Assembly (NCBI GenBank): GCA_027343225.1
Contig: DAHWMK010000022.1
Coordinates: 6,849 to 70,848 of the forward strand
Reading direction: 5' to 3'
From: Thermoplasmatales archaeon
Lineage (GTDB): Archaea; Thermoplasmatota; Thermoplasmata; Thermoplasmatales; GCA-001856825
Length of the DNA stretch: 64,000 nucleotides
Numbering within the stretch: position 1 is the stretch's first letter; the number at the start of each line of letters is the position of its first letter. The notes beneath the pieces are model-generated. The model searched no databases, was not told the origin of the DNA, and worked only from the letters and a program-made list of their open reading frames with translations. Of this stretch, positions 1 through 64,000 are shown piece by piece. The translations under genes were made by a program, and so were the position numbers.

Positions 1-956
1 ACCAGCCAGGCATGTTATTTCCCTTTGATGAAAAGTATCGGGAAACTGCAAAGGAAAATGTTGAGATGCTGAGAAGACTGGGCATAGAGGAAGTGGAACT
101 GTCTCCCAAAGAAATAGAAAGGCATTTCCCGGGGGCATCCCTGGAAGGATTCGACTATGTAGTTTTCGAACCACACGCCGGTTATGCTGATCCTGTGGCG
201 GTATCAAACTCATATGCAGAACAGGCAAGAAAGAATGGGGCAGTAGTGAAAATCGGAAGAGAGGTCATGAGAGTCGAGTCCAAGAAAGATGGAGTCTTGG
301 TCGATCTGAATGACGGCTCGAGTATATCAGGAAAAAAGGTTATACTTGCGACAAACGTTTGGACAAACAAGCTGCTAAGTAATTCTGGAATTTCGAAGGG
401 CAGTCTTCTCCGAATAACTGCTTCTCAGCACGCAGTGATATATCTAAAGAGGCCTCCCGTTTTTCAAGGGGAAAAGCCAATACTCTGGGACCCTCCGAAT
501 CTCGCTTACTATAAGATGGAGGGGTCATCCTTACTCGCTGTCGGCAGTCTAGACCCTGATATCGACAACAGACCGGTAGACCCTGAAGGTAATCTGCCGG
601 AAGTGGCAGACTACAATTACATTGAAGATTACGTTGGTCGACTGACAAGCAGAATACCCGGCATGGGAGATGCCACCATAGTATCATCCGTGACTGGACT
701 CTACGATATGACACCGGACGGGCAAGCGATAATATCCCCCCTAGAGAAGATTGGATTAGACGGAGTATTTGTTTGCGCGGGACTGAGTGGCCACGGGTTC
801 AAACTATCTCCCGCATACGGATTGATAACCTCAGAGATGGTAACGGACGTGGATCTAGATCGTGCAACATTTGACTGGAGAAACTTTAGTCCCGATCGGT
901 TTAGTCAAGGGAAATTGATTACGTCAAAGTACACGAAGATAGGTACTATCTATTAA
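1..956 (+). CDS. FAD-dependent oxidoreductase, DAO family (sarcosine oxidase beta / glycine oxidase-like); C-terminal part, 5' end lies outside the window
   Basis: The reading frame of ORF 12..956 is open back to the window edge (no stop in codons 3-11). The C-terminal GLSGHGFKLSPAYG motif and overall layout are typical of DAO-family flavoproteins. Confidence 0.7.
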   Translation, partial: QPGMLFPFDEKYRETAKENVEMLRRLGIEEVELSPKEIERHFPGASLEGFDYVVFEPHAGYADPVAVSNSYAEQARKNGAVVKIGREVMRVESKKDGVLVDLNDGSSISGKKVILATNVWTNKLLSNSGISKGSLLRITASQHAVIYLKRPPVFQGEKPILWDPPNLAYYKMEGSSLLAVGSLDPDIDNRPVDPEGNLPEVADYNYIEDYVGRLTSRIPGMGDATIVSSVTGLYDMTPDGQAIISPLEKIGLDGVFVCAGLSGHGFKLSPAYGLITSEMVTDVDLDRATFDWRNFSPDRFSQGKLITSKYTKIGTIY

Positions 957-994
957 CCTACCCATCGAGCAGAAACTTCGTCTAGCTCGAGAAT

Positions 995-1920
995 CTAGTC
1001 AGAAGATAAGCTCGAATAAAGGTACTTTGCGATTGCCAGATCTTCCAGCCCCACACCAATAGATTTGAAGTAGCTTCCTTCACGCCGAACGCCATTCCGC
1101 GACCTTATCTTTCCACTGACAAGGTCCGTAAATTGGTTTATGTCACCCCTTTTCAGGCAACCAGAGGATAGCGCATCAATTATTTCACCCGTGCTCTTTG
1201 ACGTCTCTTCTAGAGAATCTACAGCTACTACCCTGGATTCGCAGATAGTGGATCTCTCGATCTCTCTCATCTCGGGAGTATAGCTGCCGATTGAGTTAAT
1301 GTAACAGTCGCCCCTGATATATTTGTCATTTATCACTGGGGTACTGGAGGTGGTCGCAGTAATTATTATATCCGCTTCCCTGAAACTTTCACTCACTCGC
1401 TTATCCACAACGGTTTCTATCCCAAGACTCCCATAAATCTCATGCCTGAAAATCTCCAATTTGCTTTCGTCTATGTCGCTAGCTAATACTTTCTTTATCT
1501 GTCGAATCTGAGATATAGCTCTTATCTGTTCATAAGCCTGATAACCAACCCCTATGCATCCGAGTACGCTGGAATTCTTTGGAGAAAGAATGTCTGTTGC
1601 CAGAGCTGAGGCACCAGCTGTCCTGATTCTGGTTACTTTCCTTCCCGGAAAAATGGCTAGTATCTCAGAATTCTCTGTTGAAAAGAGGGAAATAAGAAAA
1701 TCTATCTTTTGACCGAAGAAGTACTGCTTTACAGCTCCTAAGTGCTCCTCTTCATCTATTCCCCCATTATGTCCAGGATCCCTTGCCCAGTCTCCAGCCT
1801 AGTCCTGTACAAGTTTCTTGACGTTCCTTTTTCAAGCTTGGCGAACTGTAACCTCAGTTCTTCAGAGATCGCTTTGTAGTTCTGGTCATCTGGAATATCC
1901 GAATCGCCGATTACAAGCAT
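995..1920 (-). pseudogene. Ornithine cyclodeaminase / mu-crystallin family (archaeal alanine dehydrogenase-like), interrupted by a 1-nt frameshift in a C5 run (1761-1765)
   Basis: ORF 995..1459 stays open in frame upstream to 1798, reading ...GAVKQYFFGQK...RIRTAGASALATDILSPKNSSVLGCIGVGYQAYEQI (the OCD Rossmann region). The N-terminal part (MLVIGDSDI...RLETGQGILDIMG, from ATG 1920) is in another frame and stops at TAG 1753-1755. One extra G/C in the run would join them as ...ILDIMGGIDEEEHLGAVK.... The 926-nt span is not a multiple of 3. Confidence 0.65.
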
Positions 1921-1930
1921 TTCTAGGGAA

Positions 1931-3532
1931 TTACTTTGCTCCTGTCGAGGAAACCTCCACATCTGCCCTGTACTCAGGGACTTCCAGTTTGGTTTTCAAT
2001 CCTGACATTACCCCAAGTGGGAAGAACACTGCCAGGGAAACCACTACGGTTATCGCAGTCGCTTCATAGAAAGATACCAGGTTCAGTGCGCCGTCACTTC
2101 CTATATAGGTCATGAACAGTAGGAAGGCTATATAAAAGATGTACCAGAGGGAATTAGGGAAATGCTTGAGGTCCCTTCTCCAGGTGCCTCTTGCGAATGG
2201 TACTATAATGCCGAATATTATGACTGCGGCCAGCAGAATCAGGACGGCATAGTATACCGTTATCCAACCGCTCCAGAACACAATCAGCGCTGCGGATGCA
2301 AATCCAAACACTGCGAGAACGGAACCGCCTGGTACCTTCCATTTTGTCTGCCCCTGCCTCCTTGTCACAACCAGTGCCACTGGGTTCACAGAGAATCCCA
2401 GGTAACCCGCTACAACAGCGTCCTCAATAAGGGTATATATATTCGGAAGGGGTGCAGCGAGGAAGGCAAGGAATGCTCCAACCAAGATCATTATAAGGAT
2501 TGCCCAGTAAGGAATTATGAATTTCTTGTGAAGGAATTTTGCAATCTGGGGCATAATCTGAGTCCTGCTCATCGCATACATTATCCTCGAGCCTCCCCCG
2601 ACGTAGATGTAACCTACCACGAAAGGACCTATGATCCCAATGATCAGGGTAAGAATGAACAGAAAAGGAGCATTGTAGCTGTGAGACATGGTGATGAATG
2701 GATTTCCAGATATCCCGCTTACACCTGCCCAGTTTCCAGGGGTAATGCCAAGTCTGTTCCAGTCTATACCGCTTACAAAGACGAAATCAAACAATAGGTA
2801 TATCAGAAGTTGGCCGACTACTACGATGACAATTGCAAGCGGAAGTTTCTTGAAGTTCTTGGATTCTTCTGCATAGTCCGGTAAGACCCTGATTCCTCCG
2901 AATGCGAACATTGCAAGAGGTGTTGCTGCGAAAATACCCGCTGCACCAAAAGGAGCCACTCCACCATATATCGTGAAGTTGACTGCGTGAAACACGACAG
3001 CCGCAAGTCCAAATGCGACAGCCAAGTAAAAAACAAGTTTTACAATTCCAAGGACAAGGGTGGACCTTCCGAAGACCTTTGTACCGAAATAATTGAACGG
3101 AAGCATTATGAGTAAGAGAAGTACGGCAAGTCCTGCCCCTAAAAACGTAGGGAATCCCTTTGCAGTTACCAGACTGGGATAGAAAATTGTGAGTCCATAA
3201 ACTATCGCAAACGCCTCAATGGGTGCGATGAAAAGATACCATATGAGATCAGCGAAGGAGTTTATCAAATTCGTGAACCAACCGTGAGTGTAAAGTACGT
3301 ACCTAGATGGCCCTCCTGCCTCAGGATATGTTGCGGACAGCTCTATATAAGTGAACCCAATAAACAAGTAAAAAATTCCTCCGAGTAACCACGAAAGAAG
3401 ACTGCCAGGGCCAGCGATCCCAGTCATTCCTGCAGTGGAAAATAGAACGCCAGTACCAATAGCCCCAACGATTCCTAGAATTACCAAGTCAAAAAAGGAG
3501 AGCTCTCTCTTGAGGTGCAAATTTTCTGACAT
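1931..3532 (-). CDS. APC-superfamily amino acid permease
   Basis: 533-aa polytopic membrane protein with about 12 hydrophobic segments. The N-terminal pattern LSFFDLVILGIVGAIGTGVLF...GPGS is typical of amino acid/polyamine transporters. Confidence 0.8.
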   Translation of the reverse strand: MSENLHLKRELSFFDLVILGIVGAIGTGVLFSTAGMTGIAGPGSLLSWLLGGIFYLFIGFTYIELSATYPEAGGPSRYVLYTHGWFTNLINSFADLIWYLFIAPIEAFAIVYGLTIFYPSLVTAKGFPTFLGAGLAVLLLLIMLPFNYFGTKVFGRSTLVLGIVKLVFYLAVAFGLAAVVFHAVNFTIYGGVAPFGAAGIFAATPLAMFAFGGIRVLPDYAEESKNFKKLPLAIVIVVVGQLLIYLLFDFVFVSGIDWNRLGITPGNWAGVSGISGNPFITMSHSYNAPFLFILTLIIGIIGPFVVGYIYVGGGSRIMYAMSRTQIMPQIAKFLHKKFIIPYWAILIMILVGAFLAFLAAPLPNIYTLIEDAVVAGYLGFSVNPVALVVTRRQGQTKWKVPGGSVLAVFGFASAALIVFWSGWITVYYAVLILLAAVIIFGIIVPFARGTWRRDLKHFPNSLWYIFYIAFLLFMTYIGSDGALNLVSFYEATAITVVVSLAVFFPLGVMSGLKTKLEVPEYRADVEVSSTGAK

Positions 3533-3715
3533 AGATTCAATTGATTTGGTCGTATTTAAACATTTTTGGTATCATTACATTTTAAACGGTAAGAACCAGC
3601 GGATTCCATTCATTTGACGAGAACGTAATTCAAGCAGCTCACAGAAAAGAGCTCGTTCCAAAAAATTACGGAACCAATCTTGAAAAGATTAAATGATACA
3701 TAGGATTAACCAGAT

Positions 3716-4129
3716 ATGAAACCAAGGGAACTGCCGATCAAGGAACTGATTGAGAAACTCAAAGAAGAACACGCTTCACTGCCTGCCACGATTGACGATG
3801 CAGTAATCACCTACAAGACAGGAAATCTGAGCGGAGCTTTTCCAGTCATTGCGGACGTCCGCGAAACCCTTTCACAGCACATCATTGATGAAGAGGGAGT
3901 ACTGCTTAAGTTTCTCATAGACAAAATTGGAAAAGAAGCCTCTGAGCCATACATTAAGATCCTTCAAGAGCACCCCAAGATCATGAAGCTGGTTGAGCAG
4001 TCAGTAGAGTCCACGTACACAGGATGGACGGAAACAGAAAATGATCTAAACATGTTGAAAGAGATGCTGGCAGAACATCACAAGCAAGAGGAAAATGAGC
4101 TCTATCCAAAGGTTGTTTCACTTCTCTGA
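3716..4129 (+). CDS. Hemerythrin-like (HHE cation-binding) domain protein
   Basis: 137-aa helical protein with H-x3-EE (HIIDEEGVL) and H-x2-x-EE-x-LYP (EHHKQEENELYPK) motifs, as seen in hemerythrin/HHE domains. Confidence 0.45.
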   Translation: MKPRELPIKELIEKLKEEHASLPATIDDAVITYKTGNLSGAFPVIADVRETLSQHIIDEEGVLLKFLIDKIGKEASEPYIKILQEHPKIMKLVEQSVESTYTGWTETENDLNMLKEMLAEHHKQEENELYPKVVSLL

Positions 4130-4242
4130 ATAACGTGTTGTCGTCGGTGATCCCGCATTCCTTTGCCATAGAATCTCCAATTGAATTTACATGGTCATGA
4201 AAGCGCTTGAAGCCATTTCTCCCAGAGTGCCTATAGGCATAT

Positions 4243-4282
4243 TTTTATATGCCTTTACCATTTTGAAAGGCGCCTTGAGGTG
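4243..4282 (+). promoter_or_regulatory. Candidate promoter TATA box (TTTTTATAT, 4243-4250) and Shine-Dalgarno (GAGGTGA, 4276-4282) for the S12-S7-EF2 unit
   Basis: An AT-rich TATA-like box lies about 40 nt upstream of the TTG start at 4289. GAGGTGA lies 6 nt upstream of that start. Confidence 0.4.
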
Positions 4283-4288
4283 AAATAA

Positions 4289-4717
4289 TTGCCTAACGGA
4301 CTAATGGGTGGAAAACAGGTTAGAATGAATAGGGACAAGTTACGATGGTCGGATAGAGATTATAAGAGAAGAGTATTGAGACTGAAGGTAAAGAGCGATC
4401 CTCTGGAAGGTGCCCCGCAGGCAAGAGGTATCGTCATAGAAAAAGTTGGAATAGAAGCGAAACAGCCTAATTCTGCAATAAGGAAGTGTGTCAAGATACA
4501 ATTGATAAAGAACGGCAGGCAGCTGACTGCATTTGCGCCTGGAGACGGTGCAATCAATTTCATCGACGAACACGACGAGGTTGTAGTGGAAGGAATTGGG
4601 GGGAGAATGGGCAGATCAAAGGGAGATATTCCAGGAGTGAGATACAAGGTCATAAAGGTCAACAACGTTTCCCTCAAAGAGCTGGTGAAAGGGAGAAAGG
4701 AGAAACCGGTCAGGTGA
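4289..4717 (+). CDS. rps12: 30S ribosomal protein S12 (uS12)
   Basis: [48 protein letters not shown]...[14 protein letters not shown] is the unmistakable archaeal S12 core. The TTG start at 4289 is supported by the upstream GAGGTGA; ATG 4304 is an alternative. Confidence 0.95.
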
Positions 4718-4722
4718 GTCAA

Positions 4723-5289
4723 ATGGCAGGTATTCTCGTTTTTGAAAAGTGGGAGACTGAAGGAATATCTATCGTGGATCCAGGTCTCACCAAGTACATA
4801 TCCCTGAAGCCAACAGCAACGCTTCACAGTGGTGGAAAGCACGCGAACAAGTTCATGGGAAAGGCACAGATGAATGTGGTTGAAAGACTGATAAACAACC
4901 TCATGCGAACCATTAGGTGGACTGGGAAGAAGCAGAGTGCATATAGGACAGTGAAACTTGCCTTTGAGATCGTTGAGAAGAAGACGAAAGAAAACCCAGT
5001 TCAGGTATACGTCAACGCGATCCAGAACGCAGGTCCAAGAGAGGAGATCACCAGACTTAAATACGGTGGAATTGCCGTACCAAAGTCGGTAGATACCAGT
5101 TCCTCAAGGAGACTTGATCTTGCGATACGAAACATTTCTTTCGGAGCAAGACAGACTGCGAAAAAAACGAAGAAGAACATGAAGGATGCTCTCGCGGATG
5201 AGATTATTGCAGCTGCTAAAAACGATCCGAACTGTTACTCTATAAAAGAGAAGGACGACAAGGAAAGACAGGCTGCCTCAGCTAGGTGA
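4723..5289 (+). CDS. rps7: 30S ribosomal protein S7 (uS7)
   Basis: The internal ATG at 4723 (MAGILVFEKWETEGISIVDPGLTKYISLKP...) starts 6 nt after the S12 stop. The rest of listed ORF 4486..5289 is an out-of-frame overlap with S12. Confidence 0.9.
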   Translation: MAGILVFEKWETEGISIVDPGLTKYISLKPTATLHSGGKHANKFMGKAQMNVVERLINNLMRTIRWTGKKQSAYRTVKLAFEIVEKKTKENPVQVYVNAIQNAGPREEITRLKYGGIAVPKSVDTSSSRRLDLAIRNISFGARQTAKKTKKNMKDALADEIIAAAKNDPNCYSIKEKDDKERQAASAR

Positions 5290-5295
5290 TTTTGG

Positions 5296-7500
5296 ATGGG
5301 AAGAAAAGAGGACAACATTCAGAAAGCTTCTGAAATAATGAAGGATATAACCAGGATTAGAAACATTGGAATAGCTGCACACATAGATCACGGCAAGACT
5401 ACGTTGTCTGATAACCTGATAGCAGGCGCAGGCATGATGAGCGAGGAACTGGCGGGAAAACAGCTTGTCCTCGACTTCGATGAGCAGGAGCAGGCTAGGG
5501 GAATCACAATAAATGCTGCATCTGCGTCAATGGTTCACGAGGTCGAAGGGACAACATATCTTGTAAATCTGATAGACACTCCCGGACACGTAGACTTCGG
5601 CGGAGACGTTACGAGAGCGATGAGGGCAGTGGACGGTGCAGTCATAGTGGTTGATTCAGTTGAGGGACCAATGCCCCAGACCGAGACCGTCATCCGTCAG
5701 GCTCTTAGGGAGAAGGTCAAACCAATACTCTTCATAAACAAGGTCGACAGACTGATAAATGAACTGAAACTCGGCCCAGAGGATATGATGAAGAGGTTCG
5801 TCAAGATAATCACTGAGGTTAACAGGCTTTTGAAAAGATATGCCCCGGAGGAATTCAAGGATTCGTGGCAGGTCAACGTAGAGAATGGGTCAGTTATTTT
5901 CGGTTCTGCGTTCAACAACTGGGCTGTTTCAACCAAATATACTCCCAGATCATCGATAGGTTTCAAGGAGGTCTATCAGCATCTCCAAGCCGGTGACCAG
6001 AAGACCCTGGCCAAAAAATCCCCACTGCACAAAGTTCTCCTGGACGCAGTGGTGCATCACCTTCCTTCTCCGAAGGTAGCTCAGGTCTACAGGATTCCAC
6101 AGATATGGAAGGGAGATATAACGTCTGAAGTTGGAAAGGCAATGACGACCTGTGATTCGAATGGTCCGGTAATGATGATGATCACCAAGATTATAATTGA
6201 TGAGCACGCGGGAGAGGTTGCTGTTGGAAGACTCTTCAGTGGAAAACTAGTGAAGGGCGTCGAGCTTTATATTTCCGGTACAGGGGATAAAAAGTACAAG
6301 GTACAGCAGTTGGCAATGATGGTTGGTCCGGACAGGATACCGGTAGATGAGATGGATGCTGGAAATATCCCTGCAGTTGTGGGCCTCAAGGATGCAATCG
6401 CAGGATCTACCGTGTCAAGTATAGGGAACATGGAAGTTTTCGAACCGATGGTCCACTATTCTGAGCCGGTCGTCACGGTGGCGATAGAAGCAAAGCATAC
6501 TAAGGATCTTCCCAGGCTCATAGAGGTTCTGAGAACAATTGCAAAGGCTGACCCTAGTATCGAGGTAGAAATTAATCAGGAAACAGGAGAGCACCTGATG
6601 TCGGGTATGGGAGAACTGCACCTGGACGTTACACTCTACAGAATAAAGAACGATCACAAGGTAGAAGTGGATACCTCCGATCCGATAGTAGTATACAGGG
6701 AAACAGTCCAGACCAAAGGTGGGCCGTTCGAAGGAAAGTCTCCGAACAAGCACAACAGGTTCTATGTTGAAGTTGAACCTTTAGAAAAACCAATTGTGGA
6801 AGCAATCCTCAAGGGTGACATTGCACAGGCTGATAGGATAAAGGATAAGAAGGCTGTAATTGCGACACTTCAGGGACTGGGACTAGATAGGGACGAGGCG
6901 AAGGGGATAGAAGCAGTTCATGGTCCGAATGTTCTCCTCGACATGACAAAGGGTATTCAGTACTTGAGTGAAACTATGGAGTTAGTAAAGGAGGCATTCA
7001 CGGAAGCAATGGATAGGGGACCCCTTGCAAACGAGAGAGTGTACGGAGTCAAAGTCATGTTAGTAGACGCGAAGCTACACGAGGACAGCATTCACAGGGG
7101 GCCAGCTCAGGTAATACCTGCTGTGAGGAATGCCATATACGGGGCGATGTGCATGGCAAACCGAATACTTCTAGAACCCATTCAGAAAGTCTTCGTAGAT
7201 ACCCCTTTAGAGGAATCAGGATCGGTAACTAGGGAATTCCAGCAGAGAAGGGGGGTCATTACTGAAATGGAGCAGGAAGGAGAACAGTCCAAGATTTCTG
7301 CGATGGTTCCTGTACCCGAAATGTTTGGGTTTGCATCAGCGATAAGAGGTGCCACAGGAGGAAGAGTGCTCTGGTCCACGGAGAATCACGGTCACCAGAT
7401 GGTGCCGAGGGACTTGCAGGCACAAGTAGTCGCTAAGATCAGGGAGAGAAAAGGGCTAAAGCCAGAACCCTACGACGCGAAATACTACGCAGAGCTTTGA
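5296..7500 (+). CDS. fusA: Translation elongation factor 2 (aEF-2)
   Basis: GTPase motifs AHIDHGKTT, DTPGHVDF and NKVDR, plus the diphthamide-region EDSIHRGPAQVIPA. 734 aa. Confidence 0.97.
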   Translation: MGRKEDNIQKASEIMKDITRIRNIGIAAHIDHGKTTLSDNLIAGAGMMSEELAGKQLVLDFDEQEQARGITINAASASMVHEVEGTTYLVNLIDTPGHVDFGGDVTRAMRAVDGAVIVVDSVEGPMPQTETVIRQALREKVKPILFINKVDRLINELKLGPEDMMKRFVKIITEVNRLLKRYAPEEFKDSWQVNVENGSVIFGSAFNNWAVSTKYTPRSSIGFKEVYQHLQAGDQKTLAKKSPLHKVLLDAVVHHLPSPKVAQVYRIPQIWKGDITSEVGKAMTTCDSNGPVMMMITKIIIDEHAGEVAVGRLFSGKLVKGVELYISGTGDKKYKVQQLAMMVGPDRIPVDEMDAGNIPAVVGLKDAIAGSTVSSIGNMEVFEPMVHYSEPVVTVAIEAKHTKDLPRLIEVLRTIAKADPSIEVEINQETGEHLMSGMGELHLDVTLYRIKNDHKVEVDTSDPIVVYRETVQTKGGPFEGKSPNKHNRFYVEVEPLEKPIVEAILKGDIAQADRIKDKKAVIATLQGLGLDRDEAKGIEAVHGPNVLLDMTKGIQYLSETMELVKEAFTEAMDRGPLANERVYGVKVMLVDAKLHEDSIHRGPAQVIPAVRNAIYGAMCMANRILLEPIQKVFVDTPLEESGSVTREFQQRRGVITEMEQEGEQSKISAMVPVPEMFGFASAIRGATGGRVLWSTENHGHQMVPRDLQAQVVAKIRERKGLKPEPYDAKYYAEL

Positions 7501-7524
7501 GTTTTCTTATATCATCCCCAATGG

Positions 7525-7567
7525 AGGAACCCTGTTCCTTCTTTTCCATATTTTTTGAGTTCTTTTT
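7525..7567 (+). terminator. Candidate terminator after fusA: hairpin AGGAAC-CCT-GTTCCT (7525-7539) followed by T tracts (TTTTTT at 7551-7556, TTTTT at 7563-7567)
   Basis: A perfect 6-bp stem and downstream oligo-T runs sit 25-67 nt after the fusA stop. Oligo-T is the known archaeal termination signal. Confidence 0.4.
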
Positions 7568-7615
7568 AGGATTCTGCCAAAAGACAATTTAATACCAAGG
7601 AATGATAATCAGAAA

Positions 7616-8197
7616 ATGTATCCGGGCCTGATATACATAGGGATAGCCGTAGTTATAGCATCCCTTCACATGGTCGCCCCGGATCACTGGCTTCCTCTAA
7701 CGGCTCTGTCAGTAAAGAGAAATTATACGAAGAGAAGAGTCCTGGGAATCTCTGCACTCCTGGGATTTCTTCATGGGTCCTCTTCCGTAATCCTATCACT
7801 GTTTGCCCTCTTCCTCGGAGTGAACATTTTTGGAATCAACTCGCTTAAAGAAGTTTCCATCATTGTGTTAGTAGCAGTAGGGGTTTACGTTCTGGTAAAC
7901 AGTATCAGAGAAGGAAGGAAGATCAAGAACATAGAGGGCACTTCCCTTCTGGTGAGCATTTTTCCCGATCCAGTACTTTTGCCAATAATAATAGCATCGT
8001 TCCGTTTTGGAAACTCGGAGATAGCATTTGTGAGCATCGCTTTTGTCGTAACAAGCATTGCCGCACTGTTGTTGGTGTTGGATGTAGTAATGATAGGGGT
8101 TGTGAGGAGTCTCTCTAGATTAAAGCCTTCGACAGTCGATTTGTTTGTCGTTCTTGCACTTTTCCTGACTGCAGTTTACATACTCTTCTTCGGGTGA
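7616..8197 (+). CDS. Integral membrane protein of unknown function (about 6 TM), with HxxxPDH motif in TM1
   Basis: 193-aa hydrophobic ORF. The SLHMVAPDHWLP motif loosely resembles metal-transporter (NicO/RcnA-type HxxxPGH) signatures, but the assignment is not secure. Confidence 0.6.
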   Translation: MYPGLIYIGIAVVIASLHMVAPDHWLPLTALSVKRNYTKRRVLGISALLGFLHGSSSVILSLFALFLGVNIFGINSLKEVSIIVLVAVGVYVLVNSIREGRKIKNIEGTSLLVSIFPDPVLLPIIIASFRFGNSEIAFVSIAFVVTSIAALLLVLDVVMIGVVRSLSRLKPSTVDLFVVLALFLTAVYILFFG

Positions 8198-8328
8198 CAG
8201 ATTCCGGAGAAATGGACTACCGCCCGCAATCCGCACGGTCAATGTGTGGGACCAGAAACTGACACAACAAAGGATATATACGGAGATAAAATAGGCGGTA
8301 GCTAAGTATAATATGGAGGCACAATAGT

Positions 8329-9609
8329 ATGGCTACGCAAAAACCACATCTGAATCTCGTAACCATTGGTCACGTTGATCATGGTAAGTCGACCACAGTA
8401 GGAAGACTTCTATTCGAGCACGGAGAAATTCCGGCTCACATTATTGAGGAGTACAAGAAAGAGGCAGAAGAGAAAGGGAAAGCAACGTTCGAGTTCGCTT
8501 GGGTTATGGATAGGCTCAAAGAGGAAAGGGAGAGAGGCGTCACCATAGACGTCGCACACAGGAAATTTGAAACAGACAAGTATTACTTCACTCTCATAGA
8601 TGCTCCCGGTCACAGGGACTTCGTAAAGAACATGATTACTGGAACGAGCCAGGCTGACGCTGCATTGCTAGTAGTTTCGGCTAGAGACGGAGAGGGAGTA
8701 ATGGCCCAAACGAGGGAACACGTTTTTCTCGCGAGAACGCTAGGAGTTGCGCAGTTGATAGTCCTAGTAAACAAGATGGACGCTACTCAGCCGCCTTACT
8801 CTCAAAAGAGGTTTGAGGAAGTCAAGAAACAGATCGAACAGCTCCTGCTCTCAGTAGGATACAAGAACGTACCGATTGTCCCAACGTCAGGATACAAAGG
8901 AGACAACATCATGAAGAAGAGTGCAAATCTGTCGTGGTGGACAGGCCCGACCGTTCTCGATCTCCTGAATCAACTCACAATTCCACCAAAGCCAACAGAC
9001 AAGCCGCTAAGGCTCCCAGTGCAGGACGTTTATTCCATCACTGGAATTGGAACGGTTCCTGTAGGAAGAGTCGAGACAGGCATCATGAAAATTGGGGATA
9101 ACATCATATTTGAGCCTTCTCACAAGGTGGGAGAGGTAAAATCTATCGAAGAACATCACGAACAGATTCAACAGGCTGAACCCGGAGACAACGTAGGATT
9201 CAACGTAAGAGGAATTGCCAAGACGGACATAAGGAGAGGAGACGTTGCAGGTCTCGTTTCTAGTCCTCCAACAGTAGTTTCTAGTTTCACGGGACAGATA
9301 GTAGTTCTCAACCATCCTTCGATCATCGCCGCTGGATACACTCCAGTATTCCACACCCATACCGCTCAGGTCGCATGCACGATCACAGAAATTATAAAGA
9401 CAATCGATCCAAGGCAGGGAACGACAAAGGAAGATCATCCGCAGCACATCCAAACGGGTGATGCGGCTATAGTCAAGATCGTTCCTTCAAAACCCATGGT
9501 CATTGAAAAAATGTCTGAGTTTCCACCAATGGCGAGGTTTGCAGTAAGAGACATGGGACAAACGGTGGCAGCGGGACAGTGCATTGATCTGGAAAAGAAA
9601 ACACAGTAG
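8329..9609 (+). CDS. tuf: Translation elongation factor 1-alpha (aEF-1alpha)
   Basis: [17 protein letters not shown] and NKMD motifs. 426 aa. GGAGG lies 10 nt upstream of the ATG. Confidence 0.97.
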
Positions 9610-9618
9610 TGAACCTCA

Positions 9619-9933
9619 ATGCCTTCCTACCGAATGAAGATATCACTGTCCGGAACCGATGTAAAGAAAGTCGATAACGTTTGTACTGAAATTCGGCAGC
9701 TCGCTGGCAGGACAGGCGTAGAAATGAAGGGACCGATTCCACTTCTAACGAAGAGGCTCGTTGTGCCTATCAGGAAAGCCCCCAATGGGGCTGGAACAGC
9801 CACCTGGGACAGATGGGAAATGAGAGTTCACAGGAGGCTAATTTACATTGACGCAGACGAGAGGACAATAAGACAAGTGATGAGGATACAGCTTCCCGAT
9901 GGTATAAACATTGAAGTGAAACTTCAATCGTAG
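9619..9933 (+). CDS. rps10: 30S ribosomal protein S10 (uS10)
   Basis: 104 aa, starting 10 nt after the tuf stop. [19 protein letters not shown]...[36 protein letters not shown] matches the archaeal S10 pattern. Confidence 0.93.
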
Positions 9934-9950
9934 TTTTATCCTTTTTATTC
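9934..9950 (+). terminator. Candidate oligo-T terminator after rps10 (TTTTATCCTTTTTATTC)
   Basis: T tracts immediately follow the TAG stop at 9931-9933. Confidence 0.3.
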
Positions 9951-10009
9951 CCTTATAATTCCACCAAGCTTGGAGAGTTTTTTGAAACAAAAAGAGACGA
10001 TAAGATTAG

Positions 10010-10522
10010 ATGCTGTATGTCAATATTGCAATCATGAAGAGAACTTCCGATTTTCCGAAATTTGAGTGTGCGATATCGAACACAATGGAAGATTATGATT
10101 CCGAAGTTGAAACATTCTTTACGCACCTTGGTGCTCTGCAGTCAGATATAGGGTTGTTGCTGCAAAAGGATGGCCAGTGGAATGTCAACTACAAAAAGAT
10201 GCTGGGTTATCTTCAGGACCTTGAGACCTCAGTTATTCTCAAGAAAGGAGTCCCAGACTCTGAATTCCTGATTGGGCTCATTCCCAAAGAAAACGTTCAG
10301 GACGAGATATCGGACGTCCTGCTGAGGGCCGTAAATGAAATTCCTGCAATTTTGATCAGGGCTCAAACAAGGACGAGGGATGTAGCGACCCTCTATGTTA
10401 GAATGTCTAGGGTACCAAGGTTTGCGGAGGGATTCACGGTGGAGAGGTTCGAAGGTCTTCCAAATCTTAGAAAGGCTCTTTGGAATAGGGCAGTAGAAAT
10501 TTCTAAGAAGACAGTCGGTTAG
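10010..10522 (+). CDS. Hypothetical protein
   Basis: 170-aa ORF with coding-like composition and no recognisable motifs. The start is uncertain; an internal M at codon 9 is possible. Confidence 0.5.
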   Translation: MLYVNIAIMKRTSDFPKFECAISNTMEDYDSEVETFFTHLGALQSDIGLLLQKDGQWNVNYKKMLGYLQDLETSVILKKGVPDSEFLIGLIPKENVQDEISDVLLRAVNEIPAILIRAQTRTRDVATLYVRMSRVPRFAEGFTVERFEGLPNLRKALWNRAVEISKKTVG

Positions 10523-10525
10523 ACG

Positions 10526-11407
10526 CTAGGATGGAGTGTCGACATTATCTTTCTGGTTTTTCCTATTCTCTCTGTTTATAGCCAGTATCATCGAAACCAG
10601 AATGATTCCACCACCTAGCAACATCAACGATGTCACCTGAAAGTGGAAGAATATGGTAGAAACTGCCACTGCAGATACAGGCTCGATGATCAAAATCAAT
10701 GCTGATAGATAGGCACTTATGTTCCTGATTGCAACGCTCATAATCCAGATCGCTAGTGTGGTACCAAGAATAGCATTGAACAGTACCGAGAAGAGGACGT
10801 AGCTGTTTGTCATCATTCCCACCTTGAGAACGGAGAGAGGGCTAACAACAAGGCTCAGTACTGCTACAACAACCAGCTGGAAGAAGGTAAACACCATCGG
10901 ATTTCCGTTGGATAGGTACTTTTCAGTCAGAACCATCTGTAAAGCGTAACAGATCGCCGTCCCAAGAGTAAGGACGTTTCCCAGCAGCTGTCCCGAGGTG
11001 GACGAAACAGACATTAGAGCCATTCCAACAAATGCAGCTATCGTTAGATAGATCTTGACCATATCCACGCCATTCTTCAGTATAAAGATCGAGAGTATGG
11101 GAGTCAAAATGATGTAAATTCCTGTTATCAGCCCAGACATCGACGGAGAAGTGTAATCTAGGCCGTAAGTCTGGGTAACATAACCAATGAACAGCGGGAT
11201 TCCCACCAAGGAACCGTAGAGGGCATCTCTCTTGTTGACCTTCTTGAAGATAAACGGTAGCATTATAAGTGACGCAATGGCGAACCTGAACAGCAAGAAA
11301 GACATCGGGTCGATGTACCTGAGGGAGACTGCGATGATGGGAAACGTCGTACCCCAAACTACCGCTACAAAGACAAGACCACTGAAGGAGGCTCTCCTAT
11401 CCACCAT
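10526..11407 (-). CDS. EamA/DMT-superfamily transporter
   Basis: 293 aa with about 10 TM segments in two similar halves. The N-terminus (VFVAVVWGTTFPIIAVSL) is typical of EamA domains. Confidence 0.75.
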   Translation of the reverse strand: MVDRRASFSGLVFVAVVWGTTFPIIAVSLRYIDPMSFLLFRFAIASLIMLPFIFKKVNKRDALYGSLVGIPLFIGYVTQTYGLDYTSPSMSGLITGIYIILTPILSIFILKNGVDMVKIYLTIAAFVGMALMSVSSTSGQLLGNVLTLGTAICYALQMVLTEKYLSNGNPMVFTFFQLVVVAVLSLVVSPLSVLKVGMMTNSYVLFSVLFNAILGTTLAIWIMSVAIRNISAYLSALILIIEPVSAVAVSTIFFHFQVTSLMLLGGGIILVSMILAINRENRKNQKDNVDTPS

Positions 11408-11450
11408 AGTAAAGACCTCAAGGTAAGATATGTTTTGTTTCTCTCGTCAG

Positions 11451-12095
11451 CTACTTTAGCTCCCCGTTTCTCCTGTCTATAAATTTTTTGACGTACTCCG
11501 GGGTACGTGGGTCGGATGCAAATTCTGGAGTCGAAAATTTCAATGAAGATGGAATGACGCCTGACCAGATTTCTGGGTTCTTTCTAGTCTCAATCGGTCC
11601 TCCCTTCCTCACCTTGACCGAGAATTTCTCTATCTTGATTTTGAAAGCTGAAACGCCCAGGAGTTCCTCATCGTTCGGGAGTATCGTATTTTCCTTCCTA
11701 CCGGGAACCATGCGATCAATCCACTCAGTGAAATACAAGAGTTTTTCCTCTTTAGTCAGCAATTCAACGGCTTTTCCAAATATTATTGCTGATCTGTAGT
11801 TCATTGAATTGCTAGCAAGTCCCTTGGCAAGAACAATGCCGTTCAGCTCAAGAATGGAAATTACAACTGGCATCCCAGAACGGAGAGTATCCACAATACG
11901 TGCAACTGGGCTGCCATGGACGTAAATGTATTCGGAATCGTTGTAATAGGTCATTGGGATTACGAACGGTTGTCCGTTGACCTGAAAAGCAACGGTACAG
12001 ACGAAACCGTTCGCAAGAATATCCATAAGCAAATCTCTGTCGTAACTCGCCCTTTCAGGATGTCTTCTTACCTTGGCTATATCATCAGAATTCAA
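11451..12095 (-). CDS. Pyridoxamine 5'-phosphate oxidase-like FMN-binding family protein (paralog 1)
   Basis: HPERASYDRDLLMDILANGFVCTVAFQVNGQPFVIPMTYY... matches the split-barrel flavin-binding (Pyridox_ox_2-type) family. About two-thirds identical by eye to 27256..27894. Confidence 0.7.
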   Translation of the reverse strand: MNSDDIAKVRRHPERASYDRDLLMDILANGFVCTVAFQVNGQPFVIPMTYYNDSEYIYVHGSPVARIVDTLRSGMPVVISILELNGIVLAKGLASNSMNYRSAIIFGKAVELLTKEEKLLYFTEWIDRMVPGRKENTILPNDEELLGVSAFKIKIEKFSVKVRKGGPIETRKNPEIWSGVIPSSLKFSTPEFASDPRTPEYVKKFIDRRNGELK

Positions 12096-12377
12096 GGTTC
12101 TTCTTCACCTCTTTTCTGAAGGAAGCAAATATTTGTAATTCTATAAACTGAAAAAGGAACTAAATATTGCATGCAACTAAAATTGATTAGAGAATAAATA
12201 GGTTACCAGTTCTAAAATTAATTCTATTATAAATATAGAACAGACTAATTTATAGTCCATATGAACTAAAGGCGCAGTTCTAACAGGCATAACAAAATTC
12301 AGAAGTCTGTTGAATTGGGATGCTGGACGATCAAGGAAAATGAGTAGTTATTTATCTCCGATATTGTTGCAGAGTAA

Positions 12378-13193
12378 ATGCAGTTCAAGACCTTGATAAT
12401 ACTATTGATTGCACTGGTTATAATAGTTCCAGTGGCTTCATATGGAGCGTACAGTTACATGCAACCGAAACTCACAATTATAAAACAGGGAGACAACGTT
12501 ACGCTCTGGTATTACGGGTATATAACTATTGACGGAAATCCGCTTGTCTTTGACACGAACATGGCCAGCATAGCAAACAACAACGTGTCTTATCCAAAAG
12601 CGCCAGACTTTACCTACCATCCACCATTCACCGTTCTCAATGACACCGTGGGATCAGGGTCTATGATTAAGGGATTTGACAATGGTCTAATAGGAATGGC
12701 GAAGGGGGAATCTGGATTCATCACGGTACTGCCATCCCAAGGTTACGGGTTAGAGAATACTAGCAAGATAACCAAACATGCAATAAACGGAACCGTACCG
12801 ACATATCAGTTATTTAACAACACAACATTCAAGGCCGAATTCGGGGTATATCCTGTACAGGGGCAAACTCTCAAGAGCCCCACATATGGCTGGAACGTCT
12901 ACGTCCTGAGTTACAATGGATGGTATGCCGAGATAGAGAATGAGCCAGTTGTCCAAGGACAATATTTCCCCTATTCATCAGTAAAAGGATTCAGCATCGT
13001 AGCGAATGACATTACAGGCGTCGGAAACAGCAGCACTATTAGCTTCACCACCATAGTTGTTAATGGCACGATACTATCAAATAGCTCTTACGTTAGCGGC
13101 GTTTCTGATGGCTACTATTACCTGAATGGAAATTCCTATCTTGCCGGAAAGGTCCTTTACTTCTACGTTGAAATCGTTACAGTAAAGCCCTGA
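12378..13193 (+). CDS. Membrane-anchored / secreted FKBP-type peptidyl-prolyl isomerase-like protein, sequon-rich
   Basis: It has an N-terminal signal-anchor (LIILLIALVIIVPVASYGAY). FKBP signatures are present: GDNVTLWYYGY...G.PLVFDTN, GSGSMIKGFDNGLIGMAKGESGFITVLPSQGYG and a C-terminal LYFYVEIVTV. There are many N-x-S/T sites. Confidence 0.55.
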   Translation: MQFKTLIILLIALVIIVPVASYGAYSYMQPKLTIIKQGDNVTLWYYGYITIDGNPLVFDTNMASIANNNVSYPKAPDFTYHPPFTVLNDTVGSGSMIKGFDNGLIGMAKGESGFITVLPSQGYGLENTSKITKHAINGTVPTYQLFNNTTFKAEFGVYPVQGQTLKSPTYGWNVYVLSYNGWYAEIENEPVVQGQYFPYSSVKGFSIVANDITGVGNSSTISFTTIVVNGTILSNSSYVSGVSDGYYYLNGNSYLAGKVLYFYVEIVTVKP

Positions 13194-13269
13194 AGCCCCT
13201 AGCTTTTGGGTTAGCCTCTGGCTGAGTCAGGAAGATCCAGTCGTATTAGTTGACTGCCTTTGATCAGTT

Positions 13270-13683
13270 CTATGGAACGACGGTGAATTTGTAACCGTAC
13301 TGAATTATTCCCTCTTTCCCTTCTGACCTGACCTTCCTCAGAGTGGCAGTGACTTTCGTTCCTATCTTGACCTCTTCAGGCGAGCAATCTACGATTTGTC
13401 CTGTCACAAAAGGTCCTTCCTTCATCTTTATCAGGGCCATTACGTAGGGTATCTGCATCTTGAACTGTTCCAGACCGTCATGAACCACGGTGAATGAAAA
13501 TACCTCCCCAGCTCCAGACATTTCTTCTTCCTGCATCTTTCCGACAGATTCCCTTCTGCAGGAAGGACAGATTACCCTAGGTGGGAAGTAGAGGGTGTTG
13601 CAGTTCAGGCATCTCGTCCCTACCAATCTGTACCTGTGCCTTGACTCTCTCCAGAATCTAGGTACCTCACTCATTTCAATCAA
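13270..13683 (-). CDS. DUF35 OB-fold / zinc-ribbon protein (scaffold of the archaeal thiolase-HMGCS complex)
   Basis: 137 aa. Zn ribbon CLNCNTLYFPPRVICPSCRR followed by an OB-fold-like C-terminus. It overlaps the thiolase gene by 8 nt. Confidence 0.85.
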   Translation of the reverse strand: MIEMSEVPRFWRESRHRYRLVGTRCLNCNTLYFPPRVICPSCRRESVGKMQEEEMSGAGEVFSFTVVHDGLEQFKMQIPYVMALIKMKEGPFVTGQIVDCSPEEVKIGTKVTATLRKVRSEGKEGIIQYGYKFTVVP

Positions 13684-14833
13684 CTCCTATGATGGTGGAA
13701 ACTGAAGTCGTTCCAAGACCTCCCATATTGTGGATGAGATAATTCCTCGGATCTTTCAACTGCCTCTGACCAGCCTTTCCTCGAAGTTGTAATGTTGCCT
13801 CAACAGCCTGATAAAGCCCACTGGTTCCTAATGGATTCCCATGAGCTTTCAGACCGCCTGACACATTCACAGGTTTCGAGGAGTTGTAATAGAAATCATT
13901 TCCCTCAGTCATCTTCACTGCCTCCTTTCCCAGAATCTCCTCCATCTGAATGAGAGCAGCTATACTGTAGGAGTCGTGGATTTCAAACGCGTCTATCTTT
14001 CCGATATCGAGTCCTGCCAGTTCCAGGGCAGATTTTGTGCTATGCTTTACCGCCCCGAAAGAATCAATCTTCTTTCTGTCGTGAACTGAAAGAAAATCGT
14101 TTGCGGCAGAACTGGATTTGATTCTTATTGGATGGGGTGCAGCCTTTATCTTCTTGTGATCAGCTGAAATGACCAGAGCGGACGCTCCATCACTAATAGG
14201 TGCATTGTCGAAAACTGTCAGTGGCTCGGCCACTGGAGATGCATTAATTACGTCCTCCAATTTTATTGCGTTCCTGAAATGTGAGGTGTCATTCATCGAA
14301 CCGTGTTTGTGGGAAATCACCGGGAATGCTGCATAATTTTCCCTTTTTGCGAAACCGTCGTATTCGTGTCTTCTTGCAATCATAGCTGCGATTGAGCATT
14401 CTGTAGCGCCGAAGAACGTCTCCCACTCCGCGTCTAGAGATCCTCCAATTATTTCCGTTGCGACTTCGGACGGAACATCCGTCATCTTTTCCACCCCTCC
14501 GACGACTACTGTGTCATACTGACCGGATCTCACGGCAAGAAATGCCTGCATTAGTGCAGCTCCCCCGCTAGCAGAACCTGCCTCTATCCTGATTGATGGG
14601 ATATTCAACTCGGTTATCCCAGAATAATCAGCTATCAGGGCAGCAATCTGCTCCTGATCGACAAACTGTCCTCCGCTGGTGTTGGCCCCATATAGAGCAT
14701 TCACATCTTCAGCGTAGATACCTGCGTCCATTATTGCCTTAAGACCTGCCTCCGAAGCAAGTTCACGCAAACTGGAATCCCAGAGTTCTCCAAATCTAGT
14801 CGTTCCTATCCCAATGATGAAAACGTCTCTCAT
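13676..14833 (-). CDS. Acetyl-CoA acetyltransferase (archaeal thiolase)
   Basis: 385 aa with a thiolase-like fold pattern (GSASGGAAL around the catalytic Cys-equivalent region, C-terminal NMGGLGTT) and conserved trio context. Confidence 0.85.
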   Translation of the reverse strand: MRDVFIIGIGTTRFGELWDSSLRELASEAGLKAIMDAGIYAEDVNALYGANTSGGQFVDQEQIAALIADYSGITELNIPSIRIEAGSASGGAALMQAFLAVRSGQYDTVVVGGVEKMTDVPSEVATEIIGGSLDAEWETFFGATECSIAAMIARRHEYDGFAKRENYAAFPVISHKHGSMNDTSHFRNAIKLEDVINASPVAEPLTVFDNAPISDGASALVISADHKKIKAAPHPIRIKSSSAANDFLSVHDRKKIDSFGAVKHSTKSALELAGLDIGKIDAFEIHDSYSIAALIQMEEILGKEAVKMTEGNDFYYNSSKPVNVSGGLKAHGNPLGTSGLYQAVEATLQLRGKAGQRQLKDPRNYLIHNMGGLGTTSVSTIIGVD

Positions 14834-14837
14834 TAGC

Positions 14838-15896
14838 TCACGCCCCCCTCATAATTATCTTGCCCCTGTACTTCACGTAGGTTGCATAGTCTATCCAGAT
14901 CGGACGGTTCACTTGCTCTATTACTCCAGGCGCATTCTGTCTCTTTATGGATTTCACTCTATCGTTCACTGTTAAATCGAATACGTCAGAACCCGCTCCG
15001 CTGCCGAACGCGACACCTAGAATCCTGTCTCCACTTTCGGCCTTATCCAGAATTGCTGACAGGCCTATAATCATTGAACTGGAGTAAGTATTGCCAATGT
15101 ACGGGGTAAGAAGACCATCCTTTACCTGTTCGTCCTTGAAACCCAACATTTTAGCAGCTCTTGTGGGAAATTTGCCGTTTGGTTGATGGAAAACTGCATA
15201 ATCGTAGTCTTCAGGTTTCGTCGATTGCCTTTCCATCATCTTCTTGGCGCCGGTAAGTACGTGCTTAAAGTAAGCCGGCTCACCTGTAAATCTTCCTCCG
15301 TGGCTTGGATATTTTTCCCCCTCTCTCCTCCAGAAGTCGGGAGTATCAGTGGTGAACGAGAGAGTAGCATTGAAGTCTGCGAAACCTTTCTTGCCGATTA
15401 CGAAAGCGGTCCCTCCAGCAGATGCAGAATATTCAAGGGCATCTCCAGGAGCACCTTGAGATGTGTCCGCGCCTATGGCAATGCCGTTCTCAATCTGTCC
15501 GCTGTCTACCATTGCCATTACGTTCTGCATAGCAGCAGTTCCCGCCTTGCAAGCGAACTCGTAATCAGCAGAATGAATGTCGTATGGAAGACCAAGTGCT
15601 TCAACCAGAATTGACGATGTTGGTTTGACCGCATAGGGATGGCTTTCTGAACCAACGTAAATCGCCCCTATTTTCTGCTTATTTAGATCAGATCTCCTCA
15701 GTGCATTTTTCGCTGCCTCCGCAGAAATTGTCAACACATCCTCGTCCGGCCCCGGAACCGACTTGCTATGAATGAAGAGACCGCTCTTTATATTCTCAGG
15801 GTCCTCACCCCATTCCTTGGCAATCTCCTCTGCCTTAATTCGGAACCTAGGGATGTATGATCCGTAGGATACAATCGAACTCATTACAATCAGCAC
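14838..15896 (-). CDS. Hydroxymethylglutaryl-CoA synthase (archaeal type)
   Basis: [13 protein letters not shown]..., [11 protein letters not shown] (catalytic Cys region), [17 protein letters not shown]. It lies 4 nt downstream-adjacent to the thiolase gene. The start could be the inner ATG at 15884. Confidence 0.88.
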
Positions 15897-15952
15897 TCAA
15901 TTTCATCAGATATTTAGCCTTTGCCGATATCATGATTCGACAATTGTCTATA

Positions 15953-16936
15953 TCAAATGAACAAGAATCCAAGCCTTGCAATGAAGTTAGGAAGTAACTT
16001 GGGATAAAACCCAGTAGACGTGACCAGCGTACCCGCTTCCCTTAAAGCGGTTTCTATCGAATTTATTTCTTGCTGGGTGAGATTCAGTGAGTTTGCAGAA
16101 ACAATGTCACTTACCTGTTTAGAGTTCCTGAAACCAGGTATCGGTAAAACACCAAGATGTTTCTCATAGGCCAGAACTACTGGTATTATACCCACTCCTC
16201 TTCCACTAGATATGCGTTGAAATTCTGACAACAAGCCATTGAATTTTTGTAGATAAGAGGGCGAAAATAGTTTGTTGATCTTCCTCACTCCTCCTGTGGG
16301 TCTGTTGGTTGAAGAATATTTTCCAGACAGAAAACCCTGTGCAAGCGGGCTCCAAGCAATAAGTTTGATATTGTTTTGCTTCATGAACTCTATGATGGAT
16401 GGACTGGGCCTCTCTACAACGTTGAACTTGATCTGATTGCTTTCTACCCTTTGTTCTTTCATCGAATCGTTAGCCTTTTGCAGGCTCTTGACTGAAAAAT
16501 TTGATACTCCTATGTGGCCAATCAAACCCTCTTTTACTGCTCTCTCCAATTCCTTGAACAGTTCTGGGATACTCGTGTAGATGCTGGGTTCCCAGTGTAC
16601 TTGGTATAAATCAATATAATCCAATTTCAATCTTTCCAGACTGTTTGACAGGCTCTTCTTTACCCTTCTGGCGTTTGCATTGAAACCAGCAAGTTTGGTT
16701 GCAATAAAGAACCTCTTCCTATCAAATATTCCGACCGCTTCCCCTACAAGTTTCTCTGACCTCCCCATTCCGTAGATCTCTGCAGTATCGATAAAGTTCA
16801 GCCCACTTTCTATTCCAAATCTTAGAGCTTCAATAAGCTCTTTTTCTTCGTAACCAGGTCCCCAGCCTTTCATTCCAAGCTGCCAGGTACCTAGTCCTAT
16901 CTTGCTCACTGAACTTCCATCGAATAGACTGGGCAT
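15953..16936 (-). CDS. Aldo/keto reductase family oxidoreductase
   Basis: GLGTWQLG...NFIDTAEIYG...YIDLYQVHW...IGVSNF motifs are typical of AKRs. Confidence 0.85.
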   Translation of the reverse strand: MPSLFDGSSVSKIGLGTWQLGMKGWGPGYEEKELIEALRFGIESGLNFIDTAEIYGMGRSEKLVGEAVGIFDRKRFFIATKLAGFNANARRVKKSLSNSLERLKLDYIDLYQVHWEPSIYTSIPELFKELERAVKEGLIGHIGVSNFSVKSLQKANDSMKEQRVESNQIKFNVVERPSPSIIEFMKQNNIKLIAWSPLAQGFLSGKYSSTNRPTGGVRKINKLFSPSYLQKFNGLLSEFQRISSGRGVGIIPVVLAYEKHLGVLPIPGFRNSKQVSDIVSANSLNLTQQEINSIETALREAGTLVTSTGFYPKLLPNFIARLGFLFI

Positions 16937-17424
16937 CGATCCGTATCTGAAATGTCTTTTAATCCTTTATGGCTCTCCAAAAGATAAGTCTCATTATAAA
17001 AGGGGGCCGGCATCGACAGTTAAACGATAGTCAGATCTACGAAGTCTAATTGAGAATTAAGAGTAATACGCTACAGAATTAAACGGGAACGGGATCGACT
17101 TCGGACCGTAGAACGTTTAAGGGGGGATGACTATCAAAGGCCCTGAGAGTAAGAATGTCAGTAGATCTTTTCTGAGTAAAGGATAAAGTAAGACCAATAC
17201 GTTGCCTTGAAAAGACAAGACAAATATTTTTCATAGTTCGCCCTCTGCATCCTTATGCCATCCAAAGGCTTTTACTTACAAGAGGTTCCTTTTGCAATTG
17301 TAACGGATTTTTCATCAGGTAATCCAGTGAATTCTATCATTAATTGACCGTGACAGCAAACGGTCTAACGGTAGAATTAATTGATCCATTCAAAATGTTA
17401 TATCTGTGATTCCAATTCGATTCT

Positions 17425-17832
17425 GTGCGGTTCTACTACGAGTACCCTCTGACCGAGGCACCGGAAGATGCTTTCCAGAAACTGATTGAAAGCATAGATG
17501 ATACGGAGATATGGAGGGGGCATCTAGAGATCAAGAAGATTGATCAAAACAATAGGGAATCTATACTTGCATTTAGGAACAAGAAACAAATCGAATGGAT
17601 AGGAAGAAGAAAAGAGGATCTATCAATGATGATTAAGTACGGAGACGGTCCTCTTAAAGGCTATCAGATATTTCAAGTTCTTCAAGACAAAATAATGATA
17701 AGGATGGACGTCAAGATGAGAGGGTTATGGTATCCGTTCACGCGATTCGCCGTAGCGCATATACTTGAAGGAGAAGTAAATGCGCTCTATAGATTGTTCC
17801 CGAGTGGCCATCCACAAGAAAAAATTAAATAA
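17425..17832 (+). CDS. Hypothetical protein (135 aa, GTG start)
   Basis: ORF with coding-like composition. The size and alternating pattern fit an SRPBCC-like small ligand-binding fold, but nothing is diagnostic. Confidence 0.45.
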   Translation: MRFYYEYPLTEAPEDAFQKLIESIDDTEIWRGHLEIKKIDQNNRESILAFRNKKQIEWIGRRKEDLSMMIKYGDGPLKGYQIFQVLQDKIMIRMDVKMRGLWYPFTRFAVAHILEGEVNALYRLFPSGHPQEKIK

Positions 17833-17853
17833 ACTCAGTCAATACGACGAGAA

Positions 17854-17926
17854 GCCCCGATAGTGTAGTGGCCTATCATCCGAGTCTGTCGAGCTCGGGA
17901 CACGGGTTCAAATCCCGTTCGGGGCG
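17854..17926 (+). tRNA. tRNA-Asp (anticodon GUC)
   Basis: Cloverleaf read by hand. Acceptor GCCCCGA/TCGGGGC. Anticodon stem CGAGU/GCUCG with loop CUGUCGA (U33, GUC). T arm ACGGG-TTCAAAT-CCCGT. Discriminator G. No encoded CCA. Confidence 0.9.
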
Positions 17927-18140
17927 TCCAATTAAATGATCTCCCTGCACAGTAATCTCAGCAATTTGATCTGCAAATAGTATGTTGGCTAGAGACTGAC
18001 TGGTGATTCAATAGAGAAATGTACACTACTGCGCCGAACTTGGTTGTTTGTTGAAAGTTTAACCGCCGATGCTGGACTGATCTAATGCTTGGGATAAAGT
18101 ACGCTTAATTTTTCACATATTCTTTCTAGAGTAACTTTTC

Positions 18141-19265
18141 TCAGCTAGGACTCAAGAGAGGTACATCTTTTTGGTTTCTTCGATCTGATCTCATTATCAG
18201 AAGAATGGTCCAAGAAATCAGAATAAGCGGAAGTCCAGTATTAGGATCGGTGCTACTGGTCATCCCAAAGATGCCCAGACCTTGGTAGATATACCAAGTA
18301 AAAAGGCCCCAAAAAAGAGTAAGGTAAGGAGCACTCCTAGGTAAGAGAAGCCACAAAACTCCGATTACTAGCATTAAAAAAACGTATACCCCATTCCACA
18401 AGGAAGCATGTTGGTTAAAAAACAGCGTTATGAATGTCAGATTGTTTAATATGGCAAAAGGCGAAGGAAAAAAAGAAATTGGAAGAGCGGTCCAAAATCC
18501 GTTAGATGGCAATGATTGAGAAATTGCGAAGCCAAAAAAGGTAAAGATCATGGCTATTCTAGTGACCATAACTACCCGAGTGGCTGAGGATTCTCTATCA
18601 TACTCCAATAGAAGCACAGAGGCAATCGCGTAAAATAGTGCAGAGCCAGGTGATCCTGTAAGCAATGTTGCATTCGTAGACAATATTCCGCCGAAGCCTT
18701 CTCCAAAGACCCAGATGATCAAGCTCCATAAGATGGCAGAGACTTGAACAAGCTTAAACTTGAACCCCCTACTGTATATCAGAAAGAAAGCACCTATATA
18801 CACTTGAAATAGTGATGCCAAGACGTCGAATATAGGAGGGTTCATATTCCAAACATCTAGGGCATGGCTGACAAGAAAGGTCACCAATGGCTCGGAACCT
18901 AAAAGCGGAATCAGATTATATTGGGCAAAGAGAGTAATGAATGGAAGTTGCATTTGGAGGAAACCGTCAAATATCCACAAAACTCCGAAGGATGTTCTCA
19001 GGAATTTTCTTGGAACTGTTTCTATATAACCGTTGTGATCACGTTTTCTAAGGCGATGTATTGCAGGAATCGCTATCGGAACTAGAGCAAGGAGAAATAT
19101 CTCCTCATAGAAAAAGTAACTACTCAGCCTTATGACCCTAATGGATGCATAACCAATAATCTCGTAATAAAATAGCAGTGAAACTGCAAGTACTCCGATC
19201 GCTATCAAGAGCAAAGGAATAACGCGTTTAGCGCCGTTATGCACAAGAGAACAGAAAATCATCAA
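18141..19265 (-). CDS. Polytopic integral membrane protein, function unknown
   Basis: 374 aa with at least 10 hydrophobic segments and no recognisable motif. The start is uncertain. Confidence 0.6.
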   Translation of the reverse strand: MMIFCSLVHNGAKRVIPLLLIAIGVLAVSLLFYYEIIGYASIRVIRLSSYFFYEEIFLLALVPIAIPAIHRLRKRDHNGYIETVPRKFLRTSFGVLWIFDGFLQMQLPFITLFAQYNLIPLLGSEPLVTFLVSHALDVWNMNPPIFDVLASLFQVYIGAFFLIYSRGFKFKLVQVSAILWSLIIWVFGEGFGGILSTNATLLTGSPGSALFYAIASVLLLEYDRESSATRVVMVTRIAMIFTFFGFAISQSLPSNGFWTALPISFFPSPFAILNNLTFITLFFNQHASLWNGVYVFLMLVIGVLWLLLPRSAPYLTLFWGLFTWYIYQGLGIFGMTSSTDPNTGLPLILISWTILLIMRSDRRNQKDVPLLSPS

Positions 19266-19418
19266 TAATAAATACGTTAGCTGACTGCGAAATTAGTTCG
19301 AAGCTTGCCATCAATAAGTGCATTCAGTAATTCTTGTGTTTACTTTAGTATCGACGTTATAGAATGTCATGAATAAAGAAACTGAAGTCATTATAAACTG
19401 GTCCATTCTATAGAATCA

Positions 19419-20165
19419 ATGACTAAAGGTTTGAAAGAGATGACCGTCATTGTTACGGGAGGGAATAGGGGTATAGGCAGATCAATAGCAATGAAACTAT
19501 CCGAATCCGGTTACAATATATTTTTTACGTACCACAAAGGGACCAAGGAAGCAATATCTACAGAAGAAGAGATACGCAAATTCGGAGTTAGGGTAACGGG
19601 CCACCAGGTGGATCTAACTTCAACGGAAGGGATTGAGGAACTATCAAAACAAGTCAGGGAGAGTAATCAACGCATCTTTGCACTTGTGAACAACGCGGGG
19701 ATCTATGAAGGGAAAAGGCTTAGAGAAATTACGGATGAAGACTGGGAAAGAACGATTGACTTGAATCTATCTGCTCCTTTCTACCTTACAAGGAATCTTC
19801 AGGATATAATAGAGGATAACGGTTCCATTGTAAACATCTCTTCTGTGTATGGTTTTAGGGCAGATCCGTGGGCCCATGGTTATCAGGCATCAAAGGCCGC
19901 AATCATTCACCTGACCAGGGGACTCGCAAAGGAACTTGCCCCCAGAATCAGGGTTAATTGTGTAGCACCAGGTTACATCAGGACAGACATGAACAGGGAT
20001 GGTTGGAAGAACGAAGCAATCTACAACAAGATAAAGAGGATAACACCAATGTCCAGATGGGGAGAGCCGGAGGATATTGCAAACGCAGTTAAGTTCCTAA
20101 TAGACCCTGCCAACAGTTTCATAACGGGTGAGACTCTGGTTGTAGATGGTGGAATAGGATTGTAG
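19419..20165 (+). CDS. Short-chain dehydrogenase/reductase (FabG-like)
   Basis: TGGNRGIG cofactor motif, NNAG, and catalytic S...YxxxK (YQASKAA). 248 aa; an alternative start at 19440 is possible. Confidence 0.88.
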   Translation: MTKGLKEMTVIVTGGNRGIGRSIAMKLSESGYNIFFTYHKGTKEAISTEEEIRKFGVRVTGHQVDLTSTEGIEELSKQVRESNQRIFALVNNAGIYEGKRLREITDEDWERTIDLNLSAPFYLTRNLQDIIEDNGSIVNISSVYGFRADPWAHGYQASKAAIIHLTRGLAKELAPRIRVNCVAPGYIRTDMNRDGWKNEAIYNKIKRITPMSRWGEPEDIANAVKFLIDPANSFITGETLVVDGGIGL

Positions 20166-20303
20166 GAATCTCGTGAAATTTCATCTTATGATTACAGTAT
20201 TTTTGAGCAAGACAAGGTTCGAGCCGCAACACCGAACAAGACTCATTGAATCCATATTGCCTCAAATGTAATATTGGTGTGTAACTCAATTCATCCATGG
20301 TAA

Positions 20304-21227
20304 CTATCTTGTAAGCAGCTGGGTAGGCATCACCATGGAAACTCCATAGTTCGGTTCATCCACAATTTCACTTATCCTTAGATTTCCTGCTACGCTGCAG
20401 AGAACGTATGCCTCTTCCTCGCTAAAACCTCTTTCTGCCATCGATGCGATCATTTCTTCTACAGCTTCTTTGGCTCCTCTCAGTAAGTCAGGTGAGAAGC
20501 TCTGTGTCACAAGCACTTCCCCAAGTCCATAGTCTCTGCTCTCGATCCTAGGATATTTAACTTTCCTGTTTTTGATGACGTTAACTGAGACCGAGACAGA
20601 AGCTGAAGTTTCAACTGCCGTACCACATACTTCTCCATCTCCCTGCGCTGCGTGAGGATCTGCGAAGGAAAGCAGTCCCCCTTCTCTGTTCACGGGGAGA
20701 TACAATTTTGATCCCTCACATACCAGCCTGTTGTCCATATTTCCTCCAAAGGGCTGAGGGGGTATCATAGGGAATTCTCCCTTTTTAGGTGCAGTTCCTA
20801 CAACACCTAAAAAAGGTTTCGATGGAATTCTGACGCCTTCGAGAAATCCCTTCCTAGCAGAGGTCACGTATCGATTAGCAACTTTCCATAGTATCAATTT
20901 CTCGTCGAACTTTCCCTTCAACAATCCAAAATCCTTCAGGATCGCGCTCCATCCCCAGTTAGCAGTTTCAATCTTTGATATTTTTACCTCGAGCAGATCT
21001 CCTGGCATTGCTTCTTCTACATATATCGGCCCAACAGCCATGTCAAATTTAGAGCTATCGAGGGTCTTTAAATCTCCATCGCTGAAATTCTCCTTAATCT
21101 GTTTCGTGGATGAATCCGGGATTTCCACTCTGAAGGTTTCCTGAATAGTCACATTTTCTATTGGCTGGACATCTCCACTCCACCTTGACTGAAGATTCGA
21201 GTCATTCCAACCGTCAATTACTTTCAA
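20304..21227 (-). CDS. Acetamidase/formamidase family amidohydrolase
   Basis: GPIYVEEAMPGDLLEV, GGNMDNR and PHAAQGDGEVCGTAVE are hallmark motifs of the FmdA/AmdA family. Confidence 0.85.
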   Translation of the reverse strand: MKVIDGWNDSNLQSRWSGDVQPIENVTIQETFRVEIPDSSTKQIKENFSDGDLKTLDSSKFDMAVGPIYVEEAMPGDLLEVKISKIETANWGWSAILKDFGLLKGKFDEKLILWKVANRYVTSARKGFLEGVRIPSKPFLGVVGTAPKKGEFPMIPPQPFGGNMDNRLVCEGSKLYLPVNREGGLLSFADPHAAQGDGEVCGTAVETSASVSVSVNVIKNRKVKYPRIESRDYGLGEVLVTQSFSPDLLRGAKEAVEEMIASMAERGFSEEEAYVLCSVAGNLRISEIVDEPNYGVSMVMPTQLLTR

Positions 21228-21620
21228 ACTTCCTCTCCTTCTTCAAGAACGACCTTGATTCCTTTCTTTACTCCATAGCGTATAGCGCTGGATAAGAAGT
21301 AACTAAAATGAGCTTTAATAAGTCAATAGCATTCTCCTTTAGTTGTTTACCATCTGAGACCATATCGATTGGATAATTGTAACCATATAATAATATTGCC
21401 ATATCCATGCTTAAAATGCGCTTGGTTAAAGAAATCAGCATGGACACTATCGACTTGGGAAATTTAACTACTGACAGAAAGGCAGATTCATATGACACTC
21501 GATAAAGATTAGGTACGATAGTCTCGTAAAGTTCAGTTCGTTTGCTAATAAGAAATGGAATTCCAAAGAACTCAGAAATTCTATTTATTTGAGTACATGC
21601 TCTCGAATTAGATATAAAAG

Positions 21621-22358
21621 GTGCATAGGATAATGGAAACATTTGCTCCACCCTCGATTGAAATGAACGGCGTTTCTAAGGATTACGGGAATGTTCATGC
21701 CCTAAGAAACCTCAGTTTTAAGCTGGACCCTGGAGAGAGATGTGCGCTGCTTGGACCTAATGGGGCAGGAAAAACCACCACGCTCAAAATACTAGTAGGG
21801 TTACTGACTCCCACGTCTGGAGACGCTAAAATCGGAAACTTTGCTCCCTCCTCTGAGGGAGCTAGAAGAATGATGGGTTATCTGCCAGACGACGCATCCC
21901 CGTACAGATCCTTCAGCGTTCGTGAAAACATGGAATACATAGGAGCTCTGCGGGGAGTGGATGACGTTTCAGATAAGGTCGATAGTTTACTCGACTCACT
22001 CCAGTTGAGAGAATATGAAAGGGCCAAGGTAGGCAGGCTCTCCAGAGGTAACGTTCAAAAACTTGCAATGGCTCTCACCATTATTCACAGACCCTCTGTC
22101 CTCCTGCTGGACGAGCCGTTGAACTATCTTGACATTCCAACGCAGGAGACTGTAATAGATCATCTCAAGAGTATGAATTCAACCCAGCTAGTTTCGACTC
22201 ACATAATGGAGGTGGCCAAGAGGCTTACCGATAGGGTTATCATGATATCTCACGGCTCGGTAGTATGGTCAGGTACTCTTAACGATCTCAAGAAAATGGG
22301 AAAAGATGATGAGCCCATAGAAAAAGTGGTTGCAAGGATGTTGACTGATGTTCTCTAA
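21621..22358 (+). CDS. ABC transporter ATP-binding protein
   Basis: Walker [10 protein letters not shown], signature LSRGNVQKL, Walker B LLLDEP. The likely true start is the inner ATG at 21633 ([11 protein letters not shown]...). Confidence 0.9.
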
Positions 22359-23772
22359 ACTACTTAAGTTTGTAATTCTTTCGAGATTTTCGAAGCAGTT
22401 ACTCGCCCTTATGATAGTTCTGCTCGCCTGGGCCCTATTCATTAGTTTTGAAACTGGCTCCTCTTCTAATGTTTACTACTATTATGGTCCTGCGTTTCTA
22501 GCATTCTTTCTAGTACTCCCGATAATGAGCGGGGGTATTGCCGTCCTAAAGTCTGACAGGGACTTCCTGTTTACTCTTCCACTGAAGAGATCCGAACTGG
22601 CTTTCTCTCTGTTTGTCGTTCAACTGCTAAGTTTCGGTCTTATCGTAATATACGTCGTAGCATACTCACTTTCAAGCCTCAGGCCGGTCTTCGGTTATGC
22701 CTTAGTTGATTTCTTGGCGCTGATACTGGCGGTGACTTCACTGGGACCGATCACCTATTCCTTAAGACTTGGTTGGAGGGTACTACTCGCATCCACTCTT
22801 GCAGTATGGGCACTTTCTCCCCTTCTGGGTTTCCCATACTCTCCCACGGCTCTGTACTCGGGCCATCCGTTATACGCTGTCATAACTTCGATAGTTCTGG
22901 CAGTCGTCACTGTTCCTTTAGCCTTCAGGTCTCTGTCGAGAGTCGATCTCGACCTTATGAAGACATTTACGAGATATACTTCGAGTGAGGTCAAACACGT
23001 GAGGAAGTTTAGTGGAATGTCTCCAATGAAGGCCATGCTTGCAGAGAATTTCTTCATTGTAGAAGTTTCTGGAAGAATGAACTCAATGGGAGGAGGCGGG
23101 TCTTATCGGTCTGGAAGGTTCAAACTTTCTAAGGGAATTCTGGCGACTGCAGTAATTGCAGCGCTGTACTATTATCTCTTTGCCTATAGACTTGACCTCT
23201 CTTTGCACAATGAAGAAATCGCTATTCTGATCTTTTCCATCTATTCGGTAATCTTCATCATGTTCTTCACGATGGGTGTACTTGGAAACGAGAGACTCTG
23301 GCTAGGGTTTATGACCCGAAATCCAACACGCTACCTGAGGGACCTATTAGCTGTTAAATCACTTTCACTTTCGGCTCTCCTCTCTCCCATTGCAGTCGCG
23401 AATTTTCTCTTGGCGATTAGAGGTGACGAACAGGCATTAAATTTTGGTCTGTTTTTGCTGATAGTCATCCCATCTCTGTTGATCATAGTGGTCTACTTGT
23501 CAGCATTCCTCTATCCTTTCCAAATTAAGGAAGATATTTCCATGCCAGGGCAGTTCAACCTCAGACAGATGGGTACGCTTCTGCCTGCATTGCCAGCCTG
23601 GTTCTTAGTTGCATTATCGTTCGGTGCTCTTGAGGGCGGGATGAAGCTCCTTGCACTGATCGTGACAATCATCACCGTCGTATCAATATGCGGAACGGCA
23701 CTCGCACTTATCTACAGCAAATCAATTGGCAAAAAGGTTATAGACAGACTTGTAACTGCCGGATTTATCTGA
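22348..23772 (+). CDS. ABC-associated polytopic membrane protein (putative permease), unclassified
   Basis: 474 aa with about 12 hydrophobic segments. It overlaps the ATPase gene by 11 nt, which suggests translational coupling. No recognisable permease family motif. Confidence 0.6.
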
Positions 23773-24042
23773 TTCGCAAGACACCGTGAAATTTGAAAGG
23801 TTGAGCAAAAGTCGATATCTGTCGATTGAACTTCAATATTTCAATGGTGTTCGAGTTAAGTAGTTAAGGCATAGAAATGATATCAGACATTTGTGAATTC
23901 CAAAGTAATTTTCAAATTTTGAGTCTGAAGAAGCAAGTAATGTCGCCTAACCGTATAAAGATGGAAATTAGATCAAGAAATTTGAGCGAAATTGTAGCAC
24001 AAGGCCTGTAAATGTTTTTAGAAATGTTTACTATTCAAAATC

Positions 24043-25224
24043 ATGGAACGGTATGAAGGGGTCAAAGATTATGATTATTGGAAATTGGCTCTAAAGGTCT
24101 ATGAATTTAGTGAGATCGGCAGCAAGGAATTTGCATCTTCCAGACTTCTGATGGATGTATTACAGTCCCACGGATTTAAGGTTATCGAGAAGTTCATGGA
24201 TATACCTACGGCCTTTAGGGCAGAGAAAGTGGTTGGTAACGGCAACCCTTCGATTGCATTTTTGGCAGAGTACGATGCGCTTCCAGGCATCGGTCATGCT
24301 TGCGGACATAATCTCATAGCTTCATCAGCTATTTTCTCAGCCATTAGAGCATCAGAGAAGATTAGAAATGGAACAATTACCGTTTTTGGAACTCCTGATG
24401 AGGAAGGTTCTGGAGAATGGTCAGGATCCAAGATAATAATGACGGAACGCGGGGCTTTCAAAAACATAGACCTGGTCCTAGGGTCGCATCCCGGCGACCA
24501 ATGGAATGTTGGAACTCAATCCCTAGCAGTACAAGATTTCGAGGTAACTTTCAGGGGAAAGGCAGCACACGAAGCCGCTAGTCCAGACAGGGGAAGAAGT
24601 GCTCTAGATGCAGCAGTTCTAACTTATAGTGCTGTCAACATGATGCGCCAGCACGTCAGAAGGGATGCGAATTTCGTAATGCACGGCATAATTAAGGAAG
24701 GAGGGACAGCATCCAACGTGACCCCGGAAAGGGCGGTACTGACTTATGGAATAAGGTCGACTGATCTGAGATATCACGAAGAACTGGTCGGGAGATTTAT
24801 GAAGATAGTAGAGGGTTGTGCAATAGCTACTGAAACCACCTATTCAGTCAAGAAGCTCGGACCATTATTCTCTACCACAAGAATAAATAAAGTGCTGTCG
24901 AGTACAATCAGAGACAAACTCGTTGGAAAGGGAATAGATTGTCCTACCTTGGAAGATACTTACAACGAGCTACCAAAGGGGTCTACTGATTTTGCGAATG
25001 TCACACAGGTCGTGCCAGCCCTAGAAGTGGGATTTAAGATTGCCAGAGAGGGAACCCCGTGGCATTCCAGGGAGTCTCTGGAAGCGGCAAAGAGCACGAT
25101 GGCAAAAGAAGCTCTGCTCATTATGATTGAGGTTCTAAGCGATACGGCAAAGGATTTCACAGAGGACAGTGAACTCAGAGCTAGAATAACGGATGAATTC
25201 AGAAGAAGTAGCAACAGGAGATGA
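24043..25224 (+). CDS. M20D-family amidohydrolase (AbgB / aminoacylase-like)
   Basis: LAEYDALPGIGHACGHNLI, TPDEEG and HEAASP motifs of M20 metallo-amidohydrolases. Confidence 0.8.
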   Translation: MERYEGVKDYDYWKLALKVYEFSEIGSKEFASSRLLMDVLQSHGFKVIEKFMDIPTAFRAEKVVGNGNPSIAFLAEYDALPGIGHACGHNLIASSAIFSAIRASEKIRNGTITVFGTPDEEGSGEWSGSKIIMTERGAFKNIDLVLGSHPGDQWNVGTQSLAVQDFEVTFRGKAAHEAASPDRGRSALDAAVLTYSAVNMMRQHVRRDANFVMHGIIKEGGTASNVTPERAVLTYGIRSTDLRYHEELVGRFMKIVEGCAIATETTYSVKKLGPLFSTTRINKVLSSTIRDKLVGKGIDCPTLEDTYNELPKGSTDFANVTQVVPALEVGFKIAREGTPWHSRESLEAAKSTMAKEALLIMIEVLSDTAKDFTEDSELRARITDEFRRSSNRR

Positions 25225-25346
25225 CTCGGTCCTAGTCTAGACCAAATTTTGCCACCAGTTTCCTCTGGAATGAGGAGCTAAAGGACCAGGTCTGGCTCAG
25301 AAATCTTAATACCTCGCACCCATTCCTTCATCCCGGGGTTAGTAAA

Positions 25347-27191
25347 ATGGCAAAAGAACACGACCACACTGTTGCTGACTACCTGAAATCCAGATACGCA
25401 GTTGACTTAGATTTAAGCAATGACGGAAAAAGAGTTGCATTTACCATTTCTGGAGTGTTCAAGAATTTCAAGGAAGAAACCATAACCGAAGTATCAGTAG
25501 TTTCAACTAAGGGACAAAATCTGATTAAGTTCTCACAACAAGGCTGGAGCAACTTCAGCCCAAAATTTAGTCCATCTGGAAAAGTCCTTGCCTATCTGTC
25601 CAAGAAGGACGAGGATTATCGTTTAATGATACACAATTTTACGAACAACTCGGGTCAGGAAATAGTCATAGAAGGAGCAGCAGAAGATCTTCAGTGGATC
25701 GATGAGGAGTCTCTTCTCGTTCTGATAAAGGATAAGGACCCACTAAAAGAGGAAAAGAAGGAGGGGAATGATGGCTTCTTCTTTGAAGAAGAACCGAAGT
25801 TCGACTCGCTATGGAAATATGATCTGAGATCAGGATTTCAAAGGATAACAAATGGGATTCAAGTGTGGGAGTTCAATGTCAGCGGAGATTTAGTCGCAGC
25901 TATAACATCCTCACTTCCCTACGAGTGGTCCTGGTACGAATCCGTTGTCTCTCTGGTCAGTTTGAAGGACAGAAAGGTCAAAAAGATTTATTCAAAAAAA
26001 GAGAGGCAGGTTGCAAAACCTAGACTATCTCCCGACAACACGCACCTGGTTTTCCTAGAGTCTCTCTGGAGTGACAGAGGAGTAAATTCAGGAGATATCA
26101 TCAGGATGGATTTGAGGAATCTAAAGGCAATGAACCTGACAGAAGGAGACGAGGAGAGTTATTCAGAGATGAGATGGAAAAACGAAAAAGAATTCTATGC
26201 CCTATCCAACAGGGAAGGTACATTTTCAATATCCATATTCAGGGGTGAAAAGAGAGATGTTCTTTGGTCAAGGTATGGCACCGTTTACAGGTCGTGGTCA
26301 CCTTCGTTCTCTGTTTCAAATGGATATGCTGTTTTATCGTACGAGAGTGCGAAACAACCAAACGAGGTCTTCCTTATTGATCTAGCTACAAAGAAGGATA
26401 AAGCGATCACAGGAATCAACAAGCAACTGGAAGGATGCAGGAGTTACGATTCAGAGAAGGTGACATGGAAGTCCAAAGATGGACTTGAGATATGGGGAAT
26501 ATTCAGATCCGCAGGGAAGAATGCGCCGCTGATGGTGGTGGTGCATGGGGGTCCAACGGGATCTTCTTTAGATTCGTTCATAGGAAATCAAACACTTTTC
26601 CTTTCTCAAGGTTATTCAGTATTTTTGCCTAACTACAGAGGAAGCATCGGCAGGGGAAGAAAGTACGCGGAATTGAACCTAGGAGACATGGGAGGAATGG
26701 ATTTACAGGACATCCTCTCTGGCATAGACTACCTTGTAGAGAAGAAGGGAGTGAATAAGAAAGATGTCTATATAACCGGAGGATCGTACGGGGGGTTCAT
26801 GTCAGCCTGGGCGATAACTCAAACAGACAGATTCAAGGGGTCCATTTCACTCTTTGGCATTTCTGACTGGGTCAGTTTCCACGGAGTAAGCAACCTTCCG
26901 GCATGGGACAGAATACACTACAATCAGGATCCATACAAATTTGACAGGTTCATAAAATTCTCACCGCTCTGGCATGCGGAAAAGGTCAAAACTCCAGTCC
27001 TTCTTGCCCACGGCATCGAAGACCCATACGTACCGGTGAGTCAATATTACCAATTCTTCAGGGCACTGAAGGACAAGAGAAAGGATGTAAGGCTCCTTCT
27101 ATTTCCAAGAGAGGGTCACGGGTTCAAGGAAAGAAAGCACATAGAACAGTTTTACAGGGAGATGTTTGAGTGGCTCGAGGAGCACAGGTAA
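25347..27191 (+). CDS. S9-family serine peptidase (acylaminoacyl-peptidase / prolyl oligopeptidase-like)
   Basis: An N-terminal beta-propeller-like region is followed by a C-terminal alpha/beta hydrolase. It carries the nucleophile elbow GGSYGGFMS, an Asp in HGIEDPYVP and a His in EGHGF. Confidence 0.88.
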   Translation: MAKEHDHTVADYLKSRYAVDLDLSNDGKRVAFTISGVFKNFKEETITEVSVVSTKGQNLIKFSQQGWSNFSPKFSPSGKVLAYLSKKDEDYRLMIHNFTNNSGQEIVIEGAAEDLQWIDEESLLVLIKDKDPLKEEKKEGNDGFFFEEEPKFDSLWKYDLRSGFQRITNGIQVWEFNVSGDLVAAITSSLPYEWSWYESVVSLVSLKDRKVKKIYSKKERQVAKPRLSPDNTHLVFLESLWSDRGVNSGDIIRMDLRNLKAMNLTEGDEESYSEMRWKNEKEFYALSNREGTFSISIFRGEKRDVLWSRYGTVYRSWSPSFSVSNGYAVLSYESAKQPNEVFLIDLATKKDKAITGINKQLEGCRSYDSEKVTWKSKDGLEIWGIFRSAGKNAPLMVVVHGGPTGSSLDSFIGNQTLFLSQGYSVFLPNYRGSIGRGRKYAELNLGDMGGMDLQDILSGIDYLVEKKGVNKKDVYITGGSYGGFMSAWAITQTDRFKGSISLFGISDWVSFHGVSNLPAWDRIHYNQDPYKFDRFIKFSPLWHAEKVKTPVLLAHGIEDPYVPVSQYYQFFRALKDKRKDVRLLLFPREGHGFKERKHIEQFYREMFEWLEEHR

Positions 27192-27255
27192 ATTAAGATA
27201 ATACGCCCCCTTCGGCAACGACTTGATTTGAGTAAGCTCACCGAAGCGTCAGCCA

Positions 27256-27894
27256 CTAAATACGATTCCTTTCATCAATGAATGCCTTGATATGTTCAGG
27301 GTATTCCGGCGAAGAGGCAAACGATGGAGCTGAAAATCTCGTTGAGATGGGGATCACCCCAGACCATATTTCTGGATTTTTCCGAAGCTCTGAAGGGCCT
27401 CCTTCCCTCACCTTTATTGAGAATTGATCAATTCTCACCTTAAAAACCGCGACACCTGACAGTTCGTCCTTGCTGGGTAGCTCAGAATTCTCTTTCCTTC
27501 CAGGCATAAGGTGGTCTATCCACTCCTTGAAGTATGCCATCTTTTCTTCGTCTGAAACGAGTTCTACTGGTTTTCCAAATATAATTGCAGACCTGTAGTT
27601 CATTGAATTGTCAGCCAAACCTTTCGCAATGACCAGGCCATTTAGCTCGAGTACAGAAATTGCCACTGGGCCTCCATTTTTAAGAGTTTTGCTTATCCTT
27701 GCCACAGGACTGCAGTGTATGAAGATGAATTCCTTGTTGTTGTAATAGGACATAGGTATGATGAACGGTTGGCCTTCTACCTGGAATGCAACCTGACAGA
27801 CCAACCCATTTCCCAGAATATCAAGCAATAACTCCCTGTCGTAATTCCCCCTTTCCGGATGTCTCTTGACCTTTGCAAAGTTCGAGGAAACCAT
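27256..27894 (-). CDS. Pyridoxamine 5'-phosphate oxidase-like FMN-binding family protein (paralog 2)
   Basis: MVSSNFAKVKRHPERGNYDRELLLDILGNGLVCQVAFQVEGQPFIIPMSYY... is collinear with 11451..12095. The start is chosen at the inner ATG 27894 by alignment with the paralog; the listed ORF extends to 27942. Confidence 0.7.
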   Translation of the reverse strand: MVSSNFAKVKRHPERGNYDRELLLDILGNGLVCQVAFQVEGQPFIIPMSYYNNKEFIFIHCSPVARISKTLKNGGPVAISVLELNGLVIAKGLADNSMNYRSAIIFGKPVELVSDEEKMAYFKEWIDHLMPGRKENSELPSKDELSGVAVFKVRIDQFSIKVREGGPSELRKNPEIWSGVIPISTRFSAPSFASSPEYPEHIKAFIDERNRI

Positions 27895-27975
27895 AAGACT
27901 CCAGTAAATGAAACTAAAAGTGTTTTGCGAGACGGATATCACTATTTTTCCATGACTAGGACACCCTAAACGAGA

Positions 27976-28947
27976 TCAAATGCCGATCTTAGCCCGATCA
28001 AGGTACAGAGCCTCTTCCCTTTTCACTATGTTGTTTGGTTTAGTACCATCCATAAATCGCCTTACGTTTTCGAACGCATGTCTAAAGGCAAATTCCATGA
28101 CTTCTCCCGACAGTCCACCAGCAATGTGTGGGGTAATCACAATGTTTTCATTTTCTGAGTCATCCAAGCTAGGTTCCCCCCACCAGACATCAGTCAAGTA
28201 CGAAGCATCGCTATTCTTCTGTACAAATTTTAGGAGCGGCTCCTTCCTAACAATCTCAGGTCGAGCAACGTTGACAATAGTGCAGTTTCTCTTGACCTTC
28301 TTTAGTTGTTCTTCTCCGATTAAACCCATGGTGCTACTGGTCAGTGGTATCGAAATGAGTATAAAGTCCGATTCTGTCAGAAGTAGATTGAGTCCATCCA
28401 TCCCTGTTATTTCGTCAGCGTTTTCGTCCCTGTACCCCCTACCAACCGCTATAACCTTCATTCCAAAGGACTTAGCTAACAAAGCCGCCCTACTCCCTAT
28501 CCCGCCGTATCCTATAATTCCGAGCGTTTTTCCATATAACAACTTGGTCGGACTAGGGTTATAGATCCCATTCCTAGTTTCGGCCTCGAATATCGAAATT
28601 CGCTTGGATCGCTCCAGTATCAATGCGAATGCATGTTCGGCAACAGAAATAGAGTATGCTCCCGCATTGCTAGCTATGACGGTTTCTTTGGGAATGTTGC
28701 TAAAGTCTATGTGATCTGTCCCTGCACTAACTGTCTGGATGAACTTGAATTTCCTATCTCTAGGAAAATCATTTCCCCTTATGAGAATAATTTCAGCCTT
28801 CCCCTCATCTGGGAACCATATGATGTTCTCACTCCCAACTATCTCGCGACCTATTTTCTTATATTTTTCTTCCAGTTCGAATGGGACAAAGAGTTTCATG
28901 ACTGGAGAATTAGATAAACTTAATAGGGGTTTTCTCCAGTCGTTCAT
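27976..28947 (-). CDS. D-isomer-specific 2-hydroxyacid dehydrogenase family (glyoxylate reductase / phosphoglycerate dehydrogenase-like)
   Basis: NAD motif GIIGYGGIGSR, and catalytic-region NVARPEIV...PHIAG typical of this family. Confidence 0.85.
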   Translation of the reverse strand: MNDWRKPLLSLSNSPVMKLFVPFELEEKYKKIGREIVGSENIIWFPDEGKAEIILIRGNDFPRDRKFKFIQTVSAGTDHIDFSNIPKETVIASNAGAYSISVAEHAFALILERSKRISIFEAETRNGIYNPSPTKLLYGKTLGIIGYGGIGSRAALLAKSFGMKVIAVGRGYRDENADEITGMDGLNLLLTESDFILISIPLTSSTMGLIGEEQLKKVKRNCTIVNVARPEIVRKEPLLKFVQKNSDASYLTDVWWGEPSLDDSENENIVITPHIAGGLSGEVMEFAFRHAFENVRRFMDGTKPNNIVKREEALYLDRAKIGI

Positions 28948-28963
28948 TATTTGAAATCTTAAC

Positions 28964-29857
28964 TCAGAAAGTGCTGAAACTCGGACTCTTATCTCTTACA
29001 AACGTGCCTTTCTGTAGGTCTTTAAAGGAATCTTCGATTTCCTTCCAGTCATTCATCACGATAGGGCCGTACCAGCTGATCTTGTCGTCGGTCCTTCTTC
29101 CCGCTATGTAGATGTATCTGTGTTTCTTGCTTCCTTCTATATTTATGACGCCATTCTTTGGTCCAAAAACCGCCACCTCCAGTTTGTTCAGAGGCATACC
29201 GTTTGCCAAGAGATTTCCTTCCATCGGAATAACCAACGAAGTGAATCCATCAGGCTTAGGTATCTCCAAATATCCACCATCAGACGTAACGTCGAAATAA
29301 CTGACATCAAGACTGTGTTTTTCCATCGATGGGTTGTCTCTTCCCAGTATGCTACCAGAGATCACTTTTATCTCGTTTCTTTCAGACTGTAGTTTGTTAA
29401 GATGATTTACGTCAATTCCCCTGTAAGTGGGTTTAGAGAATTTATCCGCTTTCCTCAGATTCAGCCAGAGCTGAAATCCGAGCATTTCCTTATCCTGACC
29501 GTAAGAGGTTGGCATCTCCTGATGAAATATTCCACTACCTGCAGTCATCCATTGTATCTCCCCGGGGTGAATTACACCCTTGTTACCTAAACTGTCTTCG
29601 TGTTCAACTTTCCCCTTCAGCAGGTAGGTTAGAGTCTCTATCCCTCGATGAGGATGCCAAGGAAATCCCATTTCGTAATCCTCTGGTCGATCCGAACCAA
29701 AATAGTCCAACAGTAGAAATGGATCAGTATACTCAAACGTATCAGGAGAACCAAACAATCTAGATATTTTCACCCCGGCTCCGTCTCTAACGTCCTTTCC
29801 TCGAAATATCATAGTGGGAGTTAGGGTGTTCCCTCTGTCTTTCAAATCTCTGGTCAT
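28964..29857 (-). CDS. Pirin family protein (bicupin)
   Basis: GFPWHPHRGIETLTYLLKGKVEHEDSLGN...IQWMTAGSGIFHQE is the canonical pirin metal-binding cupin motif. Confidence 0.9.
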   Translation of the reverse strand: MTRDLKDRGNTLTPTMIFRGKDVRDGAGVKISRLFGSPDTFEYTDPFLLLDYFGSDRPEDYEMGFPWHPHRGIETLTYLLKGKVEHEDSLGNKGVIHPGEIQWMTAGSGIFHQEMPTSYGQDKEMLGFQLWLNLRKADKFSKPTYRGIDVNHLNKLQSERNEIKVISGSILGRDNPSMEKHSLDVSYFDVTSDGGYLEIPKPDGFTSLVIPMEGNLLANGMPLNKLEVAVFGPKNGVINIEGSKKHRYIYIAGRRTDDKISWYGPIVMNDWKEIEDSFKDLQKGTFVRDKSPSFSTF

Positions 29858-29874
29858 TGAATTGGATTGAATAT

Positions 29875-29893
29875 AAGTATTTAAAAAATACTT
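29875..29893. promoter_or_regulatory. Perfect palindrome AAGTATTT-AAA-AAATACTT overlapping the TATA-like region upstream of the pirin gene
   Basis: 8-bp arms with a 3-nt spacer, 18-36 nt upstream of the pirin ATG (29857, minus strand). Confidence 0.3.
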
Positions 29894-30218
29894 AGTAAAT
29901 CATGAGAAGTAATTTCACGGATATGGAAGTTCACACTAATGCAAGAAGCTCTTTAATCTTCAGGAATTGGAGGGGGTTTCTCTCTACCGTTTCTTACCAA
30001 AGAAGCAAGAGAGAGTTCTCATAATTCTCGGCAGTTTCTTGTTTACCATCACAAGACTCCTTCGTAAGCCCCGTAATCTCACAGTAGGGATCGCGAAAAC
30101 CATAAATTACCAGTTCCCAACAGTTAGGATCAGGGGTATTTGATTTCTTAGATCGAAATCACCGGATAGCTTCAAGAGGCAGAATAAGGATGTTATATTC
30201 GAAGCTCATTGAATTATA

Positions 30219-30482
30219 ATGGAAGAATACGAAACTGTAGATAAGAAAGGGATTATTGAGAAACGAGTATACATAGACTCAGGTAGGTTCGTTATCTATG
30301 GCTACGAAAGAGGGGGGAAGCTATCCAACAAGTCTAGAATCATGCTTAGCGGGAAGGAAAAGAAATCCTTCTTCCTGATAAGCACAGGTAAAGGAAGAAA
30401 CTTGACGGTAGATGCAGAATTTGAAGCTGACATTAGAATTCTAAAGGAAGGGATATCAACTAAATTATCAGATCTTCTTTGA
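30219..30482 (+). CDS. Hypothetical small protein (87 aa)
   Basis: Isolated ORF with mildly coding-like, Lys/Glu-rich composition and no motifs. Confidence 0.35.
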   Translation: MEEYETVDKKGIIEKRVYIDSGRFVIYGYERGGKLSNKSRIMLSGKEKKSFFLISTGKGRNLTVDAEFEADIRILKEGISTKLSDLL

Positions 30483-30528
30483 AGCAAGATTTTCACTCAT
30501 TGTGAGACGGATCGACGAAAAGCCTAGA

Positions 30529-31149
30529 TTAAAGAATTTCGATGAAAAAGGGGTTGTTCAATCTTTCGTTTTCTAATGTGGTAGAATCCCCGTGTCCCGG
30601 GAAAATTTTGATATCGGATCTTAACTTCTTCGTCCATCTAATGCTGGATGTCATTTCAGTGTAGGAACCCCCAAAGTCAGTCCTGCCAATGCTACCCTTG
30701 AAGATGAAATCTCCAGTAAACATAATATTTTCAATAAAGAATGAGCAACTTCCTGGGGTATGTCCTGGCGTCTCAGAGATAGTGATCGTTTTATCTCCAA
30801 GTTTTAACTTCGTTTTGCTGCTAAGGTACCTATCTGGTATAGGTGGTGGACCTGGATCCATGTTGAAATACTTCTTAACGAATTCTGTGAATCTATCGAT
30901 TATCTCATTGTCTTTCTCTGACACGAGAAAGGGCACGTCGAACTTATCCTTCAGAGGATTAACTGAAAGTATGTGATCAAAGTGACCGTGAGTAGCAAGA
31001 ATCATCGAGGGAACGAGTTTACTCTCCTCCAGGCGTTTGATTATGATATCTTGATCCCCTCCCGGATCGATTATAATGCAACTCGATCCCTCGGATAGTA
31101 CATAGCAGTTCGTTCTAAGAGGTCCAACAACTAGTCTCTGGATTTCCAT
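30529..31149 (-). CDS. MBL-fold metallo-hydrolase (glyoxalase II-like)
   Basis: ATHGHFDH metal-binding motif, later TPGHTPGS and PGHG. 206 aa. Confidence 0.88.
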   Translation of the reverse strand: MEIQRLVVGPLRTNCYVLSEGSSCIIIDPGGDQDIIIKRLEESKLVPSMILATHGHFDHILSVNPLKDKFDVPFLVSEKDNEIIDRFTEFVKKYFNMDPGPPPIPDRYLSSKTKLKLGDKTITISETPGHTPGSCSFFIENIMFTGDFIFKGSIGRTDFGGSYTEMTSSIRWTKKLRSDIKIFPGHGDSTTLENERLNNPFFIEIL

Positions 31150-31287
31150 TGCGTTTATTTCCCCACATTATTCACGAAATATAATGTCTTTGTAACGTTC
31201 AGAGTTTTCTATAAAACATGTTGTATTTTGAGGTTGAACCGTCGACAATAAAGAACAGTTATATATCGGATTTTCCTTGAAACTTGA

Positions 31288-32280
31288 ATGAGTTCGGTTC
31301 CCATAAAAACTAAAAATAGGGTCATAGTCAAATTCGTAAATGGCAGGAAGCTGGAAGACATTTCACTGGAAGAGAGAATTTCCCTCAGTTCAGTCGAAGA
31401 GATAATAGAGGAATGGAAGCAGGGATACATCAATATGGACCTCGGGAACGAAATAGCTCAAGAGCTTAAGGAGCTCGCATTTTTAATTAGAGACAAGGAG
31501 ATAACTCCGCACGACTTGGTTGAAGGATATCACTACTATAGCATATTCAAGGATAAGGATAGAGAGAAAATAATTGGAATCGTCAACCAGATATATTCCT
31601 TGGATGAAGAGAGGATGAATCAGTTTGTCAAGACGGCAGAAAAGATGATGAATTTTGCAAAGTATGCTAACATAGAATACGTAGACATTCCCAAGGCACT
31701 TGATGAAATGGTTGAGAGAGGGAAAGAACTTAACAGAGACATAAAGAGCAAGGAGATTCTGAGTCTGGAACTGACTGAGAGGCTGTCCAAGATAAGGAAA
31801 GAACTGGAGAACATTGAGGAGGAGAAGAAGGGTCTGGAGAAAGAGATCGCATTTTCGAGCTATCTCAAACACGAACTCACAGGGGGGAAGGATGATGAGA
31901 ACGCAATCAAGAGTGCAATAGAAGGGCTAAAGCATTCTAATTATGATGTAGGTAGAATTAAGGAAATAACATCTCAGATCGCACTCATTGCAAAGAGAGA
32001 GTTCACCGTCGACCAGTTCTTAAAGATATCAAGGTACTTCGAGGAGCTTATGAATCTCGGGCTCACAGTTCCAACTATGGAGAAGATACTCGAAACGGTC
32101 AAGGAGGATGGGGTGACTATAGATGAGTACCTCAACGAGAGAGCGATGTACGTCAGGGACAAGCTAGCATACTTGAAATCATTAAAGGAGCTTATGGAAG
32201 CACACAAAAGGGCTGAAAAGCAGATGAAGCAGATCAATGAAGAAATTGCTTTAAAGAAACTCAAACTCGAACGAACTTGA
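31288..32280 (+). CDS. Hypothetical protein: N-terminal HTH-like segment plus long coiled-coil region
   Basis: 330 aa. The N-terminus NRVIVKFVNGRKLEDISLEERISLSSVEEIIEEWKQG resembles a small HTH. The remainder is Glu/Lys/Leu-rich and heptad-like. Confidence 0.55.
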   Translation: MSSVPIKTKNRVIVKFVNGRKLEDISLEERISLSSVEEIIEEWKQGYINMDLGNEIAQELKELAFLIRDKEITPHDLVEGYHYYSIFKDKDREKIIGIVNQIYSLDEERMNQFVKTAEKMMNFAKYANIEYVDIPKALDEMVERGKELNRDIKSKEILSLELTERLSKIRKELENIEEEKKGLEKEIAFSSYLKHELTGGKDDENAIKSAIEGLKHSNYDVGRIKEITSQIALIAKREFTVDQFLKISRYFEELMNLGLTVPTMEKILETVKEDGVTIDEYLNERAMYVRDKLAYLKSLKELMEAHKRAEKQMKQINEEIALKKLKLERT

Positions 32281-32558
32281 AAATAAACTCATTTGCCGCC
32301 CTCAAATTTTATATGGAATTACCGGTCCCATCACCTCTTCACTCTTCGTGACTTCTTCTGAGATTTCCTTTAGCAATCAAATCACCACTCACCGTTCTTT
32401 GATCCGAAGGTAGTACTTTCATTTCTCTTCTAGTGCCACCAGAGAGACGCAAAGCTATTGCGTGCCATTGCGATTATCTGGAAACCGTAAACCAAAGTCG
32501 TCCAAGAGAAGAATGTGATTTATAGAAATTATTATAAAAGGAAGGTATCGGTGTTTAA

Positions 32559-33416
32559 ATGTCGCCCCTTGAACTCCTTTTGATTTTCCTGATTACCCTT
32601 GGATTTTCAGGGGCGATACCCATCGCGAAGGTAGGGATCAGCAGTTCAGACGTGCAGGGGTTCACCGCCATTTACATCACCGGAATAGTATTCACAATGT
32701 TTTTGGAGCAGATGATCTTCATACCACTGAAATATTCGTTCGTTTCTTTCGGTTCTCCGGTCTTTGTAATAGTCATTGCAGGTGCGGTAGGTGCATTTGG
32801 ATATCTCTCAGGATATGCCGGCATGAAGAAAGTACATGCAGGAATATCCAGTACAGTATTCAATCTACAGGGCCCACTAATATTGTTGTTTGGAGCTTTA
32901 TTTACTTCTATTTACCCTGGGAATATGATCACTCTTGGACTGATAATTTCTCTTGTCGGAATCATACTGATAGGGTCCTCTAAGGTCAATCTGAAGAACA
33001 TTGCACTTGGATTTCCTTTCATTTTCGTAGTCCTGGCCCCAATACTATGGGCACTGGAATGGGTATTTTTTTCAACAGTCTCTGGCAAAGATCCAATATT
33101 CTTTACGTTTCTATTGTACCTGACTGCCTGCTTAGTTACCCTTGCCATTAGCTTAGGCCGAAAGACGCTGTTCACTGTTTCCAAGAGGAATGCAAAGTAT
33201 GCATTCGTTGGAGGTGCTCTTGCCGGAGTTGCTAATGCATCTTACGGAATTTTCATCACCAACTTTGGCACTGCGCTAACGGGTATAGTAACCATAATCT
33301 CTGTTCCTGTATCGGTATTGTTGGTAATAGCGGTTCTCCACGAACGGTATTCAAAGAGCGAGATTCTTGGATTGATTGTTACTGGATTGGGTCTCGGAAT
33401 TGCGTTGATTCTTTGA
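32559..33416 (+). CDS. EamA/DMT-superfamily transporter
   Basis: 285 aa with about 10 TM segments in a two-half organisation. Confidence 0.7.
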   Translation: MSPLELLLIFLITLGFSGAIPIAKVGISSSDVQGFTAIYITGIVFTMFLEQMIFIPLKYSFVSFGSPVFVIVIAGAVGAFGYLSGYAGMKKVHAGISSTVFNLQGPLILLFGALFTSIYPGNMITLGLIISLVGIILIGSSKVNLKNIALGFPFIFVVLAPILWALEWVFFSTVSGKDPIFFTFLLYLTACLVTLAISLGRKTLFTVSKRNAKYAFVGGALAGVANASYGIFITNFGTALTGIVTIISVPVSVLLVIAVLHERYSKSEILGLIVTGLGLGIALIL

Positions 33417-33624
33417 GATACCAGATGATCCAACAAAAGAAGAATGGACCGTGTCAAGCAGAAGGTCCTCAAATGCGATGTTCAAGACCAACGACTGTAC
33501 TGAAAATAAAAGTCCACACTCACATCAGATGGATGGAGAGTAATAAGGGACAAACATTGTGCCCTAACACCGACGACTGGATTCCAGGTATTAAAGCTAT
33601 AATTAAATTAGGAGAAAATAGAAA

Positions 33625-33671
33625 GACTATAGAGGATTACCAATAACCCTATAAATTTTCTATGATATGCA
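33625..33671 (+). repeat. Repeat copy A (47 nt): GACTATAGAGGATTACCAATAACCCTATAAATTTTCTATGATATGCA
   Basis: About 85 percent identical, with one 1-nt gap, to the reverse complement of 36796-36841. Its outer about 22 nt also match 35513-35536 in reverse complement. Confidence 0.8.
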
Positions 33672-33751
33672 TCTTTGTCTGATTGAGGTCATAAGAAATA
33701 CCGTTATTGCCCTGTACTTACCTCAATTTCCTGCACATTTCCTTCTATTTT

Positions 33752-34813
33752 TCAGCTGACTGGGATAGCTGAAGCTATCTTACCCCTCCTTTTCAGGGAC
33801 AATAAGTTGAAAAGATTGTGGCCTAGGCACATGAACATAGACTTAACCCTCACCCTCGGGACCGTTGTGACGAAAGTGTGTCCTCCACGGAAGGTCCTTT
33901 TCATCACGGAATACGGTCTCTCACCCCTCGACCTCTTCCTCGTTATCCTTAGATTCCTCCTTATGGATTCTATAGGAAGCTTGTGCCCTCTTACAGCTCT
34001 GTCCATCGTAGCATCAATACCCCTACTCTCGACTCCGAAATACGCTTTGTCCTTGTAGTTCACTATTTCTGGGATAGAGAGGTCCCTCTGGGAGTCGTGG
34101 ACAGATGCAGTGGTAACTGCGTAGTTTGCTATCATATCGTTCTCCACCCCCTGAATTGTGTGAAGCTTGTAACCGAAGTATGACCTTGAATTCTTCTCAG
34201 TCCAGCTCCCATCCTTGGACCTTCTTGACAATGAATGCTTCCTTTTGTCTATCAAGGCAGACTTCACTTCATTCTTTGTCTTCTTTTCAGGGCCGGGATA
34301 ATCCTTCCCACTGCTGATAGGAGGCATCTGCGGATCGACCATATAGGGCTTCTCCTTTCTCTTGTGACCAGGATCGGAAGTGATGAATGTTGCGTCTTGA
34401 ATTGTGCCGTTCCTCACCGTTATGCCCTTCTCCCTGAATTGTCTCCATATCTCCTTCCACAGTGCTTTTTCCTTGCCAGTCTTGGACAGCCTCTCCCTGA
34501 AGAGCCATATCGTGTTCTGGTCCGGCACACTTTCAGGGTAGTCAAGGAAGTTGACGAGCCTTACGCTGTCATATATCTCCGTCTCCATCGACTCATCAAC
34601 GATGTTGTAAATTGATTGCAGGAAGAGTATCTTCACCATCAATATCTCATCGTAGTTCGGTCTCCCTCCCTGCTCAGTGTCGTTTGTAAAAAGATCCTTG
34701 AGCATAGGTCTCAGGCTCTCCCAGTCTATGACGTTCTTGATTTCCGCAAGCTTATCTCCACGCTTCTTGAGCTGCTCGTACCTCTATCTGAGGCCATAAT
34801 TCACCAGGTCCAT
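33752..34813 (-). pseudogene. IS5-family DDE transposase with an in-frame TAG at codon 10 (34784-34786); an intact 317-codon ORF remains from ATG 34705
   Basis: GGRPNYDEILMVKILFLQSIYNIVDESMETEIYD (the InsH N-terminal domain) is present. So is the DDE region: DATFITSD..., NYKDKAYFG, RGERPYSVMKRTF. Upstream, in the same frame, the sequence reads ATG(34813) MDLVNYGLR-TAG-RYEQLKKRGDKLAEIKNVIDWESLRP-M(34705). This segment looks like genuine N-terminal coding sequence. Confidence 0.75.
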
Positions 34814-34903
34814 AGAGAATAATAGTGGCTCCATGAATAAGCATTATTGAAACCAGGTTTGGTAGATATTGGATTTTTTGAAATGTTCAACAGTTACCGC
34901 GCT

Positions 34904-35314
34904 TCATCGATGCTCCGTCACATTTGCTGAACTCTTGGGGTATGAAACCATCAGGATGTAAAGAAAGAATGTAACAATTCCAATCAACAAAAGATCGGTC
35001 CCAAGAAGGACATCTAAGATTCCTACAAAAACCAGAAACAGTTCTACTGCTGAGAGAATAGTTACAACGACACTGAGAATCGAAAACCTCTTTTTGATTG
35101 TTTCTGTAGGTGTCGAATAGCTTGCTTTCAGCACTCTGTCTCTCTGAACGTACAGATCAACACTCAAAAGACCAAGAATCACCCCTGCTACAAGGAACCA
35201 GTACCTCATGATGCCGGAAATTAGAACAGCTTGATAGAATGTGATAGCAATAACAATCAACATAATGACCAGCAGTCCGATATATTCCTCACGTTTCTTT
35301 TTAATGTTATCCAT
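34904..35314 (-). CDS. Small membrane protein (4 predicted TM), unknown function
   Basis: 136-aa ORF with four hydrophobic segments. It lies between the transposase and repeat copy C. Confidence 0.45.
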   Translation of the reverse strand: MDNIKKKREEYIGLLVIMLIVIAITFYQAVLISGIMRYWFLVAGVILGLLSVDLYVQRDRVLKASYSTPTETIKKRFSILSVVVTILSAVELFLVFVGILDVLLGTDLLLIGIVTFFLYILMVSYPKSSANVTEHR

Positions 35315-35512
35315 AGCTTGTTAGACTTCCTCTTTCTATACATCTTAGGGTAATATTTACACCTTGGAAAGGAAATAAAACTACGCTTATAGTTCTCAAA
35401 GCAATTTCCATATTGGTTTTTTTGTGAGCATACCGAACCGTATTTCATAATAGTCAGATATTTGAAAGCTTCTCTTTGTTTAGCCATCTTAAATCTATTA
35501 GTCTTTAGTGGG

Positions 35513-35536
35513 GGGGTTTGGAAATCCTCTATATAG
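35513..35536 (-). repeat. Repeat copy C (partial, about 22-24 nt): GGGTTTGGAAATCCTCTATATAG
   Basis: It matches the outer end of copies A (reverse complement) and B (GGGTT[AT]TGGAAAT[A/C]CTCTATA) with one mismatch and a 2-nt gap. Confidence 0.6.
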
Positions 35537-35619
35537 AATTTTAGTTATAAAATTTTAAATATTTATTTTCAGTGGCGTCCTCAGTGGTTAAAATGCCAGA
35601 AAATCATGACAGGGCTCAG

Positions 35620-36640
35620 ATGAGGATTATTGGGCTCGAAGAACACTACAGTATTCCGTCTCTTTTAACAGCCGACTACAGTTTTCCGTCCCTTATAAAA
35701 GCCACGGGAAAAGATATTACGAACCTTATTCAGGCAGGGTCTTCTCCCGGTGTTAGGACGTCTTGAAGAACTTTTTGAAAAGGCAGTAGATATTGGTGAG
35801 AAGAGAATATTGGAGATGGACAGAGTGGGAGTTAATGTCCAGGTTCTATCTCTATCCTCGCCTGGGACAGAACAGATGGAGCCTGATAAAGCAGAAGAAG
35901 TGGCTGTCGAAGTTAATAACATGGTTGCAGATTCTATTAGGAAGTTTCCTTCCCGCCTATCTGCTTTCGCAGCGTTACCCACATCTAATCCTGTGAGGGC
36001 AGCGGATGAGCTGGAAAGGACAGTTAAAAAGTTGGGATTCAAAGGTGCTCTTATTAATGGGCATGTCCGTGGAAAGTACCTTGATGATCCAATATTTGAC
36101 CCGATATTCGAGCGTGCAGAAGCTCTTAAAGTCCCTATCTATTTACATCCGACTATGCCTCCAAAGCAAGTTTCAGATGTATACTATAATGGCAATCTGA
36201 GACCAGAAGTCAGCTTAATCTTTTCAGTGTTTGGCTGGGGATGGCACATTGAAACTGCTGTACATCTGCTCCGTCTCATTCTAGCAGGCACTTTTGATAA
36301 ACATCCTGAACTGCAGGTGATGATAGGACATCTTGGGGAAGCATTACCCTTCATGCTTGACAGGTTAGATCAATCCTTCCCTCCCAATTTCACAGGACTG
36401 AAATACCCAATAAGTCATTATTTGAGGAATAATATGTATTATACGAGTAGCAGCCTTAACTCGTTACCATCATTCCTAAACCTAATGTTACAAGTTGGAG
36501 TAGACAGAATCATGTTTTCTACCGATTACCCTAATCTACCTATGGGTTTGTCTGTAGATTTCTTGAAAAAGCTACCAATAAGCCCAAGCGACAAAGAAAA
36601 AATCTCGTATTTGAACGCATGTAATTTAATGCACTTTTGA
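35620..36640 (+). pseudogene. Amidohydrolase-2 family (ACMSD / gamma-resorcylate decarboxylase-like) gene split by a frameshift between 35699 and 35763
   Basis: The N-terminal MRIIGLEEHYSIP (family-typical xIxLEEHF start) is in one frame and ends at TGA 35764-35766. The rest (LGRLEELFEKAVDIGEKRILEMDRVGVNVQVLSLSSPG...FSTDYP) is in the +1 frame, which is open from 35699. Confidence 0.65.
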
Positions 36641-36795
36641 TCCTCTACAGCAATTCATATTGATTTTATTAGTCCTTACTAATATTTATATTAAATAGCA
36701 TTTTTATTTTCTTCATATTTTCACCGACTTCAGACGATTTTACAAATTTTAAGTCCTTCTCAACAGAACTTATGTAAACAATCTTAATTTTAGAG

Positions 36796-36841
36796 TGCAT
36801 TTATAGAGAATTTATAGGGTTATTGGAAATACTCTATAGTC
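36796..36841 (-). repeat. Repeat copy B (46 nt): TGCATTTATAGAGAATTTATAGGGTTATTGGAAATACTCTATAGTC
   Basis: Inverted relative to copy A. It carries its own internal 7-bp inverted termini (TATAGAG...CTCTATA). Confidence 0.8.
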
Positions 36842-37231
36842 ATTGTTTGACCCAGATACTATCAGCAAAACAAGGATTAAGTGCTTCATTTAAACGAGAT
36901 CGCAACACTCAGACCTATCTTAAACCTGATTTTCTTTCTTTTCAGTAGCGGGCAAGATTTCCATCAGTCCCCTAAAGTTTATCGAAGAGGTAATAAGCGT
37001 TCTGAGAGTTAAGGCCAATAACCACATTTTACTACTATTTCTCCAATACAACCGAATTAGATCCCTGATTGATCAAGAGAGAGTAATGCGCCCATACGAA
37101 TTGAAACCATTTTCAGAAAATCTATTTAGATGTGATGAAATTTACTAAGAACAGTTAAAGTATAGAATTTTGTCCACTAAATATTGTATTCATTGAATAA
37201 TCTTATTATACTTCAATTGTCATACATCATT

Positions 37232-37552
37232 ATGTTTGGCGAACAAGAACATCTGGAAGACAGGTGTGATGTTGTTGCCAGAGCTAGAGGACTTTGCAAG
37301 GAGGAACCGAAAAACAAGCGCTTACTGAAGATTTTCAAGCTGGACGGAGATTACATAGTGCTTGAACTTGCTCGTGACACAACCTCTGAGGGATGGTTGG
37401 TATCTGCTAGCATGGAAGCGACTGCAGACAAACCGGCCAGCTACGGGGCTGAATACTACGAAAAATACACGGATGCTCTCGAATGTTTCAGAAAGATTGC
37501 CGAGAAATATGGTGTAGAGGATTTCTTGGGTAATGATTTTGGCAGCGACTGA
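37232..37552 (+). CDS. Hypothetical small acidic protein (106 aa from ATG 37232)
   Basis: ORF 37184..37552. The part upstream of ATG 37232 is AT-rich and hydrophobic, so probably non-coding. No motifs. Confidence 0.4.
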   Translation: MFGEQEHLEDRCDVVARARGLCKEEPKNKRLLKIFKLDGDYIVLELARDTTSEGWLVSASMEATADKPASYGAEYYEKYTDALECFRKIAEKYGVEDFLGNDFGSD

Positions 37553-37684
37553 GAACTAGTCCTCGAGTATCCTAGGGACATTCCGTGTCCATTAGACTTG
37601 CTTATGCCCTGCAGCACATTTAAAGCGAGAAATTAAAGGTGCACCTGCTCTCTGATGGTAGTTGGAGCGGAGAGCAAATCAAAC

Positions 37685-38470
37685 TCATGATTGTTCCCTA
37701 AGCAGTTCTGCTAGCCTTCTCGATTTCTCTGCCACGTCCCCCTCTATAAACACCTTCTTTCTTTTCGAAGGTGTTATTTCATTAAGTCCTCGCACAAATG
37801 TGAAAGAACCCTTAATGCCTGTTACCTCTTCCCTCAGACCGAGATTGTTTGAAGACCACACCGTTAGATGGAACTGGGAGATCGCCCATTTCATCCTTTT
37901 GAAATCCGGAAATCGCGGCTGTACCGCTCCCATCTCAATGCTTATCATTGCAGGGAGGGAGGTCTCAACTGTCTCGTGTCCTCCCTTTATTCTTCTCTGT
38001 ACCTTTAGTTTGTCTGCATCTACCTCAACAGAGGTGGCAAACATGACTTGCGGTATGTCTAGAAACTCGGCAATTTGTCCTGGTAACTGCCCAAGAGCAG
38101 CATCTGATGACTCCTCACCTGCCAGAATCAGGTCATAGTCTCCTATTTGAGCTATGGCAGTTGACAGGACGAGTGCTGTTGGATAGGTATCCGCCCCCCC
38201 AAAATTTCTGTCCGAGAGGAGAACAGCGTCGTCTGCTCCCATAGCTATTCCAAGTTTAAGGAAGTTCTCGAACAAAGGAGGACCCATGGAGATAAGAATC
38301 ACTCTCCCTCCGTGTTTCTCCCTAATCCTCAAGGCAATCTCGATTGCTGTTTTGTCAGCTTCGTTTATCTGGTTCTCAGCCTTACTCCTGTCCAGTCTCT
38401 TCGTCACGGGATCAAAGATGATGTTTTCTGACTTCGGGACTACCTTCAAACAGACGATAATGTTTCTCAT
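37685..38470 (-). CDS. etfB: Electron transfer flavoprotein, beta (small) subunit
   Basis: MRNIIVCLKVVPK...INEADKTAIEIALRIRE...GADDAVLLSD is the canonical EtfB N-terminal pattern. It overlaps etfA by 4 nt. Confidence 0.9.
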   Translation of the reverse strand: MRNIIVCLKVVPKSENIIFDPVTKRLDRSKAENQINEADKTAIEIALRIREKHGGRVILISMGPPLFENFLKLGIAMGADDAVLLSDRNFGGADTYPTALVLSTAIAQIGDYDLILAGEESSDAALGQLPGQIAEFLDIPQVMFATSVEVDADKLKVQRRIKGGHETVETSLPAMISIEMGAVQPRFPDFKRMKWAISQFHLTVWSSNNLGLREEVTGIKGSFTFVRGLNEITPSKRKKVFIEGDVAEKSRRLAELLREQS

Positions 38471-39441
38471 CTTTTTTCCTCCAGTCTCTTGATGACGGCG
38501 GGAATTATCTCAGAAACATCCCCCACCACACAATAGTCAGAGTGGTTGAATATTTCTGATTCCCTGTCTATGTCAACTGAGATAACAGTCCTACAGTCCC
38601 TTATGCCTGACGTGAAGTGTTCAGAACCACTCACGCCCAAAATTAGAGTAAGCTTGGATTTCAAAGAGTATCCAGTGGTTCCAACCTGCAGTTCCCTAGG
38701 GGCTATTCCTTTGTCGGCTAGTGGTCTCGTAACACCCACATCCGAGTTAGTGAGTTCAGCAAGCTTCCGTACTAGTGAAATGTTTCCTCCGATTCCGTTC
38801 CCTCCGACGATAGTTCTCTCAGACTTCGTGAGGTCCTTTGATTTCGTGACCTTTCTTTCGATTACTCTTACCCTGTCTTTCACGGATGAAAGATCAGGTA
38901 CCACTTCAACGATTTCCCCCTTCCTGTTCTGATCATAGACCTTTGTAAATGTACCTGGCCTAACTGTGGACATCTGTGGACGAGCCTTCTCGCAGATGAT
39001 TTCAGCCATTATTTTACCCCCATATGCCGGAACGCCAAAAACGAGAAGCCCCTCCTCGTCCATCTCTAGATTGATGGCGTTTGCGGTTAGACCAGTTCGG
39101 AGTCTTGCTGCAAGCCTACCAGCAAGGTCTCTGCCGTAGTAGGTCGCACCTATCAGAAGAGCAGTTGGAAATTCAGATGAGGCTAGATCAAAAAGGGCCT
39201 TTGAGTACAGGTCATTCGAATACTCATTGAGCCTTTCGTGTTTTAGCAGAATCACTTTGTCAGCTCCATATCTGATAATATCCTGCAACTCTCTCTCTTC
39301 AGAGGTACCGAGCACAATAGCTACGATTTTATATGGAGAGGACTTTGTTATCACATTCAATTTACCTATAATTTCCAGAGACACATCCTCTATCTCGCCT
39401 TCGCTTCTTTCGACCACTACCCATATTTCTTTCCTTGTCAT
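38467..39441 (-). CDS. etfA: Electron transfer flavoprotein, alpha (large) subunit
   Basis: C-terminal FAD-binding region ...VGGNGIGG...GVTRPLADKGIAPRELQVGTTGYSLKSKLTLILGVSGSEHFTSGI. 324 aa with no N-terminal ferredoxin domain. It overlaps the upstream gene by 4 nt. Confidence 0.9.
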   Translation of the reverse strand: MTRKEIWVVVERSEGEIEDVSLEIIGKLNVITKSSPYKIVAIVLGTSEERELQDIIRYGADKVILLKHERLNEYSNDLYSKALFDLASSEFPTALLIGATYYGRDLAGRLAARLRTGLTANAINLEMDEEGLLVFGVPAYGGKIMAEIICEKARPQMSTVRPGTFTKVYDQNRKGEIVEVVPDLSSVKDRVRVIERKVTKSKDLTKSERTIVGGNGIGGNISLVRKLAELTNSDVGVTRPLADKGIAPRELQVGTTGYSLKSKLTLILGVSGSEHFTSGIRDCRTVISVDIDRESEIFNHSDYCVVGDVSEIIPAVIKRLEEKR

Positions 39442-47038: not shown

Positions 47039-48514
47039 TTAAATCATTTGTTGTAGAGGCCCTCTCTGTTCCTTCCTCACCATTCTCAGCGTAGGTTTCG
47101 GATTCTTAGAAGCGTCGACGTCGTCAATTCTAGTGACCTTGAGGTTTGATGGTTCTTTTTCGAATGCTTCGTGGGATAGTTTCAGTGCCTGCCTCACAGT
47201 CTCTATAAACAGATCCATTTCAGTTTTAGTTGCGCTTTCGGTGGGTTCGATCATCAGTGCTTCAGGAACTATCAGTGGAAAATAGATGGTTGGGGCATGA
47301 ACTCCATTGTCGATAAGATGCTTTGCAATATCCCCGGCCTTTGGCATGTTGTTTCCAACAGACGAAGCAACGAACTCGTGTTTCTTGATAGTTTTTCCCG
47401 GAACAGGCATGAACTGCTCCATTCTCTTTCTCATATAGTTTGAGTTCAAAACTGCAGTTTCGCAGGCATCCCTGAGTCCCTCCTCACCCATCATTTTGAT
47501 GTAAGTCCAAGCTCTGACGAGCACGCCGAAATTACCATAGAAGCTGGCGACCTTTCCTATAGTTTTTGGCGGAACGTAATCGTTGTTGTATCTCTCTCCA
47601 TCAAAAGTGACGAGAGGGTACGGCAGGAAGTCCTTGAGCTTCTCGACTACGCCGACCGGACCGGCACCTGGTCCGCCACCACCGTGAGGGGTGGAGAATG
47701 TTTTGTGGAGGTTCAGGTGAACGATATCGAATCCCATCTTTGCGGGTGTGGTCTTCGTCATTATTCCATTCAAGTTCGCTCCGTCGTAGTAGAGAAGAGC
47801 TCCCTTGGAATGTGCATAATTTGCCATCTCTACGATCCTGTCTTCAAAAATTCCCAGAGTGTTAGGGTTGGTTATCATGAATGCGGCGGTTCTTTCCGTG
47901 ACCGCTTCTTTGAATTTTTCTATGTCGACAGTTCCATCCTCAGTCGATGGAATCTGAACGACATCGAATCCCGCCATGTGTGAAGAAGCAGGATTTGAGC
48001 CGTGTGCGGAATCCGGGACGACGACCTCTCTCCTCGTGTCCAGCTCTTTCTTGCAGTAGAAGTATGCCCTCACTATGGAAAGTCCGGTAAATTCTCCACC
48101 TGCTCCTGCCAGAGGTTGCAGGGTAATCTCGTCCATTCCGGTTATTTTCTTTAGTGACTCGGAAAGTTCGTAGAGGAGCTTCAGCGCTCCCTGAACTTCG
48201 GAAGAATCCTGGAGTGGATGGATCATCCTGAATCCGTCCATTGATGCAATCTCATCGTTTATCTTTGGGTTGTATTTCATAGTGCAGGAACCGAGAGGAT
48301 AAAAGCCAGTGTCTGCTCCGAAATTCATCTCGGAGAGTTTGACATAATGCCTGATCACTGAGAACTCCTCCCTGTCCCCAATACCGATGTTTTCACGCTT
48401 CATCGCATCAGGAACGTCTATCCTGAATTTTTCATTCTCGAGAGGGATCTTGATAGTTCTCCTTCCCTTTACGTCCAGGATTATTGGTTCGTCGAAAACT
48501 GCCTGGTGATACAT
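47039..48514 (-). CDS. gcvPB: Glycine dehydrogenase (decarboxylating) subunit 2 (P-protein C-terminal subunit)
   Basis: LGSCTMKYNPK..., PDSAHGSNPAS, HLNLHKTFSTPHGGGGPGAGP (PLP-lysine region). Confidence 0.93.
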   Translation of the reverse strand: MYHQAVFDEPIILDVKGRRTIKIPLENEKFRIDVPDAMKRENIGIGDREEFSVIRHYVKLSEMNFGADTGFYPLGSCTMKYNPKINDEIASMDGFRMIHPLQDSSEVQGALKLLYELSESLKKITGMDEITLQPLAGAGGEFTGLSIVRAYFYCKKELDTRREVVVPDSAHGSNPASSHMAGFDVVQIPSTEDGTVDIEKFKEAVTERTAAFMITNPNTLGIFEDRIVEMANYAHSKGALLYYDGANLNGIMTKTTPAKMGFDIVHLNLHKTFSTPHGGGGPGAGPVGVVEKLKDFLPYPLVTFDGERYNNDYVPPKTIGKVASFYGNFGVLVRAWTYIKMMGEEGLRDACETAVLNSNYMRKRMEQFMPVPGKTIKKHEFVASSVGNNMPKAGDIAKHLIDNGVHAPTIYFPLIVPEALMIEPTESATKTEMDLFIETVRQALKLSHEAFEKEPSNLKVTRIDDVDASKNPKPTLRMVRKEQRGPLQQMI

Positions 48515-49855
48515 TTAGGCCACCTCCCTCATGAATTCCCTGAATGCATCGAAGTCGTTGTTTGTATTCCTCTCGGTTACATTGGTAACAATATTGACCT
48601 GATTTCTGTCATTGAACCCGTATTCCTTCCCAAGTATGTGTCCAGGGATCAGGTTGTACTTTCTCGCAATCCTGTTAACGAAAGTTTTTGACTCCTTAAG
48701 CTTGAAGAGAAACTCGTTGAACACGGGTGATCCATCATAAGGTAGTTTCACTCCAAATTCCTTGACAATGTCAATAAGTTCCCTTGTTCTACCCATGTTG
48801 ACCTCTCCTATCTTCCTGAGGCCTGAATCGCCGAGCAGGGAAAGGTAAACGGCGGATGCTACTGCCATCAGAGCTTGATTGCTTGTCATGTTAGTGACAG
48901 CCTTCTCTCTCCTTATGTGCTGCTCTCTCGTTTGAAGAATCATCGAAAAAGCCACTTTGCCATTGTGGTCCTTGGTGATTCCCATTATCTTGCCTGGCAT
49001 CTTTCTTATGTACTGTTCCTTTGTTCCGAACAGACCGACTACAGGTCCTCCGAAGTTGAGTCCCAATCCCAGAACCTGGCCCTCTCCGATAGCAATATCG
49101 GCTCCGAATTTTCCAGGCGGAGCAAGCACGCCGAGTGAGATCGGGTTCACTCCGGCTACGAAGATTCTCTCATCCCCTATAGTTTCCTTGATTCTCGGAA
49201 TGTTGGTATCTATGATACCGAACATGTTTGGGTACTCCGCATATACTCCAGAAGTGTTTTCATTCAGGTTCTGTTCTAGAGAATTCAGATCGATCATTCC
49301 TTTCTCGTCAAAGTCAACTTCTTTGATCTTTATATCAGCACCCCGCGCATAATTGTCCAGTACTGCACGCTTGTTTTTGCTTATGTATTTTGGCACAATG
49401 AACTCGTCCTTACCCGTTATCGTTTTTGACATTCTAGCTGCCTCTCCAAGAGAGGTTGAGACATCGTACATAGACGAATTTACTGCATCCATCTGTAACA
49501 GTTCTGCAACGAGACTCTGATACTCGAAAAGTGCTTGCATAATGCCCTGCGATATTTCAGCTTGATAGGGCGTATATGCCGTGAGAAACTCATTCCGATT
49601 AACAACGTTTGAAATAGCAGCTGGAACGTAGTGATTGTAGAGCCCAAATCCCAGGAAAGAATGAAGTTGATTTACAGTCTTGTTCATCCCTGAATACTCT
49701 GCCGCAACCCTTCTGATCTCATCTTCGTCCATCCCATTCGGGAGACCAAGTGCTTTTGTTCTTATCGACTCTGGTATGTCTTTAAAAAGTTCATCGACGC
49801 TTCGGATGTTTAACTCGTTCAATAACTCTGATAGGTCGCTGCTCATAATGACCAT
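48515..49855 (-). CDS. gcvPA: Glycine dehydrogenase (decarboxylating) subunit 1 (P-protein N-terminal subunit)
   Basis: FLGFGLYNHYVPAAI...EFLTAYTPYQAEISQG...ALFEYQS is the canonical GcvPA pattern. Its stop directly abuts the gcvPB start. Confidence 0.92.
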   Translation of the reverse strand: MVIMSSDLSELLNELNIRSVDELFKDIPESIRTKALGLPNGMDEDEIRRVAAEYSGMNKTVNQLHSFLGFGLYNHYVPAAISNVVNRNEFLTAYTPYQAEISQGIMQALFEYQSLVAELLQMDAVNSSMYDVSTSLGEAARMSKTITGKDEFIVPKYISKNKRAVLDNYARGADIKIKEVDFDEKGMIDLNSLEQNLNENTSGVYAEYPNMFGIIDTNIPRIKETIGDERIFVAGVNPISLGVLAPPGKFGADIAIGEGQVLGLGLNFGGPVVGLFGTKEQYIRKMPGKIMGITKDHNGKVAFSMILQTREQHIRREKAVTNMTSNQALMAVASAVYLSLLGDSGLRKIGEVNMGRTRELIDIVKEFGVKLPYDGSPVFNEFLFKLKESKTFVNRIARKYNLIPGHILGKEYGFNDRNQVNIVTNVTERNTNNDFDAFREFMREVA

Positions 49856-49936
49856 ACCAGTATCATTTATGTGGATAAAATTGTTTTATTCATTTAATCC
49901 CCATAAAAAGGTATATGCAATTCGCAACATTTCGAC

Positions 49937-51097
49937 ATGGTGGACTCAAGATATCTCCTCTTCCTGACAAGAACCCTCAGGGGGTTCATATACGGAGTAT
50001 TCTCAGTTATCACCGTCATTTACCTCATTCGTTCTGGTCTAACGCCGCTGGAGTCAGGTATCGCAGTCACGTCTTCAATACTTTTAGGTTCATTCATAAC
50101 CTTTTATGTCACATCAAAATACGGTTCAGGGTACTCACGTGCCTTCCTCTTACTCTTCTCTCTTTTGCTTTTGACAGGAATAATTGGACTGTTTTCGATT
50201 CCAAATCCTGTCATGAAAGCTATGTTCGCAGTAATTGGATCACTCGGCGTCAATCCCTCTGACAACACCCTGTTCTCTGCATATGAACAGCCGATAATAG
50301 CTGGAATAAAGGACGATCAGAGGACCAAGAACAGCCTGTTTGCGCTTTACACATTTGGGGGTTACATAGCGGCATCTCTGGGTGCAACGGCTTTGAGCTT
50401 GGGCCTAAAAATCTCCTTTGAGCTATCAATCTTGTTTGCATCGGCAGTATTGGTGTCTTATCTGCTTATACCTACCACCAGTGGGAAGAAGAGCATTCTG
50501 GGTTCTCCCGTATCAAAAAGGAGCAAGGTTATAGCTAGAGACGTAAGTGCTCTATTTTCTGTAGATGCAATTGGAGGCGGATTTGTCCTGCAGGGTCTGA
50601 TGGCGTATTGGTTTGCCGAGAGATACCACTTTAGTCTTTCCCAGCTCGGTTACGTATTCGCTGTTGTGGATGTCATAACGGCTCTGTCCGTCCTTGCAAC
50701 TCCATTCATAGCCAGAAGACTTGGTTTGGTAAGGACAATGGTCTTTACGCACATACCGTCGAACATCTTCCTCATAATGATTCCCCTCGTTCCAACCCTT
50801 CCCTTAGCACTTTTGTTTCTGTTCTTGAGACAGAGCATAAGCCAGATGGACGTTCCTACAAGACAGTCGTACCTGAATAGCGTAGTCGACGAGGGAGACA
50901 GGAGTTACGTAGTTGGGGTCTCAAACGCCGTCAGAAATGCATCCAACGGTGCAACTCCTTATATTTCCACATACCTGATATCGGTTGCAGCAGGAGCCCT
51001 TTCTTTTGTGGCCGGTGGAGCGATTAAAATAGCTTATGACATCGCATTCTACCAAAGATTTAAGAATTTAAAAGAGCATTATGGAAAGGAGCAGTAA
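49937..51097 (+). CDS. MFS-type transporter
   Basis: 386 aa with about 12 TM segments in two six-helix halves joined by a basic loop (KKSILGSPVSKRSK). Confidence 0.7.
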   Translation: MVDSRYLLFLTRTLRGFIYGVFSVITVIYLIRSGLTPLESGIAVTSSILLGSFITFYVTSKYGSGYSRAFLLLFSLLLLTGIIGLFSIPNPVMKAMFAVIGSLGVNPSDNTLFSAYEQPIIAGIKDDQRTKNSLFALYTFGGYIAASLGATALSLGLKISFELSILFASAVLVSYLLIPTTSGKKSILGSPVSKRSKVIARDVSALFSVDAIGGGFVLQGLMAYWFAERYHFSLSQLGYVFAVVDVITALSVLATPFIARRLGLVRTMVFTHIPSNIFLIMIPLVPTLPLALLFLFLRQSISQMDVPTRQSYLNSVVDEGDRSYVVGVSNAVRNASNGATPYISTYLISVAAGALSFVAGGAIKIAYDIAFYQRFKNLKEHYGKEQ

Positions 51098-51333
51098 TGA
51101 CCGTTCTTTCGCTTTGCTACATATGCGGACTGCCTTCAGGGGTAACGTGCAAGATGTGTGGCAAGCCAGTGTGTTCTGAACACTACGTAGCAAAGCTAGA
51201 ACTGTGCGTCAGGTGTGCAGGGAAGCTCCATTCTCAGAGGCTAATCTATAAAAGACTGAAGGTAGAGATTCCACGTTCGACATCTGCGATGCCATTGAAA
51301 AACACAGTTTCCAAAAATCGAAATCAGTCTTGA
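51097..51333 (+). CDS. Small zinc-ribbon protein (78 aa), 8 Cys/His ligand pattern
   Basis: CYICGLPSGVTCKMCGKPVCSEHYVAKLELCVRC. Its ATG overlaps the MFS stop (TAATG). The 3' 125 nt overlap the convergent Toprim ORF, which lowers confidence. Confidence 0.4.
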   Translation: MTVLSLCYICGLPSGVTCKMCGKPVCSEHYVAKLELCVRCAGKLHSQRLIYKRLKVEIPRSTSAMPLKNTVSKNRNQS

Positions 51334-51625
51334 CTTCGTAGGAATTCAAATGTTTTATAAGCGATGCAGTCAGCCTCTTCCCTTTAGGATCCCAGTCTAG
51401 GAGAAGAATAACTTCCTTGTGATGGCTCGCAAGATTCCTGCAAAATCCTTCGATGGTCATTCGGGAATGAAGCTGCAAAATCTCCCCCTCGAAATTTAAT
51501 CTCCTGAGAGCTCGTATATCGTTCTTTCCTTCAACCACGATTGGGATCGATCGATTCTTCTCTTTCAAGTCCTCCAGTGATTTGAAGATCCTTTCGACAT
51601 TGTCCTTCGCACTCAATGGAATCAC
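51209..51625 (-). CDS. Small Toprim-domain protein (UPF0292 / RNase M5-like)
   Basis: Toprim Glu in IPIVVEGKNDIRALRRL and the DxD motif in VILLLDWDPKG. 138 aa. Confidence 0.7.
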   Translation of the reverse strand: MIPLSAKDNVERIFKSLEDLKEKNRSIPIVVEGKNDIRALRRLNFEGEILQLHSRMTIEGFCRNLASHHKEVILLLDWDPKGKRLTASLIKHLNSYEVKTDFDFWKLCFSMASQMSNVESLPSVFYRLASENGASLHT

Positions 51626-51632
51626 CTTTTAG

Positions 51633-52325
51633 TCAGATGGCTTTCGCCCTAACTATCAGTTTTTCAGACTCTGCCATATAGGGGGAGAGATCGTAATCGC
51701 CAAAAGCTCCATCCAACTCGAAATTTTCTGCCTCGAGCATCTCCCGCATCTCAGTTAAAGTTATCGGATAAATGGTAATAGTCTTTTGCACAACCCTGTT
51801 CGTCTGGTTGAATATGTGGTAAGAATACTTCAGCTGGTAACTATCTCCCGTTCTTTTTGCTTTCATCGTGAGCGTTATTGATGTTTCTCCGTCATTGAAT
51901 TCCGAGATATCGTAGGTTCCCCTCCTGAGAGAGAAACCGTTGATTACGTCAACGAAAAGAAAACCACTCTGGTGCAACACTCTCCTCGTCTCCCTAAGAA
52001 TGGTCTTCTTCTCATCGTTCGGTACTAGTAGAAGGCTGTTCAGACCTATTATGACGGTGTTGAAGTGTTTCTTGAAAGGCAGAACTCTCGAATCTCCCAT
52101 GACTTTGATGAAACTGTTGCTTGACCTCCTGAGCATGTTTGGGTTTATCTCCAGGCCAATCCCTCCCTTGAACTTTGAAATTATTCTCCCCGTTCCTGCA
52201 AATATTTCCAGGAATGGAGCGGTTGCGTTTAGTGCTTTGTAAAAGGTGATGTCCTGCCCGAATATACCGTATATCCTGTCGTAATACGTTGATTCAAAAT
52301 CATAGAAATCCTCAACTTCGTTCAT
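51633..52325 (-). CDS. Class I SAM-dependent methyltransferase
   Basis: Motif I-like FLEIFAGTGRI, then a post-I acidic residue and VIIGLNSL. 230 aa. Confidence 0.7.
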   Translation of the reverse strand: MNEVEDFYDFESTYYDRIYGIFGQDITFYKALNATAPFLEIFAGTGRIISKFKGGIGLEINPNMLRRSSNSFIKVMGDSRVLPFKKHFNTVIIGLNSLLLVPNDEKKTILRETRRVLHQSGFLFVDVINGFSLRRGTYDISEFNDGETSITLTMKAKRTGDSYQLKYSYHIFNQTNRVVQKTITIYPITLTEMREMLEAENFELDGAFGDYDLSPYMAESEKLIVRAKAI

Positions 52326-52801
52326 CTTTTGTATCCTATATTTCTCAGAAATTCCTTCCTCTCCTTGATGTCGCCCTCATTTTCGATCCCCAGTGGCCTC
52401 TCCCCGTCAAACACTCCCATCACCCCCCTGCTCTCTCCCTCCTCCCCGATAACCACAGACAGGGGGTTGGATGTGGCTGCATAAATATTCAGGACCTCTG
52501 GAACGTTCTTTATGTGCGGCAACAGGTTGATGGGAAATGAATCTCTTAGATGGATAATAAAAACGTGACCGGCAGCCAGTTTCTCTGCATTCCTAACTGC
52601 ACGTCTGATAAGTGCTTCATCGTTGCCGTCGTATCTAATCAGTCTCTTGCCTGATGCCTCACAGAACGCAATTCCGAACTTGGCGGTAGGGGAGGAGTTC
52701 TTGACTGCCTCGTACAGATCCTCGACAGTCTTGATGAAATGGGACTGTCCCAGTACCACGTTCTCATCATCCTTTTCTATCTTCACAATAGAAAAATCCA
52801 C
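52322..52801 (-). CDS. Adenosine-specific kinase family protein (PF04008/COG1839-like)
   Basis: GQSHFIKTVEDLYEAV...KFGIAFCEASGKRLIRYDGNDEAL...AGHVFIIHLRDSFPINLLPHIKNVPEVLNIYAATSNP matches my recollection of this family. 4-nt overlap with the methyltransferase gene. Confidence 0.65.
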   Translation of the reverse strand: MDFSIVKIEKDDENVVLGQSHFIKTVEDLYEAVKNSSPTAKFGIAFCEASGKRLIRYDGNDEALIRRAVRNAEKLAAGHVFIIHLRDSFPINLLPHIKNVPEVLNIYAATSNPLSVVIGEEGESRGVMGVFDGERPLGIENEGDIKERKEFLRNIGYKR

Positions 52802-52846
52802 TAATTACCAGTAAATTCATACATAAATTTATTTTCCTCGGTCGGA

Positions 52847-53203
52847 TTGAAATTGGTGAAGTCACTGCTGGTCAGAAGAGAGAAAGCAAAGGTAGTCAGG
52901 GAAGAACTCATCTCTCGGAAAATTGAGTTTTACGAGGAGAGAGACGGATTCCACTTCTTGTTCATTTTTCCAGTGATGAGGGATGAGATAGGTTTGAACG
53001 GAAAGTGGTCATACTTGGTGGGTGATGAAATAGACGAAGTTGAAATAAAAAAAGGTACATTCAAGATTGATGGATCGAAAGAAGTGATCGATCTCTTCGC
53101 ACCAAAGTTTGAAAAGAGAGGGTTGAATGTCAAGATGGATGAGCCTGACAACTTGATAGAAATAAAGAAATGGGGGAAAAAGTACCTGATCAGTGTCTCC
53201 TGA
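52847..53203 (+). CDS. Hypothetical protein (118 aa, TTG start)
   Basis: Lys/Glu-rich ORF. Its 3' end overlaps rpl15e convergently by 14 nt. Confidence 0.4.
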   Translation: MKLVKSLLVRREKAKVVREELISRKIEFYEERDGFHFLFIFPVMRDEIGLNGKWSYLVGDEIDEVEIKKGTFKIDGSKEVIDLFAPKFEKRGLNVKMDEPDNLIEIKKWGKKYLISVS

Positions 53204-53783
53204 GTCTTCCCTTTGCCCTTATTGATGGCCTTGACTTTACTGTGCCCTTGCCCTTTGTTGCAAGCCCTCTGGATTTCTTCCCAGCGGTTGATAGCCCCCT
53301 GAATACCCTTCCCTTCTGAGCGCTTTCAGTCGTCCATCCAAGATTCTTGTCATTTGAGATATAAGGATTTGCCGGATCAACTAACATGACCTCGTAGAAC
53401 TTGTGCTTACCGTCCTCTGCAAGGTAGTAGGAATTTAAAAGGACCATGTTGGGATACCTTCTCTGGGCCCTTTCCTCCGCTACCCACTTATCACTCTTTC
53501 CGTGTGTGAGCTTGTTGTAGCCATACCTTCTTGGTCTCCTTCCTCCCATTATCTTTGGTTTGTGTAAACCTCCCCGGCTTACCTTCACTCTCACTACTAC
53601 GAATCCTGGTTTAGCTTTATATCCAAGTGCTCTAGCCCTCGATAATTTGGTAGGGGTAGATATCCTCTCCACTGTACCAGATGCTCTCCACTCGGTCATC
53701 CTTTCTCTAACCATACCTTTCATCTCTTCCTTTGCAGTTAGAAAGTTGTCGGTCTGGAACGAATAGCTACTTTTTGAGGGCAA
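53190..53783 (-). CDS. rpl15e: 50S ribosomal protein L15e (eL15)
   Basis: ...RMTEWRASGTVERISTPTKLSRARALGYKAKPGFVVVRVKVSRGG...RRPRR...WVAEERAQRRYPNMVLLNSYYLAEDGKHKFYEVMLVDP follows the eL15 pattern. Confidence 0.9.
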   Translation of the reverse strand: MPSKSSYSFQTDNFLTAKEEMKGMVRERMTEWRASGTVERISTPTKLSRARALGYKAKPGFVVVRVKVSRGGLHKPKIMGGRRPRRYGYNKLTHGKSDKWVAEERAQRRYPNMVLLNSYYLAEDGKHKFYEVMLVDPANPYISNDKNLGWTTESAQKGRVFRGLSTAGKKSRGLATKGKGTVKSRPSIRAKGRLRRH

Positions 53784-53943
53784 TACATTTCACCTTTGAG
53801 CAAACAGGATTGTGACTTATTATTTATTGATTTCTTTATAGGTGAACCGCCACAAATCAGTCGCTGGTTCTGGATTCTAGGGCGCAGTTTGTCAGGAGAA
53901 ACCACTCGCAACAATAATATATAACTCCCCAATCGCAAGGAAG

Positions 53944-54453
53944 ATGAGCAGTATAAGAATAGACTTGCCACCGGATAAGGCTGCAATCATACTCAAGAGA
54001 ATTCAGAACAGACTGAGCGCGTACAAGGGGTACAAAGCCGGAGCAGATGCAAGAATATCATCTCAGGCTCTGGGTGAGGATATAGAAAAGCGGATCGACG
54101 TATCACTAACCAATTTCAAGGCAGCCATAGACAACCTGGAAATGTACGATAAGCACGATGAAAAGAGCAAGGCGGAGGAAGTTTTCAAGAAGATTGAAGA
54201 GCTCAAAAGCAAGAAGGTGGTGCTGCCATCAGAGCCAGTGCTAGTCAAAGAAGAGGACATCCAAAAAATCTACATTCTGGACGAGGTTGGTTTCAGGAAT
54301 TCTATAGATTTGCTAGATAACATCAACAGCTTCCGTTCTGCATCTATATCAGGTGATTTCGATGCTGATGTCCTGGATAAGATAAGGGGAAATATTGAGA
54401 AGATCGGAAGCTTTGTCGACGAGAAAAATCAGTCCCTGAAAACGAAGAACTAG
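53944..54453 (+). CDS. Hypothetical protein (169 aa, helical / coiled-coil-like)
   Basis: ORF with coding-like composition and no motifs. Confidence 0.45.
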   Translation: MSSIRIDLPPDKAAIILKRIQNRLSAYKGYKAGADARISSQALGEDIEKRIDVSLTNFKAAIDNLEMYDKHDEKSKAEEVFKKIEELKSKKVVLPSEPVLVKEEDIQKIYILDEVGFRNSIDLLDNINSFRSASISGDFDADVLDKIRGNIEKIGSFVDEKNQSLKTKN

Positions 54454-55463
54454 AATTTTATAAAGGCTCTCCCAAACAGTTCCCTATTCTTCATTGCCTT
54501 GTAGGCATCAGCAACCTCATAGATGGAGAATATCCTGCCGACTACTGGAGATATTTTTCCCTCTTTCGAAAGTTTCAAGGCTTTCTTCATGGTGGCCTTG
54601 GTAGAACTTACGCTACCAGCGATCGAATTTCCCTTTAGGATAAGATTACCCAGTGGCAGGCTGACGGGATTGACATCCACATTTCCAATAACAACCAGTC
54701 TACCTCCATACTTCAGCGATCTGAAAGCGTCGTTGAACGTGGGGGAACCCACTGTCTCCAGTGCAACATCCACTCCATCCCCACTGATCTCCTTCACTTT
54801 CCTAGAGAAATCAGATCCACTTACCACATAATCTGCTCCGACTTTTTGTATTCCTTCCTTTTTCCATTCACTACTGGTCTCTCCTATCACCTTAGCACCA
54901 AGCGCCTTGGCGATTTGAACCGCGTGAGACCCTACCCCTCCACCTGCACCCGTGATCAGGGCAGTCTGGCCGGCCTTGAGACCTCCGACCACTTCCAGCG
55001 CCTGGATTATCATACCGGTTACGCAGGCTGATATCGCGGCTGCCTCTGGGCTTACTCCGGAAGGTACCTTGACTAGAGATATCTCCGGAACGTTGAGGTA
55101 TTTCCTGTACGCTCCGTTGATGCTCTCCCCAAACGTTTTCTTGTTTCTGCACAGGTTCTCTCTTCCAGACGTACAGTATTCGCAGATCCCGCACGGCACG
55201 TATATGAGACTGGCTACACGATCTCCCTCCTTGAATTTGGTGACCGCATTGCCGACCTTCTTCACGGTCCCAGAGATTTCGTGACCCGGAACTATTGGTA
55301 GAACGACTCTGGGCAGGAACCCTTCCATCGTCAGTATGTCCCTGTAGCAAATTCCAGTCTCGCTCTGTTCGATCATAACTTCATTATCTCTGGGGGGCTC
55401 CTCTTCCAGCTCCCTTACTTCGGGGTACTTCTTAAGTTCGGAGAGAACTGCAGCCTTCTGCAT
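54450..55463 (-). CDS. Zinc-binding alcohol dehydrogenase (MDR superfamily)
   Basis: GICYRD...PGHEISG catalytic-Zn motif, structural-Zn CGICEYCTSGRENLC, and NAD motif GAGGGVG. Confidence 0.9.
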   Translation of the reverse strand: MQKAAVLSELKKYPEVRELEEEPPRDNEVMIEQSETGICYRDILTMEGFLPRVVLPIVPGHEISGTVKKVGNAVTKFKEGDRVASLIYVPCGICEYCTSGRENLCRNKKTFGESINGAYRKYLNVPEISLVKVPSGVSPEAAAISACVTGMIIQALEVVGGLKAGQTALITGAGGGVGSHAVQIAKALGAKVIGETSSEWKKEGIQKVGADYVVSGSDFSRKVKEISGDGVDVALETVGSPTFNDAFRSLKYGGRLVVIGNVDVNPVSLPLGNLILKGNSIAGSVSSTKATMKKALKLSKEGKISPVVGRIFSIYEVADAYKAMKNRELFGRAFIKF

Positions 55464-55492
55464 ATTCCAGAATTGATTATTGTAATAAATCT

Positions 55493-56503
55493 TTATAGCG
55501 TGCTTGCGACCTCGTTTCTAGCATCTACCATGTTCTTTAGTTTTTGATAGCCAACTTCCCTGCTTCTGGTTCTAAGGCCGCAGTCTGGATTTAGTCTCAG
55601 CCTGTCTGGTTCCAAAAGCTTCAAAGCATATTCTATCCTCTCTTTGATGAGCTGGGGTGGTTCGATAAAGTCTCTGTGAATGTCAGTAACCCCTAGACCA
55701 AGTGATATCTTTCTTGTCATGGTTTCTGAAACATCTTTAAACCTCTTGACGTCCTCATATCCCTTCCTATAGTCGCCGAGAGAAACAGGATCTCTGTTTG
55801 CAAATTCAAGGTTATAAACAGAAATGTTGAGAGAGGGAATGATGTTGAACAGGAGACCGTAATCTGTGCTGTAGCAGACATGAAGGTGCGTCTCAATTCC
55901 ATTTATTCCTTTGACGCTCTCGTTCACGGAATCCAGCACGATATCCATTTCTTCTGGACGCGTTGTTGCGGCAGGCTCATCAATCTGGATCTGGAGAGTT
56001 TCATCACCCCACGCAGCCTTCAGCTCTCTTATCTCTTGATTCATTATCTCACCGAATGCCATCGCAAGATCTCTCCTGTTCCTGTAATGGTCGTTGAATG
56101 ACCAGTCCATAAGCGTGTAAGGTCCAGTAATAGGGATCTTGATGTTCTTCTTTCCCAGTTCATTGAAGAGGTGTATCTCCTCGGTGTGAAACGGTTCCCT
56201 TCTCTTAATTGCGTCATACACGCTTCCCTTATTGTAGTACCTGTTGTCGAACGATCTAACAGGCCCGAAGATTTTTATGCCGTCCATCCTGGTTATAGGA
56301 TGCTCGTACATTTCCCATCTGTACATCTCCCCGCCGACTCCTACGTTCATAAGACCGCTTTTCTCGAAAAGGTCCAGAGTCTCCAGCGTAGCCCTCTTAG
56401 CTACTTTCTGAAATTCGTCACCTTTGAAGGACCTAAATTTTGACGACAGGTAAGTTGGTTTCCTGAAGCTTCCAATCTCTTGCGTTATAAGCTCCTGCAT
56501 CAT
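55493..56503 (-). CDS. metE: Cobalamin-independent methionine synthase, catalytic (MetE C-terminal-like) protein
   Basis: Zn ligand motifs THLHVCYS and LNPDCGLRTR. 336 aa. 4-nt overlap with the upstream MetE-N-like gene. Confidence 0.8.
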   Translation of the reverse strand: MMQELITQEIGSFRKPTYLSSKFRSFKGDEFQKVAKRATLETLDLFEKSGLMNVGVGGEMYRWEMYEHPITRMDGIKIFGPVRSFDNRYYNKGSVYDAIKRREPFHTEEIHLFNELGKKNIKIPITGPYTLMDWSFNDHYRNRRDLAMAFGEIMNQEIRELKAAWGDETLQIQIDEPAATTRPEEMDIVLDSVNESVKGINGIETHLHVCYSTDYGLLFNIIPSLNISVYNLEFANRDPVSLGDYRKGYEDVKRFKDVSETMTRKISLGLGVTDIHRDFIEPPQLIKERIEYALKLLEPDRLRLNPDCGLRTRSREVGYQKLKNMVDARNEVASTL

Positions 56504-57372
56504 TCACCACCCTTGAAACTGAATATCTTCTTATCCGCAATAACTCTGGGAAGGAAGTCAAAGCTTTCCGTGTTTGCAACTATCAGTCTATCGAATTCAT
56601 TGGAAAATGGCCTCATTTTTTGAACAACTTCGCCACTAATCTTAGTGGATAAAGCATCTATTATCTTCACACCAGGTACCTCGCAATATCTTGCATAGGC
56701 ATACGGGTTATTTCCAATGATAGAGAAGAATTTCTTTCCCCCAATCGTATCGAAATTTCCAGCGTCTCCGCTGATTACCAGGAACGTAGTGGTTGCATCA
56801 TTGATGTCACTATACACGGAGAAATCCTTAGACTCGAACGGCTCATATATTAGTAGCTTCTTGATTCTAAGATTCTTGATTATCTCTAGATACCTCTCCT
56901 TCAACTGATTCTTGACTCCTGACACTTCTCCCATAACCCTGCTCATGGTAAGGAAGGAATTTATTCCTGGTAAAAAGTGAAGATATGACTCGCTTTCCAG
57001 TTCGTGATACACTGGAAACGGGGGGTTCTCTTCAACCTCCCTAAAGGAGTTCATTTCACCAAGTTTTCCAATCCGTTCTATCTCTGGTTCTCTGTAGAAT
57101 GTATTTGTTGTCTTGTACCTGGTTAGGGGACCAAGCGTTATTCCCTCTATCGATAGAGCGATTGGGCGCAGGATATCGTACCAGTTAAACAGTGGGTCCG
57201 TGAAATAATTCAAGGATGCCTCTTTAACCAGATCATAATAGACGAACGACTCTTCCTCTATCTTTTTAGAAATCTCATCTGCATTCATCTGACCTTTCTC
57301 CCATTTCCCGTAAGCTTTCCTCAAGTTTTCAGATCTAGGATAGATACCGTATAGTAACGAAATCAATTCCAT
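56500..57372 (-). CDS. MetE N-terminal-domain-like protein (non-catalytic half of split methionine synthase)
   Basis: 290 aa, beginning LLYGIYPRSENLRKA as MetE-fold halves do and lacking the Zn motifs. GGAGTGA SD upstream; translationally coupled to 55493..56503. Confidence 0.6.
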   Translation of the reverse strand: MELISLLYGIYPRSENLRKAYGKWEKGQMNADEISKKIEEESFVYYDLVKEASLNYFTDPLFNWYDILRPIALSIEGITLGPLTRYKTTNTFYREPEIERIGKLGEMNSFREVEENPPFPVYHELESESYLHFLPGINSFLTMSRVMGEVSGVKNQLKERYLEIIKNLRIKKLLIYEPFESKDFSVYSDINDATTTFLVISGDAGNFDTIGGKKFFSIIGNNPYAYARYCEVPGVKIIDALSTKISGEVVQKMRPFSNEFDRLIVANTESFDFLPRVIADKKIFSFKGGE

Positions 57373-57396
57373 TTAGCTTCACTCCTCTGTTCTTTC

Positions 57397-57416
57397 TCTG
57401 ATGTCCCAACATCAGA
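57397..57416. promoter_or_regulatory. Perfect 8-bp palindrome/hairpin TCTGATGT-CCCA-ACATCAGA, 25-44 nt upstream of the split-metE operon start
   Basis: Seen directly. It lies just 5' of the GGAGTGA ribosome-binding site on the minus strand. Confidence 0.3.
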
Positions 57417-57571
57417 ACTCATTGGTAAATTTGTTAATGGTCTATATGATATTAAATATTCTTAATTCCGGGAGAGAATACTAAGTTTCATCCTCGAGAA
57501 AATTCGAATGGAATTTTCAAAACAAGGAAATTCAGCGAGATATGTGTCCAAGGGCATACAAACAAACTACC

Positions 57572-59293
57572 TCATTTGACCTTGTCTCCCATGATCTTAA
57601 GCGTACTTCTGGAGCTCAACATTGCGAGAGAAGATATTACAAGAAGACCGGCAAGAAGTGCAATGACGACCAACTCAAAGAGTGAAGGCGGATCCCCGCT
57701 TATTCCCTGACTATTAAGAGACTTTATGCTGCTCATCGAAGCCTTGACGACTCCAAGATCTGTGCTGATCGACGCGGTATTATTAGAAACGTTTGTTATC
57801 GTTCCGTTTATGTTCCCCAAAGAAGTCTCTATCTCGGCATAGGTACCGTTTAGCCATGGTATGCCGCTGTTTGAAGAGAATATGCTCGTATTAAGATCGC
57901 TCAGGGATGCATTCAACTCTCCCGCGTATGTCATTATTTCTGCTGTGTATCCGGACACCTTTACGATCGTAGAGTTGAGTGTCTTCAGTGAAACTTGAAG
58001 CACTCCAATCGAGGTATTCATATCCACCATACCTTGGTGGATCGCGTAAATCGAAGCGTTGATGGAGTTCAACGAGGTGGTAATCGAACCTAGATCCGTC
58101 TTGATCACTGCATTTGACCCGTTCATTCCTTCGAATGACGCGTTAAGGGAATTCAGGGAGGTAGTTATTTTACCGATGTCTGTCGTTATCTGGACCTGTC
58201 CTGCGCTTATCGAGGTGATAGTGGTGCTGAGAGATGTCAAAGAGGTCTGCAGAACTCCAATGTTAGTTGTTATCGTGGCCTGACCATTTGAAATACTTGT
58301 GACAGTAGCGTTTATTTCACTGAGTTTTGTCAACATTGTTCCAAAGGATGTCTGAAGGGTCGCTACGTCACCGTTAATGGAAATAACCGCTGCATTGAGT
58401 TGAGAGATTGGTATGGAAAGAGTTTGATTAAGAGAGTTAGTAATCTCAGCAATTTGATTAGAAGTTATTCCCATTATGTATGCTCCATTTCCTTGAACTA
58501 GGGTGATTCTAAAATTAGTCGAAATCAATATTGGAGGACTAGAGCTAATGTGAGAAGAAGAAGTAATATAAGTAATGGAAGCACTGATATACGGTGGAGT
58601 TGTATTCGTATTCGTAGATTCGACACTTTCAAATAATGTAAAATTTACCTTTAGGACTCCGTTACTTAATACCCAAGAATTGACTTGTGTGGAAGCAATG
58701 GAAGCGGATTTAGGATTTACCGGATAGAGGGAAATCTCACTTGCATTATAACTAGATAAGAAGGAAGCACTTCCAGCAATCATATATTCGTTCCCCGGAG
58801 AAGCTGTCCAGATGCTCATCCAGATTGGCCCATTACTATACAAAATACTATTAGTGGTGGTTGTGATATTTGAATAGCTAAACGCTATTAATTGGTATGC
58901 TACATCCCACCACATTCCTGGCTGATCATTTGGCATCACAAATGAAAACAGCAGATAGTAGCCAGCAGGACTCAGGGAAGTTGAGTACGTGGGAAACACA
59001 TCAACGGTCTCGTACGAAGAGCCGTTAAGGGTGACAGTAACTTCATAATAATCTGCCGATGGACTGGTAGCACCAAGAAAATATGACTCGTTTATCAACT
59101 GCCCTGGAAAGACATTCAAGGGTCCGTCCTGAACTGGACTCAATGATGCTACCTGCAGACTCTGAACAGCAGACTTATTTTCAGGTCCTTCGTAAGAAAG
59201 GTACAACCCAATACTTCCAAAAACAATGACTAATATCAGGAGAGAAAATATAGTCTTCTTGACGTTCTCATTTGGCATTTCTTGGCCCCTCAA
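57572..59293 (-). CDS. Large surface protein: N-terminal TM/signal anchor, Thr/Ser/Asn-rich ectodomain with about 8 tandem 28-aa repeats, C-terminal TM anchor
   Basis: N-terminal IFSLLILVIVFGSIGLYLS, C-terminal LFELVVIALLAGLLVISSLAML followed by basic residues. Roughly twenty N-x-S/T sequons by eye. Repeats at aa 299-526 (nt 57716-58399). Confidence 0.75.
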   Translation of the reverse strand: MRGQEMPNENVKKTIFSLLILVIVFGSIGLYLSYEGPENKSAVQSLQVASLSPVQDGPLNVFPGQLINESYFLGATSPSADYYEVTVTLNGSSYETVDVFPTYSTSLSPAGYYLLFSFVMPNDQPGMWWDVAYQLIAFSYSNITTTTNSILYSNGPIWMSIWTASPGNEYMIAGSASFLSSYNASEISLYPVNPKSASIASTQVNSWVLSNGVLKVNFTLFESVESTNTNTTPPYISASITYITSSSHISSSPPILISTNFRITLVQGNGAYIMGITSNQIAEITNSLNQTLSIPISQLNAAVISINGDVATLQTSFGTMLTKLSEINATVTSISNGQATITTNIGVLQTSLTSLSTTITSISAGQVQITTDIGKITTSLNSLNASFEGMNGSNAVIKTDLGSITTSLNSINASIYAIHQGMVDMNTSIGVLQVSLKTLNSTIVKVSGYTAEIMTYAGELNASLSDLNTSIFSSNSGIPWLNGTYAEIETSLGNINGTITNVSNNTASISTDLGVVKASMSSIKSLNSQGISGDPPSLFELVVIALLAGLLVISSLAMLSSRSTLKIMGDKVK

Positions 59294-59460
59294 TAAAATG
59301 AGGCCCCAGATATATAATTGAATTTGTCTTTCATTACGTAACGATAAATCGGGTCGGGATATCTAGCATCATCAGTTATATAATAGTCGGACTGATAATT
59401 TGTCTAGTAATGATACTATTTACAATCATCAAAGCTTATCTTGGGGCAATCAATTAACGG

Positions 59461-60654
59461 GTGATTCAAATGATTGATAGGAACTATTTTATTGACTTGT
59501 ACTCGAAAATGATCACCATAAATTCTGTTAATCCGTCAGGTGGAGGTAAAGGGGAGGCAGAACGAGCTGAATTTCTTAAGAATGAGATATTGAAATGGAG
59601 CAAACAGCTAAAATTTGAGGAATATGTGGCCAATTCTGATGGAATTAAGAGACCCAACCTTCTGTTTTTATTTGAAACTGGAAAGGAGAAGACCATCTGG
59701 TTTGTCGCCCACATGGACACAGTTAGCGAAGGTGACCTGAGCCTATGGAAGTATCCACCTTTCAAGGCGACGATAGAAGGGGATAAGATATACGGGAGAG
59801 GTACTTGTGACAACGGACAAGGAGGCATTTCTTCCCTCATAGCCTTGCGCTACTTCCTGGATCATCCTCAAGAAATGAAAAGCAACATTGGTGTCATCAT
59901 GGTTTCAGATGAGGAAGCTGGTAGCACCTATGGCATCGATTACGTCCTTAAAGAAAGAAAATTTACGAAGAACGACAAGTTTATCGTACCCGATTTCGGA
60001 ACCCCCGACGGTAGTTCTGTAGAGATCGCAGAAAAGGGGCTTATATGGCTTAAGATCACAGTAATCGGCAAGCAGTGTCATGCTTCCACTCCTGAGGCAG
60101 GAAAGAATGCGCACCGGCTGGCCAGAGAATTGGAGTCAAAGATTGACGAAAACCTTCATTCGAAGTTCAACGCGACCGATCCCTTATTCAATGGGCCAAA
60201 AAGCACATTTGAACCGACAAAGGTAGAGCCCGGTACAACGTCCGTCAACATCATTCCAGGAAAGGAAAGTTTCTATTTTGATATGAGAATTCTCCCGAAA
60301 TACACTCTGGAAGAAGTTTTCAATGAGGTCAAGAGGACGTGCGACGAATTTACAAGAGAATCCGGCGCAGATGTCTTACTCGAATCCATAAACACGGCGA
60401 AGCCGTCTGCAAACACCCCGGAAGGCGAAGATTTCGTCAAGAAGTTCAAGGAAAGTATCAAGAAAATTAGGGGAATTGAAGTGAAAAGCGTAGGAATAGG
60501 AGGAGGTACCTGCGGGGCATTCTTCAGAAACCAAGGATTCGATACCATAGTCTGGGGGACACTTGATGAAACTGAGCATATGCCAAACGAGTACGCGAAA
60601 CTATCGAACGTCTTCGGTGACGCAGAGGTCTTCATAGATTTCATCAAGAGGTAG
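59461..60654 (+). CDS. M20-family metallopeptidase (ArgE/DapE/succinyl-diaminopimelate desuccinylase-like)
   Basis: VAHMDTV, GRGTCDNGQG, SDEEAGS and HMPNEY motifs. GTG 59461 or ATG 59470 start. Confidence 0.8.
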   Translation: MIQMIDRNYFIDLYSKMITINSVNPSGGGKGEAERAEFLKNEILKWSKQLKFEEYVANSDGIKRPNLLFLFETGKEKTIWFVAHMDTVSEGDLSLWKYPPFKATIEGDKIYGRGTCDNGQGGISSLIALRYFLDHPQEMKSNIGVIMVSDEEAGSTYGIDYVLKERKFTKNDKFIVPDFGTPDGSSVEIAEKGLIWLKITVIGKQCHASTPEAGKNAHRLARELESKIDENLHSKFNATDPLFNGPKSTFEPTKVEPGTTSVNIIPGKESFYFDMRILPKYTLEEVFNEVKRTCDEFTRESGADVLLESINTAKPSANTPEGEDFVKKFKESIKKIRGIEVKSVGIGGGTCGAFFRNQGFDTIVWGTLDETEHMPNEYAKLSNVFGDAEVFIDFIKR

Positions 60655-61059
60655 AATCGTCTTTAAGACGAGTCATAAAGGAAGATTCTAAATCTGACTC
60701 CTGTGAAATGATTTTAGATGTCCTGTAACTTCAACTCACTTGGAGGACTACATTTCCTTGCATTTTTGATACCTTTGTCCTACTGGAACGCCTTCTGACA
60801 CCCATGAATTCTATTCAGCATTTTCTTAAGCAAATTCTTACGCAATGCATCCGTCCAGAATACCTTACTTTTTTTTAAGAAACCGGACCAATAAATCGGT
60901 CGATAAAAATCAGAATAGCTGATAGTTTGCTATAAAGGCCATTTGTGACTATAAGGTAACTCGAGTTGCTAGGGAACTATTTTCATTAAATTTTTAAGTT
61001 CAAAAGCGATACGGAAATAGCAGTTCCTAAACGGGTACTTGCGAAGGTGATAACTACCT

Positions 61060-61833
61060 ATGAATACGGCTGAGCGGAGGATTTCTCAGCTTGAAAAATT
61101 ACTAAAGAGGGAAAAAGAGACAAACAGAGACGGGCATAATGATTTTAAGATTGGGCAGACGGAGTTTGAACTTTCACAACTCTACAGACTCTCCGGTGTC
61201 GTCGATAAGTCAAAACAGATGCTGAACGATGCATTCTCCATCCTGCAAGATCCCTACTGCAAGAAGGGTAAAAGGACGGAAAAACTACTGAGCGTGATAT
61301 CTTTTTACATCAACAATCCAACGGCTCCTCCACTGGTCCAGCTCCCTCCATTGCTCAAATACTTCGGTCCCCTGATTATGCTAGCAGGCTATGTTATTGC
61401 ATATCTTGCGTACTTCGTAGGTAGACTTTCCTACACCAGTTTTTTCATAGCCATTTTTGGAGTTTTCCTTGCGAGCATGTTCGCGACTGGAATAGCGAGT
61501 TCTTCTTATGCCAGAAGGATCAGAAGGGAGTATGCATATAGCCCCTCATATTTACCTGGAAGTGCGGAAATAAGACCGGGAGGAGAAGAAAGAACCCCCG
61601 ATGATGTTGTGGATGATGCAAGGGCAGAACTAGCACTTGCTAGCATGTTTTATTCTACAAAGAATTTCAAGGAAATGGAATCCCACTTGGAAAGGGCAAA
61701 AGCATTCCTGAGTGATCCACTATCGGATAGATCAGCAAAGAAAGAACAGGCAATATTATCCCTGAACAAGCTTGAAAATGAAACCAAGGGAAAAGGGATT
61801 TTAAGAGAGAAGGCTCATATTCCATTCTTTTGA
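61060..61833 (+). CDS. Hypothetical membrane protein (helical N- and C-terminal soluble regions flanking 2 TM segments)
   Basis: 257-aa ORF. The central LIMLAGYVIAYLAYFVG / FFIAIFGVFLASMFATGIA segments are hydrophobic. No motifs. Confidence 0.5.
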   Translation: MNTAERRISQLEKLLKREKETNRDGHNDFKIGQTEFELSQLYRLSGVVDKSKQMLNDAFSILQDPYCKKGKRTEKLLSVISFYINNPTAPPLVQLPPLLKYFGPLIMLAGYVIAYLAYFVGRLSYTSFFIAIFGVFLASMFATGIASSSYARRIRREYAYSPSYLPGSAEIRPGGEERTPDDVVDDARAELALASMFYSTKNFKEMESHLERAKAFLSDPLSDRSAKKEQAILSLNKLENETKGKGILREKAHIPFF

Positions 61834-61868
61834 GAATAGGGTTTCCTGAATTTATCTATGGAGCTTGA

Positions 61869-62324
61869 TCACTTGGCCCTGAGCGAATTAAGAGATTTCA
61901 GGGCAACATCCGCATGGTTCGAGGCATTCAGTTGTGAGTTGTAGACTTCTTCAATTGTACCATCTGTGTCAATTACGAAAGTGATGCGCGGTGGAATAAG
62001 CGTCCCGGTCACTCCGTAGGCCCTTCTAATCTCTTTTCTCTCATCGGAAATGAGTGTGAATTGGAGGTTCCTGTTTGATTTGAAATTCTTATGCGATTCG
62101 ACAGAATCTGAGCTAACTCCAAGGACTGTTGCACCCAGTTTCTTAATGTCATCCCATCTGTCCCTGAAGGAGCAGGCCTCTGCTATGCATCCGGGTGTTT
62201 CATCCTTTGGATAAAAGTAGAGGACAACAGGGCCTTCTTTCAATTTAACACTGAGGGATATGCTCTCTCCGCTATCGGTTGTTCCGGTGAAGTCAGGTGC
62301 CTTATCCCCAATTTTCAAGGACAT
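61869..62324 (-). CDS. bcp: Peroxiredoxin, Bcp type
   Basis: VVLYFYPKDETPGCIAEACSFRD contains the peroxidatic PxxxTxxC motif with the second Cys five residues later, as in Bcp/PrxQ. Confidence 0.88.
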   Translation of the reverse strand: MSLKIGDKAPDFTGTTDSGESISLSVKLKEGPVVLYFYPKDETPGCIAEACSFRDRWDDIKKLGATVLGVSSDSVESHKNFKSNRNLQFTLISDERKEIRRAYGVTGTLIPPRITFVIDTDGTIEEVYNSQLNASNHADVALKSLNSLRAK

Positions 62325-62740
62325 AAGACCAAAAATTAGGCTCAGTATTTAGCTCTGTTGTAGGGTCACTTACAATTTTAGGCAAACCTACGACACCCTT
62401 TTAAGTATCGATATAATAATAAAAGGTGAAATGATGATTAGGAAGCTGGTACGCATAGTTCCTCCCCCGTCAGCCTCCAGTCCCCCCGATTCGATGTCGA
62501 GCTCAGATTCAACTTTCGTTTCACCGCTACTAGGGATAAGGAAATCATATCTCACGTGGAGGAGCTGATGAAACCTGAAAAGGGATAGATTACGATTTCC
62601 AACCCTAACAAACATGAGCCCATCGATGCACTTGTTTCTGATGGTTTATAGGACAGATCGAGAATCCAGAACAGACTGTCATTCATTATACCTACCGCTG
62701 CGGGAAATGAGTTTGTACTCGAATTCTGGAGGGAGGATAT

Positions 62741-64000
62741 ATGGATTTGAGTAAAGGAACCTGGAGTTTCGACAGACTGGGAAGAGTCCACTACATTATC
62801 AGAAGGTACCCACTACCAGTCCTTTCTTTCATGGGGCTCCTAATCGGGGGTATTCTGACGGTTATCTTTGGAGATCCTCTCCTGGGTAAATGGGTATGGT
62901 ATGCTACAGTGATCATTGGAGGTCTTCCTGTCGTAGCCAAGACTGCAATAAGTGTATCGAAGCGCAAATTTTCTGCAGACATTATAGCTTCTCTCGCTAT
63001 CATCACTGCCATTCTGACCGATGAGGCATTCGCGGGAATAATAATAGTCCTCATGCAGACCGGAGGGGAAGCAATAGAGGACTATGGGTTCAGGAGAGCT
63101 TCTTCTTCACTTGAGGAGTTGATCTCGAGAGCTCCCAGAATGGCCAGGAGAAAATTGAATAGTATCGTGGAAGAAGTAAAAATTGAGGACGTGAAGGTAG
63201 GAGACATTTTAATGGTGAGGCCAGGTGATCTAGTCCCAGTTGACGGTCAAGTAAATGAAGGGGTGGCAGCACTTGATGAATCTGCAGTTACGGGAGAACC
63301 AATGCCGGTTACCAAGAAAGTCGGTGACCAACTCCTGAGTGGGACTGTAAATGTCGGATCGGCATTTGAGATGCTTGCAACCAGAGTAAGTTCAGAAAGC
63401 GAATATTCAAAGATAGTCGACTTAGTGAGAAGAGCCCAGTCAGAGAAATCTGCTATTCAACGAATCGCAAACAGGTACGCCGTATGGTTCACCCCTCTCA
63501 CTGTCTTGGTTGCTGTGTTGTCATATGCTCTGTCAAGGAATGTGGACACCCTCCTCGCGGTACTCGTAGTGGCAACCCCCTGTCCGCTAATACTCGCGAC
63601 TCCCATCGCGGTCATAAGTGGAGTGAATAGGGCAGCAAAGGCTGGGGTCATTGTCAAGAGCGGTTCAGCGATGGAGCAGATCGGAAGAGGGAGGGTAGCC
63701 ATATTTGATAAGACTGGAACGCTAACGTACGGAACCCCAGATTTCACGCAGGTGATCACGTTTGAAGGGGAAGAAGACGAAATGCTCAAGATTGCTGCAA
63801 GTCTTGAACAACTGTCGTCTCATCCTGTTGCAGTTGCAATAGCGAGGGAGGGAAGGAGGAGATTTGGAGAACTCTTGCAGGTGACGGATTTTATGGAAAA
63901 CCCTGGTAGAGGAGTAGAAGGAAGAATAAATGGGAAGCACATAGCGGTAGGGTCCCAGACTTTCATAGAAACTTCCATCCACAAAACGCTCAATAGAGAG
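62741..64000 (+). CDS. P1B-type heavy-metal-translocating ATPase, N-terminal about 420 aa (3' end beyond window); TPCP transmembrane motif
   Basis: Not in the supplied ORF track because it has no stop in the window. My own translation from ATG 62741 gives MDLSKGTWSFDRLGRV.... It contains the actuator motif AVTGEP, TM motif VVATPCPLILATP (63575-63586 = TPCP) and phosphorylation motif FDKTGTLT (63707-63721 = DKTGT). It has no N-terminal CxxC metal-binding domain. Confidence 0.9.
   Translation, partial: MDLSKGTWSFDRLGRVHYIIRRYPLPVLSFMGLLIGGILTVIFGDPLLGKWVWYATVIIGGLPVVAKTAISVSKRKFSADIIASLAIITAILTDEAFAGIIIVLMQTGGEAIEDYGFRRASSSLEELISRAPRMARRKLNSIVEEVKIEDVKVGDILMVRPGDLVPVDGQVNEGVAALDESAVTGEPMPVTKKVGDQLLSGTVNVGSAFEMLATRVSSESEYSKIVDLVRRAQSEKSAIQRIANRYAVWFTPLTVLVAVLSYALSRNVDTLLAVLVVATPCPLILATPIAVISGVNRAAKAGVIVKSGSAMEQIGRGRVAIFDKTGTLTYGTPDFTQVITFEGEEDEMLKIAASLEQLSSHPVAVAIAREGRRRFGELLQVTDFMENPGRGVEGRINGKHIAVGSQTFIETSIHKTLNRE

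Follow-up and report, generated by a model that had tools for sequence, protein, structure and literature searches.

In the window analysed here, a stretch of 64,000 nt, three copies of one short repeat lie around an IS5-type transposase gene, a membrane-protein ORF and a damaged amidohydrolase gene. The outer copies, A and B, are inverted relative to each other, and copy C lies between them. This arrangement raises the question of which repeats are ends of a mobile element and which DNA has moved between them. Quite probably, one IS5-family insertion sequence (IS) has left three layers at this locus in an uncultured Thermoplasmata archaeon. The features are listed in Table 1.

Table 1. Features of the repeat-bounded locus in window coordinates.
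Feature	Position	Strand	Remarks
Lineage-specific block	33449..37098	.	3.65 kb; missing in syntenic relative
TATA, left copy of target-site duplication	33628..33631	.	directly outside end A
Copy A, intact right-type terminal inverted repeat (IRR) with subterminal sequence	33632..33674	-	starts GAGGATTACCAATAACCCTATAAATTTTCTA
Canonical IS5-family insertion sequence	33632..34888	-	1257 bp
A-C unit, passenger-carrying non-autonomous IS derivative, transporter-IS type	33632..35529	-	1898 bp
IS5-family transposase gene	33752..34813	-	353 codons; TAG at codon 10 (34784-34786)
Left-type end (IRL) of the IS itself, decayed	34865..34888	-	GAACATTTCAAAAAATCCAATATC vs consensus GAGGATTTCCAATAACCCCTATA
Passenger ORF	34904..35314	-	136 aa, four hydrophobic segments
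Deletion junction	35434..35438	.	L050 ~900 nt longer here
Copy C, outer left-type end of the passenger-carrying unit	35510..35529	-	GAGGATTTCCAAACCCCCCC
TATA, right copy of target-site duplication of A-C unit	35530..35533	.	
Amidohydro_2 pseudogene	35572..36640	+	frameshift ~35700-35735
Copy B, solo right-type (IRR) end relic	36791..36834	+	inverted vs A
TATAGTC flank of B	36835..36841	.	mirrors GACTATA flank of A; 11/14 flank bases match

The inverted repeat formed by A and B, described in an earlier note on this DNA, is real. Its arms (33622-33663 and 36803-36844) are 90% complementary over 42 nt without a gap, and with one gap the match covers 51-54 nt at 87-88%. The core CCAATAACCCTATAAATT assigned to both copies occurs exactly twice in 64 kb (0.07 expected), and the reported short third copy is present at 35512-35533 in the orientation of B. 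With at most three mismatches, the end consensus derived from more than 10 IS copies is found at three sites in 64 kb (0.14 expected). All three repeats are ends of an IS5-family insertion sequence. The limits given for the outer repeats do not hold, since they were drawn 7 nt too far out (the proper limits are 33632 and 36834). The additional outer bases, GACTATA and TATAGTC, are flanking DNA that contains the 4-bp TATA duplication, and their inclusion in the repeats hid the target-site duplication. In the earlier note no convincing duplication had been found, but a perfect TATA is present at 33628-33631 and 35530-35533 and again at 36835-36838. The repeat boundary at 33631/2 is also deduced from five Logan k=31 contigs that end at 33659/33660. 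Copy A is located at the 3' end of the transposase gene. Copy B is 44-63 nt long and 88% like A; weak homology may extend inward to 36772. The sequences inside C and inside B are weakly similar.

The limits of the canonical IS were obtained from at least 10 related copies in other Thermoplasmata. In L009, L010, L011, L013, L017, L020, L027 and L049, homology is confined to the segment from 33626/33632 to 34864/34884 of the window. For the canonical IS, the termini of other copies are hence nearer to the transposase ORF, a finding that the earlier note had named as speaking against its view of the framing repeats. The IS is 1257 bp long in L049, as in the window, and 1265 bp long in L054. Its ends read GAGGATT(T/A)CCAATAACCC, and this sequence is present at both ends in more than eight copies. 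Perfect 4-bp duplications (ATGT, TATT, ATCA, TTTA and AATG) flank five of the eight complete canonical copies. The canonical IS in the window has no such duplication (TATA vs AACA). Its body is a mosaic, which is canonical-like below ~34790 and resembles in the last 100 nt the type of L050, a second locus described below. The decayed end of the IS itself (34865-34888) had been overlooked in the earlier note.

The assignment of the transposase to the IS5 type is borne out by NF033581 (180.5 bits, cutoff 140), and DUF772 (PF05598) and DDE_Tnp_1 (PF01609) also score above cutoff. Codon 10, TAG in the window, encodes Glu (GAG or GAA) in 11 of 11 close homologues, and the window transposase is inactivated by this nonsense codon (Glu10 to TAG). 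Pyrrolysine is used by some Thermoplasmata (Methanomassiliicoccales), and an intact gene would result if the in-frame TAG were decoded in this way. This is hardly conceivable and was rejected, since all 11 homologues have Glu at this position and TAG is an ordinary stop in the window, where it ends 12 of 47 long ORFs. The transposase cluster of this IS has many near-identical members. From these and from the assembly breaks (the five contig ends mentioned above and two more at 34739), we infer that the IS is present in multiple copies. Truncated copies with the right-type end only are common in the family (L024 and L026), and L025 is a 450-bp, MITE-like derivative.

The element shares with the IS5 subgroup of the IS5 family (ISfinder; NCBIfam NF033581) a single DDE transposase with an N-terminal DUF772, a length of ~1.26 kb, ~20-bp terminal inverted repeats, 4-bp target-site duplications and multiple copies accompanied by truncated and MITE-like derivatives. 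It differs in that it represents an uncultured-Thermoplasmata lineage (the closest full-length transposase is 88% identical) and in that the window copy is defective.

The segment between A and C is found again at a second, unrelated site (L050-L053). Window positions 33631-35434 and 35438-35530 align to positions 1360-3167 and 365-457 of L050, respectively. Identity falls to background exactly outside C and A, and the flanks are unrelated. Both copies have the same decayed internal end with the same junction; thus, the decay is ancestral to the A-C unit. Copy C convincingly resembles an IS end over ~20 nt only (17 of 20 positions of the L050 version agree with the IRL consensus), and past these 20 nt the similarity to IS-derived sequence is equivocal. 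As the unit recurs elsewhere with different flanks, C serves as a substitute end. In the window the unit is flanked by TATA on both sides; the flanks in L050 are TCAA and TTAA and match at three of four positions. All three ends in the window adjoin TATA, which is true of 0 of ~12 ends elsewhere, and the TATA evidence may thus in part stem from a common history and not from independent duplications. The transposase gene is broken at both sites known to contain the unit, by the TAG codon in the window and by a split into 72 + 277 aa in L050, and the unit is therefore non-autonomous. Recurrence at L050 with exact ends and the TATA duplication identify A-C as a passenger-carrying, non-autonomous IS derivative. 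Recent mobility of the unit is unproven. The identity between the window and L050 is 79% in the IS body and 94.5% in the passenger. Since the IS body is less similar than the passenger, gene conversion with other IS copies is needed, which would complicate a history in which the unit moved in one piece.

The earlier note had remarked that A-C, with 1.9 kb, would be long for an IS5-family element. The unit, however, consists of the 1257-bp IS and captured DNA and is not the IS itself. The proposal of an IS with alternative right ends in the same note is essentially right for A-C, since the canonical IS ends at 34888 and the longer unit recurs elsewhere, and its proposal of an IS plus a solo end is right for B.

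The 136-aa ORF of the captured DNA is present as reported; it is hydrophobic and matches no family. It is a near-orphan with a single relative (P0260, 93% identical) among 1.84 billion representatives, and this relative adjoins the same IS at a second locus. In L050, the DNA from C to the IS contains three ORFs (272, 102 and 136 aa). The window retains the 136-aa ORF only. The additional ~900 nt of L050 comprise the 272-aa ORF and part of the 102-aa ORF, and the 0.9-kb loss lies between short direct repeats (microhomologies). The window copy of the unit is a version of a 2.8-kb element from which 0.9 kb has been deleted.

Transporter IS are IS copies with passenger genes, and mobile insertion cassettes have also been described (Varani et al. 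2011, PMC3129680). The A-C unit shares with transporter IS the passenger ORFs unrelated to transposition between terminal repeats, the presence at more than one site and the target duplication, and it may likewise be mobilisable by a cognate transposase. In contrast to transporter IS, A-C keeps the decayed inner end of the IS, and in neither copy is the transposase intact. Its appearance is that of a composite formerly bounded by direct IS repeats, the upstream one of which has shrunk to the outer 20 nt.

The amidohydrolase gene downstream of C belongs to Amidohydro_2 and is truly frameshifted, as had been stated in the earlier note. The N-terminal MRIIGLEEHY is encoded in one frame and the remainder (from ~35732 on) in the next. 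The pseudogene also contains an in-frame 30-nt tandem duplication (35645-35703).

Comparison with orthologous loci, suggested in the earlier note, revealed a syntenic relative in which 172 nt separate the EamA gene from the 106-aa ORF that comes next. The entire 3.65-kb block is absent from this relative, and the block is thus an insertion. In a second relative, an aldose-1-epimerase gene occupies the position of the block. The gap between EamA and the 106-aa ORF is therefore a variable spot with three different states among related genomes, and the block lies in this intergenic spot, probably within what is left of an aldose-1-epimerase gene. For the immediate flanks (33449-33631 and 36835-37098), BLAST gave no match to any sequence fetched. 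Their similarity to the aldose-epimerase locus of L037 is collinear but only weak (z ~2-2.6). An empty site with matching flanks was not found, and the intergenic region of the syntenic relative is not collinear with the immediate flanks. The expected sequence is AGAAAGACTATATAGAATTTTAG for a site without the A-C unit and AGAAAGACTATAGTCATTG for a site without the A-B block. Exact-protein look-ups with EamA, the transposase, the membrane ORF and the amidohydrolase yielded no strain without A-C or A-B; all contigs obtained have the arrangement of the window or simply end. Contig starts at 35326-35467 were considered as an alternative arrangement and were ruled out, the contigs being identical to the window. 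A scan of JGI metagenomes found no relatives of the EamA protein, which indicates that this collection does not contain the lineage, and the 21-nt right-end pattern had 0 matches there. Searches of the region and the passenger ORFs with Rfam, tRNA, PADLOC, PHROGs and Pfam returned nothing.

The role of B can be explained in several ways. Composite transposons with inverted IS arms are known from Tn5 and Tn10. Similarly, A and B could function as the ends of a composite transposon of 3203 bp (33632-36834) with the amidohydrolase as cargo; such a composite had been among the proposals of the earlier note, and we regard it as a tentative possibility. The left arm would be the A-C unit and the right arm an IS copy in inverted orientation of which only the outer end B is left; the composite would have inserted in one piece into the palindromic GAC TATA GTC and duplicated TATA. 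As in Tn5 and Tn10, outer ends of the same type (both right-type) enclose the cargo in inverted orientation, as expected of inverted arms, and a 4-bp direct repeat lies outside them. The mirrored flanks, the absence of the whole block from the syntenic relative and the amidohydrolase, an orphan in this lineage whose closest foreign homologues are 62% identical, are consistent with such a transposon. However, two IS copies around the cargo are required, and the right arm, in contrast to Tn5 and Tn10, is an end relic. No second copy of the 3.2-kb A-B unit or of the amidohydrolase was detected anywhere searched. TATA also follows the internal end C, which makes the A-B duplication ambiguous. The new target would have been TATA again by coincidence, whereas none of six other targets of the IS is TATA. 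Furthermore, the two immediate flanks are not contiguous in relatives, and the presumed epimerase gene lacks ~565 nt.

Two successive insertions would account for the three TATA copies and the mirrored flanks and keep A-C as a unit. Here, a B-ended segment with the amidohydrolase (35534-36834) would have inserted at GAC TATA GTC, and A-C would later have entered exactly the left TATA copy beside the end of the older element, duplicating TATA again. A weak resemblance to an IS end is seen in the 18 nt that follow the middle TATA (35534-35551, TAGAATTTTAGTTATAAA; 8 of 18 positions, six of the first eight). This putative left end is not significant (~p = 0.06 by composition), whereas B is well preserved. 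Insertion at one exact 4-bp site is required, and no other IR-bounded amidohydrolase cassette was found. We consider this course of events unlikely. Solo IRs and partial IS copies are scars of past IS events (PMC3129680), and B resembles such scars as an isolated terminal fragment without a transposase. It differs from them in its flank, a mirror image of the flank of the intact end nearby; a simple scar does not need this. That B and C are unrelated old leftovers or a dispersed MITE/REP-like repeat, with flanks and A-C association shared by chance, is improbable, even though right-end-only copies and the MITE-like L025 exist in the family. A-C recurs with exact boundaries at the second site, and a 7-nt identical flank is expected by chance at ~6e-5. 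In 64 kb there are only three occurrences of the end sequence, and these are confined to 3.2 kb; thus, a REP/MITE-like repeat is not supported. For C, the explanation by leftovers or chance is already largely refuted.

According to the layered reading that we prefer, the own left end of the IS is degenerate and the mobile unit is for this reason the longer segment 33632-35529, bounded by C. Most likely, C stems from a former IS copy upstream, in direct orientation, of which only the outer end is left. The captured DNA was originally a cassette of three ORFs (272, 102 and 136 aa) for secreted or membrane proteins, which the 0.9-kb deletion reduced here to the 136-aa ORF. As both known copies of A-C are without an intact transposase, the enzyme must have come in trans from an intact canonical IS copy. 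A-C would have inserted at a TATA ~40 nt upstream of the amidohydrolase gene and duplicated it. B, 1.3 kb downstream, is a 44-nt right-type end relic of another copy. Together with A, it may have delimited a 3.2-kb composite with which the amidohydrolase arrived, or it may have bounded an older insertion whose TATA duplication was later re-used by A-C.

The locus is ordinary mobile-element archaeology and no new kind of system, and the understanding of how transposons work is unchanged by these results. It is possible, although doubtful at present, that this archaeal IS5 lineage repeatedly builds cargo-carrying transposons from one good end and a second that is a substitute or a relic, A-B being such a composite. 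If so, the A-B composite would have delivered a foreign amidohydrolase and a membrane-protein cassette into a chromosomal hot spot and would directly exemplify gene import driven by an IS in uncultured Thermoplasmata. For an IS5-family element common in these organisms, the analysis supplies the exact ends, the duplication length and the derivative forms. The defined ends help annotation and explain contig breaks in these metagenome-assembled genomes. Two independent sites document how an archaeal IS with a decayed end can mobilise neighbouring genes via a substitute end.

A repeat search of the window confirms the three terminal-repeat-like copies described in the earlier note. The two inverted arms, 42 nt each, are 90% complementary, an 18-nt core is present at exactly two places in the 64 kb (0.07 expected) and the end consensus GAGGATTWCCAATAACCC is present, with up to three mismatches, at three sites in 64 kb (0.14 expected). 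The outer GACTATA/TATAGTC, previously counted as part of the repeat, is flank, as an alignment of the termini of over 10 copies shows. The IS5-type assignment of the transposase holds (NF033581, 180 bits, cutoff 140; DUF772 and DDE_Tnp_1 are also matched). Scanning the genome collection for this transposase gave 21 loci, all in metagenome-assembled genomes of Thermoplasmata/Thermoplasmatota; the window locus itself is also present in other assemblies, e.g. ERZ27237019 k141_484031 and GCA_027373945.1.

Homology to related IS copies (80–86% DNA identity) is confined to window positions 33626/33632 to 34864/34884. The limits were set with L009, L010, L011, L013, L017, L020, L027 and L049, the last obtained separately via the transposase homologue P0140. 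The same alignment of termini gives GAGGATTTCCAATAACCCCTATA for the left-type end, which lies on the upstream side of the transposase, and GAGGATTACCAATAACCCTATAAATTTTCTAC for the right-type end; the flanks differ between copies and bear no relation to each other. Five complete copies have perfect 4-bp target duplications (ATGT, TATT, ATCA, TTTA and AATG). Judged by these ends and homology extents, the canonical IS measures 1257 bp, as does the L049 copy. Independent support comes from five k=31 assemblies entering from the side of the EamA transporter gene, which all end at 33659/33660, about 29 nt inside the IS. Two copies of unusual structure (L022 and L013) suggest nested events or recombination between copies.

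Features of the IS block, its surroundings and related loci (window positions unless a locus is named)
Feature	Position	Strand	Remark
Inverted arms	33622-33663 / 36803-36844
Consensus end sites	33632; 35512-35529; 36817-36834
Transposase ORF	33752-34813	-
Canonical IS	33632-34888
Left-type end of window IS	34865-34888		decayed, GAACATTTCAAAAAATCCAATATC
C, short left-type end	35510-35529
A-C unit (mobile unit)	33632-35529	-
Flanking TATA	33628-33631; 35530-35533
Weak IS-end likeness	35534-35551		TAGAATTTTAGTTATAAA, A orientation
Tandem duplication in amidohydrolase pseudogene	35645-35703		N-terminal part; in-frame, 30 nt, copies 86% identical
B, right-type solo end	36791-36834
Electron-transfer flavoprotein cluster	37685-43978	-	downstream of the block
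Gap between EamA gene and 106-aa ORF, as compared	33417-37231; L030 7859-8030; L037 7721-9050
MITE-like IS derivative, ~450 bp	L025 3328-3776		internally deleted; both ends, perfect TTTA duplication
Truncated IS copies	L024, L026		right-type end alone kept
IS copy with internal deletion and ~1.5-kb insertion	L022 3468-5561		no matching target duplication
IS copy with ~130 nt extra	L013 4416-4548		no matching target duplication
Full passenger cassette	L050 454-1890		272-, 102- and 136-aa ORFs, ends overlapping

In the window copy the right-type end A is intact and the left-type end is decayed. No target duplication surrounds the canonical IS here (TATA versus AACA). Codon 10 of the transposase is TAG, where 11 of 11 closest full-length homologues (353–360 aa, at most 88% identical) have Glu. 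Since TAG terminates 12 of the 47 long ORFs in the window, a pyrrolysine reading is ruled out and the codon is best read as a nonsense mutation.

The 136-aa membrane ORF is located outside the canonical IS. It is a near-orphan: HMMER, run in full against 1.84 billion representatives, returned one 93% relative and one weak match. The relative, P0260, comes from a second locus (L050–L053, four assemblies), there too directly upstream of the IS5 transposase. An unbroken alignment joins window 33631-35434 to L050 1360-3167 and spans the decayed inner end together with its junction (gcggtaactgtt followed by GAAC in the window, gcggtaactgct followed by GAGC in L050); window 35438-35530 aligns to L050 365-457. 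Identity is at background level exactly outside C and exactly outside A. In the C of L050, GAGGATTTCCAAAAACCACC, 17 of 20 positions agree with the left-end consensus; past 20 nt, derivation of C from the IS is not clear. TATA is found on both sides of the unit in the window, TCAA and TTAA flank that of L050. This recurrence, the exact boundaries and the TATA flanks show that the A-C segment, already singled out in the earlier note, is a mobile unit composed of an IS and captured DNA with a substitute outer end. From the outer left end the unit runs through the cargo, the inner left end and the transposase to the right end; it is probably the remnant of a direct-repeat composite whose upstream IS was reduced to its outer end.

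Relative to the window, L050 contains about 900 nt of additional DNA, made up of a 272-aa ORF, signal-like at its N-terminus, and the greater part of a 102-aa ORF; this stretch was lost from the window between short direct repeats. The C-terminal half of the 272-aa protein is hydrophobic, and the 136-aa protein is a four-segment membrane protein. The passenger ORFs have no family match in Pfam, PADLOC or PHROGs.

Identity between window and L050 is 94.5% in the passenger and 91% in the C-proximal 92 nt but just 79% in the IS body. Compared in 100-nt windows, the IS body below ~34790 clusters with the canonical copies L049, L009 and L010 (86–93%), whereas L050 is closest in the final 100 nt (within 34690-34888). 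This suggests that the window IS underwent gene conversion with a different copy from the same population. The mosaic fits the stops of k=31 contigs arriving from the right at 34739; contigs of several assemblies break within 34679-34784.

B matches the right-type end and also the sequence subterminal to it, and is inverted relative to A; weak similarity possibly extends inward to 36772. Outside B lies TATAGTCATTGT, a mirror image of the A flank at 11 of 14 positions; such a flank is found in no other IS copy. Three explanations stand side by side. A and B may be the ends of a 3.2-kb composite inserted into GAC TATA GTC. Alternatively, an older insertion bounded by B may have given the TATA duplication, which was later re-used by the A-C unit; its putative left end, immediately after the middle TATA, shares only 8 of 18 positions with an IS end, not a significant match. 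This stretch could be a fourth end in advanced decay, or merely the promoter of the amidohydrolase, which is AT-rich. The third explanation is chance or an inverted duplication.

The frameshift reported for the amidohydrolase is real: the N-terminal motif MRIIGLEEHY, conserved in its homologues, lies in one frame and everything from ~35732 in the next. The best relative is 62% identical, with none closer, and the gene occurs at the window locus only. Its tandem duplication doubles 10 residues (HYSIPSLLTA/DYSFPSLIKA).

In a relative with an 85%-identical EamA the gene order is kept, but EamA and the 106-aa ORF lie just 172 nt apart; nucleotide homology to the window ends at 33416-33448 and restarts at 37099-37111. 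Another relative has an aldose-1-epimerase gene at this spot. The immediate flanks in the window show weak collinear likeness to it (KLGENRKT versus KSGDNSQT; ATLRP...FSSG versus VTLRP...FSSC*), thus the block probably sits in an epimerase remnant lacking ~565 nt. No tRNA gene or Rfam match is found near the block. The gap has three states in related genomes (empty, epimerase gene, 3.65-kb IS block) and resembles a local hot spot for gene turnover. The conserved downstream cluster, syntenic in all relatives examined, encodes electron-transfer flavoprotein beta and alpha, a CCG-domain iron-sulfur protein and an FAD/ferredoxin/FlpD fusion (1128–1138 aa).

In Thermoplasmatota, IS elements are common and belong to many families (PMC13343696). 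The locus fits wholly within known categories: the IS belongs to the IS5 family, the derivative with passengers is non-autonomous and resembles a transporter IS, and B is a solo end. All three categories are treated in PMC3129680. The locus is not surprising; it is useful for annotation and provides a clean two-site example of gene capture via a substitute end.
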